A stretch of DNA of 52,783 nucleotides from positions 1-52,783 of the forward strand of contig JAHQWW010000015.1 of NCBI GenBank assembly GCA_029856365.1, in the 5' to 3' direction. The position numbers and the translations under genes are program-made. Shown here piece by piece: positions 1 to 52,783 of this stretch (its first letter is position 1; each line of letters opens with the position of its first letter). Source of the DNA: Candidatus Hodarchaeota archaeon. GTDB lineage: Archaea > Asgardarchaeota > Heimdallarchaeia > Hodarchaeales > Hodarchaeaceae. Below the pieces are notes generated by a model. That model searched no databases. It saw nothing but the letters and a program-made list of their open reading frames with translations, and was not told the origin of the DNA.

Positions 1-432
1 AGATCTGCAAAAAAACAAGGAGAATTAGCTAGGATGAGTAAGAATCATGTGAAACTTGAATTATTCTGTTAAGCCAGAGAATCCATTGTACCTACCAGGG
101 CTTTTACCATCTTCCTTCCTATTGACACTAACAATGGGATTTATCCTTTACACTTGGATAAACTTACGAAAGCACTGGAAGAAAAGCCTTGATTATATCC
201 CTTTACTCGAGCTGATTGGTTTCTTTTTGTTGTATAAGCTAGCTACACCGTAGACTTGGCTTTATTACTTCCCTTGTTATATTGTAATTCAAGAAAAAAA
301 ATATTTAAAGACGAAACAAATTTTGGTACTACTCTTAATTACCTTTATAATTGCCTAATTCGATTTCATTGCATTAATAAAAGGTATAGGTAGACTTACA
401 GAAGTATTGAACAATATATTGTGGTAGGTTAA

Positions 433-1020
433 ATGCCTCAGAAGATTGAACGATGTGCTTGGGTTGGTTCAGATCCTTTAATGGTTGAGTATCATGATAA
501 AGAGTGGGGTGTCCCCATCCACGATGATAATGAACTATATGAGTTCCTCATTCTTGAAGGTGCTCAGGCTGGCTTAACCTGGTCAACCATTTTAACTCGA
601 CGAGAGGGGTATCGTAAAGCGTTTGCTAACTTTGATATTCAGAAAGTAGCTCTCTTTTCTGAAGAGGATTTTGAGAGATTAGTTCAAAATCCGGACATCA
701 TTCGGAACCGTCTAAAGGTTAAGAGCGCAATAAATAACGCGCAACAGGCTATTATTATTCAAAAAGAATTTGGCTCTTTTGATCAATACATATGGCAATT
801 TGTTAATTATCAACCTATTGATAATCAGTTTAAGCAGCTTGCAGATATTCCAGCCTCAACAGAATTATCTACTATCATGAGTAAAGACCTGAAAAAACGA
901 GGGTTCAACTTTGTTGGCCCAACCATTTGTTATGCCTATATGCAAACTATTGGTATGGTAAATGACCATTTAATCGATTGTTTTCGATACTCAGAGATCG
1001 TACATCTGTCTACTAGATAA
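433..1020 (+). CDS. tag: DNA-3-methyladenine glycosylase I
   Basis: RCAW...YHDKEWG, LEGAQAGLTW, IIRNRLK, FVGPTICYAYMQ..GMVNDHL..C motifs. Confidence 0.95.
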   Translation: MPQKIERCAWVGSDPLMVEYHDKEWGVPIHDDNELYEFLILEGAQAGLTWSTILTRREGYRKAFANFDIQKVALFSEEDFERLVQNPDIIRNRLKVKSAINNAQQAIIIQKEFGSFDQYIWQFVNYQPIDNQFKQLADIPASTELSTIMSKDLKKRGFNFVGPTICYAYMQTIGMVNDHLIDCFRYSEIVHLSTR

Positions 1021-1136
1021 AATTTCAAGCCAGAATCGTTTTTCCTAATTTATTGGTTGCACAATTTCTAGACCATTGCTGAAAGGAACAATGTATTCGA
1101 TTTGGCAATTATGGTATTGCTTTTGAATACCTAAGA

Positions 1137-1742
1137 TTATTTTCTGGAAAAATAACTAACATCTAGCCAACCAAAGAAAATCCCCCCCAGTAACCCAAAC
1201 AGATGGGAGATGAAATTAGTATCCTGACCTATAGTAATGAGAAAGAAAATAAGAAGCAAATAAAGAGATTTCCGTCTTTCATGTCTCGATTCACCCCGTA
1301 AGAGATAGTAAATTATTCCTAGAAGTCCAAAAATTGCTCCTGATGATCCAACAGAATTCATAGGAATTGATAGTAAGAACCAGAGGAGTGATCCCACATT
1401 ACCGACAAATCCACAAAAAATAAATCCCAAAACTAGAAATGAAGCCGATCTTAATTCTTCTAACCTGATTCCGAAGATAACTAAAAATAAGACGTTTGAG
1501 GCAAGATGAACAATATTTGCATGAATGAAAATTGCACTAAATAGCCGATAAAATTCCCCTTGCAGAACCTTTTCATTCTCGCCATATAGCTGAAAGACTT
1601 CAGAAGATTGGATAAAGAGATCATACGGAAATAGTAGCATAGTTGTAATATATATAACAATTAACGATATAGTCAAGAAAATTGTTCCTGAATACGGTGG
1701 TATTTTGTCTAAAATTTCATATTTCAGTTGTTTTGTTCGCAA
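1137..1742 (-). CDS. Rhomboid family intramembrane serine protease
   Basis: YRLFSAIFIH, HLASN, catalytic GSSG and SHLFG, multiple TM helices. Confidence 0.92.
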   Translation of the reverse strand: MRTKQLKYEILDKIPPYSGTIFLTISLIVIYITTMLLFPYDLFIQSSEVFQLYGENEKVLQGEFYRLFSAIFIHANIVHLASNVLFLVIFGIRLEELRSASFLVLGFIFCGFVGNVGSLLWFLLSIPMNSVGSSGAIFGLLGIIYYLLRGESRHERRKSLYLLLIFFLITIGQDTNFISHLFGLLGGIFFGWLDVSYFSRK

Positions 1743-2109
1743 CTTGTTATCACCAATTTAAATAACAAATTTCAGTGAAAAAGAACTTATTCAAAATCAT
1801 TCGTAATTAATTGTAGAACTCAAATCCTCAATAAATTTTTGAGCTTAAAGGCGATATTAAAATGTTATTCTTATTAAATCCATACAAATTCTTTTCAAAA
1901 AAAGTAACCGATTTAAGGTTATGTTGGAAGAAAAAATCTCCCTCGGCATATGAACTAGTAATTTTACTAAATGCAATTAGATTTAATGAGTAATTAACAC
2001 GCTCTCCAATCTTATAAGCATATTGATCAAGATGATACTTGAAGATGTTAGCTGCGAATACCATTCATCTGAAATCAAAATCAATTGCTACAATTAATTC
2101 ATTCAAACC

Positions 2110-3576
2110 TCACTTTAAATTATTCTTAGCGATCCGATCTAAGTCTTTTTTGAGCGTATCATCTATAGGGTGTTTAGGTGATCGTTCGCTGAGTTTAATA
2201 GCGATTTCTTTTGCTCTCTGTCGTGCTGACCTTTCACCGCTTAATTTCCACAAGTCACGGGTTTCTCTATTTATCACTTGGAACCCATCAACGATGAATG
2301 GAAGATAGAGCTCCTTTCGAAATAAGTCTAATGTTGTAGGGTGAGACAATAGAGAAACATTACTATCGTAGTCTTTGAGGATAGATTGGGCAAAAGGTTC
2401 ACCATAATCAATTATTCCTTGTGTGAAGCGTTTAACCATCCCTGCAATTTCATTATCAATAATGAGTTTTTCAAAACTCTGTGTCGATTCAAAATCTAAC
2501 ATACCTGGTCCAGCTATCATATTAATTCCAGCAAGCCCAGCTAACAGGGCTCCCATACCTCCTTCGAAACCAGCTTGAGCATCGGGGACTTTGGAATCAG
2601 ACAAATTCATATAAGCGTGTGTAGGGAGATTTAAAAACTTTCCTATTTGAGCATCTGCAATATTAATCATCATTGTTTCAATGGCACCCATCGGAGTCGT
2701 TCCATATTTCATATCAAATACAGTAGGAGACCCACCCCAAATGATAGGTGCGTTTCGTTTTGCCAATTGAGCAATAACAAGACCAGCTAAACTTTCCGCA
2801 GTATGTTGGGTGACACATCCAATTAATGTAATAGGAGCGGTAGAACCAGCAAGAGGCATACTTACAAACTCCGAAGGAATCCCACTTCTGGCTGCATCAA
2901 TCACACTTTGGGTTGTGAGGTTTGACCACATAAGCGGAGGACTTGGACAGGCATCAAAGATTGCCAATGGTTTTTCCGCTAATTTATCGCTCGAAGTTCT
3001 GGTCATTTCCAACAAGTCCCGCATTATCGCAAAACTTTCAGTTCGAAAAGTTCCTGTATCAATTGGTTTGGAACAGTTAAGGAGGCCCAGATATAAACGA
3101 TGCCAATCTTGCGCATCATTAGGGACATCTGAATAAACAATAGCTGTTGAGTGTGCCTCAAGATTTGGTAGATGGTCAACAATCTTTGAAAACTTAATGT
3201 AATCTGATGATAATGCTTCTCTTATAACTCCTGAGTTTAAATCTTGGACAAAAATTGCAGCTGATCCAGGATCAAAATGAATATGATCTTGTGATAGCTG
3301 AATTACCTCCTTCTCTTCTCTATCGAATAATCTGATTTCTGAAGGAGCATAATGCCGTAATTTTTCAATTAAATCATCAGGAATAAAGTATCTTGAATTC
3401 TCATATTCAACTCCTTCCTCTTGTAACAATTTTCGTGCTTCATAGTTTTCAATCTCGACTCCTAGAGTTTGAAGAATATCTTTTGCTTCTTGATAGATCT
3501 TTTTTTTGTATTCATTTGTTAACAATTCAACTTTTGGTCGTAAAATAGTCAATGAATTATCCTCCTCGGAGTTCAT
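2110..3576 (-). CDS. MttB-superfamily (non-pyrrolysine) corrinoid methyltransferase, trimethylamine/glycine betaine type
   Basis: SPPL, MPLAGSTAPITL.G, HTAESLAGLVIAQL, SDSKVPDAQAGFE, LIIDNEI; no in-frame TAG. Confidence 0.88.
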   Translation of the reverse strand: MNSEEDNSLTILRPKVELLTNEYKKKIYQEAKDILQTLGVEIENYEARKLLQEEGVEYENSRYFIPDDLIEKLRHYAPSEIRLFDREEKEVIQLSQDHIHFDPGSAAIFVQDLNSGVIREALSSDYIKFSKIVDHLPNLEAHSTAIVYSDVPNDAQDWHRLYLGLLNCSKPIDTGTFRTESFAIMRDLLEMTRTSSDKLAEKPLAIFDACPSPPLMWSNLTTQSVIDAARSGIPSEFVSMPLAGSTAPITLIGCVTQHTAESLAGLVIAQLAKRNAPIIWGGSPTVFDMKYGTTPMGAIETMMINIADAQIGKFLNLPTHAYMNLSDSKVPDAQAGFEGGMGALLAGLAGINMIAGPGMLDFESTQSFEKLIIDNEIAGMVKRFTQGIIDYGEPFAQSILKDYDSNVSLLSHPTTLDLFRKELYLPFIVDGFQVINRETRDLWKLSGERSARQRAKEIAIKLSERSPKHPIDDTLKKDLDRIAKNNLK

Positions 3577-3737
3577 CGATATTGTTCAAACTAGTGTAAA
3601 ATTAAATTCCTATTAATAAATCAAGTTAGTTTGCAATTGTGGATACCTAAAAAAAGAATTCAGTCAAATCATTCATTATAATCGTCCTTCATTCTCCTAT
3701 CAGAGTCATTCTTTCTCACTTGTTAAGTCAAAAAGAC

Positions 3738-3780
3738 ACCCAATACACATTTTTATAAAAAATGTTTATGTGTATTGGGT
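3738..3780. promoter_or_regulatory. Perfect 13-bp inverted repeat flanking a TATA-like palindrome (putative operator)
   Basis: ACCCAATACACAT (3738-3750), 17-bp spacer containing TTTTATAAAA, ATGTGTATTGGGT (3768-3780), between divergent genes. Confidence 0.55.
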
Positions 3781-4212
3781 TAATTATAAAAACCAATTCG
3801 TAAAGAATTTAGGAATTCAGAATCGAACAGCTACAACATTCAAATACGCGATTATAGGAATATACGGAGGTTCGTGTGTAATACCAACGTTATGTGACAG
3901 TTCAGAAAAAATATCCAAGAAATTAATATTATTCTTTTCCTGAATTCACCAATCTAGGAAATGAACAAACCAAAATAAAGGTGAAATAACTTTCTGCTTG
4001 AGCACTCCCTACTGTCTTTCCACACTTCAGACAAAAATTATTTGTTACTGCCAACAGGCGAATAAAAGGGGAATGACCAGTAAGATCATCATATGTCAAT
4101 ATTCTAATTTCAGAATTAATAGAAAGAAATCTTTAACTCTAATGGAAACATTATTATGGCAGTGAAAATTTATCATTTTGATAATTAATCTTAAAATTAT
4201 GGAAGCTAGTAA

Positions 4213-5169
4213 ATGGATTTAGTGGACAAGTCTCTTCTCTTTGAATTGGAGAGAAATTGCCGCATTGCTTTTACTGAATTGTCGAATATTCTTAATATCC
4301 CTATTGATGAAGTTGGTTCTCGAACTCAACAATTAGTAAGAGATCACATTATACTTAAATTCACTGTTGTTCCGCAACCCATTCTCTTTGGGGCTAAACA
4401 AGCTATTATATTCTTCCGGTCTAGCAAACCAATAGATTTAGCACGTATCAATTCTTTAGGAATTCACCCAACTGTTGAGTTCCTCTCTATCGGGCAAAAT
4501 ATAGAAGGATTTGCCCTCATACATTATCGGACTCTCAGCGAATTGTTTTCAGTAGTGAAATACTTCCAAAAAGTGGGCTCCTTTGAGGATATCAGGGCAT
4601 TTCAAGTCCAACCATTAAGAGCTCAAAAAAAACCCACAAAGGATATCTATACTTTACAGGACATCGATTGGTTGATACTCTGCCATCTTCGAGAACAGGG
4701 GCGATTAAGCCTTATTGATCTGTCTACAAGAACTAATATTGCTGTAGAAACGTTAGTAGAACGGTTACAATATATGCGTGATAATCACCTTATCCAGGAA
4801 ACCATTCATATAAACCCTGCGAAGACTGCGAAGGAGACATGGACCATTTTTAGTTTAAAATTGACAATCTTCACCGAACCCTTGCATGAGGAACTATCTC
4901 GAGAATTAGAGGCTTTACCTTCGTACTGGCGTACGAACACTTGGAGAGTGGAAGAGAAACCCATCTTACTCTTGGGATTTCTTTGCTCTTCTTACAATGA
5001 AGTCGAAAAAATTCAGAACTGGTTATCAGAGACCCCAGGTCTTATCAGTATCGAGAAAATCATGGGAGGCGTTACATATTATTTCCCCGATTTTCGGGAT
5101 GAGTTATTGGAAGAGAAACGGAGTGCTGACTGGTTCAAACCAGAGGAATGGGTGAGTAAGAAGAGTTAA
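4213..5169 (+). CDS. Lrp/AsnC-type transcriptional regulator with duplicated wHTH-effector modules
   Basis: Two copies of the AsnC HTH pattern (MDLVDKSLLFELERNCRIAFTELS; LQDIDWLILCHLREQGRLSLIDLS). Confidence 0.8.
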   Translation: MDLVDKSLLFELERNCRIAFTELSNILNIPIDEVGSRTQQLVRDHIILKFTVVPQPILFGAKQAIIFFRSSKPIDLARINSLGIHPTVEFLSIGQNIEGFALIHYRTLSELFSVVKYFQKVGSFEDIRAFQVQPLRAQKKPTKDIYTLQDIDWLILCHLREQGRLSLIDLSTRTNIAVETLVERLQYMRDNHLIQETIHINPAKTAKETWTIFSLKLTIFTEPLHEELSRELEALPSYWRTNTWRVEEKPILLLGFLCSSYNEVEKIQNWLSETPGLISIEKIMGGVTYYFPDFRDELLEEKRSADWFKPEEWVSKKS

Positions 5170-5267
5170 GGAATTGGAGAGTGGGCCTTCAGTCGACTGG
5201 TCTCCTGAAAGCCACATGGGTTCCGTAGTTTCTCTTTATACAAGCCCATTAATTTTATAATTACTTC

Positions 5268-5930
5268 TTATAGTTGAAGATTATCTCTTGCAGTAGCGAT
5301 TTTAATCAAAGTGAGTGTTTCATGGATTGCAGAAATAACAGGGCTAGAAGTTTCTGCTGATAACATCTGGCGAAGTTCCATTTTCAGTTGAGGATCCCCG
5401 TCCTCTAGTAAACCCAAGCCAACAACTGCGCCAGTTCTTACAGCTGGGGAAGAATCTGTTCTAGCAAGTTCTAATAGCATTTTTTTTGCTTGAATTATTT
5501 TCAATCGTCCGCAGGCGCGAGCACACCGATCACGAAATTCTGGTTCGGGTGCATTTAGAAAATTCATCATTTTTTTGGTAATAATTTGGCTGGTAATTCC
5601 GATAAAACTTAAGGCAGCTATTGTGTTACTACGTACAGATAATTCTGGGTCATCTAGTAGTGGTTCTATAATTGGGATAGCAATCTTACCTTCCAAGAAT
5701 GCCAGAGCCATAACTGTTTCGCAACGAACTTCAGCTACTGGGTCAAATAACGCTTCTTCTAGTTTGGAGTGAATTATAACTGGAAGATCTTTAATTAGAA
5801 GGTTCATTTGTCCAAGACGCTTGATTGCTTCTGCTCTCTCACAAGGATTCTTCGAGTCCATTTCTTGGATTATTTGGTTTAGTTGTTTTTTACTTCGATT
5901 ATTCATGGAATCAGAATTCAGTCTTATCAT
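5268..5930 (-). CDS. HEAT-repeat (PBS lyase-like) protein
   Basis: Repeated D....VR..A..ALG-type helical pairs. Confidence 0.85.
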   Translation of the reverse strand: MIRLNSDSMNNRSKKQLNQIIQEMDSKNPCERAEAIKRLGQMNLLIKDLPVIIHSKLEEALFDPVAEVRCETVMALAFLEGKIAIPIIEPLLDDPELSVRSNTIAALSFIGITSQIITKKMMNFLNAPEPEFRDRCARACGRLKIIQAKKMLLELARTDSSPAVRTGAVVGLGLLEDGDPQLKMELRQMLSAETSSPVISAIHETLTLIKIATARDNLQL

Positions 5931-6035
5931 CGCCTAATGAAGTTTTAATTATTTTTTCTCTAAAAACGCTTGCTTTAATGCAAAAATGTTTCAGAGTAGT
6001 ATTAAATGAAAGAGAGATATACATATGCAGAGATA

Positions 6036-6740
6036 TTAGATAAGTCCTCGCGCCTTCAATTTTTCCCTTATAAAGGGGTACAGAATTAATTGTTCAATTT
6101 CCAATTGTTTTGGTGTTATTACCGTCTTCAGTTCGCTAATCTCCAATGAAGTAAAGAACTCCGCCATGATTGCAACGTTAAATCGCAATGTGGATTGTTG
6201 TAATAATTTGATGGTGTGGAGCTGGGCATTGAAAAGGTCAATGGGCGCTCCAGTCACCTTCGTAAAAAGGGAACGCCCTGCTTTTAAACTGACCCGTACA
6301 TAAGGGGGATATGGTACACCTTCAAGTTCCTGGATATAGGAGGAACCAGAGAGTAGAGTGCCATTCGTCTCTAAGATAAACAGAATATCGTCTGGTATTT
6401 GCTGCAGCACCGCTAACAAATGCTCTTTACACAGAGTGGGTTCACCTCCACTAAGGCGCATACGGTGACACTTATGTTTCTTAGCGAGTTCCAATAATGC
6501 TTTGACTACTTGATTAGCAGAGTACCACGCCCCCTTTCGTGGATGCCACGCGGTCTTCTGTGACCAGCAATAAACACATCGCAAGTTACACCCAACCACA
6601 TCAGCAGTGACAATTCCACCGTAAAACTGGCTAGAATACCGAAATCTATAGTATTTTCTCTGGTGTTGATTTGGAAGCTCTTCCTGACACACTTGGATTA
6701 TCCTTTTGCTCATCAGGCGTTGTGACTCGTTCGGTTCCAT
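6036..6740 (-). CDS. Radical SAM protein (small archaeal type)
   Basis: CNLRCVYC cluster motif, SGGEPT, LETNG. Confidence 0.9.
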   Translation of the reverse strand: MEPNESQRLMSKRIIQVCQEELPNQHQRKYYRFRYSSQFYGGIVTADVVGCNLRCVYCWSQKTAWHPRKGAWYSANQVVKALLELAKKHKCHRMRLSGGEPTLCKEHLLAVLQQIPDDILFILETNGTLLSGSSYIQELEGVPYPPYVRVSLKAGRSLFTKVTGAPIDLFNAQLHTIKLLQQSTLRFNVAIMAEFFTSLEISELKTVITPKQLEIEQLILYPFIREKLKARGLI

Positions 6741-7031
6741 AGATACCAGCTAATTTTTTTCGTGATATAACGAATTTATCTATTATAAAAGCTTCCTCCA
6801 GAATAGTCATTTGAAAAAGTATGTTAAACGAGAAATCACCTCAAACATCAATACACAAGTGTTGTGGATATTGAATTTCATGACCTAGATGAGGAATAGG
6901 AGTGGGATTGAGGGAATAACATTATACCATTGATTAGGATTTACTGAGCTCTTAGAGGTTTGTCAGTAAAAAGTGATATATTGCACTAAAAATTCATCTT
7001 AAATATAATCACTTGAGTAGTAGAACCGCTA

Positions 7032-8167
7032 GTGGAGACGTTGAAAAGAAATGAAATCTTTATTCTTTTAATGTTATTTTCTCTATTATCAGCATTTTTG
7101 GTTACAGCTTTCATCCTAATGAATGAGACAGGTGAATCTGAAATGGTTCCTAAATTTGAAGATCATATCCTACAAAAAGGATTAAATGGTCCTCTCTATG
7201 TGTCAACTATAGATTTAGACCAGGATACTGATGCTGATATTTTAGCAACAATCTTTCACGAGAACAAAGTTGTATGGTATGAGAATAAAGGGAATAAAAG
7301 TTTTCACGAACATGTTATTGATAATGATTGTAAACAAGCAACTTGTATTCATGGAACTGATCTTGATAATGATGGTGACATTGATATCATTGCCTCCTCT
7401 AGTGTAGAAGGGATTTTTTATTACAAAAATCTTGGAACACCTATTTTAAACGGTTTACACTTAATGAATCCCTAGTTGATTGTTTTATTATCATTCTTGT
7501 CGATGGTAATGATGATAACCTTATTGACATAGTTGGTGCACGAAGAACGAGTATTACTGCCTTATGGATTAATCATGGCAATTTTAGTTTTACTCGACAT
7601 ACATTAACTGATAATCCAAATATGATCAGATACATGTGTTCTGCAGACCTAGATAATGATAAAGACATTGATATAGTACTAATATCCGTTAATGGGTATG
7701 TATTCTGGTTAGAAAATCAAGGTACTGTCAATTTCCTACAACATAATATTGAATCAGGTTATTTGGGAGGTCACGGAATTTATGCATGTGATTTTGATAA
7801 AGATGATGATATAGATATAATTACGTGTGCAAGTGATATTAATGAAGTTAATTGGTTTGAAAATAATGGTAGTGGTAATTTTTCAAAAAATAATATAGAT
7901 AATCAAACTCTCGAACCTGGATATGTTCATTGTTCTGACATAAATAATAATGGATATATAGATATTATTGGAATGTCGTTTGAGTTAAAACAATTGTACT
8001 GGTGGCAACATAAAGGGAATAATAGTTTTGTTCGTCACATCATACACGACTCTTATGCAGGTACTATATGTAAAACCGTAGACATTGACAACGATGGAGA
8101 CATGGATATATTTGTTAGTGATTATATCAATGGAATTATCTATTAGTGGGAAAATCTTCTAATTTGA
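7032..8167 (+). pseudogene. FG-GAP/VCBS-repeat membrane-anchored protein, disrupted by a frameshift near 7436 and a TAG at 8144
   Basis: DLDNDGDIDI...WYEN.G repeats in both ORF fragments; the frame from 7436 is open and repeat-like up to 7622; IY*WEN at the end where W is expected. Confidence 0.8.
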
Positions 8168-8267
8168 TGTTAACTAGCAATGGAAAAATGAATAAAGTAG
8201 GGAGCGATGATGTTATCTAGAGAAATCGTTCTAATTGGCTTAAATCTTTGAATTAGAATCCTGAAGG

Positions 8268-8888
8268 TCAATGAACCAACAATTTAGGTTTTTTTTCAGG
8301 TGAGTTAACATGTACTATAGCAGAAGCTTTGTCTGCCACAGTAATTAATTCACGAAGAATTTCTTGAGAGATACTCGGATTTTTAAATTCATTGAGAGCA
8401 TTATATTGTTCTAGAAATTCTTCCTTTGAAAGGTTTTGATCACGTAACATACCTAATAAATGATAACAACGTGTGGGTCTCTCAACCCATCGCATTATCT
8501 CATCTCCCTCTTCATCAGCAAAGATAACTAATGGAATTTTTTTTCTTCCAACAGTTGTATAGAATCTCTCTACTTCTTCCGTAAAATTATCTCGAGGGAC
8601 AATTCTAAAATCCCAGTTGTTGCATTCTTCAGCAAGTCTAGCTATAACAGGCACTCCGTTTGCACAGTCACCACACCAATTCTCAGCAATGCAAAGGACA
8701 AGTAATTTTTCATTTAATGAGGAGATTTGAGTCAAAGGTATTTTTTTTACTTCCTTTGCTAAGATAAACCAACTTTCTTTCATCCTTTCCACATGATAAT
8801 CATTTTTTTTGGTGTATTCCTCATAGGAAATTTCACTTGCAAACATTTTATTAAAAATTTCTCGTTTTCTCATTTCTAAACACATCAA
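8268..8888 (-). CDS. Thioredoxin family protein
   Basis: WCGDC active site, KIP cis-Pro region, WVERP. Confidence 0.85.
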   Translation of the reverse strand: MMCLEMRKREIFNKMFASEISYEEYTKKNDYHVERMKESWFILAKEVKKIPLTQISSLNEKLLVLCIAENWCGDCANGVPVIARLAEECNNWDFRIVPRDNFTEEVERFYTTVGRKKIPLVIFADEEGDEIMRWVERPTRCYHLLGMLRDQNLSKEEFLEQYNALNEFKNPSISQEILRELITVADKASAIVHVNSPEKKPKLLVH

Positions 8889-9019
8889 AAATACTTTTTA
8901 TGAAAATCTTTGATATTATGAAATAAATCTCAGCAAATAAACCACAATAAGATGATTGAAATCTCCTTTAGATCTGAATTTGGTGAGAATACAAAATCTA
9001 AATAAGATCGATCTTTTTA

Positions 9020-9039
9020 CTACTAATAGTAATTAGTAG
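9020..9039. promoter_or_regulatory. Putative TrmB operator
   Basis: TACT-AAT-AGTA (9021-9031) matches TACT-N3-AGTA; nested in the 8-bp inverted repeat CTACTAAT-AGTA-ATTAGTAG just upstream of the TrmB-family gene. Confidence 0.55.
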
Positions 9040-9066
9040 AAAAAATCAAAGAATAAGGAAAAGACC

Positions 9067-9858
9067 TTGACAAACATCAAATCTGATAGATCTGTTTTAC
9101 AACAAGATTTAAGCTCCGAAAAATTATTAAACTTGATGACAACAGTAGGACTTTCGCTATCTCAAGCACGGATATACCTAGAATTAATAAAAATTAAAGA
9201 ATCCACAGCTGGTGATCTTTGTAAAGCAACAGGAGTAAAGGATTCTAGAATTTATAATATATTAACCGAACTCGAACAGCTAGGGCTTATAATGGTTCAG
9301 ACCTCTACCCCAAAGCTTTATATGGTCGTACCTTTAGCTGAAGGACTTCATACTCTTCAAGAACGGTTAGAGAAGGATTTCAATCAAAGGAAGGCCACTA
9401 TTAAGGAGCTTAATCTTCGATTGACTCCTTTATTTGAATCCATTGTCTCAATTCCATCAGCTGTAGCGTTAATAGTTAAAGGTAAAAAGAATATCGTCAA
9501 TAAAATTCATTATGAGTTATCCAAAGTTGAGGAGGAGATTCTTATCCGTTTTCCTAATTACAAACTTTATTTTGAATTTGAACCTGTCTTACTAGATTTA
9601 CAAACTGCTGGAATACGGATAGATGCTGGATTATGTCAAATGTCACTTAAGCAATTACAAGAGGAATCAAATCGGATCCCTGAACTCCCGTTAACCATCT
9701 GCAAACAATGTTGTGATTGCTTTTATTTAATGATTGATCAAAACTATTTACTTTCTGTTTCTAACTGGCATTCAACTAATGTTTACGCCATTTGGACATC
9801 TGATACAAGTTTAATTAATATCACCTCCTTCTTTAGTAGCTCCAATGTGGTACAGTGA
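9067..9858 (+). CDS. TrmB family transcriptional regulator
   Basis: GLS..QARIYL.L, ATGV..SRIY.IL..LE..GL, P.LY..VP wHTH plus coiled coil and effector domain. Confidence 0.88.
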   Translation: MTNIKSDRSVLQQDLSSEKLLNLMTTVGLSLSQARIYLELIKIKESTAGDLCKATGVKDSRIYNILTELEQLGLIMVQTSTPKLYMVVPLAEGLHTLQERLEKDFNQRKATIKELNLRLTPLFESIVSIPSAVALIVKGKKNIVNKIHYELSKVEEEILIRFPNYKLYFEFEPVLLDLQTAGIRIDAGLCQMSLKQLQEESNRIPELPLTICKQCCDCFYLMIDQNYLLSVSNWHSTNVYAIWTSDTSLINITSFFSSSNVVQ

Positions 9859-9871
9859 GGAGATCAGGGTA

Positions 9872-11527
9872 TTAACTTCTTGTCAGCTCTTGATAGATTG
9901 TTGCCTCATAGCTCTTCATTTTCTCTGCACGAAAAATATCGACTGGACTTGTTCCTACAGCTTGTTTTCTTCCTAATAGAATATCAACGACTGATTTTTG
10001 GGTATTTATATCGGGTGAATAAGCATTAATATAAGTATCAGCCCAAGGAAGATCATATAGAAGATATGGTGAACCAAATGATGTGATGATCATTCTTTCT
10101 CGATGGGTATTCATCATAAACCATAATTTACGCATGAATGTCCCTCCTATTCTGATTCTCCCCAGTCCCCAGATTGGAGTAAAAACGATATTTATTAAAA
10201 TGAATTCATACTGATTTAATTTATCAAAAAGAGGAAAAGTTTTCTCATCAAGTTCTGTTTTCGTTGTTATATCATATCCTTCGTTTTTAAGTAGCTCGTC
10301 GAATGAATCAACATTATTTTGGGGACTACTTCTAATGTGATAGGACAAAATCTTTGATCTTTTTTTAAGATTAAGCGGTATCAGGTTTTTATCATTTTTT
10401 ACCAATGTTACTGCTTTATCTGCAATTGTTTGACTTAGTTGTCTAAAGGCATTCAATTCATCTTTTTCAACTTTTTTTGGTTCTACATCTTTATACAGTC
10501 CTAATACCTCCTTTAAAGAAAGAACTCTCCTTACTGCATCATCAATACGTTTTATAAGGATTTTATTTTCTGCAAATGCCTTTTTTAGTATAGCAAAGTC
10601 TCTTTTCACCTCAGAAAACAATATCATGTCACATCCAGCATTAATCGTTTCAACCAGAATCTCTTCGATTGGTTTATAACTTGTTAAACCTGCCATCTCA
10701 ATTGCATCTGTAATGATTAGTCCATCAAAGCCCATTTTATTACGTAATAAATCAGTGACAAGTGCTTTACTCACTTGTGCTGGGATATTTGTTTCATTAT
10801 TATTTGTTTCAAATGCTGGAAGAGCAATGTGACCGATCATCACTGCCCACACCCCAAGATCTATTGCAGCCTGAAATGGTTTCCCACTAATCTTAATCCA
10901 ATCATCCTGTGATAATGGATTAACAACTGTACAGATATGTGGATCCCTATCGTCCAAACCATCACCAGGAAAATGCTTAATGGTAGCACATAGACCGTTT
11001 TCTTGCATGCCTTGAATCAAAGCACAAGATAATCGACTAATTTTGTCTGGATTATCACCAAGGCTTCTAGTATTGGTTATGGGATTATCTGGGTTTGCAT
11101 TAACATCAACAATTGGTCCAAAGGCCCAATGAACTCCATAAGATCGTCCTTCGAGAGCACTAGATCGCCCCATACCATAAGCAAGCGATTCATCATCAGT
11201 AGCGGATAGTGACATAAGATCAGGAAAAACTGTTGTACCCTGAATCATATTGCCTGGCCCATTCTCTAAATCTGATGAGATTATGACAGGCGTTTTAGAA
11301 TGTTGTTGAAGAAAAGTGATCGTTTTTGAGAAGTTTTCAGCAGTGCTAGGAAAAAGAAATACACCACCAACATCGATATCTAATAGAAGTTTCTTTATTT
11401 CGGAAGGAGACGTCATAGGATTGATGCTAGGGTGAAGTAATTGGCCAATTTTTTCCTCTAGTGTTAATGAATTAAGTTTATTTGTTACCCATTCAGAATA
11501 AAGGTTTAATGGCTTGAATTTCCTCAT
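9872..11527 (-). CDS. Glycoside hydrolase family 3, beta-N-acetylglucosaminidase type
   Basis: LTLEEKIGQL, SDLENG, KHFPGDG...DPH, nucleophile ITDAIEM, C-terminal GH3 domain SFGSPY. Confidence 0.9.
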   Translation of the reverse strand: MRKFKPLNLYSEWVTNKLNSLTLEEKIGQLLHPSINPMTSPSEIKKLLLDIDVGGVFLFPSTAENFSKTITFLQQHSKTPVIISSDLENGPGNMIQGTTVFPDLMSLSATDDESLAYGMGRSSALEGRSYGVHWAFGPIVDVNANPDNPITNTRSLGDNPDKISRLSCALIQGMQENGLCATIKHFPGDGLDDRDPHICTVVNPLSQDDWIKISGKPFQAAIDLGVWAVMIGHIALPAFETNNNETNIPAQVSKALVTDLLRNKMGFDGLIITDAIEMAGLTSYKPIEEILVETINAGCDMILFSEVKRDFAILKKAFAENKILIKRIDDAVRRVLSLKEVLGLYKDVEPKKVEKDELNAFRQLSQTIADKAVTLVKNDKNLIPLNLKKRSKILSYHIRSSPQNNVDSFDELLKNEGYDITTKTELDEKTFPLFDKLNQYEFILINIVFTPIWGLGRIRIGGTFMRKLWFMMNTHRERMIITSFGSPYLLYDLPWADTYINAYSPDINTQKSVVDILLGRKQAVGTSPVDIFRAEKMKSYEATIYQELTRS

Positions 11528-12002
11528 TTCTTTCTTCCTCAGAGTATTGGTACGTATTTTACATGTTTTGAAAAATATTTAGGTTTTCTTATGATTTATA
11601 ATGCAAACAAAAGGGAGTAATGATAGGATTAGATCCCCTACTCATCTCAAATATAGACTTTAAGGCGTTAAGAAAAAAAAGCAGATAAAATATATATAAA
11701 GAAAACTCATGTTAGTTTTGGCTGCTGAAATCTGAACTTGAAAGAGGAATTTGTCTTGGGAGATCGAAGTATACTCCTAAGTGTTGTGGGCTATCTGTAT
11801 CTCCAACTTGTTTTCAATATAGTGATGTTACTGGCCTTTTATATTTTAGTGGAACATCCTTTTGTTAATCTTGATCCTGATATTGGGTCACCTAATATTT
11901 GGCTTATCAGCTTAAGCTTTTCTGTCACCCATATCGTTATTATTTATTCAGAATGAAAACCATAGTTAAAAGATTCAGCTTGAATATTACTCAGCATATC
12001 TT

Positions 12003-12335
12003 TCATTTGATATCCTTTAACATCTGTTTCAGATTGGAAGCATAATCCCTAAAAGCTTCCGCCCCTTTAGGAGTTATCTCAACAACATTTAGTGGTCGCC
12101 ACAAAAATTTTTTTCGCATTATAACGTAACCTACTCCTTCTAGTTTTTTAATATGATGATCTAAATTACCAGGGGTGAGTTTTAACAGACGTTGGAGCTC
12201 AGTAAATCCAACTGTTTTATTAAGATACATTAAAAACATAATTGTGAAACGAGGTTGATCAGAAAAAACTTCTTTCTTAAGAATGATCTGCGAAGACTGG
12301 ATGACGTTACTTTCCATCCCCTTGTCATTAGCCAT
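12003..12335 (-). CDS. Winged helix-turn-helix transcriptional regulator (MarR/ArsR-like)
   Basis: R..IM..L....V.FTELQRLL.LTPGNL.HH.KKLE..GY. Confidence 0.85.
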   Translation of the reverse strand: MANDKGMESNVIQSSQIILKKEVFSDQPRFTIMFLMYLNKTVGFTELQRLLKLTPGNLDHHIKKLEGVGYVIMRKKFLWRPLNVVEITPKGAEAFRDYASNLKQMLKDIK

Positions 12336-12991
12336 TATTCATTCCCACTAAGGATGTCCGTCGCAATTGTAAACGAATAAAAACCACCAGCTAGAAAACT
12401 AACGGAGTAAATAATTACTGTTGCTATTCTTGCTAACTCAACATCAGTCATAACCAGTACTACTAATGGTATTGAAGATATTAATAATATTACTCCTACA
12501 ACAATAAGTTCTGGGAAGGTATCATGATATTTCTTTAAAATTAAAAATGAAATGATAATAGCAAACCCAGCAGCCCAGACTGTTGAGATCACTGATAGCG
12601 GTTCTGGAATAAAACTAAAAACAAAAATGAATGATATGAACCATACAAAAGCAATCATTATTCCGTGCATGCTGCTTTCTTTTGGGGATTCTGCAGTCTG
12701 ATCTTCTTTAGTTTTCAGTATTCTTGATGCTGAAATGAAGTTGTATATAGTAAATCCTATCCCGATAAGGATCATTATAGCTGAAACCAAAAGTGTAAAT
12801 GTTTCTACACTAATTTCAAGAAGAGCAGATAATGCTTGACGATTGAAATAGAATACTAACCCTATTGGTGTCAGGATCCCCCATATAATCAAAGTTTTAC
12901 CCCATGCTTTCCGAGCTAAGTAATTCGAATACCTTTCTATAATGAGAAGTGCCTCATTAACCTTTTGAATCTCTTCCATAAATAACCACAA
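12335..12991 (-). CDS. Multi-pass membrane protein translationally coupled to the wHTH regulator
   Basis: About 6 TM helices; its stop overlaps the regulator start. Confidence 0.75.
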   Translation of the reverse strand: MWLFMEEIQKVNEALLIIERYSNYLARKAWGKTLIIWGILTPIGLVFYFNRQALSALLEISVETFTLLVSAIMILIGIGFTIYNFISASRILKTKEDQTAESPKESSMHGIMIAFVWFISFIFVFSFIPEPLSVISTVWAAGFAIIISFLILKKYHDTFPELIVVGVILLISSIPLVVLVMTDVELARIATVIIYSVSFLAGGFYSFTIATDILSGNE

Positions 12992-13030
12992 TTCAGTAAA
13001 TCTTTCATTATCATTTAAGCGTTTAGCTTT

Positions 13031-13065
13031 TTCTGCATCACAGAACTTATTTCTGTAAAGCAGAA
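13031..13065. promoter_or_regulatory. Tandem palindromic operator TTCTG-N5-CAGAA x2
   Basis: TTCTG catca CAGAA cttat TTCTG taaag CAGAA in the divergent intergenic region. Confidence 0.6.
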
Positions 13066-13127
13066 ATTACTACTATTTTATATTAATTGCTTCATCTTTC
13101 TATCCAGAATTATTAGGAAATGTAAAA

Positions 13128-14060
13128 ATGATGAAAGCGTTAAGAATACATGATTTACACAAAAAATATAATGATACAGAAGTTCTGAAAGGAGTATCAT
13201 TAAGTGTTAATCAAGGGGAAATGTACGCCCTCATGGGCCCAAATGGCTCCGGGAAAACGACATTAACATCTATTATTGCTTGCACCAATACACCTACGAG
13301 CGGGTTAATAGAAGTTTTTGGCTTTGATAGTGTTAAAGATGCCAAAAAAGTCAAAGAAGTGATTGGTTATGTTCCTCAAGAAAAATTCTCTAGTCCACTA
13401 ATGACTGGGGAAGAGAATTTACTCTATTTTTTTAGACTTCAAGGAATGTCTAAACAAGAAGCTCGAAAGATGAGTAAGGAATTACTACAGAGAATGGATC
13501 TAGCAAGAGATGCTAATAAAAGAGTTTCTCAATATAGCGGCGGTATGAGAAAAAAACTAGAAGTAGCAACTGCGCTCCTTCCTGGGGTTAGGCTTTTAAT
13601 CCTAGATGAACCAACAACAGGTCTTGATCCTTCTACTCGAAAAAAATTTCTGTCAAAAATTCAGGAGATAAGAAAAGAAGGAGTTACAGTTTTTTTTGTC
13701 ACCCATATTGGAGAAGATGCGGAAATAGCATCTAAAGTAGGGCTTATTGATAAAGGCATTTTGATGATTGAAGAAAAACCAGAGATTTTAAGAAAAAAAA
13801 CTGGATTATTACATGTCATAAGCATAGAAACATCAACAAAGAATGATCTAGTTTATAGAACACTTGAAAACACTATTAATAACGGTAAGTTAGTGGAAAC
13901 AAATAAGGGTTACAAGTTTTATTGTAAAGAACCTGAAGAAATTTTAGAGGTTATGATTAGAAATCTGGGGAAAATTGGGTGTAAAACTACACGTATTGAA
14001 ACAACAGTTCCTTCTTTAGAAGATGTGTTTTTCAAGCTCACAGAAAAAGAACTGAGGTAA
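13128..14060 (+). CDS. ABC-2 type exporter ATP-binding subunit (DrrA-like)
   Basis: GPNGSGKTT, YSGGM, LDEPTTGLD, SLEDVF. Confidence 0.95.
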   Translation: MMKALRIHDLHKKYNDTEVLKGVSLSVNQGEMYALMGPNGSGKTTLTSIIACTNTPTSGLIEVFGFDSVKDAKKVKEVIGYVPQEKFSSPLMTGEENLLYFFRLQGMSKQEARKMSKELLQRMDLARDANKRVSQYSGGMRKKLEVATALLPGVRLLILDEPTTGLDPSTRKKFLSKIQEIRKEGVTVFFVTHIGEDAEIASKVGLIDKGILMIEEKPEILRKKTGLLHVISIETSTKNDLVYRTLENTINNGKLVETNKGYKFYCKEPEEILEVMIRNLGKIGCKTTRIETTVPSLEDVFFKLTEKELR

Positions 14061-14067
14061 TACCAAG

Positions 14068-14841
14068 ATGAACCCAATATTAGTGAGTATGAATAGAACT
14101 CTTAAAGAATATACAAGAAATAGGATGATAATTGTATCAACTCTGGCTGTACCTTTATTTTTTTTAATATTGCTACCTGTTACAATAATTGATATTCCTG
14201 ACGTATTATTGCCCCAGTTAAAAGGATTTATAACTTTAACAATGATAACTTTGTTGATAATGAGTGCAACTCAAGCAAATCTGGCTGGTTTCATAGCAGC
14301 TGATCGAGAAAGGGGATTATATAGAAAAATTATGTCAATGCCAGTTGCACTTTGGAAGGAATGTACTGGCAGAATATTGGCTGTAGGGATTTTCTCATTT
14401 GTTTCTATGATTTTATTAGTATTATTAGGCCTAATTTACGGAGCAAAGTTCGATTTTGAAGTAATAGAAATAATAATGTGCCTAGGATTTTTACTACTTA
14501 TAGGACTGGCTGGAGTAGGTACTGGCTTAATTATTGCCTCTTTCGTTAAGAATGAATCTGTGGCAACCCATATGGGAGTAGCCCTGACGCTGGTTATATT
14601 TTTTCTTGGTGGGATGGCTATCCCTTTTTCAGATCTCCCAAATTTAATTCAATTATTCGCCCAAGTCCATCCAGTATCTTCAGCAACAGCATCAATTGTC
14701 TATCTTCTAATAGATGAGAACTTTGTTGGCTATAATCCCTTAAATATAGGTCAAGTAATACTCACATCGTTATTATCATCAATATTATTCTTCATTGGAA
14801 TTATTCTCTACTCTAACTACTTTTGCAGAAGAAGATCATAG
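14068..14841 (+). CDS. ABC-2 type exporter permease
   Basis: 6 TM helices, DRERG...MP motif, adjacent to the ATPase. Confidence 0.9.
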   Translation: MNPILVSMNRTLKEYTRNRMIIVSTLAVPLFFLILLPVTIIDIPDVLLPQLKGFITLTMITLLIMSATQANLAGFIAADRERGLYRKIMSMPVALWKECTGRILAVGIFSFVSMILLVLLGLIYGAKFDFEVIEIIMCLGFLLLIGLAGVGTGLIIASFVKNESVATHMGVALTLVIFFLGGMAIPFSDLPNLIQLFAQVHPVSSATASIVYLLIDENFVGYNPLNIGQVILTSLLSSILFFIGIILYSNYFCRRRS

Positions 14842-15100
14842 TACATTTCTCAATAAATAAGGAAAAGAGTAAGTAATATTTAGTAGATAGCCTAAAATAT
14901 GAGGTATAGAAGTACTGAGTAAAGTCAAGAAGGAGGTGTCATGAGGATCGTAAATTCACTACTTAATATTAGAGGTTAAATTAACCAAACATTTCATTCT
15001 TTTAATGCAAGTACAAAGATAATGATGTGCTGGAGGAGAAAGTTATTATAAATAAAAGATATTTTCGTAAGGATTTGTACTAAAGAAAATAATAATTCAA

Positions 15101-15985
15101 TTATTTTTTGAATGGATTTGGGATCAATACAGGAGTATTTTTTTTGTATTCCTCGTAATCATCTTGACCCCCCCACTTTTCATCAGCATGTTTCTCAAGT
15201 AAAGGAATACCACTTACCTTAGTCAAAAGTAATGTGACAAATACAGGAGATATTAATGTCATCCATCTCCAACCCTGAAGTGTAGGAAGTGCAATTATTG
15301 CGATACCTACCCAGATGAGAATCTCTCCAAAATAATTAGGATGTCGTGATATTGACCATAATCCTGTATTAATAAACTTACCTTTATTTTCTGGAATAGA
15401 TCTGAATTTACTCTTCTGATAATCTGCAAAAGCTTCAAATCCAAAGCCTAGGATCCAAATCATAAGACCAATTAAACCAATCATGCCAAATTCCACTCTC
15501 TGTTCTACTGTTATCGCTGCTAATGCAGCTGCTAATGTAAAACTGACCCATAGACCTTGGAGAGTCCAAGTCAGCAGAAAACGTGGACCAGATTGTTTGA
15601 TCTCCTTGAAGCGTTTGTCTTCACCCTCTTTCAGAATCCTCCTAAACAAGAAAGTACCAAGACGAATCGCCCAGATCAAGACCAATACCATCAGTAAAAT
15701 AGATCGTATATCGATTTCGGGACTCAAAACAACTGATAAAATTATTACAGTAATGTAAGTTAAAGAGCCAGTCAGATCAAAGAATTTCTCTGTACTTTTG
15801 ATATAAGCAGGTATGAAAGCAATCCCTTGAATTATAAAGGCAATAGCTACCCCAAATGCAAATAATGGTATTCCACCCAGAACGATCACGCCTCCTTGGC
15901 TTCCTGCGAGTGCAAGACATGTGGCAATAAATAAAATTATGGGTATAGCAACCAACGGCTGGATATCATTCTCATTCATTTTCAA
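15101..15985 (-). CDS. DUF1295 / steroid 5-alpha-reductase-like membrane protein
   Basis: WAIRLG.FL..RI, EDKRF, E..ADYQK..F, TGLW..SRHPNYFGE, VSGIPLLE. Confidence 0.9.
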   Translation of the reverse strand: MKMNENDIQPLVAIPIILFIATCLALAGSQGGVIVLGGIPLFAFGVAIAFIIQGIAFIPAYIKSTEKFFDLTGSLTYITVIILSVVLSPEIDIRSILLMVLVLIWAIRLGTFLFRRILKEGEDKRFKEIKQSGPRFLLTWTLQGLWVSFTLAAALAAITVEQRVEFGMIGLIGLMIWILGFGFEAFADYQKSKFRSIPENKGKFINTGLWSISRHPNYFGEILIWVGIAIIALPTLQGWRWMTLISPVFVTLLLTKVSGIPLLEKHADEKWGGQDDYEEYKKNTPVLIPNPFKK

Positions 15986-16027
15986 TCATCCTTTGTTGCA
16001 GAATTATTATAGCAGTTCTCTTTTTTC

Positions 16028-16633
16028 TCATATATTTTGGGATTCTAGATAGCTTTTCAGTTGGCTATCAGGAACACTGACTAATATCTTTTGAATATTC
16101 CTGGTTTTCTTGATTGTGTCCTCCGTTATAATCTCTGGATTAATGGGCGATCGTAAGTGATACTCAAGAAATTGGAAAAAATATTTTTCTGTTAAGATCA
16201 AGAGATCTCGTATGTTACACATGATTTGATTAACAATCTTTCGAGCAGTGATATAAAACTCTTCATTTTCTATCCACCCCTTCCTTTTGGAATATTGTTG
16301 GAAAGTCATTACTTTTCCGAAAACAATCTTCACTTTAGCCCTATATTTGGGAATCCTTTGCCCTTCTCCTAATGCCTCTGCTGATCCCTTTATATAGACA
16401 GGGATAACCGGGGCAGCTCCATTCATAAGTAGAATTAGACGGCCAACGCCTGTCCTCCCTTCTTTATGTAACTTCATATAATTTTCAAGGGTACTTCGAG
16501 CTCTACGACCCCCTTGTGGGCTTATATATAAAGCTAAACCTGCTTTCAAAGATTGCAATGCATTTTCCAATGCTGGTTCTGGATTTTCTGGATAAACAGG
16601 AAAAGCGCCAAAATAATGTAACAACATTTCCAA
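16028..16633 (-). pseudogene. PlsC-type lysophospholipid acyltransferase, N-terminally truncated
   Basis: GAFPV, ISPQGGR (FPEGTR block) and VIPV present; catalytic NHxxxxD block absent and the upstream frame is closed by TAG. Confidence 0.65.
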
Positions 16634-16947
16634 TAGCTATATCCTGAACGTATTCTATATTCAAAGCAGATTCTAGTATGAACTCCCCTTTAATAACATT
16701 TCAGCAAAGTGTTTTTAAATTACATGTCCAAAATACTGGTAAAGATAATGAAGACTGAAAAGATTAAAGTATTGTTCCTTTCACTTCTATTAACGGGGTT
16801 GATTAGTTGGGGATTCTAACAAGAACTTCACTATACGTGACAATAAATTTTTAGCTAAAGTAATCATCCGTATTCTTACGCTAATTTTGATTATTTAAAG
16901 CCTCATCTGGGATTACTATCAGAAGTCAACATGAGTCTTTAGGCGAA

Positions 16948-17262
16948 GTGCAAATGACTAGTAATCCTGAAATTCCTGTTACAAATCTCCCGTTTCTTGA
17001 TGAAATTTTTTTAAACAGTCCTTTATGCCAAATCTGTGAATATGCAAGTATTTTTGGGGGAGTTTGCTCACTTCTGCTAAATCGAAGGATTCCAGTGAAT
17101 TTAATTGTCAAAAACTCTCAAATTGTGAGCTGCTCTGCACATCGTAACTGGATTCAAACTATAGGAGAACTTGGGGAATCTAGTCATTGGAATGAATTTA
17201 ATGAATGTGATGATGAGGACGAAATATCTAAACTAGATCAGGGTCAAGATCCATCAGGATAG
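16948..17262 (+). CDS. Small putative Zn-binding protein with acidic tail
   Basis: CQIC...C...CSAH; 5 bp upstream of the next gene. Confidence 0.6.
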   Translation: MQMTSNPEIPVTNLPFLDEIFLNSPLCQICEYASIFGGVCSLLLNRRIPVNLIVKNSQIVSCSAHRNWIQTIGELGESSHWNEFNECDDEDEISKLDQGQDPSG

Positions 17263-17267
17263 TTAAT

Positions 17268-19190
17268 TTGATGAATACAATGGAAGAATCTCCTCCTTTG
17301 GGAAAACTCAAATTTGATCCTTCTTTACAAGAACAGATTCTTCTTTCAAAAGTCCACAACAACAATTTATTAGTAGTATACTCCTTTGAGGAGGCTCTGA
17401 TACGCATTCAGGCGTTAATTATACTATTTTTCATCAATCAACATTCCAATCATCAAAACTCAAGAGTTCTGATCTTAACAAAAAGGGATAAACAACAGAA
17501 ATCTCGAACTCTCTTAAAATCCCATTTAACACAACCTACTACGGTTCTTAACGGATCTATCCTTCCAAATGCCAGAAAATTCGACTATAGTCGTTATTCA
17601 GTAATTTTTTCTACTCCTAGAACTGCAAAAAACGACCTGAAAGAAGAATTTTTCTTAACTAATCATTTTTCTCTAATAATGGTTGATCAGGCGGAGATGG
17701 GGTCTTCATCGAGCTCACTTAGGTACTTAGTTAATAAATTAACCAATTTTCGTATGATTGGATTCACCAGGGTGACCTCCACAGAACAGTTAGAAAATAT
17801 TTGTAAAAACCTTCAACTAACTGAAGTAGTTCAGTTAGAAGAACCATTTTCAGCACGCGAAAGATCAAACATCCAGCATTACTCCATCCCCTTACCTCAA
17901 GAATACTTTTTCTTGCTTGAGATTTTAAACCGAATAAAAGAACATGAATTGGAGGAATTAGCAAAATTAGGTTTCAATGTTTCCTCTAAAAGTACCTATC
18001 GTGATATCACTGCGATTCATGAAGGTATTAAAGAAGATAACAGTACGAAGCAACTCATCCGTACATCTAACCTACTTCGAATTATGACTCTCCAAAAGAT
18101 CATCATTTCTCAAGGATTTCCCGCAGCTCTCAATTATTTTCACACTCTTGAATCACAGCTGGAAAAAGATCAAAAATTCCAAGGAAAGCAAAGTATTATT
18201 GAGTTTCTTAACGATTTAAAAATCAAGAAGCTGCAGGAATTTCTTGAAGTTCACAAGGATCTCCAACACCCTAAGTTAAATTTCCTCTTGAAAATAATAT
18301 CCCAATACCAAACTGGTATTTCCATTGTTAGTCATAATTATTACAATGCTGCTTATTTAAAGGATTATATAAGTCTACAGGGTTTTTCAGTAATCCAAAT
18401 AAATGACCCTGTCAGTTCTCTGTCAGATATCGACCTAGAACGAGCTATTTTACCACTTACAGAAAAAAAGGTTAACGTTTGTATTACAAATAATGTCAAT
18501 GAGATTATTGCTCGAAATGCTGAAGTAATCATTGCTTATTCTGTTACAGCTGATACCGTTGACACTCTGAATAATTTGAGTGTTAACATTCCTAAAGTTT
18601 TCTTATTATCAAAACAAACAAATGAAGAAGCCAGGTTATTTTATTTAAAAAAATTAGGTTCTAAGTCTCAGAAACAGATTTTAAACCTTAATGTTCTGAA
18701 TGAGAATTTAGAGAAACTAAAGGGAGATGGTTCTAGAATAAAACAAACTGTGGATCTAAAATCACTTGGTTCTTCCAGTAATGATGATTTATTGGATTCA
18801 AACGTCTCTATAGTCTTTAATAAGAAATTATTTGAGCTTGGAATCCCCTATTTGTTTTCGAAACAAGAATATTCAATTCATTCAAATGATAACTTTATTT
18901 TCCCTGGCTTTATTCTAGATCAAAAAATCTGTTTCCTATTACTAACTCCTGATACTATTGATTTCTTTCTGTCCTCAAAACCTCAACAATTTTTCAGTAT
19001 ATTATTTAAAGAATTTTCACATGTTCATTTGATCATTTTCCCTCACAGCTTAGCTAGCCTTAGTCTTGACTTTCGATGCGACATTCTTCATGCTGCTAAT
19101 CACCATAATGTATGGATATCTTTTCTCACTCAAGATCAAGATATTCCTAAGTTAGTCAAACGAGTTATTGACAAACCAATGTATACGTAA
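17268..19190 (+). CDS. Hef/FANCM/XPF-like protein with degenerate SF2 helicase and degenerate ERCC4 nuclease domains
   Basis: Hef layout (NLLVV, RVLIL, VIFSTPRT..NDL, FSLIMVDQAE, RMIGFT, IC.NL, HPKL) with Walker A and DEAH lost; C-terminal IVFNKK...PGFILDQKICFLLLT lacking ERK. Confidence 0.7.
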   Translation: MMNTMEESPPLGKLKFDPSLQEQILLSKVHNNNLLVVYSFEEALIRIQALIILFFINQHSNHQNSRVLILTKRDKQQKSRTLLKSHLTQPTTVLNGSILPNARKFDYSRYSVIFSTPRTAKNDLKEEFFLTNHFSLIMVDQAEMGSSSSSLRYLVNKLTNFRMIGFTRVTSTEQLENICKNLQLTEVVQLEEPFSARERSNIQHYSIPLPQEYFFLLEILNRIKEHELEELAKLGFNVSSKSTYRDITAIHEGIKEDNSTKQLIRTSNLLRIMTLQKIIISQGFPAALNYFHTLESQLEKDQKFQGKQSIIEFLNDLKIKKLQEFLEVHKDLQHPKLNFLLKIISQYQTGISIVSHNYYNAAYLKDYISLQGFSVIQINDPVSSLSDIDLERAILPLTEKKVNVCITNNVNEIIARNAEVIIAYSVTADTVDTLNNLSVNIPKVFLLSKQTNEEARLFYLKKLGSKSQKQILNLNVLNENLEKLKGDGSRIKQTVDLKSLGSSSNDDLLDSNVSIVFNKKLFELGIPYLFSKQEYSIHSNDNFIFPGFILDQKICFLLLTPDTIDFFLSSKPQQFFSILFKEFSHVHLIIFPHSLASLSLDFRCDILHAANHHNVWISFLTQDQDIPKLVKRVIDKPMYT

Positions 19191-19233
19191 TGTAATTTTT
19201 TTTAAAGAAGTAATTACTTAGTGGAGACAAAGT

Positions 19234-19644
19234 ATGAAACTTCGGTTTATCGATGAATCGACATTCTTATATGCAGTCTTGGAGCCCATACCGGAGCTCC
19301 CAGAACATCTCCAAAAAATAAAATCTGTTGCGAGGGAGATTATCACACGGGTGAATAAAGGAGAAAATGTAGTTACTAGCGTTGTACATTTATCAGAAGT
19401 AGCAAACATTTTAGAGTCTCGTAAGAGTTTTATTGAAGCTTCCCAATTCATTTATGATTTATTAACAAAGGAATCGATTATAATTCTTGATGTGACCCAT
19501 AGCGACTATCAAGGGGCCACAGTTCTGGCACAGCGATATAAAGTTGGAATTAATGATTCATTAGCCAAAATATTAATGGATCGCTTGAATATCACTGAAA
19601 TTTACAGTTTTAACAAATATTTCGATAATTTTGATCTCAAATGA
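19234..19644 (+). CDS. PIN-domain (VapC-like) ribonuclease, possibly decaying
   Basis: RFIDES.FLYA, HLSEV..ILE, INDSL, IYSFNKYFD (Asn where Asp is usual); no antitoxin gene upstream. Confidence 0.8.
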   Translation: MKLRFIDESTFLYAVLEPIPELPEHLQKIKSVAREIITRVNKGENVVTSVVHLSEVANILESRKSFIEASQFIYDLLTKESIIILDVTHSDYQGATVLAQRYKVGINDSLAKILMDRLNITEIYSFNKYFDNFDLK

Positions 19645-19668
19645 ATAATGAAATGAAATCTCGACAGT

Positions 19669-30278: not shown

Positions 30279-30443
30279 ATTTTCCCAAGGTGAGCCAAAA
30301 GAATAAATTCTCGTAAAGAATAAATTCAGGATCCTGAATGAAATTGGACAACATGATTTTAATTCTCTCCATATATAGATCTTGTTGATCTGTTATATAT
30401 TCTGAAAATTATGAATTTTTAATGGTCAGTCAGTAATCATATT

Positions 30444-30764
30444 ATGTTGAAGGATTCCACGTATATGTTTCGAAATTGCGTTTTTTTACTTAATGCAAAA
30501 GTGGGTTATTGTCTAAAATTTAAAGAATGGATAAATGCCTGTCCTCCAAAGTGTGGAGAATGTATTCAGGGGGAAGTGGGAGAATTGGATATAGCAGAAC
30601 AAAATAAATACAATATTGAATGTCTTCATTTTACGAGGGACGTTAAAAGAGGGTCGACTTTTTTTTGTACGTTACTGAGGCAAGAAGAACCTTTTTGTGA
30701 GGCATGCCAGTTTCCTAATTATAAAAAAATTCCAGTTAAAGGCAATCACATCAGGAATTCCTGA
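30444..30764 (+). CDS. Cys-rich protein with two similar putative metal-binding modules
   Basis: C.xF...[YF]C...P.CxxC pattern occurs twice. Confidence 0.65.
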   Translation: MLKDSTYMFRNCVFLLNAKVGYCLKFKEWINACPPKCGECIQGEVGELDIAEQNKYNIECLHFTRDVKRGSTFFCTLLRQEEPFCEACQFPNYKKIPVKGNHIRNS

Positions 30765-30825
30765 CTAAATCCTAATCTGGTGCTATTATTGCCCTTTCTT
30801 TCCTCCTTTTAAAAGGAAAAAAGAC

Positions 30826-32289
30826 TTAGTTTCTCAGAAAGGCACTGTTAGGGGTAGAGATAATTAGTTCTTCGATATCTTCTCGAATAATAATTCGAGT
30901 ATCAGCTTCTCTTCTCACAAGGGTTTTCCAATAATTAGACGTTATTGATGTTTTTAAGGTTTCTTGGGCATCTTCTTGGAGTTTTTGTTCATATAAGAAA
31001 ATACTTTTCAGGAAAAAATACCTATCCATTTGTTCAGAAATTTTATCAGGAGGAAACTCAATTAATTTCTCAATTGTTGTGAATAATGATTTTCTTGCGT
31101 CTCGTTTGATCCATTGATGTTGAGCATGTTCTTCTGGTTCGACATTCATGAACTGAATAGCAGAGATATTGTTTGGTTTAAAGTTTAAAGAGTAATTAAT
31201 CGTCATCGTTGCCCCACTAAACCAAATACGGAATTCACTAAAGCGAACATTATCAGAGAGGATGATTTGAAGGGGTAATTTGTCTAATTGGGGAGGTATT
31301 GCTGAGATCCTAATTTCTACTAGAAATTTTCCCTTTTTATAACGTTTGACTGAAAAATCATAATGGAATTCTGGTTGTGGAGTTTGTTCGAGCAACCAGA
31401 AATCATAAAACTTACGGATTTGCAAAAAATATTCTTGGAGCCAGGTGCCATGAATGTCCTTAGGATGCAAAGCATGTTCATACCATAACTGACGAGGTTT
31501 ATGGAGCATGAAAAAAGTTTGCCATAAGTTCTTACAAGGATCCTCACGAATTGCTATGAGAAAACTTGGACATGTTCTAAGATCCCTTACCGCGCCTTTA
31601 CTTTGCCATTTTGTTCTCCATAGAAAGGGAACTAATAGAGGAATTATAACGAATTTAGTAAGAAGGTTTGGAAATCCCTTTTTTTGAAGTACTGCTGCAA
31701 CATTGTTCCAAAGAGATACTGGCCCATCTTCTAAAACTACTCCTTTAATGGGGGAATTCTTTACTATTTGACAAGCTAGAATTGTGCCAGAAGAGTTACT
31801 CCAAATTCCAATATTTCTTTTATCTATCTCTGGACGTGTGATAAAATATTCGTAAGCCTTCTCAATTACTCCTTGATACTGTTTTGGACATACACTTCTT
31901 TTATTAAATATTAATTTTTTTCTTTCATCTAAATCCCAGTGATAGAGTGGAAGCAAGACGTTAAAACCAGTTGTATGTAAAATACTGGCAACTTTGAGAC
32001 TATTTTCATGATCTTCTTTTTGAAACCAATTTGGTACCATTAAGATGCCCGCAGAGCAAGCTATCTTGCTGGGAAAGAACAGTGCAATTAATCGCTCTTC
32101 CTTTGTTGGAATCTCTACGAATCTCACAGATTTTCCTAGATCAATAGGAGTCAAAGAAGCATTATCCTCACTTGTAATAGTTCTTGCGAGTAACCAAAAT
32201 ATTAAGCACGGAATTACTTCCAAATATCGGATTATAATGGTCACAAGAATAATCGATAAAAAAAGAATAAATATTAGTTCAATTGCCAT
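30826..32289 (-). CDS. Membrane-anchored alpha/beta-hydrolase-fold protein with C-terminal extension
   Basis: GFNVL, RPEIDKRNIGIWSNSSG nucleophile elbow variant, KGVVLED. Confidence 0.65.
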   Translation of the reverse strand: MAIELIFILFLSIILVTIIIRYLEVIPCLIFWLLARTITSEDNASLTPIDLGKSVRFVEIPTKEERLIALFFPSKIACSAGILMVPNWFQKEDHENSLKVASILHTTGFNVLLPLYHWDLDERKKLIFNKRSVCPKQYQGVIEKAYEYFITRPEIDKRNIGIWSNSSGTILACQIVKNSPIKGVVLEDGPVSLWNNVAAVLQKKGFPNLLTKFVIIPLLVPFLWRTKWQSKGAVRDLRTCPSFLIAIREDPCKNLWQTFFMLHKPRQLWYEHALHPKDIHGTWLQEYFLQIRKFYDFWLLEQTPQPEFHYDFSVKRYKKGKFLVEIRISAIPPQLDKLPLQIILSDNVRFSEFRIWFSGATMTINYSLNFKPNNISAIQFMNVEPEEHAQHQWIKRDARKSLFTTIEKLIEFPPDKISEQMDRYFFLKSIFLYEQKLQEDAQETLKTSITSNYWKTLVRREADTRIIIREDIEELIISTPNSAFLRN

Positions 32290-32444
32290 AAATTGTTTTC
32301 ACTTCCCAAAAATTCCTATCAATCTCCTTATACTGTCAGTATAGAGGTATCTCTCATCTATGTCTACTTAAAGATTATCTAGTTTCACCTAGTATATTCT
32401 ATTTACGAGTTCTATAGCAATATTGTAATGTATTAGTTTAATCA

Positions 32445-32858
32445 TTATGAAATAGTTTCTATTTCAATATTTAGCTGTTTTTCAACTTTTTTCATCATTT
32501 TAATAAGGATTGCTAAAAATTCAAAGTGTTCTGCTAGCTTATTGTTTAATTCCTGTAAAATTTGACTATGTCTTAGCCTAAACCTCTCAATAAGCATAAG
32601 CTTGTGTTTTTTCTGATTAAAGGGATTTTCATGTTTGAGTTGATATTCACGTTGCATTGCTTTCTTGCGAGATGTATATCTTTCTAGATAAACAAGCTCT
32701 ATCGGTTGGCGTCGGGTAAATCGTGCTCCTTTGGTTGGAGTTAATCCACTATGTTGAGCTATTCGTGATATTAGGCGACCTGTATAGCCAACATAAATTT
32801 TCCGGTTGTTTCTCAGAGATTGGTTTCCAACAAAAAGCATATAGACCCAGAATGGCAT
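32445..32858 (-). CDS. GIY-YIG nuclease (UPF0213/Slx1-like)
   Basis: WVYML...IYVGYT...RIAQH...KGARFTR...A.QREYQLK. Confidence 0.88.
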   Translation of the reverse strand: MPFWVYMLFVGNQSLRNNRKIYVGYTGRLISRIAQHSGLTPTKGARFTRRQPIELVYLERYTSRKKAMQREYQLKHENPFNQKKHKLMLIERFRLRHSQILQELNNKLAEHFEFLAILIKMMKKVEKQLNIEIETIS

Positions 32859-32948
32859 AGAATTCACTTCTATTCTCAAGTATTTCTGTTACTAAATAAA
32901 TTAGTAAGTAACTTAAATGTCTCTTTCTTTATGGGAGAACAGATAACT

Positions 32949-35900
32949 ATGGCGTCAGAAGAAGAAGTAACAGATTCTTTAGCTCCTTCATCAAGAATTC
33001 TTTACTACCTAAAGAAAGTCTGGGCAATTATTGTCTATTTTCGCTTTGTTGTGGTGATAGGTCTCCTAGCATTCTGGGTAAAAATAGCTTTCATCCATAG
33101 TACCGATATGTGGGATGAGGGGTGGTTTACTGCCATTGCTAGTCGAATGGCTTTTGGTCCTTCCCCTTCCGACCCTTTCCTTCCATTGTATTACCCTGCT
33201 GAAGGTGGAGACATTAAATTCTTCGATAAACCACCTTTTGCTTTTTGGGTGGGCGCATTTTTAATGGGTATCTTTGGCCGTACAACTTTCTCAGCGAAAG
33301 GGGTAGTTATTCTTGGTGGAACTGGATTAGCCTTGATTGTGTATTTACTTTATAGTCATCAAATAGAGAATAAGAGTGCTGCGATAATAGCAGGATTACT
33401 CGTTGCTTTAGGTCATTTTCTAACTTTTTACTCAAGAACTGCATACATTGACTCATTTGTGGTCTTTATGGCTGCTTTGGTGATGTTGCTAGGCATTAGG
33501 GCAGTTGATGCGATTTTTATTGAGAATAATCTCCGTAAAGGGTATTTGTTGTTGTTTATCACATTCTTGATTAATATCTTGAATATTTTAACGAAAGCTT
33601 GGCAGGGGGTGCTTACCTATCCTGCAATTGCCTTATATTTATTTTTTCGATACATAGAGCGTCACATTCATCTTGGTGATTTACGCGCCATCTGGAAAGA
33701 GATTTCTGATCGATTTACCATTTCTCCAAAGGATATGGAACCATACTTGCTAATTCAATCTAAATATGTAGAGAGGGGAATCCCATTTCCTTTTATCATT
33801 GTTATTGTAGCTGGTGTTAGTTCTTTTCTTGGAGCCTTTTTTATTGACCAGTTATTTGCCTCTAGTATAATTTTAGCTATAGTAGCAGCCATTGGGTGTT
33901 ACATTGTCTTTTTACGTTCTAGTATTGAACACAAAAATCAATTAAGATTGGAAGGATTAATTACGAGTGTGGTTACTGGATGTATTGCTGGAATTATAGG
34001 AGCGTTGGTTATCAAAGTTTTTTATGGTAGATTGGAGGGATCATTTATTCTTTTTGCTCAGGCTTTAGGGGAAGAAGATGTCTTTTCAGTTGATTTCTTA
34101 ATTGATCTTATTCCATTTGATTTTCTCTCTGATCTTATCTCTGAGCTATTTTCGAACGAAATTTTGGTCTTATTTCTCCTCGAAATACTTGCTGCAATTT
34201 TTGGATTAATCTTAACCTTCGGAACGGTCTTCTTCCTTTCTGGAATTCTACTAGATCTGTTTAATCGTGAATCAAAATTCCTAAGGATTATTTATGAAGG
34301 AATAGATTTAATCCCGTTAATAATCCTTGGAGTTTGGATTGGAATTTGGTTTATCGGTCTTCTTCTTCTTGGACGGGAAGGTGTGAATGCTCTTTCAATT
34401 ACTCTTTTTGGTATATCTGTTACTTTATTACTAATACCTTTGATGCTTGCATATCCAAAAATGAAAAATACTATTGCTACACAATTTGAATTAAATTATC
34501 GTTTAAGATCTCCTCAGGAAATGTCTACTTTCTCGAATCACTTATTATTCTTAAGTATCGCTATTATTTTCATTATTATTAGTTTTTACCCTTTTGTCTC
34601 ATGGGTTCAATATTTAGATACTAATATTGCAAATGGCACTTTTCCTTGGATTGTTCGTACTCCAGGAGAGCTGTCTAGAGACCCAGAAAGACCTAATCCT
34701 GTTACTTATACCTTCCTTTTCTTCGAATATTATATAGGTTGGAGGTTTACACATGCCACCGATGCAGGTGACTTACCACGAAGCGTTGGGAGTGCTATCA
34801 ACGATCTTGCTTTATGGGTCGTAATACCCTTCTTTATTGTTGGTATTATTGCCTTTTTCTTTTCAAATAAACGTAATCTTGCTCTTGGTTCCGCATTTTT
34901 AGCTTGGTTAATTACCATTCCTTTTGTTTTTTTCCCAGCTCAGTTCCAGCTTAATTATTATTATATTCCACTTGCAATTCCATATTTTGCTATTGCTGCG
35001 AAAGGGTTCGACTATATTTATTCCAATGAACAATGGAAAATGACCGTGGTTGATAATATAGAGCGATTCTTAGCAGGATTTATTTTTTACTTCACATTTG
35101 CCTTTAAATATCTAGTTTCCCCTTTTTATGAGCTGGTAAATATCTTTCTAGCCATTTTATCAGGAGTAGAGTTGTCTGATATTATAAACCAGTTTATTGA
35201 TCTGGATCTAGGTTTTTTACTGTTCATTAGCGCTATTTACCTAGTTCCCTTTTCAATTGTAGCTTTTCGTTATCTAAAGACTTTTCCTGGTATTATAGCC
35301 GTTGGTTTTGCGTATGATTTTTTCATTGATTCTTGGTTTAAATCTAATGGTTTAGAAAAGCTGTATAATGTGTTATTTCATAATTTGTTTGAAACTATCT
35401 TGTCAATGGATGTTAGCTGGATTCTAGATGTTGTTGAGCATGGAGCTCCTCTAGCTACTATTGTTGGTATAGTTTTACTGATTTTTGGGTTGTATTGGTT
35501 GAGACCCAAGGTTAAACCACAAGCATTCATCTTTTTAGGACTACTATTATCAGCTATGTTAATTAATCTTTCAGCACTAATCCATGTTAATCAAATCTTT
35601 GACCTCCGATTTCAAGAATCAGCGATTTATATTAAAAATCATGGAGGCGACTATAATTACAGTACATGGGTTCTTCCTGACGCAGGATCGCAATTCGCGA
35701 TGCGATATTACTTGGGGTACGAAGTTGAAGATCGTAGTGCACATAATCGGTTGAATAATATTCCTTTTTCTCATAATTCTTCAGACAGAATGGATGAATA
35801 TTATGAAGCTCATAATAATATTAAATTCTGGGTGATAATCAATACCTCTGAGCATCACAATATTCCTGCGTATGCTATCACCTATCCTGAAGCGTATAAA

Positions 35901-36035
35901 TGGTTTACTACTAATGAACACCTAGTCTGCGTTGACGACATTATTGATTTAACCAGTTGGTACAAAATACACTTATTTGTGAATCACACTTGGATAACAG
36001 AACAAGAATATGATTGGACCAAATTATATGGTTGA
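32949..36035 (+). CDS. GT-C fold glycosyltransferase (PMT/ArnT-like) with large membrane insertions
   Basis: WDEGWF, FFDKPPF.FW, SRTAYID, LTK, YYIPL; many TM helices; ATG 32931 or 32949 preferred over the TTG overlapping the nuclease gene. Confidence 0.82.
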   Translation: MASEEEVTDSLAPSSRILYYLKKVWAIIVYFRFVVVIGLLAFWVKIAFIHSTDMWDEGWFTAIASRMAFGPSPSDPFLPLYYPAEGGDIKFFDKPPFAFWVGAFLMGIFGRTTFSAKGVVILGGTGLALIVYLLYSHQIENKSAAIIAGLLVALGHFLTFYSRTAYIDSFVVFMAALVMLLGIRAVDAIFIENNLRKGYLLLFITFLINILNILTKAWQGVLTYPAIALYLFFRYIERHIHLGDLRAIWKEISDRFTISPKDMEPYLLIQSKYVERGIPFPFIIVIVAGVSSFLGAFFIDQLFASSIILAIVAAIGCYIVFLRSSIEHKNQLRLEGLITSVVTGCIAGIIGALVIKVFYGRLEGSFILFAQALGEEDVFSVDFLIDLIPFDFLSDLISELFSNEILVLFLLEILAAIFGLILTFGTVFFLSGILLDLFNRESKFLRIIYEGIDLIPLIILGVWIGIWFIGLLLLGREGVNALSITLFGISVTLLLIPLMLAYPKMKNTIATQFELNYRLRSPQEMSTFSNHLLFLSIAIIFIIISFYPFVSWVQYLDTNIANGTFPWIVRTPGELSRDPERPNPVTYTFLFFEYYIGWRFTHATDAGDLPRSVGSAINDLALWVVIPFFIVGIIAFFFSNKRNLALGSAFLAWLITIPFVFFPAQFQLNYYYIPLAIPYFAIAAKGFDYIYSNEQWKMTVVDNIERFLAGFIFYFTFAFKYLVSPFYELVNIFLAILSGVELSDIINQFIDLDLGFLLFISAIYLVPFSIVAFRYLKTFPGIIAVGFAYDFFIDSWFKSNGLEKLYNVLFHNLFETILSMDVSWILDVVEHGAPLATIVGIVLLIFGLYWLRPKVKPQAFIFLGLLLSAMLINLSALIHVNQIFDLRFQESAIYIKNHGGDYNYSTWVLPDAGSQFAMRYYLGYEVEDRSAHNRLNNIPFSHNSSDRMDEYYEAHNNIKFWVIINTSEHHNIPAYAITYPEAYKWFTTNEHLVCVDDIIDLTSWYKIHLFVNHTWITEQEYDWTKLYG

Positions 36036-36187
36036 TTAAATACTTAGGAACAAGTTCTTATTGATTGTATCTTATTATTGAAGACTTTGGGCACATTTCT
36101 AGGTTGTGATTGAATAATGGTAACTCTCTTAGTTTCTACGAAATCCTGAAAATCTTGAATCTACTTGTTCATTTTAAGGTGAAAAAT

Positions 36188-36466
36188 ATGTCTAGCAAGA
36201 TTACTGCAAAACACATTTTAGTAGATAAGAAAACACTGGCTGAAGATCTAATTGAAAAGATAAATACTGGAACAAGATTTGAGGATCTTGCCAAGGAATA
36301 TTCCACTTGTCCTAGCAGAAAAAAAGGTGGCAGTTTGGGTGAGTTTGGTCGAGGGGTAATGGTCAAGGAATTTGAGAAGGCAGCCTTTGCCCTACAGAAA
36401 AACCAAATTACGCAAATTCCCGTGAAAACAAAATTTGGATATCATATCATTAAGCGGGTAAGGTAG
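36188..36466 (+). CDS. ppiC: Parvulin-type peptidyl-prolyl cis-trans isomerase
   Basis: AKHILV, FEDLAKEYS.CPS, GG.LGEF.RG.MV.EFE.AAF, PVKT.FGYHII; AGGTGA SD before ATG 36188. Confidence 0.92.
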   Translation: MSSKITAKHILVDKKTLAEDLIEKINTGTRFEDLAKEYSTCPSRKKGGSLGEFGRGVMVKEFEKAAFALQKNQITQIPVKTKFGYHIIKRVR

Positions 36467-36727
36467 AAAGTTTAAAACCTCATATGAGGTATTTCATTCC
36501 GAGGTGTTTTCTCGAGATCAAATCTCCATAAATCATTTCAAGATTCATTTTTGCAGATTAATATGATAACTTCTCCTTATGAAGAAAACCTCTGTAAATA
36601 AATTCAAAATTCTTTGATAGAGAATTCTAGAAAAAATACTTTAAAATGACAGATAATCTCTGCTTTTTAGATACAAATCTTTTTATTCAAGGAGAATTCC
36701 ATGGTAAATGGCGAAAAGTGACAAGCG

Positions 36728-37195
36728 ATGGTACTTGATTCTGAAATTCGACTTACTCTCCAGCGAATAGAAAATGCTTTACAGAATGTCATGGAGTTGT
36801 CCGATTTTAGAAATTTCATGTTAGCTAAATCCTATCTCGAGGAGGGACAGGTTCACACGGCCATGCAGTTTTTGAAGAGAATTGAGCACAGTGGTCCTAA
36901 CGCTAATACGGTGATAACCCAAAGTCTTTTCATCCGAGCACTTATATTAGTCTATGATCTTCAATTTACGGACGCGTTGGCTCTTTTGGTGCGCATTCGG
37001 AATATGGCTTTTGATAAGGATGATAAGTTACTGAATGACCTTAACTCCCTTATCCGTGATATTAAAATTCAACAACAAGCAAGTGCGATGTATGATACTG
37101 CAGAGGCAAGGGAAAGAATTGAAGCTTTCCGCCAAACAACTATTACTCATTTACAACATTATTTGAACGCTTCTAAAGAACTGGTTCGGAAGTAA
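36728..37195 (+). CDS. Hypothetical all-alpha (TPR-like) protein
   Basis: 155-aa ORF with amphipathic helical pairs. Confidence 0.6.
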   Translation: MVLDSEIRLTLQRIENALQNVMELSDFRNFMLAKSYLEEGQVHTAMQFLKRIEHSGPNANTVITQSLFIRALILVYDLQFTDALALLVRIRNMAFDKDDKLLNDLNSLIRDIKIQQQASAMYDTAEARERIEAFRQTTITHLQHYLNASKELVRK

Positions 37196-37212
37196 TCTTT
37201 TTTTCTTACAAG

Positions 37213-37875
37213 TTAGAACTCTTTTAAGAACTCTAAAATTAAATTCGTAAGAATTTGTGTCAATTCCTCTTCCTCTCCACTTGCATCAACCCACTCAATT
37301 TTACCCCCAATATCCATTTTTGCCAATTGCTTATAATTTTGTCTAACTTTCTCTTGGTAATCAGCTAGTTCTAGTTGATCTTCGTTTTGTTTATCACGTT
37401 CTCGTATGCGGGATTGGCCTAGTTGCACGGTTACGTCTAAAAGTATCCAAAGATCTGGTTTCTGTGCGAAAGAGTTTTTTTGGAGGACATATTCAGGGCT
37501 AAAGATGTCAAGAGCTCCTTGATAAGCAGCATTTGATAGATAATACCGATCTACTAAAACAATGTGTTTTTGTTCTAAAGCTGGAAGAATATTTTGGTTA
37601 AGATCCCATTCACGATCTTTTAAGTACCACTCGAGCTCAACTTCGGGAGTTACTTCTTCACGATGTTTCTTCACTTTTTTTTGGATTAACTGTCCCCATT
37701 TGGAGTTATGATTGGGTTCATGAGTGACTGTTACGGGGTATGTATGTTTTCGTAACAGACGAGCTATTTTCTCGATTTGTGTGGTTTTGCCTGATCCATC
37801 AATGCCCTCAAATGCGATTAGGACTCCACGAGAAAGTTCTTTCACGGAAATTCGTCTCATACAATAGGTAGACAT
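37213..37875 (-). CDS. tmk: Thymidylate kinase
   Basis: FEGIDGSGKTT, EP, DR, VLVDRY..S..AYQG, PDL..LLDV; start uncertain (37845-37938). Confidence 0.93.
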   Translation of the reverse strand: MSTYCMRRISVKELSRGVLIAFEGIDGSGKTTQIEKIARLLRKHTYPVTVTHEPNHNSKWGQLIQKKVKKHREEVTPEVELEWYLKDREWDLNQNILPALEQKHIVLVDRYYLSNAAYQGALDIFSPEYVLQKNSFAQKPDLWILLDVTVQLGQSRIRERDKQNEDQLELADYQEKVRQNYKQLAKMDIGGKIEWVDASGEEEELTQILTNLILEFLKEF

Positions 37876-37988
37876 AAATGATCCTTCTCCCATTAAATAA
37901 TTTCTTACCATTTGAGTATTGAATTTCGATTGAATCAAACCTCATGAGTCTATAAAGGACACTGAATTCTTTCCATTGATGGTTTGCA

Positions 37989-38138
37989 ATGACAAATGAA
38001 GCTTCTCTTTATCAAGAACTTAATGCAATCATTGAATACCTGAATTACAACGGGCCACTGTTTGTTAACATCCCCTCTGATCTTGAATTAACTGATAAGC
38101 AAAGGGTAACCATTATTTCTGAGGTTGAACCTCTCTAA
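37989..38138 (+). CDS. 49-aa micro-protein A (YLNYNGPL family), absent from the ORF track
   Basis: MTNEASLYQELNAIIEYLNYNGPLFVNIPSDLELTDKQRVTIISEVEPL; paralogous to the next ORF with synonymous-only changes in the core. Confidence 0.75.
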   Translation: MTNEASLYQELNAIIEYLNYNGPLFVNIPSDLELTDKQRVTIISEVEPL

Positions 38139-38268
38139 ATCCCTTTTCACTTTTCATTTCATCCCTTGAGGATTCAAAAACAGGTTTTTTTTCTCAAGAA
38201 TGTGTATTACAAGCGTGTCACTCATCTATTTAACATCATTATGCTTTATACTATCTGTGAGGATCTCG

Positions 38269-38418
38269 GTGTCTCATCAGCTAATTTCACAAGAAGAACT
38301 TCAGATCACAATCGATTATTTAAACTATAATGGTCCCCTCAAAACAGTGACACCTCCAGATTCTGAAACAGAAAGGAAAAAAGGACTAGCTAAAGCGGTA
38401 GCCACTTCTGCATTCTAG
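38269..38418 (+). CDS. 49-aa micro-protein B (YLNYNGPL family)
   Basis: GTG start after GTGAGG; MSHQLISQEELQITIDYLNYNGPLKTVTPPDSETERKKGLAKAVATSAF. Confidence 0.75.
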   Translation: MSHQLISQEELQITIDYLNYNGPLKTVTPPDSETERKKGLAKAVATSAF

Positions 38419-38595
38419 GCGCAGATTTCTATTATCTCAAAAGTAACAAGAATCACAAGGTACCAGACATTTCTCTGACTCCTCACATTTTCTCTTTTTT
38501 AATGAAATTCAGATAATTTTTTATTGATAACACAACTTTTGGAGAACATAGAACACATTTTATATAAAGAAAGCATCAAAAAATAGGAAGAAGAG

Positions 38596-38616
38596 AGGTT
38601 GGAGATAATCCAACCT
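38596..38616 (-). terminator. Hairpin terminator after the surface protein gene
   Basis: AGGTTGGA-gataa-TCCAACCT right after the stop, followed by a pyrimidine/T tract on the minus strand. Confidence 0.55.
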
Positions 38617-38617
38617 T

Positions 38618-41233
38618 CTAGTCAGATCTGATCTGATGCCTTCTATATAATATTGTCATTGTTGCTATAGCTGCAATAATAAGGAGACTTTCAAATCCTG
38701 ATGTTACACCTATCGATGGTTCAGAATCACTTGTTTCACTTGTTTCTTCAGGTTCAGTGATTTCCCAATCACAATCCTCTGACCATTCTACTCCCTTGTC
38801 ATCGATTAGGATGAACAGGACTTCATAATCACCTTCTTCAGTGAATTTATATTCAAGAGAGTGTGACCACGATCCAAATGCCTCTATCCATACAAAATTG
38901 TCTTCGTACAGTGTTTCAAATATACCATTGGGTGTTTCGATAGTTATACTAATATTGACAGCCATCCCGTGGTTGAAATAGGATTTAACAAAGAATTCCA
39001 TTTTCTCTTCAGCCCCTACTTCAGCACGATTGACCTGTTCGATATCAAGGTCAAAATACTCTTTTTCTTCTGGTTCATCGGCAATAACTTTCCACCAGCA
39101 ATCAATATACCACTTTGTCTCAAATTCATCGATTATAGTGAAGTATACTCCATATTCACCTTCTTCAGTGAATTCGTATTTTAGAGAATAATTCCATGAT
39201 TCATATGCGTCTATCCAAATACTTCCTTCATATAGAGTTTCAACCACATAATTAGGTGTTTCGATCTCTATGATGATATCAACGTTCATTGAGACATTAA
39301 AATAAGATTTCGTATGAAAATTCATCCATCCAATATCATTTACGTAAGCCTCTCTTTCCTGTTCAATCCAAGTGTCAAAAAAGTCTTCTTCAACCCACCA
39401 CCAACAGTTTTCAACCCACTCCTTTCCCGAATCATCCTCTACGATGAATTGGATGAGAAATTCGCCTGTTTCATTGAACTCATACTCAAGTACGTGATAC
39501 CAATCTCCATATGCTTCTATCTCTACATTTTCCTCATAATATAAAGGTGTAATTACCTCACTAGGCGTTACAATATTTATAGTGATATTTGTCTTCGTTT
39601 GGGAATGGAAATAAGAATTAACCTGAAACTCCATTGGCTTTATATCAGTTACACCAGCATGGTAATCTTGATTTATCCAGAGTTCATAGAAATCCGCTTC
39701 CACATACCACCAGCAATCAACAACCCAGTTTTTCCCTGTCTCATCGATTAAAGTGAAGATGACAATATAATCACCTGCTTGCATGAATTTATAATCAAGC
39801 CATTCATTCCACGATTTATATGCCTCGATTAAAATCATATCCTTCATATACAGTGTTTCAACTGTACCGTTGGGTAATTTGATTTCTATTTTGATGCTAA
39901 CAGTCATTGGATTATCGAAATAGGATTCAGCATAGAATCCCATCTTCCGTGCATCAGTTATCCCAGCATAGTTGTCTTGTTCGATCCAGAGGATAAAAGT
40001 ATCATTTTTCTCTCCTTGGATCTCCCATTCACAGTCAATATACCATTCCATACCAGTTTCATCAATTAAGTTGAATTCAACATAATAGTAACCGATCTGT
40101 GTAAACGTATAGCTAAGCGAGTAATCCCATGACCCATAGGCAGTTATCCCAATATTTTCTTTATAAAACAGGTATTCATATCCACTACTGGGTGTTTCGA
40201 TATTTATGCTAATGTTGACATACTTTGAGTGATTGAAATAAGATATCGCTGAAAATTGCATTGCTCTTTCTTCGTAGAGAAATGCTTGATTATCTTGTCC
40301 AATCCAGAGATCAAAGACATCCTCTTCGACGCCCCACCAGCACTCAACAACCCATTCTTTTCCTGTGTCATCTACTAGCACAAAGTAGACATAATAATCA
40401 CCTGCTTCTTCGAAAGTGTAATCTATAGAAATAACCCACAGCTCATATGCGTTAATCCCAATGTCATCTTTGATATACAATGTTTCAAATGTACCATTTG
40501 GCGTTTCGATTATTATGGTGACATTAACTGTCATCCCATAATCATAGTAAGATTTTGCATTGAAATCCATCACACGCGAGTCATAAATAAATGCGTGAGT
40601 TTCCTGCTCAATCCAAAGGTCAAAACGCTCTAGTGGCTTACCTATGCTGATATCGTCAATCAACCAACCACGATAATAATTTTCTATATCATCAACAGTA
40701 TCAAAGGAGAAACTGATACAAAAATCGTTACTGTACTTGAAATCTGTGATATCAAACGTCCAATACTGCCATCCTTCTAAATTTGGGATCAAACCTAACT
40801 TTTCCCAAGAGGCACCACCATCTGGGGAGATGAAGATCATCTTTTTATCGAATTCTTCAGAATTTTCTGTTTGTGCCCAGCTCCAGAATCCTATTTCAAT
40901 GGACTCGGATAGTCCAGTCAGATCGATGCTATCAGACGTGAGATTTCCGAAATTTCGGTCAGTAGTATTGTAATTACCCGAAATACTATTACCATACCAA
41001 GCATAATGAGAATCGCTCGGTATACCCGAGATTGGCCACAGAGAAGTGTCATTATCCTCGATATGCCAAAGGCCAGTAGCTGTCCATGCTGGAAAGACCG
41101 ATCCTTCAAAATCTTCAAAATAATCGTCACCCAAATCAGCTGCAGCTTGATCAGGGCTCGATGGATTATTGAAGACTAGCAAACATAATGTGGCCAATAT
41201 TGTTAAACATAACCATTTTGAATTATTTTTCAG
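38618..41233 (-). CDS. Surface protein: N-terminal jelly-roll (MAM/immune-inhibitor-A-like) domain, six ~103-aa Ig-like repeats, xGF-type C-terminal sorting signal
   Basis: EDFEG..W...GLWH, SPDGG.SW, GWLIDDI; six F.LWI.Q...DCxW repeats; TSGFE-TM-RR; probable CTG start at 41233. Confidence 0.85.
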   Translation of the reverse strand: MKNNSKWLCLTILATLCLLVFNNPSSPDQAAADLGDDYFEDFEGSVFPAWTATGLWHIEDNDTSLWPISGIPSDSHYAWYGNSISGNYNTTDRNFGNLTSDSIDLTGLSESIEIGFWSWAQTENSEEFDKKMIFISPDGGASWEKLGLIPNLEGWQYWTFDITDFKYSNDFCISFSFDTVDDIENYYRGWLIDDISIGKPLERFDLWIEQETHAFIYDSRVMDFNAKSYYDYGMTVNVTIIIETPNGTFETLYIKDDIGINAYELWVISIDYTFEEAGDYYVYFVLVDDTGKEWVVECWWGVEEDVFDLWIGQDNQAFLYEERAMQFSAISYFNHSKYVNISINIETPSSGYEYLFYKENIGITAYGSWDYSLSYTFTQIGYYYVEFNLIDETGMEWYIDCEWEIQGEKNDTFILWIEQDNYAGITDARKMGFYAESYFDNPMTVSIKIEIKLPNGTVETLYMKDMILIEAYKSWNEWLDYKFMQAGDYIVIFTLIDETGKNWVVDCWWYVEADFYELWINQDYHAGVTDIKPMEFQVNSYFHSQTKTNITINIVTPSEVITPLYYEENVEIEAYGDWYHVLEYEFNETGEFLIQFIVEDDSGKEWVENCWWWVEEDFFDTWIEQEREAYVNDIGWMNFHTKSYFNVSMNVDIIIEIETPNYVVETLYEGSIWIDAYESWNYSLKYEFTEEGEYGVYFTIIDEFETKWYIDCWWKVIADEPEEKEYFDLDIEQVNRAEVGAEEKMEFFVKSYFNHGMAVNISITIETPNGIFETLYEDNFVWIEAFGSWSHSLEYKFTEEGDYEVLFILIDDKGVEWSEDCDWEITEPEETSETSDSEPSIGVTSGFESLLIIAAIATMTILYRRHQIRSD
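38750..40630 (-). repeat. Six tandem intragenic repeats of about 310 bp
   Basis: Shared F.LWI.Q, SY[FY], TP, I.A[YF]..W, Y.F...G.Y, D..G..W...C.W. Confidence 0.9.
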
Positions 41234-41535
41234 TTACAGTCACCTTACTTAACTATGGATTAATGTAAACATGTAATTTTTATTTACTTGACATCCTTTT
41301 TAAACCACCCTGAAATAAAAATCCGCAAAAATCCTGTATAGAATTAGATTTTACTTATAATTCAATAACCATACAACTGGGGTCGATAAGATGATTTTCA
41401 ATCAATTTCAGAGTTTTTTCAGTTTTCTTTTTTTTTGATGAAAGACAAATTAAAGAATCTAATTCTTCTAGAAATTATTTTGAAGTAAATAATAAAAGGC
41501 GATAAGCGACGAAAAACTCTTGGGAGTAAAGGACT

Positions 41536-42498
41536 ATGCAAAAGAAATCAATGCAATTAACGATACTGTTCTTCTTGGCTCTTTTCATTACTTTTGGATC
41601 AATTCAAATAGCTTCTACTTATTCTTTGGCTGAAACACAAGTCCTTAAACATAACAAAATTAAGGATAATCCACTTTATGATTTGTTTTGGATGCAATCA
41701 GAAAAAAGCAATGTTGATGCGTATGCAAATTGGTTTATAGAAGAACAATCTTACTGGTATCTTTATGGTGAAAATGCACTTGGTGCTCCAGATGAGGAAT
41801 TTGCTATAATCTACATAGACTATGCAAACGGCTATCTTATCTTAGACATGGGATTAAATCAAGAAATTGTTAATGGAACAGGACCAGACTTTACAGTTAT
41901 AACTGGAGGCGGTGAATACATTGTTAGAGTTGGTAATAATTTCACTAGTCCTTTTACAATTATAGGAACTGGGAGTGGTAACAAAAGCTACGATCTATCA
42001 GTAGTAGGATTTACCTCTGCTAGATATGTCTGGATCGAATGCATTACTGAAGAAGAGAATGTCGAGTTAGATGCGATTGAAGCACTTAATTATAATCAAC
42101 CTGATTTCGAGGCGGATCCCCCTCAAATTACTGGACCTGAAGATTTTTGGATTTGGTCAGATCAAACGACAGTTCAGGTATCATGGGAGGTATCTGATCT
42201 TAATCCATACAACTACTCTATCCTAATCGGGAATGCAATGGTGGAACAGAGTTCATGGGATGAATCGTTGATTACGTATAAATTAGGATTGACAGATAAA
42301 AATGATACTGTCGAAATCACTATAATACTTGAGGATATCTTCCAGAACCGTGCAGAAGACACAGTAACAATCGAACTTCGTTCACGACCTTCAACATCTG
42401 AAAGCAATCCAAGTAGTTTTCCAGTTATTTCTCTTCTAAGTGGACTTTTAACCATCTTGTTGTTGCGAAAGGGAAATAATCGAAAAGATAGAAGATAG
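41536..42498 (+). CDS. Secreted, C-terminally anchored cell-surface protein
   Basis: Signal peptide, NALGAPD...LDMG...NGTGPDF, VELDAIEA, Ig-like domain, TM plus basic tail. Confidence 0.8.
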   Translation: MQKKSMQLTILFFLALFITFGSIQIASTYSLAETQVLKHNKIKDNPLYDLFWMQSEKSNVDAYANWFIEEQSYWYLYGENALGAPDEEFAIIYIDYANGYLILDMGLNQEIVNGTGPDFTVITGGGEYIVRVGNNFTSPFTIIGTGSGNKSYDLSVVGFTSARYVWIECITEEENVELDAIEALNYNQPDFEADPPQITGPEDFWIWSDQTTVQVSWEVSDLNPYNYSILIGNAMVEQSSWDESLITYKLGLTDKNDTVEITIILEDIFQNRAEDTVTIELRSRPSTSESNPSSFPVISLLSGLLTILLLRKGNNRKDRR

Positions 42499-42534
42499 AA
42501 AATTAAATTGAAGAAAAGTAATGATTGGATTAAT

Positions 42535-44658
42535 TCATTCAGAATTTTGTTCTTGAATCTCTCGTGTGCTTCTTACTTTCACATATACAATAATTGTGGG
42601 TATAGCAACCATAACACTCCCTATCAGGAACAAAATAGGACCATATGAAAAAAGGATGTTTTGTGATTGTTGATAAATAATTACAGAGTTTTTGATATTA
42701 TCGTTATTTTCGATAATAATTTCAACAACTTTAGCATTGGATGGGAGATTGTTTACTGTGATCTCAAAAGTTGTTGGTTGCCAATGAGGCAGAAATTCAA
42801 ATGATTTCTGAGAAACTTCTTGTCCATCAGCAACTATTCTAAGCATCCCTTGAGAGGTTGTATCTTGTTTGAATGTATTCCATGTTGAAAGATTGATCCA
42901 TAGAAATCTCTCACTTAAATCAAGGGAATGATTATGTATGGTTATGAGTGGTTTTTCATAAAATCTCTCTAGTCGGTGTACCCAATAAAAGGTATTATTT
43001 ACCCCTGGTATTTGTAATTCCCAAGCAATTGTTCCATTTTTTGTCACTTCCGTTAGTATCACAGGATCACGTAAATTGAGGATTAATGCTTTATCTCCAA
43101 AAGTTCCCAATGTGTTTCCGTTTGGTAATCGATCTGCATCTCCACCTGATTCGGGAAAATAGTAGGATTGGCTTGGAGGTACCCATGACCAGATCTCTCT
43201 CATAATGCGGTTCTCTTCATCTATTTCAAATTCTAAAAATCTTGAATGGCCTGAAGAGTTTTCTATTGTCATGGTGGAGGGGTTGGATTTATTAAACAAG
43301 TCATTATCAAACATTATGTATCTATTAGAGCTAATGCGTTCAAAACCATGAGAGTGGCAGAAAAGAGTATCTACTTCTTTTCCTGCTTTATTAAGTAAAG
43401 TGAAGTCCCCACCTCGGCCAGCATCCCAAATTACTTCTCTTGTGGTATAATTAATCTTTAAGATCGTATCAAGATTACGAACATTTAAATAAATGACCTT
43501 GAGGGTTTTATCCCAGGAAAAACTGTTAGCATGCATCCAATCTAACCCACCACGGAAGGTTTCGTTTAAACCTAAGCTTGTATAGCGTGTGGCATTAAAT
43601 GGGAAAAAAATACTGGGATCCCATTGCCACACAATATGACCAGTCCTATTGTATTCCGAAAGAAGGTCATAAGTCACAGTCACATTGTCTTTACCCCATA
43701 TTTCATCTGTATAGTTGTACTCTAACACCATAAAAGTGTCTGTGACGGGATTATAATCAAAATCATGGTGTCCTCCTGGTACGGCTAGCGATTCAACCTT
43801 TTCGTTTCTATAATCATATAATTCCATATAACCCTCTTGACCACCCATTAAAAAAGCCGTTGAATTGATGAATTCATGTACTGAATGCGAAGAACCTTCA
43901 AGTTTTGTTACTATCTTCCCTCTATTGTCTACTATTATGACAGAACCTTGACCTATCAGTGATTTATGTTGTTTTCCTGGTTGTTCGGGGTTAATAGTCA
44001 CCTCAAAACACGGAAAGAGGGTCAACCCTTCTTCATTATAGAGCTCACTTATCTCAGCTGTAATTTCAATAGTAGGCCCACCAAAAATAGCTGGAGAGTA
44101 GGTATCCATTACAGTTGCGCTTACAATATTCGTAATTTCAGCAACTTTAAGCGCTTCATCAAAAGAACCTTCATATATCAAATTACCTTTTAGAAAAGCT
44201 GATAATGGTGTTTCCTCTTGCATCAGAATTTCAGTGAAGGTTTTGAAATCTAATTTTATTACAAGTCCGTAATTTTGAGGTGGATTTGTACCTACTTCTA
44301 CAATAGCAGAGTCATTTTCGATTATCCACCACATATCATAGGTAGTATTCTCTATTTCGAATAGGACTGTCTGTTCCCAATTTTTGACTAAGTGTAGAAT
44401 ATCAGGACAGTTGTCAGCCATCCATTGGCTAAAATCAAGGAACTTCTGGCCGTCTTCCTCCAAAGTAAAGGTATTATTTTCTAATTTCTCTTTTATATTA
44501 TTTCTAGTAACGACAATATACTCTGGAGCATCATCCAAAGTGAAAGGTGGAGGTTTCTGTCCCATTCTTAAAACATTAGAGAGTATAAAAATTAGAGGAA
44601 TGCTTATGATAATTATGACAATACTGATAATGAGGAGTATTTTCACAGATTTCCGCAT
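42535..44658 (-). CDS. Arylsulfotransferase (ASST-like beta-propeller) fused to an N-terminal SCP2 lipid-binding domain
   Basis: SCP2 signature PLSAFLKGNL..EG...AL; ASST motifs HHDF, DWMHANS, HSH, FDN, DADRLPNGNTL; TM at both ends. Confidence 0.82.
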   Translation of the reverse strand: MRKSVKILLIISIVIIIISIPLIFILSNVLRMGQKPPPFTLDDAPEYIVVTRNNIKEKLENNTFTLEEDGQKFLDFSQWMADNCPDILHLVKNWEQTVLFEIENTTYDMWWIIENDSAIVEVGTNPPQNYGLVIKLDFKTFTEILMQEETPLSAFLKGNLIYEGSFDEALKVAEITNIVSATVMDTYSPAIFGGPTIEITAEISELYNEEGLTLFPCFEVTINPEQPGKQHKSLIGQGSVIIVDNRGKIVTKLEGSSHSVHEFINSTAFLMGGQEGYMELYDYRNEKVESLAVPGGHHDFDYNPVTDTFMVLEYNYTDEIWGKDNVTVTYDLLSEYNRTGHIVWQWDPSIFFPFNATRYTSLGLNETFRGGLDWMHANSFSWDKTLKVIYLNVRNLDTILKINYTTREVIWDAGRGGDFTLLNKAGKEVDTLFCHSHGFERISSNRYIMFDNDLFNKSNPSTMTIENSSGHSRFLEFEIDEENRIMREIWSWVPPSQSYYFPESGGDADRLPNGNTLGTFGDKALILNLRDPVILTEVTKNGTIAWELQIPGVNNTFYWVHRLERFYEKPLITIHNHSLDLSERFLWINLSTWNTFKQDTTSQGMLRIVADGQEVSQKSFEFLPHWQPTTFEITVNNLPSNAKVVEIIIENNDNIKNSVIIYQQSQNILFSYGPILFLIGSVMVAIPTIIVYVKVRSTREIQEQNSE

Positions 44659-44849
44659 GAATGATCCACATTAGGGGAGATAATAAAAATATTTTGGTAT
44701 ATTTACGGATTGACACCTTCCTATCACCGTCAATTCTTGATTAACATTAATTTACATCTACTAAACGAAGTAAGGAGTCATTCCTTGGAGTTTCATGAAC
44801 TTAAAGAATTAATATTTACTTGAATGCCTTAATTTCAGCATAGAAGTCA

Positions 44850-45986
44850 TTAAAGGAAATAACCGTACTTCTCTGCAATTTCTCCAGCTGTGTGAATTAT
44901 TTCCTCTCGTTCCTTTCTATTGAATTTAGTTATATAATATGTAGGTTTGTGTAATCGTCTGGAATAGTATTTTTTTATTTATATAAACTTCTCAGAGTCA
45001 ACTTCAATATGGTCGATGATTCTGTCAATCATTATCTCAGAATTTTCACAAAGATCTTCATAACGAACTACAAGACTTGCTTTTGCTAGATTTGTCTTTG
45101 TTTTTAGCTGTTTGAGAATATATGAATATGTTTCTGACCAATAGACAGCCCAACCTTCGATATATGTTTCTTTATGATTCCATAGTTGTCGAATTCTTTG
45201 AATTATCTTAGGGTTATCAAAGTTTATACAGACCTTTGCGGTGCCGAACTCCCGATGTCCAATTATCTTCGTCCAGTCCAGCAATCGGGGGTCGTCATAT
45301 TCCAATTCTTTTAAAATTCTGTCTTGTTTAACTAGAGAAGCAATATGATCAAAGGGATTCCGAACAATAATGATAAATTTTACATCAGGAAACAATCTAT
45401 GTAAATACTCCATCCGGGCAACATTATAATTATTTTTAGCTAAATAACGAGTGGCATTTCGATTAATTAATAGTTTTTTGATGTGATCCCGATAAAAGGA
45501 TTCAAATTGAAGGTTCTGAACTTGAACATCCAAGATATTTGAAATTGTTTCATCATGAAGATTCTCGAAAAATTTCTGCCAAAAAATTTCCTCAACTGCT
45601 TCGGGACTATCCCGAGTGACCGTGATTCTATCTTTATGTAGCCGTTCGACTGGTGATGTCATTAAGGGGGTATAATTGGCTATAACTTGAGTCCAATGGG
45701 GTGTATAAGGTAGAACCATATGTAAGTATCGATGTCCAGCTACATCGGGGTGTTGATTAAGCATTTCTAAAGTAATTGTGGTTCCAGCCCGAGCTAATCC
45801 AATTATATATATTGGCCGGTCGATATCAACCTGTTCTAATTTTTTCTTCAATTGAAATGATTCAATAGTGTGCACGGCATTTGCAAGGAAGGGGAATTCA
45901 TGGAAAAACTTCGCGATAAAATACATCGGTACTGGAAAGTCGAACTCTTTGTATTTTCTTGATTTCTTTTTCTTAAGTTTAATCAT
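44850..45986 (-). pseudogene. PAPS-dependent sulfotransferase with a premature TAA at 44979-44981
   Basis: PIYIIGLARAGTT, IVRNPFD.IASL, VRYEDL; the frame continues 42 codons past the TAA (HKPTYY...AEKYGYFL*); likely start ATG 45986. Confidence 0.8.
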
Positions 45987-46442
45987 GTCATTTTTCACAC
46001 ATATTTTAGGTCTAATTTTATGGTTAAAGGATTGAAGACTATTAAAGCTATTATGTAGGTATATCTTAATATCTCTTCTTAACATTTCTGCAACATATTC
46101 TGACAACAATGCCCCAGAGAAGCCCCAATATAGAATACGAGGGCCGATTAGACGCAAATAATGGTGAGGATGACGCCTGGGAAGAGGGGTCACTTGGTAT
46201 CGTGGATACACCAAGCTTGACAAGGACATCAACAGTTTCGTGGGTCATTTTGCTAGCTGTGGATACTTAAACGCCTGATTAAAATATCTAAAGCCTAATA
46301 ACTCAAACTGTATTTTTCAAACGCTTTTATATTTTATTCTTTAATAAGATGATAAAACATTAGAATATTTCTTGAGAAGACTTAAATGGTCTATAATTTT
46401 ATTTTCAAAGCATTCAATTCATGAATAACATGGGTAAAAGCC

Positions 46443-48320
46443 ATGAATAGCTCTAAAGCCGATTCTAAAGGAAGAACGTTTAAATTTCAAGCTGAAGTTC
46501 AACGAATATTAGATATTCTAATAAACCGGCTATATAAGAATCAGGAAATATTCCTTCGGGAATTAATTTCGAATTCTGCTGATGCTCTACATCGAATGCG
46601 AATTGCTCAATTAGAAACCAAAGATCCTATCCTTGATCCTAACGCTGAACTTGGAATCAAGATTACATTTGACGAGGATGAAAATACATTAACAGTTTCC
46701 GATACAGGAATTGGAATGACCTATAAGGAAATTCGTACTAATCTTGGAACTATAGCTCAAAGTGGTACCCTCGAATTTCTACAACAATTAGAAGATTCTC
46801 CTGATGCGATAAATCTGATTGGCGAATTTGGGGTGGGATTTTATAGCGCATTCATTGTGGCAAAAGAGATAATTGTCCGATCTCGTTCCTATCCTGAAGA
46901 TTCCCGTGGAGTTGAATGGCGATCTGATGGATCAGGTAAGTTTTCCATTGCGTATATCGACAAACCTGAAAGGGGAACTGAAGTCATTCTTTATTTAAAG
47001 GATGATGCTAAAGAGTTTGCTAATAGGTTTAAACTAGAATCTATTATCAAAAAATATAGTGATTTTGTAGGCTTCCCCATTCGCATTGGTGACGATGACC
47101 AAATAGTGAATCGTCAAGTTCCTATTTGGTACCAATCTGATGAAGTAACTGATGAAGAATTTAATGAATTCTATCGTCAAGTGAGTTTAGATTGGACGGA
47201 ACCATTCCACCGGATACATTTAAGTGTTGATGCCCCAATCCAATTTCGAGCATTACTATTTCTTCCGAATCAACGTAACCGAATGATGATGACCTCAATG
47301 TATCAAGATTATGGTCTTCGTTTATACAGCAAGAAGATCTTAGTTCAGGAAAAAGCGAAGGACCTCTTACCAGAATATCTTCGTTTCGTTTTTGGGGTCG
47401 TTGATTCAGAAGATCTCCCGCTTAATGTATCTAGAGAAGTAATTCAGGTAGATCGAACTATTCGTCGTATATCAAAAGTTATTACAGGTAAAATCTTAGA
47501 TGAACTTGAAAAAGTTGCTGATGAAAATGAAGACAAATTCCTAAGTTGGTGGGCCCAATTTGGTGTTTTTATCAAAGAAGGAATAACTCAAGATGAAAAG
47601 CGCAGAAAGAATTTACTTAGGATCCTTCGAATTCAAACTTCTAAATCAGGGGATCAACTAATCTCTTTGACAAAATATATAGAACGTATGCCTAAAGAAC
47701 AGGAAGAAATTATGTATTTACTTGGTGAGAATTTAGCGATCTTGAAGCGAAGCCCTCATCTAGAATACTACGAGAAGTTGGATCAAGAAGTCATTCTCTT
47801 CGATGATCCCATTGATTCCTTTGTAATGATGCATGTCCAAGAGTTTCAAGATAAGAAGTTCAAACCCATTGATCAAGCTGAACCTGCTAAGGATAAAGAA
47901 GAAGAAATGGCGGAAAAAGAGGAGAAAGAAGAAGAACCTGAGAAAGACTCCTTTCTTACTCACATAAAAGAACTGTTAGGAGATCGGATAATTGACATTC
48001 GCTATACAGAGTTTCTTACAGATAGTCCATGTCGTCTTGTAAACCCTAGTGGGACTGCTACTTTTACCCGTGTTTTAAAATACATGGATGAAAACTATGT
48101 ACCTCAAAAGAAGATTATGGAAATTAACGCAAATCACCCCCTAATAACACACCTAAAAACTCTTGTTGAAAAAGAACCAGAATCTCCCCTCATTCAGACA
48201 TGTGCTTTACAATTACTGGAAAATCAAGAATTAGCTGAAGGAACTTTACAGGATCCAACTGAAATGGTTAAGCGAGTAAACCAGCTAATGCAACAGGTTC
48301 TAAATAAGTCTAGGAAGTAA
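46443..48320 (+). CDS. htpG: Molecular chaperone HtpG/Hsp90
   Basis: FQAEV, EIFLRELISNSADA, DTGIGM, NLGTIAQSGT, IGEFGVGFYSAF, GVVDSEDLPLNVSRE, EINANHPLI. Confidence 0.96.
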   Translation: MNSSKADSKGRTFKFQAEVQRILDILINRLYKNQEIFLRELISNSADALHRMRIAQLETKDPILDPNAELGIKITFDEDENTLTVSDTGIGMTYKEIRTNLGTIAQSGTLEFLQQLEDSPDAINLIGEFGVGFYSAFIVAKEIIVRSRSYPEDSRGVEWRSDGSGKFSIAYIDKPERGTEVILYLKDDAKEFANRFKLESIIKKYSDFVGFPIRIGDDDQIVNRQVPIWYQSDEVTDEEFNEFYRQVSLDWTEPFHRIHLSVDAPIQFRALLFLPNQRNRMMMTSMYQDYGLRLYSKKILVQEKAKDLLPEYLRFVFGVVDSEDLPLNVSREVIQVDRTIRRISKVITGKILDELEKVADENEDKFLSWWAQFGVFIKEGITQDEKRRKNLLRILRIQTSKSGDQLISLTKYIERMPKEQEEIMYLLGENLAILKRSPHLEYYEKLDQEVILFDDPIDSFVMMHVQEFQDKKFKPIDQAEPAKDKEEEMAEKEEKEEEPEKDSFLTHIKELLGDRIIDIRYTEFLTDSPCRLVNPSGTATFTRVLKYMDENYVPQKKIMEINANHPLITHLKTLVEKEPESPLIQTCALQLLENQELAEGTLQDPTEMVKRVNQLMQQVLNKSRK

Positions 48321-48337
48321 TTTTATTAAAAAGAATA

Positions 48338-48351
48338 CTCCCCTTGGGGAG
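48338..48351 (+). terminator. Short GC hairpin downstream of htpG
   Basis: CTCCCC-tt-GGGGAG 17 bp after the stop, followed by AT/T-rich sequence. Confidence 0.4.
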
Positions 48352-48438
48352 AATAAATTTTGTATAATTGCCAAAGATTCCCCCAATTAATGATAAATCT
48401 TAAATTACATAAAATATATGCAGGTGTTGCTAATTTAA

Positions 48439-49461
48439 ATGTCAAAGAATGATGCTTTAAAGGGTACCAGTCTCACTGATGGATTGGTAATAACCATTTT
48501 TGAGGATTATGGGCCTGAGAACATCTATAATTCTTCCCCGTTATCTGAGGAAGAAGCATTCAATCTTGCTATTAAATCTTTAAGCGCTTTGAGCTCAGAT
48601 ATCCCCCGAGTTGGAGAAATACGTTCTTATGGACCAATACCAACACCTCGGGATCCTTTCTTAACAATTGGTTTTGTTTTTGCACTAAAAGCAGTGGAAT
48701 CTGCAGATGTTAGAATCGCTCAATTTGGGAGGATTGTAGTTTTTTGGGTCATAACTCGTTCAAATTCAGCAGTAAAATATATTGGTGTTCTTAAGCAATT
48801 GTTACGGAAAACTATTCGGTCATATAAGATACGTACAGATAAAGATCTACAAGAAAAGGGATTCTTAGAGAAAATTGATAAAAAATTGCAGATCATTGAG
48901 ACTGGGATTGAGTCGTTCTATCTATCAGATGGACAGACGTTCGAACCATTTTTAGAACTTGCACTCGTTCCTACAAACGTTCCAATCATGTTGGTCGATA
49001 AACCAAATAAACACATTAATGTTTTATTACGAGAAAAAGTTACACCTTCCCTGAAAGTAAATTTACTACATCAAGTCAAGAATTTTACAGTTCAATTGCC
49101 CAAAGGTTCTCTCTACAAAGTAGAAATTGTTTCCGATGAATTAATTGTTCGAAGTATGCTCTCTAAAATTGGGATGATTTTGCAAGCAGAAACCTGGATT
49201 CAATATCGTATTCGCCATGCAGATCAATTAACATACGATGAAGTTGATGAATACTTAGATTTTCACTTTACTCCAAAACGCCAAACATTAGCAAAACTGA
49301 TTCTCCATTCTCATAAGAAAAAATCTTCATTAAGCCTTAGGGAGGCTGCAGTCCAAACTGGAATCTGCGAAACATTGGTAGAAGATTTCATTGTAAGCTT
49401 AATAAGTGCTGGGCTTATTGAAAATGGTAAAATCGAGAATGGTGTTTTAAATTATAACTAA
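48439..49461 (+). CDS. Multidomain protein: longin/uDENN-like N-terminus and C-terminal PCI-like winged helix
   Basis: GLVITIFEDYGPE strand-turn; LSLREAA..TGI....VE.FI..LI.AGLI.NGKIE. Confidence 0.6.
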   Translation: MSKNDALKGTSLTDGLVITIFEDYGPENIYNSSPLSEEEAFNLAIKSLSALSSDIPRVGEIRSYGPIPTPRDPFLTIGFVFALKAVESADVRIAQFGRIVVFWVITRSNSAVKYIGVLKQLLRKTIRSYKIRTDKDLQEKGFLEKIDKKLQIIETGIESFYLSDGQTFEPFLELALVPTNVPIMLVDKPNKHINVLLREKVTPSLKVNLLHQVKNFTVQLPKGSLYKVEIVSDELIVRSMLSKIGMILQAETWIQYRIRHADQLTYDEVDEYLDFHFTPKRQTLAKLILHSHKKKSSLSLREAAVQTGICETLVEDFIVSLISAGLIENGKIENGVLNYN

Positions 49462-49471
49462 TAATAGTGTA

Positions 49472-50773
49472 TCATGATTCGTTGATGATTTGTTTAGCTA
49501 ATCTTTTGGCAAAGGCCATTAATGTTAACATTAACGGTGCTCCTAAGGAACGGGGTAATATACTAGAATCACAAACATAGAGGTTTGGGATTTTCGTTTG
49601 AAGATTAGAATTAACAACCTCACCAATGCTATTTGTTCCTCCAGGATGAGCACCACGAATAGAACTGGAAAAGATCTGATTAATTTTTGATCCCGCCTCT
49701 ATTAGTACTTCTCGAGCAATGGAATGACCTTTATCAAGTCGTTTCTGATCTCTTTCTGTTAGTTTTTTTGAAATTTCTATACTAAATCTAGTTGGTTTGA
49801 GGGTACCATGTTTTTCATCCTGTGTTTTTGACATTATTCCCATGATTCGCCGATAGTGACGGAATTTCAATACGTTCAAAGGATTCTTTTGATATAAGAA
49901 ACTGACAAGAAAGATTCCCCATGGATCGACGACAGAGCTGTGAAGGATCCCTTCCTCTTCATAAAATTTATATGTACCGACAGCCATAGGCATATCATGA
50001 ATTGTTCTGTGGGCTTTTTCAGAAGCAACACCATAAGTAAAAACCATAGGATCCATGAAAAATCCTTGCCCTGAGTTTTCAATCCCTGATTTCTGTAAGA
50101 TTATAGGTGAATGTATTCCTCCCCCAGAAACAATTATTCTATCAGCTTTTATGATATGGCCTCTTTTAGGCTTGACTCCAATTGCCTTTCCACCTTCAAC
50201 TATTACACGATCAACATTCTTCTTATGAATCTGAAGTCCTTGAGCTTTTCCTTCTTCAATTAAACTTCTTGCTGTGAATTTTGCGTTTCGTTTGCAGCCC
50301 ATCATACAAGCTGAGCAGTTTGGTACACATTTAGAAGGGTCAATAAATTTGGGAAGTCGAATCCATTCATGACCAATACGGTTTCCTGCTTCTAGAAGAT
50401 TAAGATTTCCTTTACCAATCAGTTCATCGGGAATGAGAGTTGTTCCAGTTTCTTTTTCTGCTTGATCTAGTTCCCGCTCAAGGTTTATACCCCACGGTTG
50501 GAAGAACTTACGGGGTGGTCGGAATGCTGTGCCAGCACTGATTACGGAAGAACCTCCAACCGTTATACCAGATGCCACAAATAAATGCTCTTTTGTGTAA
50601 CGAAAACCTTTTCGGTCGGCTATTCTGATAACTGCTATGTGATTACCAAGAAACCTATGATTACCACCCTTTTCAAGTAGTAAAACTTGCTGGCCTGCTT
50701 TTGTTAACTCACGAGCAAGAGTGGCTCCTGAAATACCAGCCCCTACGATGACAGTATCATAGATAATACTCAC
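49472..50773 (-). CDS. GMC family FAD oxidoreductase
   Basis: GAGISG, LLEKG, VGGSSVI, C..C..C..GC...AK, SP.ILQKSG, HPGGT, NLYVCDSS. Confidence 0.9.
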   Translation of the reverse strand: MSIIYDTVIVGAGISGATLARELTKAGQQVLLLEKGGNHRFLGNHIAVIRIADRKGFRYTKEHLFVASGITVGGSSVISAGTAFRPPRKFFQPWGINLERELDQAEKETGTTLIPDELIGKGNLNLLEAGNRIGHEWIRLPKFIDPSKCVPNCSACMMGCKRNAKFTARSLIEEGKAQGLQIHKKNVDRVIVEGGKAIGVKPKRGHIIKADRIIVSGGGIHSPIILQKSGIENSGQGFFMDPMVFTYGVASEKAHRTIHDMPMAVGTYKFYEEEGILHSSVVDPWGIFLVSFLYQKNPLNVLKFRHYRRIMGIMSKTQDEKHGTLKPTRFSIEISKKLTERDQKRLDKGHSIAREVLIEAGSKINQIFSSSIRGAHPGGTNSIGEVVNSNLQTKIPNLYVCDSSILPRSLGAPLMLTLMAFAKRLAKQIINES

Positions 50774-50845
50774 TATTCATAATTCCTAACTTCTATCCAA
50801 ACCTTTTTTTCGAAAATCTCTTTTAAACAGGATCCTCGTTCAGGA

Positions 50846-51580
50846 CTATTTTTGTTCATCAAATAAATTAGGTGAAAAATTAGTCTTAAAGCCTATTCGT
50901 TGTAAATATGAAAGAAAATTCATTGCTTCTTCATTTGCTGTGGTTTTAAAACTAATCACAACAGGAGGTACAACTTCTGCCACCGTACTTTTTACCAACC
51001 TTGCTGGGGTTGATTTTGTTTCAGATAAACGTTCTTCGACAATTCTATTTCGTATAATGGTTGTTACGTCATCAAATCTTATATAGGTAAAACCTAAGAT
51101 GTCACTTCCAGTAGGTTCCCTGCTTTTTGATTTTTCTTTTGTTAGTAATTCAACAATTGTCTCTTGTAATTTACTACCCGTTTTAAGTGCCAATTTTGCC
51201 ACACTGTCAATACTTTGAACAAGACCATCAATTATACCTTTTTTTTCTCCCTTCGTATCTAAAGTAATTGTGCTATATGTGACAGTATAGTATCTAGGTT
51301 CGAATACAACATTAAAACGAGGAGGATAACCTATTTGATCCTTAATCAAACGATAAGCAAATGATCCTCCTGGGATCAAGGAAAGAAGACCATGGAAGGC
51401 AGATTCAATAGCGAGGATTTTTGCGATTTCTGCAATCCCTTGGATATTCTGTTTATTGATCCAAAAACAACGTGGCGCTCTGCTTTTTATCTGTCCAGCA
51501 ATGAGATAACCTTGATAGGCCTCTAATACCACAGGCTTATTAAATTCTAGATAGATGCTTGCAAATTGCTCGATCCTCAT
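50846..51580 (-). CDS. Hypothetical protein
   Basis: 244-aa ORF with GAGGAG SD upstream. Confidence 0.7.
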   Translation of the reverse strand: MRIEQFASIYLEFNKPVVLEAYQGYLIAGQIKSRAPRCFWINKQNIQGIAEIAKILAIESAFHGLLSLIPGGSFAYRLIKDQIGYPPRFNVVFEPRYYTVTYSTITLDTKGEKKGIIDGLVQSIDSVAKLALKTGSKLQETIVELLTKEKSKSREPTGSDILGFTYIRFDDVTTIIRNRIVEERLSETKSTPARLVKSTVAEVVPPVVISFKTTANEEAMNFLSYLQRIGFKTNFSPNLFDEQK

Positions 51581-51666
51581 TCTATCTCCTCAGAGTCATT
51601 CTTTCGATATTATCAATCCAAAAAACGGTATTCAGCTTGTCCTTTTTAGAAGATTTCCTTTTAAAG

Positions 51667-51688
51667 AGGTGGTGTTACAATACCACCT
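51667..51688. promoter_or_regulatory. Inverted repeat between divergent genes
   Basis: AGGTGGT-gttacaat-ACCACCT. Confidence 0.35.
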
Positions 51689-52018
51689 AAAACTCAACAC
51701 ATTTTAGTAACTACGATGAAACTATCCAAGAAAATATCTTCCATTGAGTATCTAGATCCTTGAATTTGTGGAATCATATGAGAAAGCTTCCAAGAAATGT
51801 ATAGAAGAAGAGCTGAAAAAGCTTTTTTGGGTTAATACACATGAAACGAGAAATAAAATCAAGAAAATGAAGAAATAACAATAGAGAAGTATAGTCTCTT
51901 GAGTTTGTGTGTTTTCGTGTGAAAAGATATATAGATGGTATATATATATAACAGAGTATTTTGTAATCTTAATTATTACTCTTGGCACATTAAAGACTCT
52001 AATCCCACTAGAAAGGAA

Positions 52019-52783
52019 ATGGAGTCACCAAAAAACATGACAGAACCTATCAAAATCATTCTTTTCAAAGGCCCACATTGTGCTGCCTGTAAACCAGTTG
52101 CACGACACTTGAAGCGAATAGTGGATACTTCTCAAGGAGGGGCAAAGTTAACCACCATTGATACAAATGAAAACCGTGATATTGCGAGTAAATATGGTGT
52201 CCGTAATGTGCCTCACGTACTTTACGATGACGAAGTTATTCTCTCCGCAACACAAGCTGCCTCAATGTTCTCCAGCTTTTCAACAGAAACTACTGATGCT
52301 CTAAATATGTTTTCACCAGATCAGTATGATTTATTCAACTATCTATTTAACAAGTTAATCGAAGCAGGGGTAAAAGCAAGTGAGATTGATCGTGATCGCT
52401 GGCGGAAATTATCAATCATCAGTGTCTCAGAAAGATTATTAAATGGAGAAGAACTTGAGACTGTAACTCGTCCTTCAGTTGGAGATTATGTTCACATTGG
52501 GCATCTCCAGTTGATTGTGACTTCTCTTTTGGCAATTAATCCTAGTGCTAAAGCCTATCTATTTCGTTCTGGAGAATTAGCTGGAAAATTTGGTTCTGCA
52601 CAATCATGGATCCATAGATTTAATCCTAAAATCATGGAAACACATCGTATGAAATCTCGTTTCAGAGAACTGTTGAAAGGATTTAAAATACTTTACGGGC
52701 CAAATCCAAGTGCGGCTAATATTGCTTCAGAACCTCATATTACTCAAATTGCTCCTTATCATGCCCGGTTACAAATCAAAGAT
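52019..52783 (+). CDS. Thioredoxin-domain protein fused to a probable V4R domain (runs off the window end; absent from the ORF track)
   Basis: Open frame from ATG 52019/52037: KIILFKGPHCAACKPV...YGVRNVP, then RPSVGDYVHIG...LFRSGELAG. Confidence 0.75.
   Translation, partial: MESPKNMTEPIKIILFKGPHCAACKPVARHLKRIVDTSQGGAKLTTIDTNENRDIASKYGVRNVPHVLYDDEVILSATQAASMFSSFSTETTDALNMFSPDQYDLFNYLFNKLIEAGVKASEIDRDRWRKLSIISVSERLLNGEELETVTRPSVGDYVHIGHLQLIVTSLLAINPSAKAYLFRSGELAGKFGSAQSWIHRFNPKIMETHRMKSRFRELLKGFKILYGPNPSAANIASEPHITQIAPYHARLQIKD

Follow-up and report, generated by a model that had tools for sequence, protein, structure and literature searches.

Adjacent genes for 49-residue micro-proteins in a Hodarchaeales archaeon belong to a genus-restricted family with a putative docking motif

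The window analysed here, a whole stretch of 52,783 nucleotides from a Candidatus Hodarchaeota archaeon, carries two neighbouring genes, called A and B, each of which encodes a micro-protein of 49 residues. Both are real coding genes under purifying selection, with a dN/dS ratio of about 0.2 that falls below 0.1 in the conserved core, and they belong to an undescribed family restricted to one Hodarchaeales genus. We infer that the two products are paralogous regulatory micro-proteins of the cytoplasm, and that the helix-cap-strand unit which they share is most likely a docking motif. In addition, the ends of the B mRNA are predicted, with fair assurance from conserved complementary heptamers, to pair with each other and to bury the ribosome-binding site (RBS). 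The features of the locus are as follows.

37213 to 37938, minus strand: thymidylate kinase gene (tmk; PF02223, E 1e-41), the divergent neighbour, adjacent in part of the genus
37951 to 37958, plus strand: TATA box of A (TATAAAGG); a TATA-like box lies equally distant from the start in A orthologues
37989 to 38138, plus strand: ORF A, 150 nt, 49 aa, ATG at 37989; member of type A, with the core, then an LF[IV][RN]-type stretch and a variable tail
38037 to 38060, plus strand: core codons Y17 to L24 of A; core dN/dS 0.05/0.80
38185 to 38192, plus strand: T8 tract, likely terminator of A, as suggested by archaeal oligo-U termination
38204 to 38221, plus strand: direct repeat RTAYTAC-N4-RTATYAC, abutting the BRE position of B; likely transcription-factor site
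38227 to 38234, plus strand: TATA box of B (TATTTAAC), conserved across orthologues
38257 to 38263, plus strand: GTGAGGA, predicted RBS and beginning of the B mRNA, 5' arm; invariant in 10 of 10 orthologues
38269 to 38418, plus strand: ORF B, 150 nt, 49 aa, GTG start; member of type B, ending SAF
38317 to 38340, plus strand: core codons Y17 to L24 of B; core dN/dS 0.03/0.60
38407 to 38415, plus strand: C-terminal S-A-[F/Y] of type B (S-A-[A/S] in type C), conserved, with a putative role considered below
38480 to 38486, plus strand: TCCTCAC, exact complement of GTGAGGA, 3' arm (anti-RBS); invariant in 10 of 10 orthologues
38488 to 38500, plus strand: T-rich tract, likely terminator of B, conserved directly after TCCTCAC

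The two 49-codon ORFs start 280 bp apart and align without gaps, as the preliminary description of this DNA had stated, with 15 identities, or 16 when the GTG start of B is counted as Met. All eight core codons are synonymously different, exactly as quoted there, and DNA identity between the two genes is 65/150. Selection on the peptide, which had been proposed on that basis, is borne out by comparison with the congeneric genome G007, our reference for dN/dS: the orthologue of ORF A in G007 is 76% identical (dN/dS 0.14/0.64), the orthologues of ORF B are 82% and 69% identical (0.09/0.43 against G007), and the core values listed above, computed on residues 10–25, are lower still. Since identity to the orthologues (76% for A and 82% for B) far exceeds that between A and B (31%), the two genes result from an old duplication of which both copies were kept. 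The heptapeptide YLNYNGP is encoded only by A and B in the six frames of the 4.24-Mb genome; together with the homologues in congeners and the dN/dS values, this rules out a fortuitous similarity. If translation began at an alternative GTG at 38257, in the same frame, B would be 53 aa long; the start at 38269 is favoured because all orthologues have ATG, GTG or TTG there, and because the heptamer upstream is not in frame in G005. Among family members, the start codon is repeatedly found 16 codons ahead of the core Tyr.

The earlier proposal of a homologue search was fruitful, the family being present in 19–20 of 21 congeners. With a 31-sequence profile it was detected in 20/21 congeneric genomes and in 0/61 other genomes of the class; with a broader profile, in 19/20 congeners and in 1/279 other Asgard genomes. 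The single match outside the genus (G282:C25, L078) lies on a 2,463-bp contig in the bin of a non-Hodarchaeales Asgard and is a near copy of the C105 paralogue of the present genome; this contig is probably misbinned or contaminating. Copy number across the genus is 1–6 per genome. The present genome has six copies, A and B plus four divergent, unannotated members with a YDG core (L061–L064), located at G000 C117:45686-45820, C23:18253-18408, C105:6450-6608 and C5:32594-32755. Sequence motifs both upstream (CATTTGATTA..TTATAA) and downstream are common to the C5 and C105 copies. A set of 5.8 billion proteins yielded 56 matches and one of 1.8 billion representatives yielded 40, nearly all of them 37–81 aa long; the homologues carry Hodarchaeales or Heimdallarchaeota MAG names. 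No member was found in the viral contigs searched, and no significant match to the family was obtained in Pfam, NCBIfam, PHROGs, PDB sequences or Rfam, or by Foldseek structure search; an ESM Atlas search was blank, which shows neither novelty nor absence. The possibility, named earlier as a refutation, that the motif is part of some longer protein already known does not hold, as the profile, PDB and long-relative searches were all negative, the absence of longer fused relatives being in itself weak evidence. Paper searches returned no description of the micro-protein family.

A profile over 157 sequences, a partly redundant set, reads L(87%)-x-x-[TIVA]-[IL]-[ED]-[YF]-L(100)-[NK]-Y(96)-x-G(99)-[PV]-h-h. 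The core is thus less uniform than the invariant motif first described: L (100%), Y (96%) and G (99%) are nearly fixed, and N and P are found in only 80% and 66% of the sequences. The family unit is shown to be an amphipathic helix (L-x-x-h-h-x-[YF]-L) followed by an N-Y-x-G cap and then by 2–3 hydrophobic residues. AlphaFold2 predicts a confident helix for residues 3–18, with a pLDDT of about 93 for residues 11–20, and a low-confidence tail; the hydrophobic moment of residues 8–18 is 1.8 in A and 1.2 in B. The helix and conserved motif anticipated in the preliminary description therefore stand, but its variable C-tails do not hold generally, as in B orthologues the part between core Tyr and stop codon stays at 33 residues (a length found in 43/157 sequences) and its end reads SA[F/Y]. 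The C-terminal tripeptides among the 157 sequences include SAF (14), SAY (11), SAA (8), SAS (8) and SAH (3). The SA[F/Y] end is a possible second docking contact or degradation signal.

At least seven subfamilies can be distinguished, in which the unit occurs alone or fused to a 45-aa domain or to a CxxC-x18-CxxC finger.

Subfamily A: core followed by an LFIR-like stretch; variable tail
Subfamily B: ends in SAF or SAY
Subfamily C: longer N-helix; ends in SAA or SAS
YDG-core subfamilies: two groups
80–92-aa subfamily: conserved aromatic-rich C-domain
Finger-fused form: CxxC-x18-CxxC
N-terminally extended form: one

The finger-fused members are encoded on the minus strand (L023:2627-2953, L024:2532-2888, L070:2569-2895) and their finger ends in EITII; in G009 (L027) the reading frame stops ahead of the finger. 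The spacing of the finger is similar to that of the ClpX zinc-binding domain, but PF06689 does not match. The 80–92-aa members (L022, L029, L030, L033, L066–L069) are present in nine congeners and were not found in the present genome; their C-domain, with the consensus SVE..C.S..YLF..GF.V..SPFF..YFRVRY.NY..G.YWP, has no family match, and the fold predicted for an 80-aa fused form is of low confidence (pLDDT 55). A 120-aa protein (L023:2962-3375, minus strand, and P0078) also carries a type-A motif at its C-terminus, together with an unknown helical domain at its N-terminus.

A and B appear too short and too disordered to be enzymes. The docking reading is favoured by the occurrence of the same motif ahead of unrelated modules; against it, helix-Gly-strand is a generic element, and sequence and profile searches of known docking families gave no match. 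Helical docking motifs with an L-x-x-h-h-x-x-L register include the paxillin LD motif and the NR and CoRNR boxes. A and B resemble these in that a short chain, disordered elsewhere, carries an identical hydrophobic register (L-6, -3, -2, +1); they differ by an additional near-invariant Y-x-G cap and strand and by being encoded by stand-alone genes, and homology is not claimed. Non-membrane regulatory small proteins of prokaryotes are modulators of enzymes or complexes, 20–60 aa in length. With these A and B have in common their size, own promoter, tight regulation, a single amphipathic helix within disorder and lineage restriction; like them, they are coding genes of under 70 aa under purifying selection with their own expression signals. 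The family differs from the described examples in lacking any sequence relation to them and in having 1–6 paralogues, at least seven subfamilies and domain fusions.

Other readings of the peptide must be weighed against docking on a larger partner. The helices could instead associate with each other as homo- or heterodimers, as in LisH, the SGTA dimerisation domain or Phd, the paralogues forming a combinatorial code with no larger hub. The helix register is similar to that of LisH and Phd, several paralogues per genome favour such a code, and the fused 80–90-aa form weakly matches the Sgt2 N-terminal dimerisation domain (E 0.7–1.3). The end of the helix, I-x-Y-L-x3-G, is a local look-alike of LisH and SGTA helices and of yeast Elongin C, but the rest of those folds is missing from the family, and neither Elongin C (E 1.1) nor Sgt2 (E 0.7) is a significant match. 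Moreover, the second helix needed by the LisH, SGTA and Phd folds is absent from A and B in the AlphaFold2 models, and the Pfam models SGTA_dimer, LisH and PhdYeFM recognise no family member even at E 10. A homodimer prediction of A (score 0.01) gave no answer and counts neither way. We regard self-association as unlikely. As individual candidates, LisH (PF08513; no member at E 10, and a two-helix motif where the family has one helix), the SGTA dimerisation domain (PF16546; no match at E 10 in five genomes, three of them with the fused form) and Phd/YefM antitoxin (PF02604; no member matched, no toxin neighbour) were rejected. A WH2- or beta-thymosin-like binder of actin monomers is highly improbable: the h-h-x-x-L-x5-L spacing agrees with WH2, B reads LKTV after the core, the size is close to that of thymosin and the present genome encodes a bona fide actin (E 2e-132), but the basic LKK/LRR motif is not conserved (the position after L is F in 40% and Y in 20% of cases), the WH2 model PF02205 finds no member at E 10, and the family is confined to one genus, which actin is not. 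Asgard gelsolins have a WH2-like LRRV motif (PMC7444086). The conserved N-half with Ser/Thr-rich variable tails, together with the Tyr-x-Asn and Asn-Gly motifs, would suit a leader helix and variable core in the precursor of a signalling peptide, either modified or secreted (RiPP or pheromone), one of the roles suggested in the preliminary description; this is very improbable, as no maturase, protease or exporter gene adjoins any of about 60 member loci, no signal peptide was found in family members, only seven Cys occur in 86 members, and some members carry the motif in fusion with folded domains. Elsewhere in the present genome, a weak match to the WH2 profile (E 0.005, under the cut-off) lies in the middle of a conserved 740-aa ORF (G000 C190:2409-2456, with equivalents in G007 and G009); it is probably due to chance.

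The A–B pair sits between the divergent thymidylate kinase gene and a convergent gene for an Ig-repeat surface protein. The usual array in the genus is A-B(-C), convergent on an aldo-keto reductase gene, and other copies adjoin unrelated genes; neighbours, some of which were named by eye from their translations, include tmk, aldo-keto reductase, TrxB-like, acyl-CoA dehydrogenase, PHP, CDF and TruA-like genes. No toxin gene adjoins any member. As neighbours vary by subfamily and are divergent or convergent rather than co-transcribed, the arrangement fits action in trans. In two genomes (L046 and L047, from G011 and G015), an unknown gene of roughly 210 aa, inserted on the other strand, separates A from B, which fits each of them being a transcription unit of its own. 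A protein of 155 aa, highly conserved and with weak matches of TPR type (E about 1e-3), is encoded at 36728-37195 of the window (plus strand) and is syntenic with tmk and the A–B pair in part of the genus.

Separate promoters, each with its own TATA box, had been proposed for the two genes. The promoters themselves were upheld; for B, the TTTATA at 38245 that had been put forward exists, but the box conserved in orthologues is TATTTAAC at 38227. The direct repeat upstream of it, with 11–14 of 14 consensus matches, recurs ahead of 20 B-type genes at constant spacing. It lies 65–67 nt from the start codon where the GTGAGGA leader is present and 53–56 nt in a lineage where B is leaderless. This 12-nt difference equals the leader length and would put the start of transcription at the G at 38257 or beside it, in agreement with the position of GTGAGGA 30 nt past the start of the TATA box; GTGAGGA lies 53 nt past the direct repeat, as does the ATG in the leaderless lineage (53–56 nt). 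As SD-type sites stand 5–10 nt ahead of start codons in the present genome, GTGAGGA may be taken as the RBS. A position-weight-matrix scan of the genome for a direct-repeat regulon gave no clear promoter set, and genome-wide TATA calibration gave no usable peak. Two other upstream elements were noted. The conserved AGTCGGGTCAAGAAGACT (AGTC-N10-GACT), which could be a hairpin or a protein-binding site, lies downstream of leaderless B and upstream of C (L050:6640-6680, L051, L017, L018), and type-A genes beside a PHP-family gene (L007, L009, L035, L036) have the common motif TTGATAAAACACCC 60–130 nt upstream of the start.

The predicted B transcript, of about 200–260 nt, thus begins with GTGAGGA and carries the complementary TCCTCAC near its end. 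The spacer between stop codon and TCCTCAC is 23–77 nt long and cannot be aligned among orthologues, and TCCTCAC always stands directly ahead of the T-tract; the same arms are found in two further metagenomic orthologues and in G005. TCCTCAC occurs in only 7/1756 gene 3' regions of the present genome. With transcript ends chosen from promoter and terminator motifs, the pair probability was mostly 0.96–1.0 in nine of ten predicted transcripts and about 0.7 in that of G017. The leaderless B lineage has neither arm and keeps the peptide, and another complementary pair, AGAAGAGA/TCTCTTCT (-17.5 kcal/mol), is found at the array member that adjoins the reductase gene in G001 and G016; these two observations form the pattern expected of a functional pairing. 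Several measures temper this. The covariation score is 0, since 7/7 pairs are invariant in the ten orthologues; the whole B transcript folds no better than shuffled sequences (z -0.01); heptamer pairs within 100–400 nt are seen at five loci in a single genome where about 2.7 are expected by chance; type-C pairs are individually within chance; and when the 3' arm is removed the RBS is still predicted to be partly occluded locally. TCCTCAC does not appear to be the RBS of a gene on the opposite strand, as it is followed there by only a 5-codon ORF, and G007 has no matching start. On balance, end pairing of the B mRNA that buries the RBS is a probable prediction, and paper searches found no report of such an archaeal mRNA design.

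The nearest precedent is found in type I toxin mRNAs (aapA/IsoA, hok/Sok), which form a 5'–3' long-distance interaction (PMC6733600); B, perhaps with C, could be a growth-arrest or toxic peptide silenced by fold-back and by an antisense RNA. Like those of aapA and hok (PMC6733600), the B mRNA is short, monocistronic and predicted to have a 3' anti-SD complementary to its own RBS. Unlike them, it is archaeal, its predicted pairing involves only 7–10 bp and its RBS would be at the extreme 5' end. Neither A nor B is the short hydrophobic membrane peptide that defines type I toxins: the maximum 19-residue hydropathy is 0.53 (A) and -0.08 (B), 0/86 members exceed 1.6, there is no transmembrane helix, and the net charge is -6 for A and -1 for B, both being soluble and acidic. 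No antisense TATA is shared across the ten B orthologues; the loci are vertically inherited in fixed synteny, are not mobile and were not found in viral contigs, and one lineage lost both arms and kept the peptide. A toxin is therefore quite unlikely. Alternatively, the paired ends might protect a stable B transcript whose UCCUCAC anti-SD acts in trans, the peptide being a second product of a dual-function RNA. The invariant terminal heptamers, the conserved regulator site and the terminator are compatible with it, but nothing else is conserved in the UTRs of B, Rfam gives no match, the strongest selection acts on the peptide core and most paralogues lack such arms, so that we hold this to be very unlikely.

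We put at about even odds a mechanism in which A and B dock on a common partner, with paralogues as plugs or adaptors and B doubly restricted. The helix-cap-strand would fold on binding and dock into a groove of one common partner protein; the paralogues would be interchangeable plugs or adaptors, their context set by tails and promoters. Expression of B would pass two gates, a transcription factor bound at the direct repeat and then the terminal 5'–3' RNA helix, which would bury the RBS of the finished mRNA, so that translation of B would be limited to the time before the 3' end exists or following its trimming or displacement. The SA[F/Y] end would serve as a second contact or a turnover signal. 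A wider version, a modular short-linear-motif system of Hodarchaeales in which one docking helix, L-x-x-h-h-x-Y-L-N-Y-x-G, carried by many micro-proteins and fusions, serves a single hub and one branch is expressed under an end-closed mRNA, is doubtful; its hub would possibly be eukaryote-like, of the cytoskeleton or of the ubiquitin/proteasome machinery.

The four additional copies in the genome, the fusions and the predicted 5'–3' pairing of the B transcript go beyond the preliminary description. A family in several copies, built around a single docking motif that can be reused and including adaptor-like fusions, would, if true, represent motif-based regulation arising in an Asgard lineage, and the predicted end-paired mRNA offers a concrete and cheaply testable case of archaeal 3'-UTR control of translation initiation. 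To our knowledge, the sub-60-aa proteome of Hodarchaeales is essentially unannotated. Confinement of the family to one uncultured genus argues for a lineage innovation and not for a proven eukaryotic precursor; Hodarchaeales are among the lineages proposed to be closest to eukaryotes (PMC10307638), a placement disputed in PMC12222021. Elsewhere in the same genome, in a 67-aa histone-like gene (G000 C64:13350, plus strand), a T-rich tract is likewise closely preceded by 7 nt complementary to the leader.
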